A stretch of 11,171 nt of DNA from Selaginella moellendorffii. Its lineage: Eukaryota > Plantae > Lycopodiophyta. Shown here in pieces: positions 1 through 11,171 of this stretch; position 1 is the stretch's first letter; each line of letters begins with the position of its first letter. The DNA lies in the NCBI RefSeq assembly GCF_000143415.4, contig NW_003314578.1, positions 1 through 11,171 of the forward strand, in the 5' to 3' direction. The position numbers and the translations under genes are program-made. The notes under the pieces were generated by a model. It worked only from the letters and a program-made list of their open reading frames with translations, was not told where the DNA came from and searched no databases.

Positions 1-25
1 CAGTGCGCGAGATCCAAGCAGCGCA

Positions 26-1111
26 ATGGCGGCATCGGTGGTAGCAGCCAAGGCCGGGCCATCGCTCCTCCAGCCCAAGCTCGATGCCTCTGCAGGATCG
101 TCCGCCAGCCTCCGCCCGGTGTCGGTGTCCAAGGCATTTGGATTGCGCAGCAATGGAGGAGGAGCGCGCCTCACTTGCTCCATGGAGGACATTGTCAAGA
201 GGGCCACGGATGTGGGCAAGGTCGCCGTTGCCACTGCCGCAGCCACATTGCTCGTCGCGGGGGTAAGCGAAAGATCTCCTCTGCTGGACGGATGAATTGA
301 GAGAATTGGAGCAAGTCTGGTAGTCATTCTCATGAATTTCCCCTGTTTTGTGATGCTCTAGACCGCCGCCGCGAATCCAAAGCGCCTCACATACGACGAG
401 GTCCAAGCCCAGACGTATCTCGAGGTGAAAGGCAGCGGCACCGCCAACCAGTGCCCGATCCTGTCCGGTGGCGACGAAGGATTCAAGTTCAAGCCCGGCA
501 GCTACAGCGTCAAGAAGTTTTGCCTCGAGCCCACGTCCTTCACCGTGAAGAAGGAGTCGCCATTCAAGGGTGGCGGCGATCAATACGTCGACACCAAGCT
601 CATGACGAGGCTGACATACACGCTGGACGAGATCGAGGCCGACTTGAGCGTGGACGAGAAGGGAAACCTCAAGCTGGTGGAGAAGGATGGCATCGACTAC
701 GCTGCGGTTACCGTCCAGCTCCCCGGAGGCGAGCGAGTTCCATTCCTCTTCACCATCAAGGAGCTCGTAGCGACTGGCTCCCCGGATGGATTCAGTGGAA
801 GCTTTCTGGTGCCGTCTTACAGGGGCTCCTCGTTTCTAGACCCCAAGGGACGCGGTGGATCCACCGGGTATGACAATGCGGTGGCGTTGCCGGCCGGAGG
901 CGCTGGTGACGAGGAGGAGCTCGGCAAGGAGAACCTCAAAGATACCTCGGGGTCGACTGGGAACATCACCTTGAAGGTGGCGGAGAGTAACACCGCCACT
1001 GGAGAGATTGCCGGGGTATTTGAGAGCATCCAGCCCTCGGACACGGATCTGGGATCGAAGGCTCCCAAGGAAGTGAAGATCCAAGGTATATGGTACGCGC
1101 AACTTGACTAA
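26..1111 (+). CDS. psbO: Photosystem II oxygen-evolving enhancer protein 1 (PsbO/OEE1, 33 kDa) precursor; exons 26..262 and 362..1111, ~328 aa
   Basis: Exon 2 encodes hallmark PsbO segments ([111 protein letters not shown]). Exon 1 is a Ser/Ala/basic-rich chloroplast transit peptide followed by a hydrophobic thylakoid signal. A phase-0 intron 263..361 (GTAAGC...TCTAG, 99 nt) joins LLVAG|TAAA-NPKRL, restoring the A-x-A lumenal cleavage site. Confidence 0.97.
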
Positions 1112-1389
1112 AGAAAGAGTCACAAAATCAGAGAGGAGAGATGATGTCCGGATGTTTGATCAGGAGAAAATCCTTGCATAAGAAGGCTGTCATCTTCTCA
1201 AACGAGCGATCTCACATTGTAAAGTCTCAAATCCTTTTTAAACTACAAAGCTGTTCCAAGATTCCATCTGTAGTAGCCAACGTTAAAATCAAATCACATT
1301 TTTCTCATCTGGAGCACAAGACTCTATGATATCACAATGGATTGAATCTTAACCGTCAGTTTGAACGGCCATGATCATTCTCTCTCACG

Positions 1390-1396
1390 TATAAAA
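1390..1396 (+). promoter_or_regulatory. Probable TATA box of polyubiquitin copy 1
   Basis: TATAAAA ~60 nt upstream of the leader-intron donor; TATAAA is kept at the matching position in copy 2 (9415..9420). Confidence 0.6.
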
Positions 1397-1450
1397 TAAA
1401 GGATAGGGTAAGGGTTTTCTACAATTCGTAGGCGGTGGTTGCGTTTCTTG

Positions 1451-2733
<1,283 letters not shown>

Positions 2734-3085
2734 GTTCTCTACTGTGAATGTAAGTAACCTCTCTTCCATGCAATAAAAAACGCACTGCCGCTTTCAACAC
2801 CATCTAATTGATGTCGACAAGGTGTCTAAATATAGTATCAGAGTTCTAAAGCTAAACCTCCAACCCATCTAGTTTGAGGTGGTTGTGCATAATAAACAGC
2901 AATAAAAGAAAAGAACATAATTATTAGTAATACACTTTGGGAAGTCATTGAGATGATTGTAACAAAAAAATGTTTTTAACCCTGTCCGTTTTAGGATTTT
3001 TCCACTTATACGTATAGAAGTCCCAGATGGCGTGACGAAAGTCCGCTGCAGAACTGGCGCATTCTTCCCAAAACCATGTAAGCTT

Positions 3086-5129
3086 TTATACAGCACCAGT
3101 TTTACATTGGCGATCTGCCTTAGTGACAGCGATAACAAGTGCTGCCACCCAGAAAATCACCACAACCACGTTAGCTATGGCCTCGTAAAGCATGGCTGAC
3201 CAGTGCCACTTTGGGAGATGGTCTCCCTCCACGAAATGTGGAACCTTTTCCTTGTAGTGAAGCAGCCCCTTGCGCTGTCCAGGCTTGTAGCTGGGCGGAC
3301 ACAAAATGTACACAATTGGTACAAGCATGTGTGTGCAAGTTGAAAGAAGAAAGAAGGACATTGCGATCACGTAAAAATCATGGCTGCAATTTCGGCCTCT
3401 TTGCTTCGCTACCCAGGAAATTCTGTAGGCCACCACTGCCAAGACCAGGAGTATGTAGATGATGTGAACCTTAACATGTTTGAGCTTGACAAGGAAAAAT
3501 TTGATCAAGGCTGGCTGCTTGGTGAACTTGGCCTGTGCCGCAACTCGATCGATGCTGCTTGTTGGAGTGAATGTGAAAGTGGAAGAGTACGAAAAGATGG
3601 ACTTGTATATGGTCTGGAGGAAGAAGGGTGTCATCCACCAGAAATGTGACTCGTCCCTGGATGGATTGTGGAAGACCGAGCCAGACTGAGATCCAAGAAA
3701 GGCGCCAGAAAATGAGGAAGATGGCGAGCTGGATGATAACACGCCGCGCCTCATGGGAGGTGCCGATCATGAGGTCCAAGTGAAGTGTAAGACAAACGAT
3801 GAAGAGGAGAAGCATAACAAGGTTGACGATTGCGATGAAGTAGTATCCCGTGTGCCAGAAGAAACTCACCTTGAGAACCAAGGAGAGTTTGCTCTTTGGC
3901 CCAAGCATCTCTCTCCATGTCGCAGAGAATTGCTGTATAGCTCCCTGGCACCACCGCTGCCGCTGCTTGATATATCCTTCAAACGTCCACGGTGTAAGAC
4001 CAATCTAACAATCAAAGGGGGAGTCAACAAAAGTCATCGTGTTTTGAGCAACAGCAGACCTGAAGCTTGCGGTTGAGGTAGACGGACTTGAAGCCCTGGT
4101 TGAAGAGCTTGAATGCGGTCATGGTGTCTTTTGTGATTGACATTGGCTGGAAGCCTCCAATCTCGTCCAGATGTTTCCTTCGGAAGATTGCTCCAGTTCC
4201 AACGCAGGGTGCGGCCCCAAATGTGTACCTGTGAATCATGACACGCTCGTGGCCAAATCCGCAAGCATCATTTAGAGGGTCTCCCACTGGCAGGTTAGAG
4301 GGATTTGCACGAATGACACTTTGGGGTCCTTCACTATGTGAGGGAGCAAAGTCTTCAAGAATGAGGGGTGAAGTATCATGTCTGCGTCCATCATCACCAC
4401 GAACTCCGCGTCAGAATGCTCCAGGCCGTAGTTAAGGTTACCGCATTTGAAGTTGTGTGGGACTCCTGGAATCTGCAACAGTGAGATCATGAGCACGCAC
4501 TGGGAAGGGAATAACAATATTGTAAGCTACCTTCTTTCTACGAAGATATTTGACACAAGCACTCTCCAATTCCTCACAGTATCGTTTTAGCTCATCGTCC
4601 CCTCCATCATCAAGGACCAAAACTCGAAACTGGTGCTTGGGACAATCCATGGCCAGGGCAGCCTGAATGGAATCCTCGGGAACGTCAGTGGGCTCTTTAT
4701 AGCAGGGAAGAAATATGTCAACCGTCGGAAGCTCTTCCCAATTCAACGATAAACACTGACGGGGCCGCCATATTCGAGGCGGTAACACCGGATCCGCAGC
4801 CGAAATAACGCTGCTCGCAAAGTATATCACCTCGCAAGTCGTCAAAACTATCAGCCACGGCCTCCTCGCGAGCTCTCCGGGATGTTTAGAGTAAACATAG
4901 ATCCTATAAACGAGGTAATTCACAAATGCAGCTATGTGTGTGCACAGACAAGGATGCAGATAATAGTGTGCCAGATTAGCTTCCCCCAATGTGGTGTCGA
5001 TGTTGGATGAAGAGAAGACGAATTGGATGAAGATGGAGAAGAAGAATCATGGGAATCGCTTGGATCACTAAGATCACTTGGTGGTGTCTCCTGCTGCCGC
5101 TGCAACTCAAGATCTTTAATGCTAGACAT
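3086..5129 (-). pseudogene. Frameshifted processive GT2 glycan synthase (cellulose synthase-like, BcsA/fungal type); exons 5129..4531, 4472..4060, 4004..3086
   Basis: Collinear paralog of 5393..7471 with the same two introns (4530..4473, 4059..4005). Relative to the intact paralog it has +2 nt in a (TG)4 run at 4935..4942 giving an immediate TAG, a 10-nt deletion at ~4297 (QIPQSFYN disrupted), an 11-nt deletion at ~3659, and TED changed to TKD (4129..4131). Confidence 0.9.
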
Positions 5130-5392
5130 GCTACTATCTTAATGAGTTTCCTTCGTTCCAGAGAATTTATTCGTGAGCATAATGTACTTTTCGTACAGCT
5201 GCATTTGTGTATGGTTGGTTGCTGTCTTGCAAATTGTGTCTTGATTCGTGTAAAGTTCCACTGAGAAGAGTTATTTCGTAAGGATGTTAAGAACTGCAAG
5301 CGAAAAACAAATATCATGTGTAAAAGTTAGCTAAATCTTCCGGTTTACATTGGTGAAATAAAGAAGTGGCATGTACAACGAAAGTTGATTGA

Positions 5393-7471
5393 CTATATAG
5401 CACCTGCCTTACACCAGCGTCGATCCGACTTGGTGACGATTATAACTAGGGCCGCCACCCAGAAGATACTCGTAGCAACGTTAGATATCCCCTCGTAAAA
5501 GATTATTGACCAGTGCCACTTTGGGAGATACTCTCCCTCCAGAAACTGTGGAACTCCTTCCTTGTAGTGAAGCAGTGACTTGCGCTCCCCAGGCTTGTAG
5601 CTAGGTGGGCACAAGATGTACATAATTGGTATAAGCATGTGTGCACAGGTGGAAAGTAGAAAAAACGATATGGCGATCACGTAGAAATCATTCTGGCAGT
5701 TTTTGCCACCTTGCTTGGCTATCCAATAAATCCTGTAGCCAACCACACCCAAAACCAGGAATATGTAGATAATGTGCACCCTTACGTGCTTGAGTTTCAC
5801 AAGGAACTTGATCACCGCTGGTTGCTTCTTGAGCTTGGCTTGTGCTGCAGCACGGTCAATGTTGCTTGTTGGAGTGAATGTAAAGGTGGAAGAGTATGAA
5901 AAGATCGACTTGTATATCGTTTTGAAAAAGTAGGGGGTCATCCACCAGAAATGTGACTCGTCCCGGTTGCGACTTTGGATTGACTGGGGAAGACCGAGCC
6001 ATACCGCGAACCAAGACAGGCGCCAGCAGATAAGAAGAGCTGAGACATTAATAAGAATGCGTCGGCTTTCATCAAAGGTGCCAACAATGAGGTCCAAGTT
6101 CAAGGTAAGGAGAATTATGAAGAGCAAGACCATAACAATGTTGAAAACTGAGATGAAGTAGTATCCGGTGTGCCAGAAGTAACACACCTTGAGTAGGAAT
6201 GAAAGCCTGCTCTTTGGCCCAAGCATCTCTCTCCATGTCGCAGAGAATTGTTGTATGGCTCCCTGGCACCACCGCTGCCGCTGCTTGATATATCCTTCAA
6301 ACGTCCACGGTGTAAGACCAATCTAACAATAAAAGGTGGAGTCAACAAAAGTCACCGTGTTTTGACCAACAGCAGACCTGAAGCTTGCGGTTGAGGTAGA
6401 CGGACTTGAAGCCCTGGTTGAAGAGCTTGAATGCGGTCATCGTGTCTTCTGTGATTGACATTGGCTGGAAGCCTCCAATCTCGTCCAGATGTTTCCGTCG
6501 GAAGATTGCTCCAGTTCCAACGCATGGTGCGGCCCCCAATGTGTCCCTGTGCACCATGGCGCGGTCATAGCCAAACCCGCTCGCATCATTTAGAGGATCC
6601 CCCACCGGAAGATTGTAAAACGACTGAGGTATTTGTACGAATGACACTTTGGGGTCTTTCACGATATGAGGGAGTAAAGTCTTCAGGAACGATGGGTGAA
6701 GTATCATGTCTGCGTCCATCATCACCACGAACTCCGCGTCGGAATGCTCCAGGCCGTAGTTAAGGTTACCGCATTTGAAGTTGTGTGGGACTCCTGGAAT
6801 CTGTAACAAATGGTCATGAAAAAAGAAATGTTATAAAAGTTAACCTTTTCTCGACGAAGATATCGGACCGAAGCACTCGGAGGCTCGACATGCTCCAATA
6901 CCTCACAGTATTGTTTCAGCTGGTCGTCCCCTCCATCATCCAGGACCAAAACGCGATACTGGTGCTTGGGATAATCCATAGCCAGGGCAGCCTGAATGGA
7001 ATCCTCTGGAACGTCAGTGGGCTCTTTGCAGCAGGGAAGAAATATATCAACCGTGGGGAGCTCTTCCCAATTCAATGACAAACTCTGACGGGGCCGCCAC
7101 ATGCGAGGTGGTAACACCAGATCCACAGCTGCAATAACGCTGTTCAGAAAGTATATCACCTCGCAGATCGACAAAATTATCAGCCAAGGCCTTCTCACGA
7201 GCTCGCGGGGCTGCTTGGAGTAGACATAGAACCTGTAACTGAGGTAATTCACAAATGCAGCTACGTGTGCTGAGACAAGGAGACAAATGATTGTGTGCCA
7301 GATTAGCTTTCCCCATGGAGATGCTTGAGGAGCAGCTAACACAGATGTGGATGATGAAGGAGAACTAGACAGAGACGAAGAAGAAGATTCATGGGGTGCA
7401 TTAGAATCACTATGGTCGCTAACATTATCACTTGGTTGCTGCTGCAACTCAAGATCCCCCACACTAGACAT
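5393..7471 (-). CDS. Processive family-2 glycosyltransferase (cellulose synthase superfamily, BcsA/fungal-like; candidate mixed-linkage glucan/arabinoglucan-type synthase); exons 7471..6845, 6800..6378, 6322..5393, ~659 aa
   Basis: Splicing two phase-0 GT-AG introns (44 and 55 nt) gives an uninterrupted ORF. It has two N-terminal hydrophobic helices, PTVDIFLPCCKEP, VLDDG, FKCGNLN, DAD, QIPQSFYN, CVGTGAIFRR, SITED and QRQRW (D,D,D,QxxRW signature), followed by several C-terminal hydrophobic helices. The product is inferred, not shown. Confidence 0.9.
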
Positions 7472-7529
7472 GATGCTGTGGGAGGAGGAATCACTGGAAC
7501 ATCTTACATATTCATGTTTGAAAGGGTTA

Positions 7530-7536
7530 TTATATA
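7530..7536 (-). promoter_or_regulatory. Possible TATA box of the intact GT2 gene
   Basis: TATATAA on the minus strand ~60 nt upstream of ATG 7471. Confidence 0.4.
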
Positions 7537-7940
7537 ACGTGCCATGTCCGTCCAGCTGTGCATTTTGGTTGAGCTGTCATTTTGTACATCATGGCGGCTT
7601 GTGAACAGAAACCAAACTTTTCAATACTAATCTATCTTAGAAAATATCCTAAGCACGGGACGATGTGTGAACAATTAAATAGAGGAATTGAATAAATGGC
7701 ACTCAGTTCATTGTGTAGATGCAAAGTAGTATTCAATGGAACATAAATGAGCTGACTGATGAACGTGCGAACAACCTTGACAGACCAGCTAATTCTTTAC
7801 ATGATCATAAGTGGATTACAATGGTCTCTTTGAATAATAAATCAGATGTGTATTAACGAAACAACTCCTCGGAAAACACTTGCATGTAATGGAGTGATGA
7901 AAGAGAGCTGTATAAACCTTGTTTACTTGTTGACATACTT

Positions 7941-8340
7941 TCAAGAATCGTTGAATTCAACCGAGTAGAGCCTCTCGGCCTCGCAGTTGCTCCCAAAGTT
8001 GATGCGCCGGGCAGACAGCTCCTCCCAAATTGTCACGGCCACCTCACGATCCTCGTCAATGTGGAAACTGTAGTTATCGAGCTTCTCACAACCTGTTTCC
8101 GTGTAGCGTGGAATGTCGTTGCTCTTCGAGCTGAAAAAAGTAATCTTCATCGCCTTCTGATTACTATATACCTACCGGAAGGAACGAGTGTGTTACCGAC
8201 TGATCCTCCATCACCTGCTCGTCCTTCTTGACAAACACCTTGAAAACATTTTGACACCTCTCAATCCCAAAGCAGTCCAAGAACTTGTACTCTGGTGGAT
8301 CGACGTACCAGCGAAAGATGTGGCTTGTGGAGATCCCGTA
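7941..8340 (-). pseudogene. C-terminal fragment of an atypical Hsp70 (HSPA12-like) protein, 5'-truncated and frameshifted
   Basis: Two adjacent ORFs join to YGISTSHIFRWYVDPPEYK...RCQNVFKVFVKKDEQV...HSFLPVYSNQKAMKITFFSS...YTETGCEKL...DREVAVTI when a TACC duplication (8169..8176) is removed. This resembles from memory the HSPA12 C-terminal pattern (YG..., C.DVF..F...D..V, P....Q.....I.SS, REI). Confidence 0.55.
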
Positions 8341-8402
8341 AGAGAATTGGAGCAAGTCTGGTAGTCATTCTCATGAATTTCCCCTGTTTTTTTATGCTCT
8401 AG

Positions 8403-9152
8403 ACCGCCGCCGCGAATCCAAAGCGCCTCACATACGACGAGGTCCAAGCCCAGACGTATCTCGAGGTGAAAGGCAGCGGCACCGCCAACCAGTGCCCGAT
8501 CCTGTCCGGTGGCGACGAAGGATTCAAGTTCAAGCCCGGCAGCTACAGCGTCAAGAAGTTCTGCCTCGAGCCCACGTCCTTCACCGTGAAGAAGGAGTCG
8601 CCATTCAAGGGTGGCGGCGATCAATACGTCGACACCAAGCTCATGACGAGGCTGACATACACGCTGGACGAGATCGAGGCCGACTTGAGCGTGGACGAGA
8701 AGGGAAACCTCAAGCTGGTGGAGAAGGATGGCATCGACTACGCTGCGGTTACCGTCCAGCTCCCCGGAGGCGAGCGAGTTCCATTCCTCTTCACCATCAA
8801 GGAGCTCGTAGCGACTGGCTCCCCGGATGGATTCAGTGGAAGCTTTCTGGTGCCGTCTTACAGAGGCTCCTCGTTTCTAGACCCCAAGGGACGCGGTGGA
8901 TCCACCGGGTATGACAATGCGGTGGCGTTGCCGGCCGGAGGCGCTGGTGACGAGGAGGAGCTCGGCAAGGAGAACCTCAAAGATACCTCGGGGTCGACTG
9001 GGAACATCACCTTGAAGGTGGCCGAGAGTAACACCGCCACTGGAGAGATTGCCGGGGTGTTTGAGAGCATCCAGCCCTCGGACACGGATCTGGGATCCAA
9101 GGCTCCCAAGGAAGTGAAGATCCAAGGTATATGGTGCGCGCAACTTGACTAA
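8403..9152 (+). pseudogene. psbO: 5'-truncated psbO duplicate: exon 2 only, no start codon or transit peptide
   Basis: Open frame nearly identical to 362..1111 with intact acceptor (TCTAG 8398..8402), but exon 1 and the donor are absent. It carries a Y->C change in IWYAQ. Confidence 0.85.
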
Positions 9153-9544
9153 AGAAAGAGTCACAAAATCGAGAGGAGAGATGATGTCCGGATGTTTGAT
9201 CAGGAAAAAATCCTTGCATAAGAAGGCTGTCATCTTCTCAAACGAGCGATCTCACATTGTAAAGTCTCAAATCCTTTTTAAACTACAAAGCTATTCCAAG
9301 ATTCCATCTGTAGTAGACATCAAATCACATCTTGCCTAGATCAGCAATTTCAACGGTCACGATGGATTGAATCTTAGCCGTCAGTTTGAACGGCCATTAT
9401 CATTCTCTCTCAACTATAAACTAAAGGATAGGGTAAGGGTTTGCCACAATTCGTAGGTGGTGCGTTTCTTGGTGAGTGGGTATGGCGGTGTTGATTTCTT
9501 GCTTGAAATTCTCAAGGATTTCGTGATTGCCTTACCGGATCTGA

Positions 9545-10285
<741 letters not shown>

Positions 10286-10337
10286 GTAACCTCTCTTCCA
10301 TGTAATAAAGAACACACTGCCGCTTTCAACACCATCT

Positions 10338-10820
10338 CGAAGTTCTTCCCCATGCCCCTTGAGTTGGTATTTACCTAACCAGGCTGAATGTGTTGGAGTT
10401 GTGGAGGTGTATGCTGTGTGGAGATGTCAAGGTTTATGTTATCGGAGTTAAAAATGCCGAGTAGTAAGCCCATCACGTATGCCCACCACAGTCGCGCACA
10501 ACATCACCACTATTGTAGTTAACTTGTCGAAGCAAGTCTTCCAACCAGAATGACAGCTGATAGTCGTGGATAGCACGCAATTGTCCATCACCAAATCGCC
10601 CCTCAAACAAATCCTTCACGGTCACCATGCCGATGAGCAGGAAGCCCTGAACGTTATACATCGTGCCATTGTCTTTCATACGTTTGATGGTGTGGTACAG
10701 CTCGTCCAGGCAACATCAGGCTGGAAGTAGTAGAAGTCCCTGTGATAGCAGATGGCGTGACGAAAGTCCGCTGCAGAACTGACGCATTCTTCCCAAAACC
10801 CTTTAAACAAGACTTTATGT
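10338..10820 (-). pseudogene. Degenerate coding-like remnant of unknown family
   Basis: Minus-strand frames read as protein-like pieces (FWEECVSSAADFRHAICYHRDFYYFQP / LDELYHTIKRMKDNGTMYNVQGFLLIGMVTVKDLF...) separated by frameshifts, with balanced GC unlike the AT-rich counterpart in copy 1. No confident homolog recognised. Confidence 0.3.
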
Positions 10821-10826
10821 AAGCTT

Positions 10827-11171
10827 TTATACAGCACCAGTTTTACACCATTGGCGATCTGCCTTGGTGACAGCGATAACAAGTGCTGCCACCCAGAAAA
10901 TCACCACAACCACGTTAGCTATGGCCTCGTAAAACATGGCTGACCAGTGCCACTTTGGGAGATGGTCTCCCTCCACGAAATGTGGAACCTTTTCCTTGTA
11001 GTGAAGCAGCCCCTTGCGCTGCCCAGGCTTGTAGCTGGGCGGACACAAAATGTACACAATTGGTACAAGCATGTGTGTACAAGTTGAAAGAAGAAAGAAG
11101 GACATTGCGATCACGTAAAAATCATGGCTGCAATTTCGGCCTCTTTGCTTCGCTACCCAGGAAATTCTGTA
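10827..11171 (-). CDS. 3' end of a third GT2 glycan synthase copy (truncated by the window; functional status unknown)
   Basis: Near-identical to 3086..3427 and open to the stop at 10827. It retains the Trp codon (RQWCK) that is missing in 3086..5129 but present in the intact paralog (RRWCK). Confidence 0.8.
   Translation of the reverse strand, partial: YRISWVAKQRGRNCSHDFYVIAMSFFLLSTCTHMLVPIVYILCPPSYKPGQRKGLLHYKEKVPHFVEGDHLPKWHWSAMFYEAIANVVVVIFWVAALVIAVTKADRQWCKTGAV

Follow-up and report, generated by a model that had tools for sequence, protein, structure and literature searches.

The window, by which the whole analysed stretch of 11,171 nt from Selaginella moellendorffii is meant, holds the complete coding span of a GT2 synthase gene of the SmGT2A type on its minus strand (copy B; 5393..7471). 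On the plus strand lie the genes for PsbO, the manganese-stabilising protein of photosystem II (26..1111), and for polyubiquitin with five 228-nt units (1584..2733); each has a duplicate further along the window, PsbO at about 8466-9152 and polyubiquitin, there with three units, at 9595-10285. These two neighbours place the synthase gene in an ordinary plant nuclear context. A tandem paralog (copy A; 3089..5129, minus strand) is a pseudogene: an intact counterpart of 650 aa exists on scaffold GL377689.1, and against it copy A has 2 extra nt near 4941, lacks 10 nt near 4297 and another 11 near 3657, and carries TKD in place of TED. Of a third GT2A copy (A′; 10830..11171, minus strand) only the 3′ end is present, the scaffold ending within the gene. 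The PsbO and polyubiquitin duplicates lie, together with a GT2A gene end, in the second copy (8341..11148) of an 8,041-nt direct repeat, whose first copy (300-3404) is 98-99% identical.

Read on the minus strand from 7471 to 5393, copy B consists of three exons, the spliced translation of which is 659 aa long with one terminal stop. Exon 1 (7471..6845; codons 1-209) encodes a disordered, Ser-rich N-terminus, two predicted N-terminal membrane helices and the start of the GT-A domain with the DDG motif; exon 2 (6800..6378; codons 210-350) encodes KCGNLN, DAD, GTGAIFRR and TED; and exon 3 (6322..5393; codons 351-659 plus the stop) encodes QRQRW, the interface helices, a modified gating loop (TFTFTPTS) and five predicted membrane helices. 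The exons are separated by intron 1 (6844..6801; 44 nt) and intron 2 (6377..6323; 55 nt), both GT..AG and in phase 0. Residue for residue, the spliced translation is the database protein P0051 (XP_002994516.1 / EFJ04424.1 / UniRef D8TFZ5 / LOC9641110), which NCBI labels ‘glycosyltransferase, CAZy family GT2' from Selaginella moellendorffii. Both intron positions are common to the Selaginella paralogs P0325 and P0050. As they are unlike those of the two introns of the Aspergillus fumigatus relative, and the moss coding sequence is intronless, the introns are uninformative on a common eukaryotic origin.

Splicing was followed in transcript contigs of four runs, each from a different study, which were mapped to positions 2900-7700 (totals of 21-37 Mb, transcriptome-like). 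Within this region, contig coverage is limited to 5356-7495. The 44-nt skip (CT..AC on the plus strand) was found in all four runs and the 55-nt skip in two of the four: contigs of the runs X1, X5, X6 and X7 join 6800 to 6845, and those of X1 and X6 join 6322 to 6378. The contigs carry the letters of GL377689.1 at 32 of 39 variant sites (X5-X7), the expressed allele being 98-99% identical to the window gene, and in this contig comparison the scaffold's own allele was present in none of the four transcript sets. The splice junctions are proven for the gene, as seen in near-identical alleles of the GL377689.1 type rather than in the window copy. The initial annotation had described a plant gene with spliceosomal introns and called for both junctions to be confirmed by RNA. 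The former description holds, given the two GT..AG introns, the spliced contigs and the PsbO and polyubiquitin neighbours; the latter check succeeded in that both junctions occur in transcript contigs, but fell short in that those contigs derive from the near-identical allele.

The same neighbours enclose synthase arrays elsewhere in the assembly, with two intact tandem synthase genes on GL377689.1 and four synthase gene models (one of 692 aa) on GL377711.1. Such shared flanks suggest that both arrays represent a single locus in two haplotypes. To each of these scaffolds the window has no more than 94-98% identity, and its gene order, as assembled, is different. It is conceivable, though rather unlikely, that the window copy is a silent or artefactual duplicate, that the functional gene is the 99%-identical copy on GL377689.1 and that this scaffold is a fragment, unplaced or mis-joined, of an array that varies in copy number. 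The letters carried by X5-X7 speak for such a reading, as does the continuation of the X1 and X5 contigs beyond 5356 into 342 nt of GL377689.1 that adjoin the stop and are missing from the window, where the deletion junction lies at 5355/5356; so do the mutual repetition of the scaffold ends, the deviating gene order and the broken state of copy A. Yet copy B retains an intact frame, all catalytic residues and 99% identity to the expressed copy. Moreover, the X1 contig is the one nearest to the window copy and, although it still differs, sides with the window at the majority of sites that distinguish it from the other copy, and contigs drop rare variants, which weakens an argument from absence.

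All motifs of a D,D,D,QxxRW glycosyltransferase are present in the 659-aa protein: DDG at 178, KCGNLN at 218, DAD at 238, GTGAIFRR at 304, TED at 326 and QRQRW at 364. In an alignment of 52 sequences, D178, D179, K218, G220, N221, E327, D328, Q364, R367 and W368 fall in invariant columns, and D238 and D240 are conserved in at least 90%. From D179 to K218 the spacing is 38 residues, and from R311 to E327 it is 15; the same spacings are 35-37 and 15 in fungal relatives and 26-43 and 15 in bacterial ones. Judged from these sequences, the compact architecture is a trait of the family, matching fungi and bacteria. No RING or zinc finger was matched by Pfam in the 659-aa protein. Its first Cys is residue 63, and the Ser-rich stretch of residues 1-48 is disordered in the AlphaFold2 (AF2) model. 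Over the whole protein, the Pfam matches are to general GT2 models, apart from a Cellulose_synt hit (PF03552; 61.9 bits) that is partial and in two pieces. Exon 2 is the sole exon recognised alone, neither exon 1 nor exon 3 by itself matching a Pfam family. For exon 3, the ESM Atlas returned generic bacterial GT2 clusters only, and an exhaustive search of representatives returned 23 relatives. The PilZ domain (PF07238) that is present in bacterial relatives was not found in this protein by Pfam, and the score against the NCBIfam model TIGR03030 (CelA), at 209.6 bits with a cut-off of 699.1, is below the BcsA equivalog threshold.

An AF2 model built on the 52 relatives (pLDDT 84; pTM 0.84) contains long helices at residues 52-86, 95-118, 392-423, 433-459, 519-554, 559-587 and 622-646. 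These seven, two N-terminal and five C-terminal around the GT-A domain, are taken as membrane helices of the modelled protein. With this model, Foldseek ranked BcsA first (2.7e-24), with CesA at about 1e-14 and CslF6 at 2e-11, and HAS was also among the top matches. The sequence search of the PDB agreed on the top match: BcsA is the best solved match by sequence as well as fold (Rhodobacter, 4HG6/4P00, 7.8e-41, collinear over residues 105-438; Escherichia coli, 9B8V, 5e-31), whereas plant CesA matched at 1e-8 to 1e-10 and in pieces, and barley CslF6 at 2e-9. The CesA matches split at the CesA insertions: in one chain query residues 203-314 align to 501-620, and in another 316-425 align to 768-879. 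Plant CesA and CslF6 thus share the superfamily, the D,D,D,QxxRW chemistry and a similar membrane fold (TM-score about 0.6) with the Selaginella protein, but their zinc finger, P-CR and CSR are all absent from it. BcsA has the same catalytic motifs and compact GT-A domain; it differs in carrying PilZ, in a shorter stretch from QxxRW to the gating region (84 residues, against 101 in the Selaginella protein), and in its BcsB partner context, which the Selaginella gene lacks. The FxVTxK gating loop of BcsA and CesA is replaced by TFTFTPTS here, by TFxFxPT in most land-plant relatives and by AFKPTGS in fungi, a difference that may matter.

From its motifs and its modelled GT-A and membrane-channel build, the protein is predicted to be a processive membrane GT2 synthase of the BcsA/CesA/HAS type. 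The initial annotation had read the gene as a complete glycosyltransferase of ~659 aa with no N-terminal RING or zinc finger, with spacings of ~35 and ~15 aa, and with a build like that of BcsA, Tft1 and AGlcS and unlike that of CesA or CslD/F/H/J; the measured length, motifs, N-terminus and spacings and the Pfam, PDB and Foldseek results bear this out.

Relatives were collected by a word-index search with the full protein, the 120 best matches being listed down to an E value of 4e-39. Selaginella paralogs came first (79-99% identity). Behind them, at 47-57% identity and with about 90% of the length aligned, ranked proteins from mosses, liverworts, ferns and the lycophyte Diphasiastrum. P0139, the homolog in Physcomitrium patens, matched with 49% identity over 97% coverage (E 1.2e-208); its gene, the single homolog, lies on chromosome record CM009327.2 at 16.2 Mb. 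Chara and Closterium came after the land plants in match order (34-39% identity), and further down were a large ascomycete group (~30% identity, E of about 1e-68) and PilZ-bearing BcsA proteins of bacteria (E 1e-45 at best). Among the 120 best matches listed there was no CesA or Csl protein, though Selaginella's own are in the database. A search with a Penicillium member recovered the cluster of a 738-aa A. fumigatus protein (P0216). We take P0139 to be Pp3c12_24670, the arabinoglucan synthase AGlcS, because Harholt 2012 reports one such gene in Physcomitrium, and P0216 to be Tft1 (XP_748682), because Samar et al. found one such protein in A. fumigatus. These identifications rest on species, chromosome, length and the presence of a single copy, rather than on accessions.

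Two maximum-likelihood trees were built, one of 69 rows under a mixture model and one of 50 rows, with long branches removed, under LG+G4; supports are SH-aLRT values from quick searches, and CesA, CslA/C and other Csl sequences were left out of both. In each tree the Selaginella clade, and the land-plant clade that includes the Physcomitrium protein, had a support of 100. The streptophyte clade was supported at 90 and 92 in the two trees, and the ascomycetes, including the 738-aa A. fumigatus protein, were its sister in both, with bacteria outside. Within the land plants, the Physcomitrium protein falls into a subclade of mosses plus Diphasiastrum (support 97). One-to-one orthology with AGlcS was not recovered in either tree, as the Selaginella clade lies outside that subclade; the Selaginella protein therefore counts as a member of the AGlcS clade rather than as a demonstrated one-to-one ortholog, and its product may be another. 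Clade placement and full-length collinear similarity identify it, at the level of sequence, as a CslO/AGlcS-type streptophyte GT2 synthase. The likeness in build to moss AGlcS and fungal Tft1 that had been noted at the outset is matched, in these GT2 trees without CesA and Csl, by membership of the AGlcS clade (100), with the Tft1-type clade as sister.

Comparison with the two named relatives fits this placement. AGlcS is alike in Pfam pattern, motifs and spacing; it differs in that the moss has one copy with an uninterrupted coding sequence, as against two introns and several tandem copies in Selaginella. Tft1 has the same motifs, spacings of 35 and 15, and about seven predicted membrane helices, as does the Selaginella protein, but only ~27-30% identity to it, introns elsewhere and the fungal form of the gating loop; the fungal relatives are also 70-190 residues longer.

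Two further accounts of the family are very improbable. The BcsA-like build, the fungal sister clade and the short introns might suggest contamination from a fungus or bacterium, or a gene recently transferred to Selaginella alone, but PsbO and polyubiquitin flank the gene here and on two long Selaginella scaffolds, the charophyte, liverwort, moss, lycophyte and fern relatives form a clade apart from fungi, and the intron positions are unlike those of A. fumigatus; genomic context and taxon spread thus rule this account out. An acquisition by Selaginella only is likewise rejected, since Chara, Closterium, ferns, liverworts, mosses and a second lycophyte have relatives as well. A divergent canonical plant Csl such as CslA or CslC, families that are likewise compact, have neither zinc finger nor P-CR nor CSR and hit the general GT2 models of Pfam as well, is equally hard to sustain when none of the 120 best listed matches is a CesA or Csl while bacterial BcsA reaches E 1e-45, when Harholt 2012 lists CslA and CslC apart from GT2A, and when Feng 2023 places the clade with CslP and non-plant CesAs.

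The family itself has been described before. Harholt et al. 2012 (PLoS One 7:e35846) reported the SmGT2A genes of S. moellendorffii, with tandem copies and pseudogenes, and listed the CslA, CslC and CslD of Selaginella separately; the tandem arrays seen here match, and the window gene is one of these genes. The same study reported that Selaginella has mixed-linkage glucan, that is (1,3;1,4)-beta-glucan, but a genome without CslF/H/J, as the initial annotation had noted; it left the glucan and the genes unconnected, with no proposal of GT2A as the synthase of this glucan. The name CslO for the clade, which adjoins the Tft1 clade, comes from Feng 2023, where a transfer from fungi was also raised. 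According to later papers, Roberts et al. 2018 (Plant Cell 30:1293, PMC6048786) noted relatives of AGlcS in lycophytes and found that the moss enzyme, in those accounts the one plant member characterised so far, produces arabinoglucan and yields no lichenase-releasable product. A mixed-linkage glucan role for an AGlcS relative in Selaginella was proposed by Roberts 2018 (as cited later) and by Chang 2023. In A. fumigatus, Samar et al. 2015 showed by knockout, not by reconstitution, that Tft1 is needed for mixed-linkage glucan. No paper with an enzyme assay of any Selaginella member was found in the literature searched. Earlier publications cover the gene, its pseudogene-bearing tandem family, its AGlcS/Tft1 affinity and the idea of a role in mixed-linkage glucan.

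Taken together, copy B is very probably one of the described SmGT2A genes, belonging to the AGlcS/CslO streptophyte clade with the ascomycete Tft1 clade as sister, and encoding a BcsA-like, processive, inverting GT2. Weighing against this reading are the altered gating loop, the place of the Selaginella clade outside the subclade of mosses and Diphasiastrum, and the lack of the scaffold's own allele in the four transcript sets. As modelled, the enzyme would be embedded in the membrane by two N-terminal and five C-terminal helices, which surround a GT-A domain on the cytosolic side. If BcsA is a guide, the UDP-sugar and metal would be bound by D178/D179 and D238-x-D240; the catalytic base would come from the TED motif (E327/D328), its aspartate deprotonating the acceptor hydroxyl; QRQRW would grip the end of the growing chain; and the polymer would be extruded, sugar by sugar, through the enzyme's own membrane channel. 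Among possible products, a beta-glucan-type polymer of mixed linkage is rated the likeliest, for which the candidate precedents are the mixed-linkage glucan of the sister clade and the arabinoglucan of the same clade.

That the gene makes the (1,3;1,4)-beta-glucan of Selaginella, as a Tft1-like synthase, is a serious possibility, though short of probable. The walls contain the glucan in a species without CslF/H/J (Harholt 2012), the fungal sister clade holds Tft1, which is needed for the polymer, the hypothesis is in print, and the gene is transcribed; the moss precedent, as reported through later papers, points the other way, and the case for Tft1 is itself one of knockout. An arabinoglucan synthase like that of Physcomitrium is less likely: the close, nearly full-length similarity to the moss protein and the common land-plant clade favour it, but the Selaginella clade falls outside the subclade of mosses and Diphasiastrum, and in the literature searched arabinoglucan is reported from moss only. 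Between these in likelihood, and put forward tentatively, is a combined account in which Selaginella GT2A, not orthologous to moss AGlcS, is a separate, lineage-expanded branch of haplotype-dependent copy number that has acquired (1,3;1,4)-beta-glucan synthesis, Diphasiastrum keeping the AGlcS-type branch.

The analysis adds no new candidate, the first classification being right but known. In particular, the proposal of an unusual glucan synthase was fair as a candidate, but not new, since SmGT2A dates from 2012, the hypothesis has been published and the clade is CslO. Several details are added: an exact gene model with transcript support, the difference between the window copy and the transcribed allele, the finding that one-to-one orthology between AGlcS and the Selaginella genes is not clear-cut, and two arrays with shared flanks that resemble haplotypes of one locus. 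With CslF/H/J absent from Selaginella, the identity of its mixed-linkage glucan synthase is a genuine question, and the GT2A family is the published prime suspect. If its members do make the polymer, plant mixed-linkage glucan would have arisen at least twice and in unrelated GT2 lineages, from a Tft1-like one and from the CslF/H/J of grasses.

The two introns of the intact Selaginella GT2A synthase gene (copy B; minus strand), which lie after codons 209 and 350, were compared with gene structures at the loci of two synthase relatives. The Physcomitrium coding sequence (L002 3001-5016) is free of introns, whereas the A. fumigatus gene (L003 1501-3846) carries two, after codons 81 and 321, that occupy alignment columns other than those of the Selaginella pair. 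The gating-loop motif is located at residues 494-503 of the copy B protein P0051 (window about 5960-5990, minus strand). At the place where BcsA and CesA carry FxVTxK, the Selaginella protein reads TFTFTPTS; ascomycetes have AFKPTGS here and most land-plant relatives TFxFxPT, and the lysine of FxVTxK is missing in the whole eukaryotic clade.

Two relatives were recorded under animals: P0073 under the bdelloid rotifer Adineta steineri and P0183 under the firefly Photinus pyralis. The Adineta protein forms a long branch adjoining the fungi and may represent a transfer, while the Photinus protein, with 63% identity to the Penicillium query P0186 and a score equalled by that of Metarhizium P0185, looks like fungal contamination.

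Within the window, the tandem paralog of copy B (copy A; 3089-5129, minus strand) is a pseudogene with three frame-shifting indels and a TED to TKD change, and it bears the annotated gene model P0001 of 402 aa; its counterpart on the long scaffold GL377689.1 is intact and encodes 650 aa. At window 5355/5356, moreover, a 342-nt stretch is missing that is present on GL377689.1, 37 nt beyond the stop codon, and into which transcript contigs from both the X1 and X5 runs extend. In a single X5 contig (record 5), copy B exon 3 (5356-6322) is linked to exon 2 of copy A (4060-4226); this contig is either a chimeric assembly of the paralogs or the transcript of another array member.

The window also contains an 8,041-nt direct repeat (300-3404 and 8341-11148; copies 98-99% identical) comprising PsbO and polyubiquitin together with a GT2A 3′ end, and thus the two scaffold ends duplicate one another. 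The resulting placement of PsbO and ubiquitin between synthase copies was found on neither of the two scaffolds compared, GL377689.1 and GL377711.1; the gene order of the window may be a genuine additional repeat or a product of assembly. Of the two window copies of the polyubiquitin gene adjoining the synthases, the one at 1584-2733 contains five ubiquitin units and the one at 9595-10285 three, and the products on the long scaffolds have 306 and 229 residues (GL377689.1, L001 15121-16041; GL377711.1, L004 23959-24648); these length differences are copy-number variation of a 228-nt unit.

On GL377689.1 lies the GT2A array published as a 'tandem duplicate', and on GL377711.1 the one published as a 'group of four'. 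Both are flanked by Lipase_3, Plus-3, polyubiquitin, two PsbO and TPR/DUF3493 genes, and the arrays appear to be two haplotypes of a single locus that differ in copy number.
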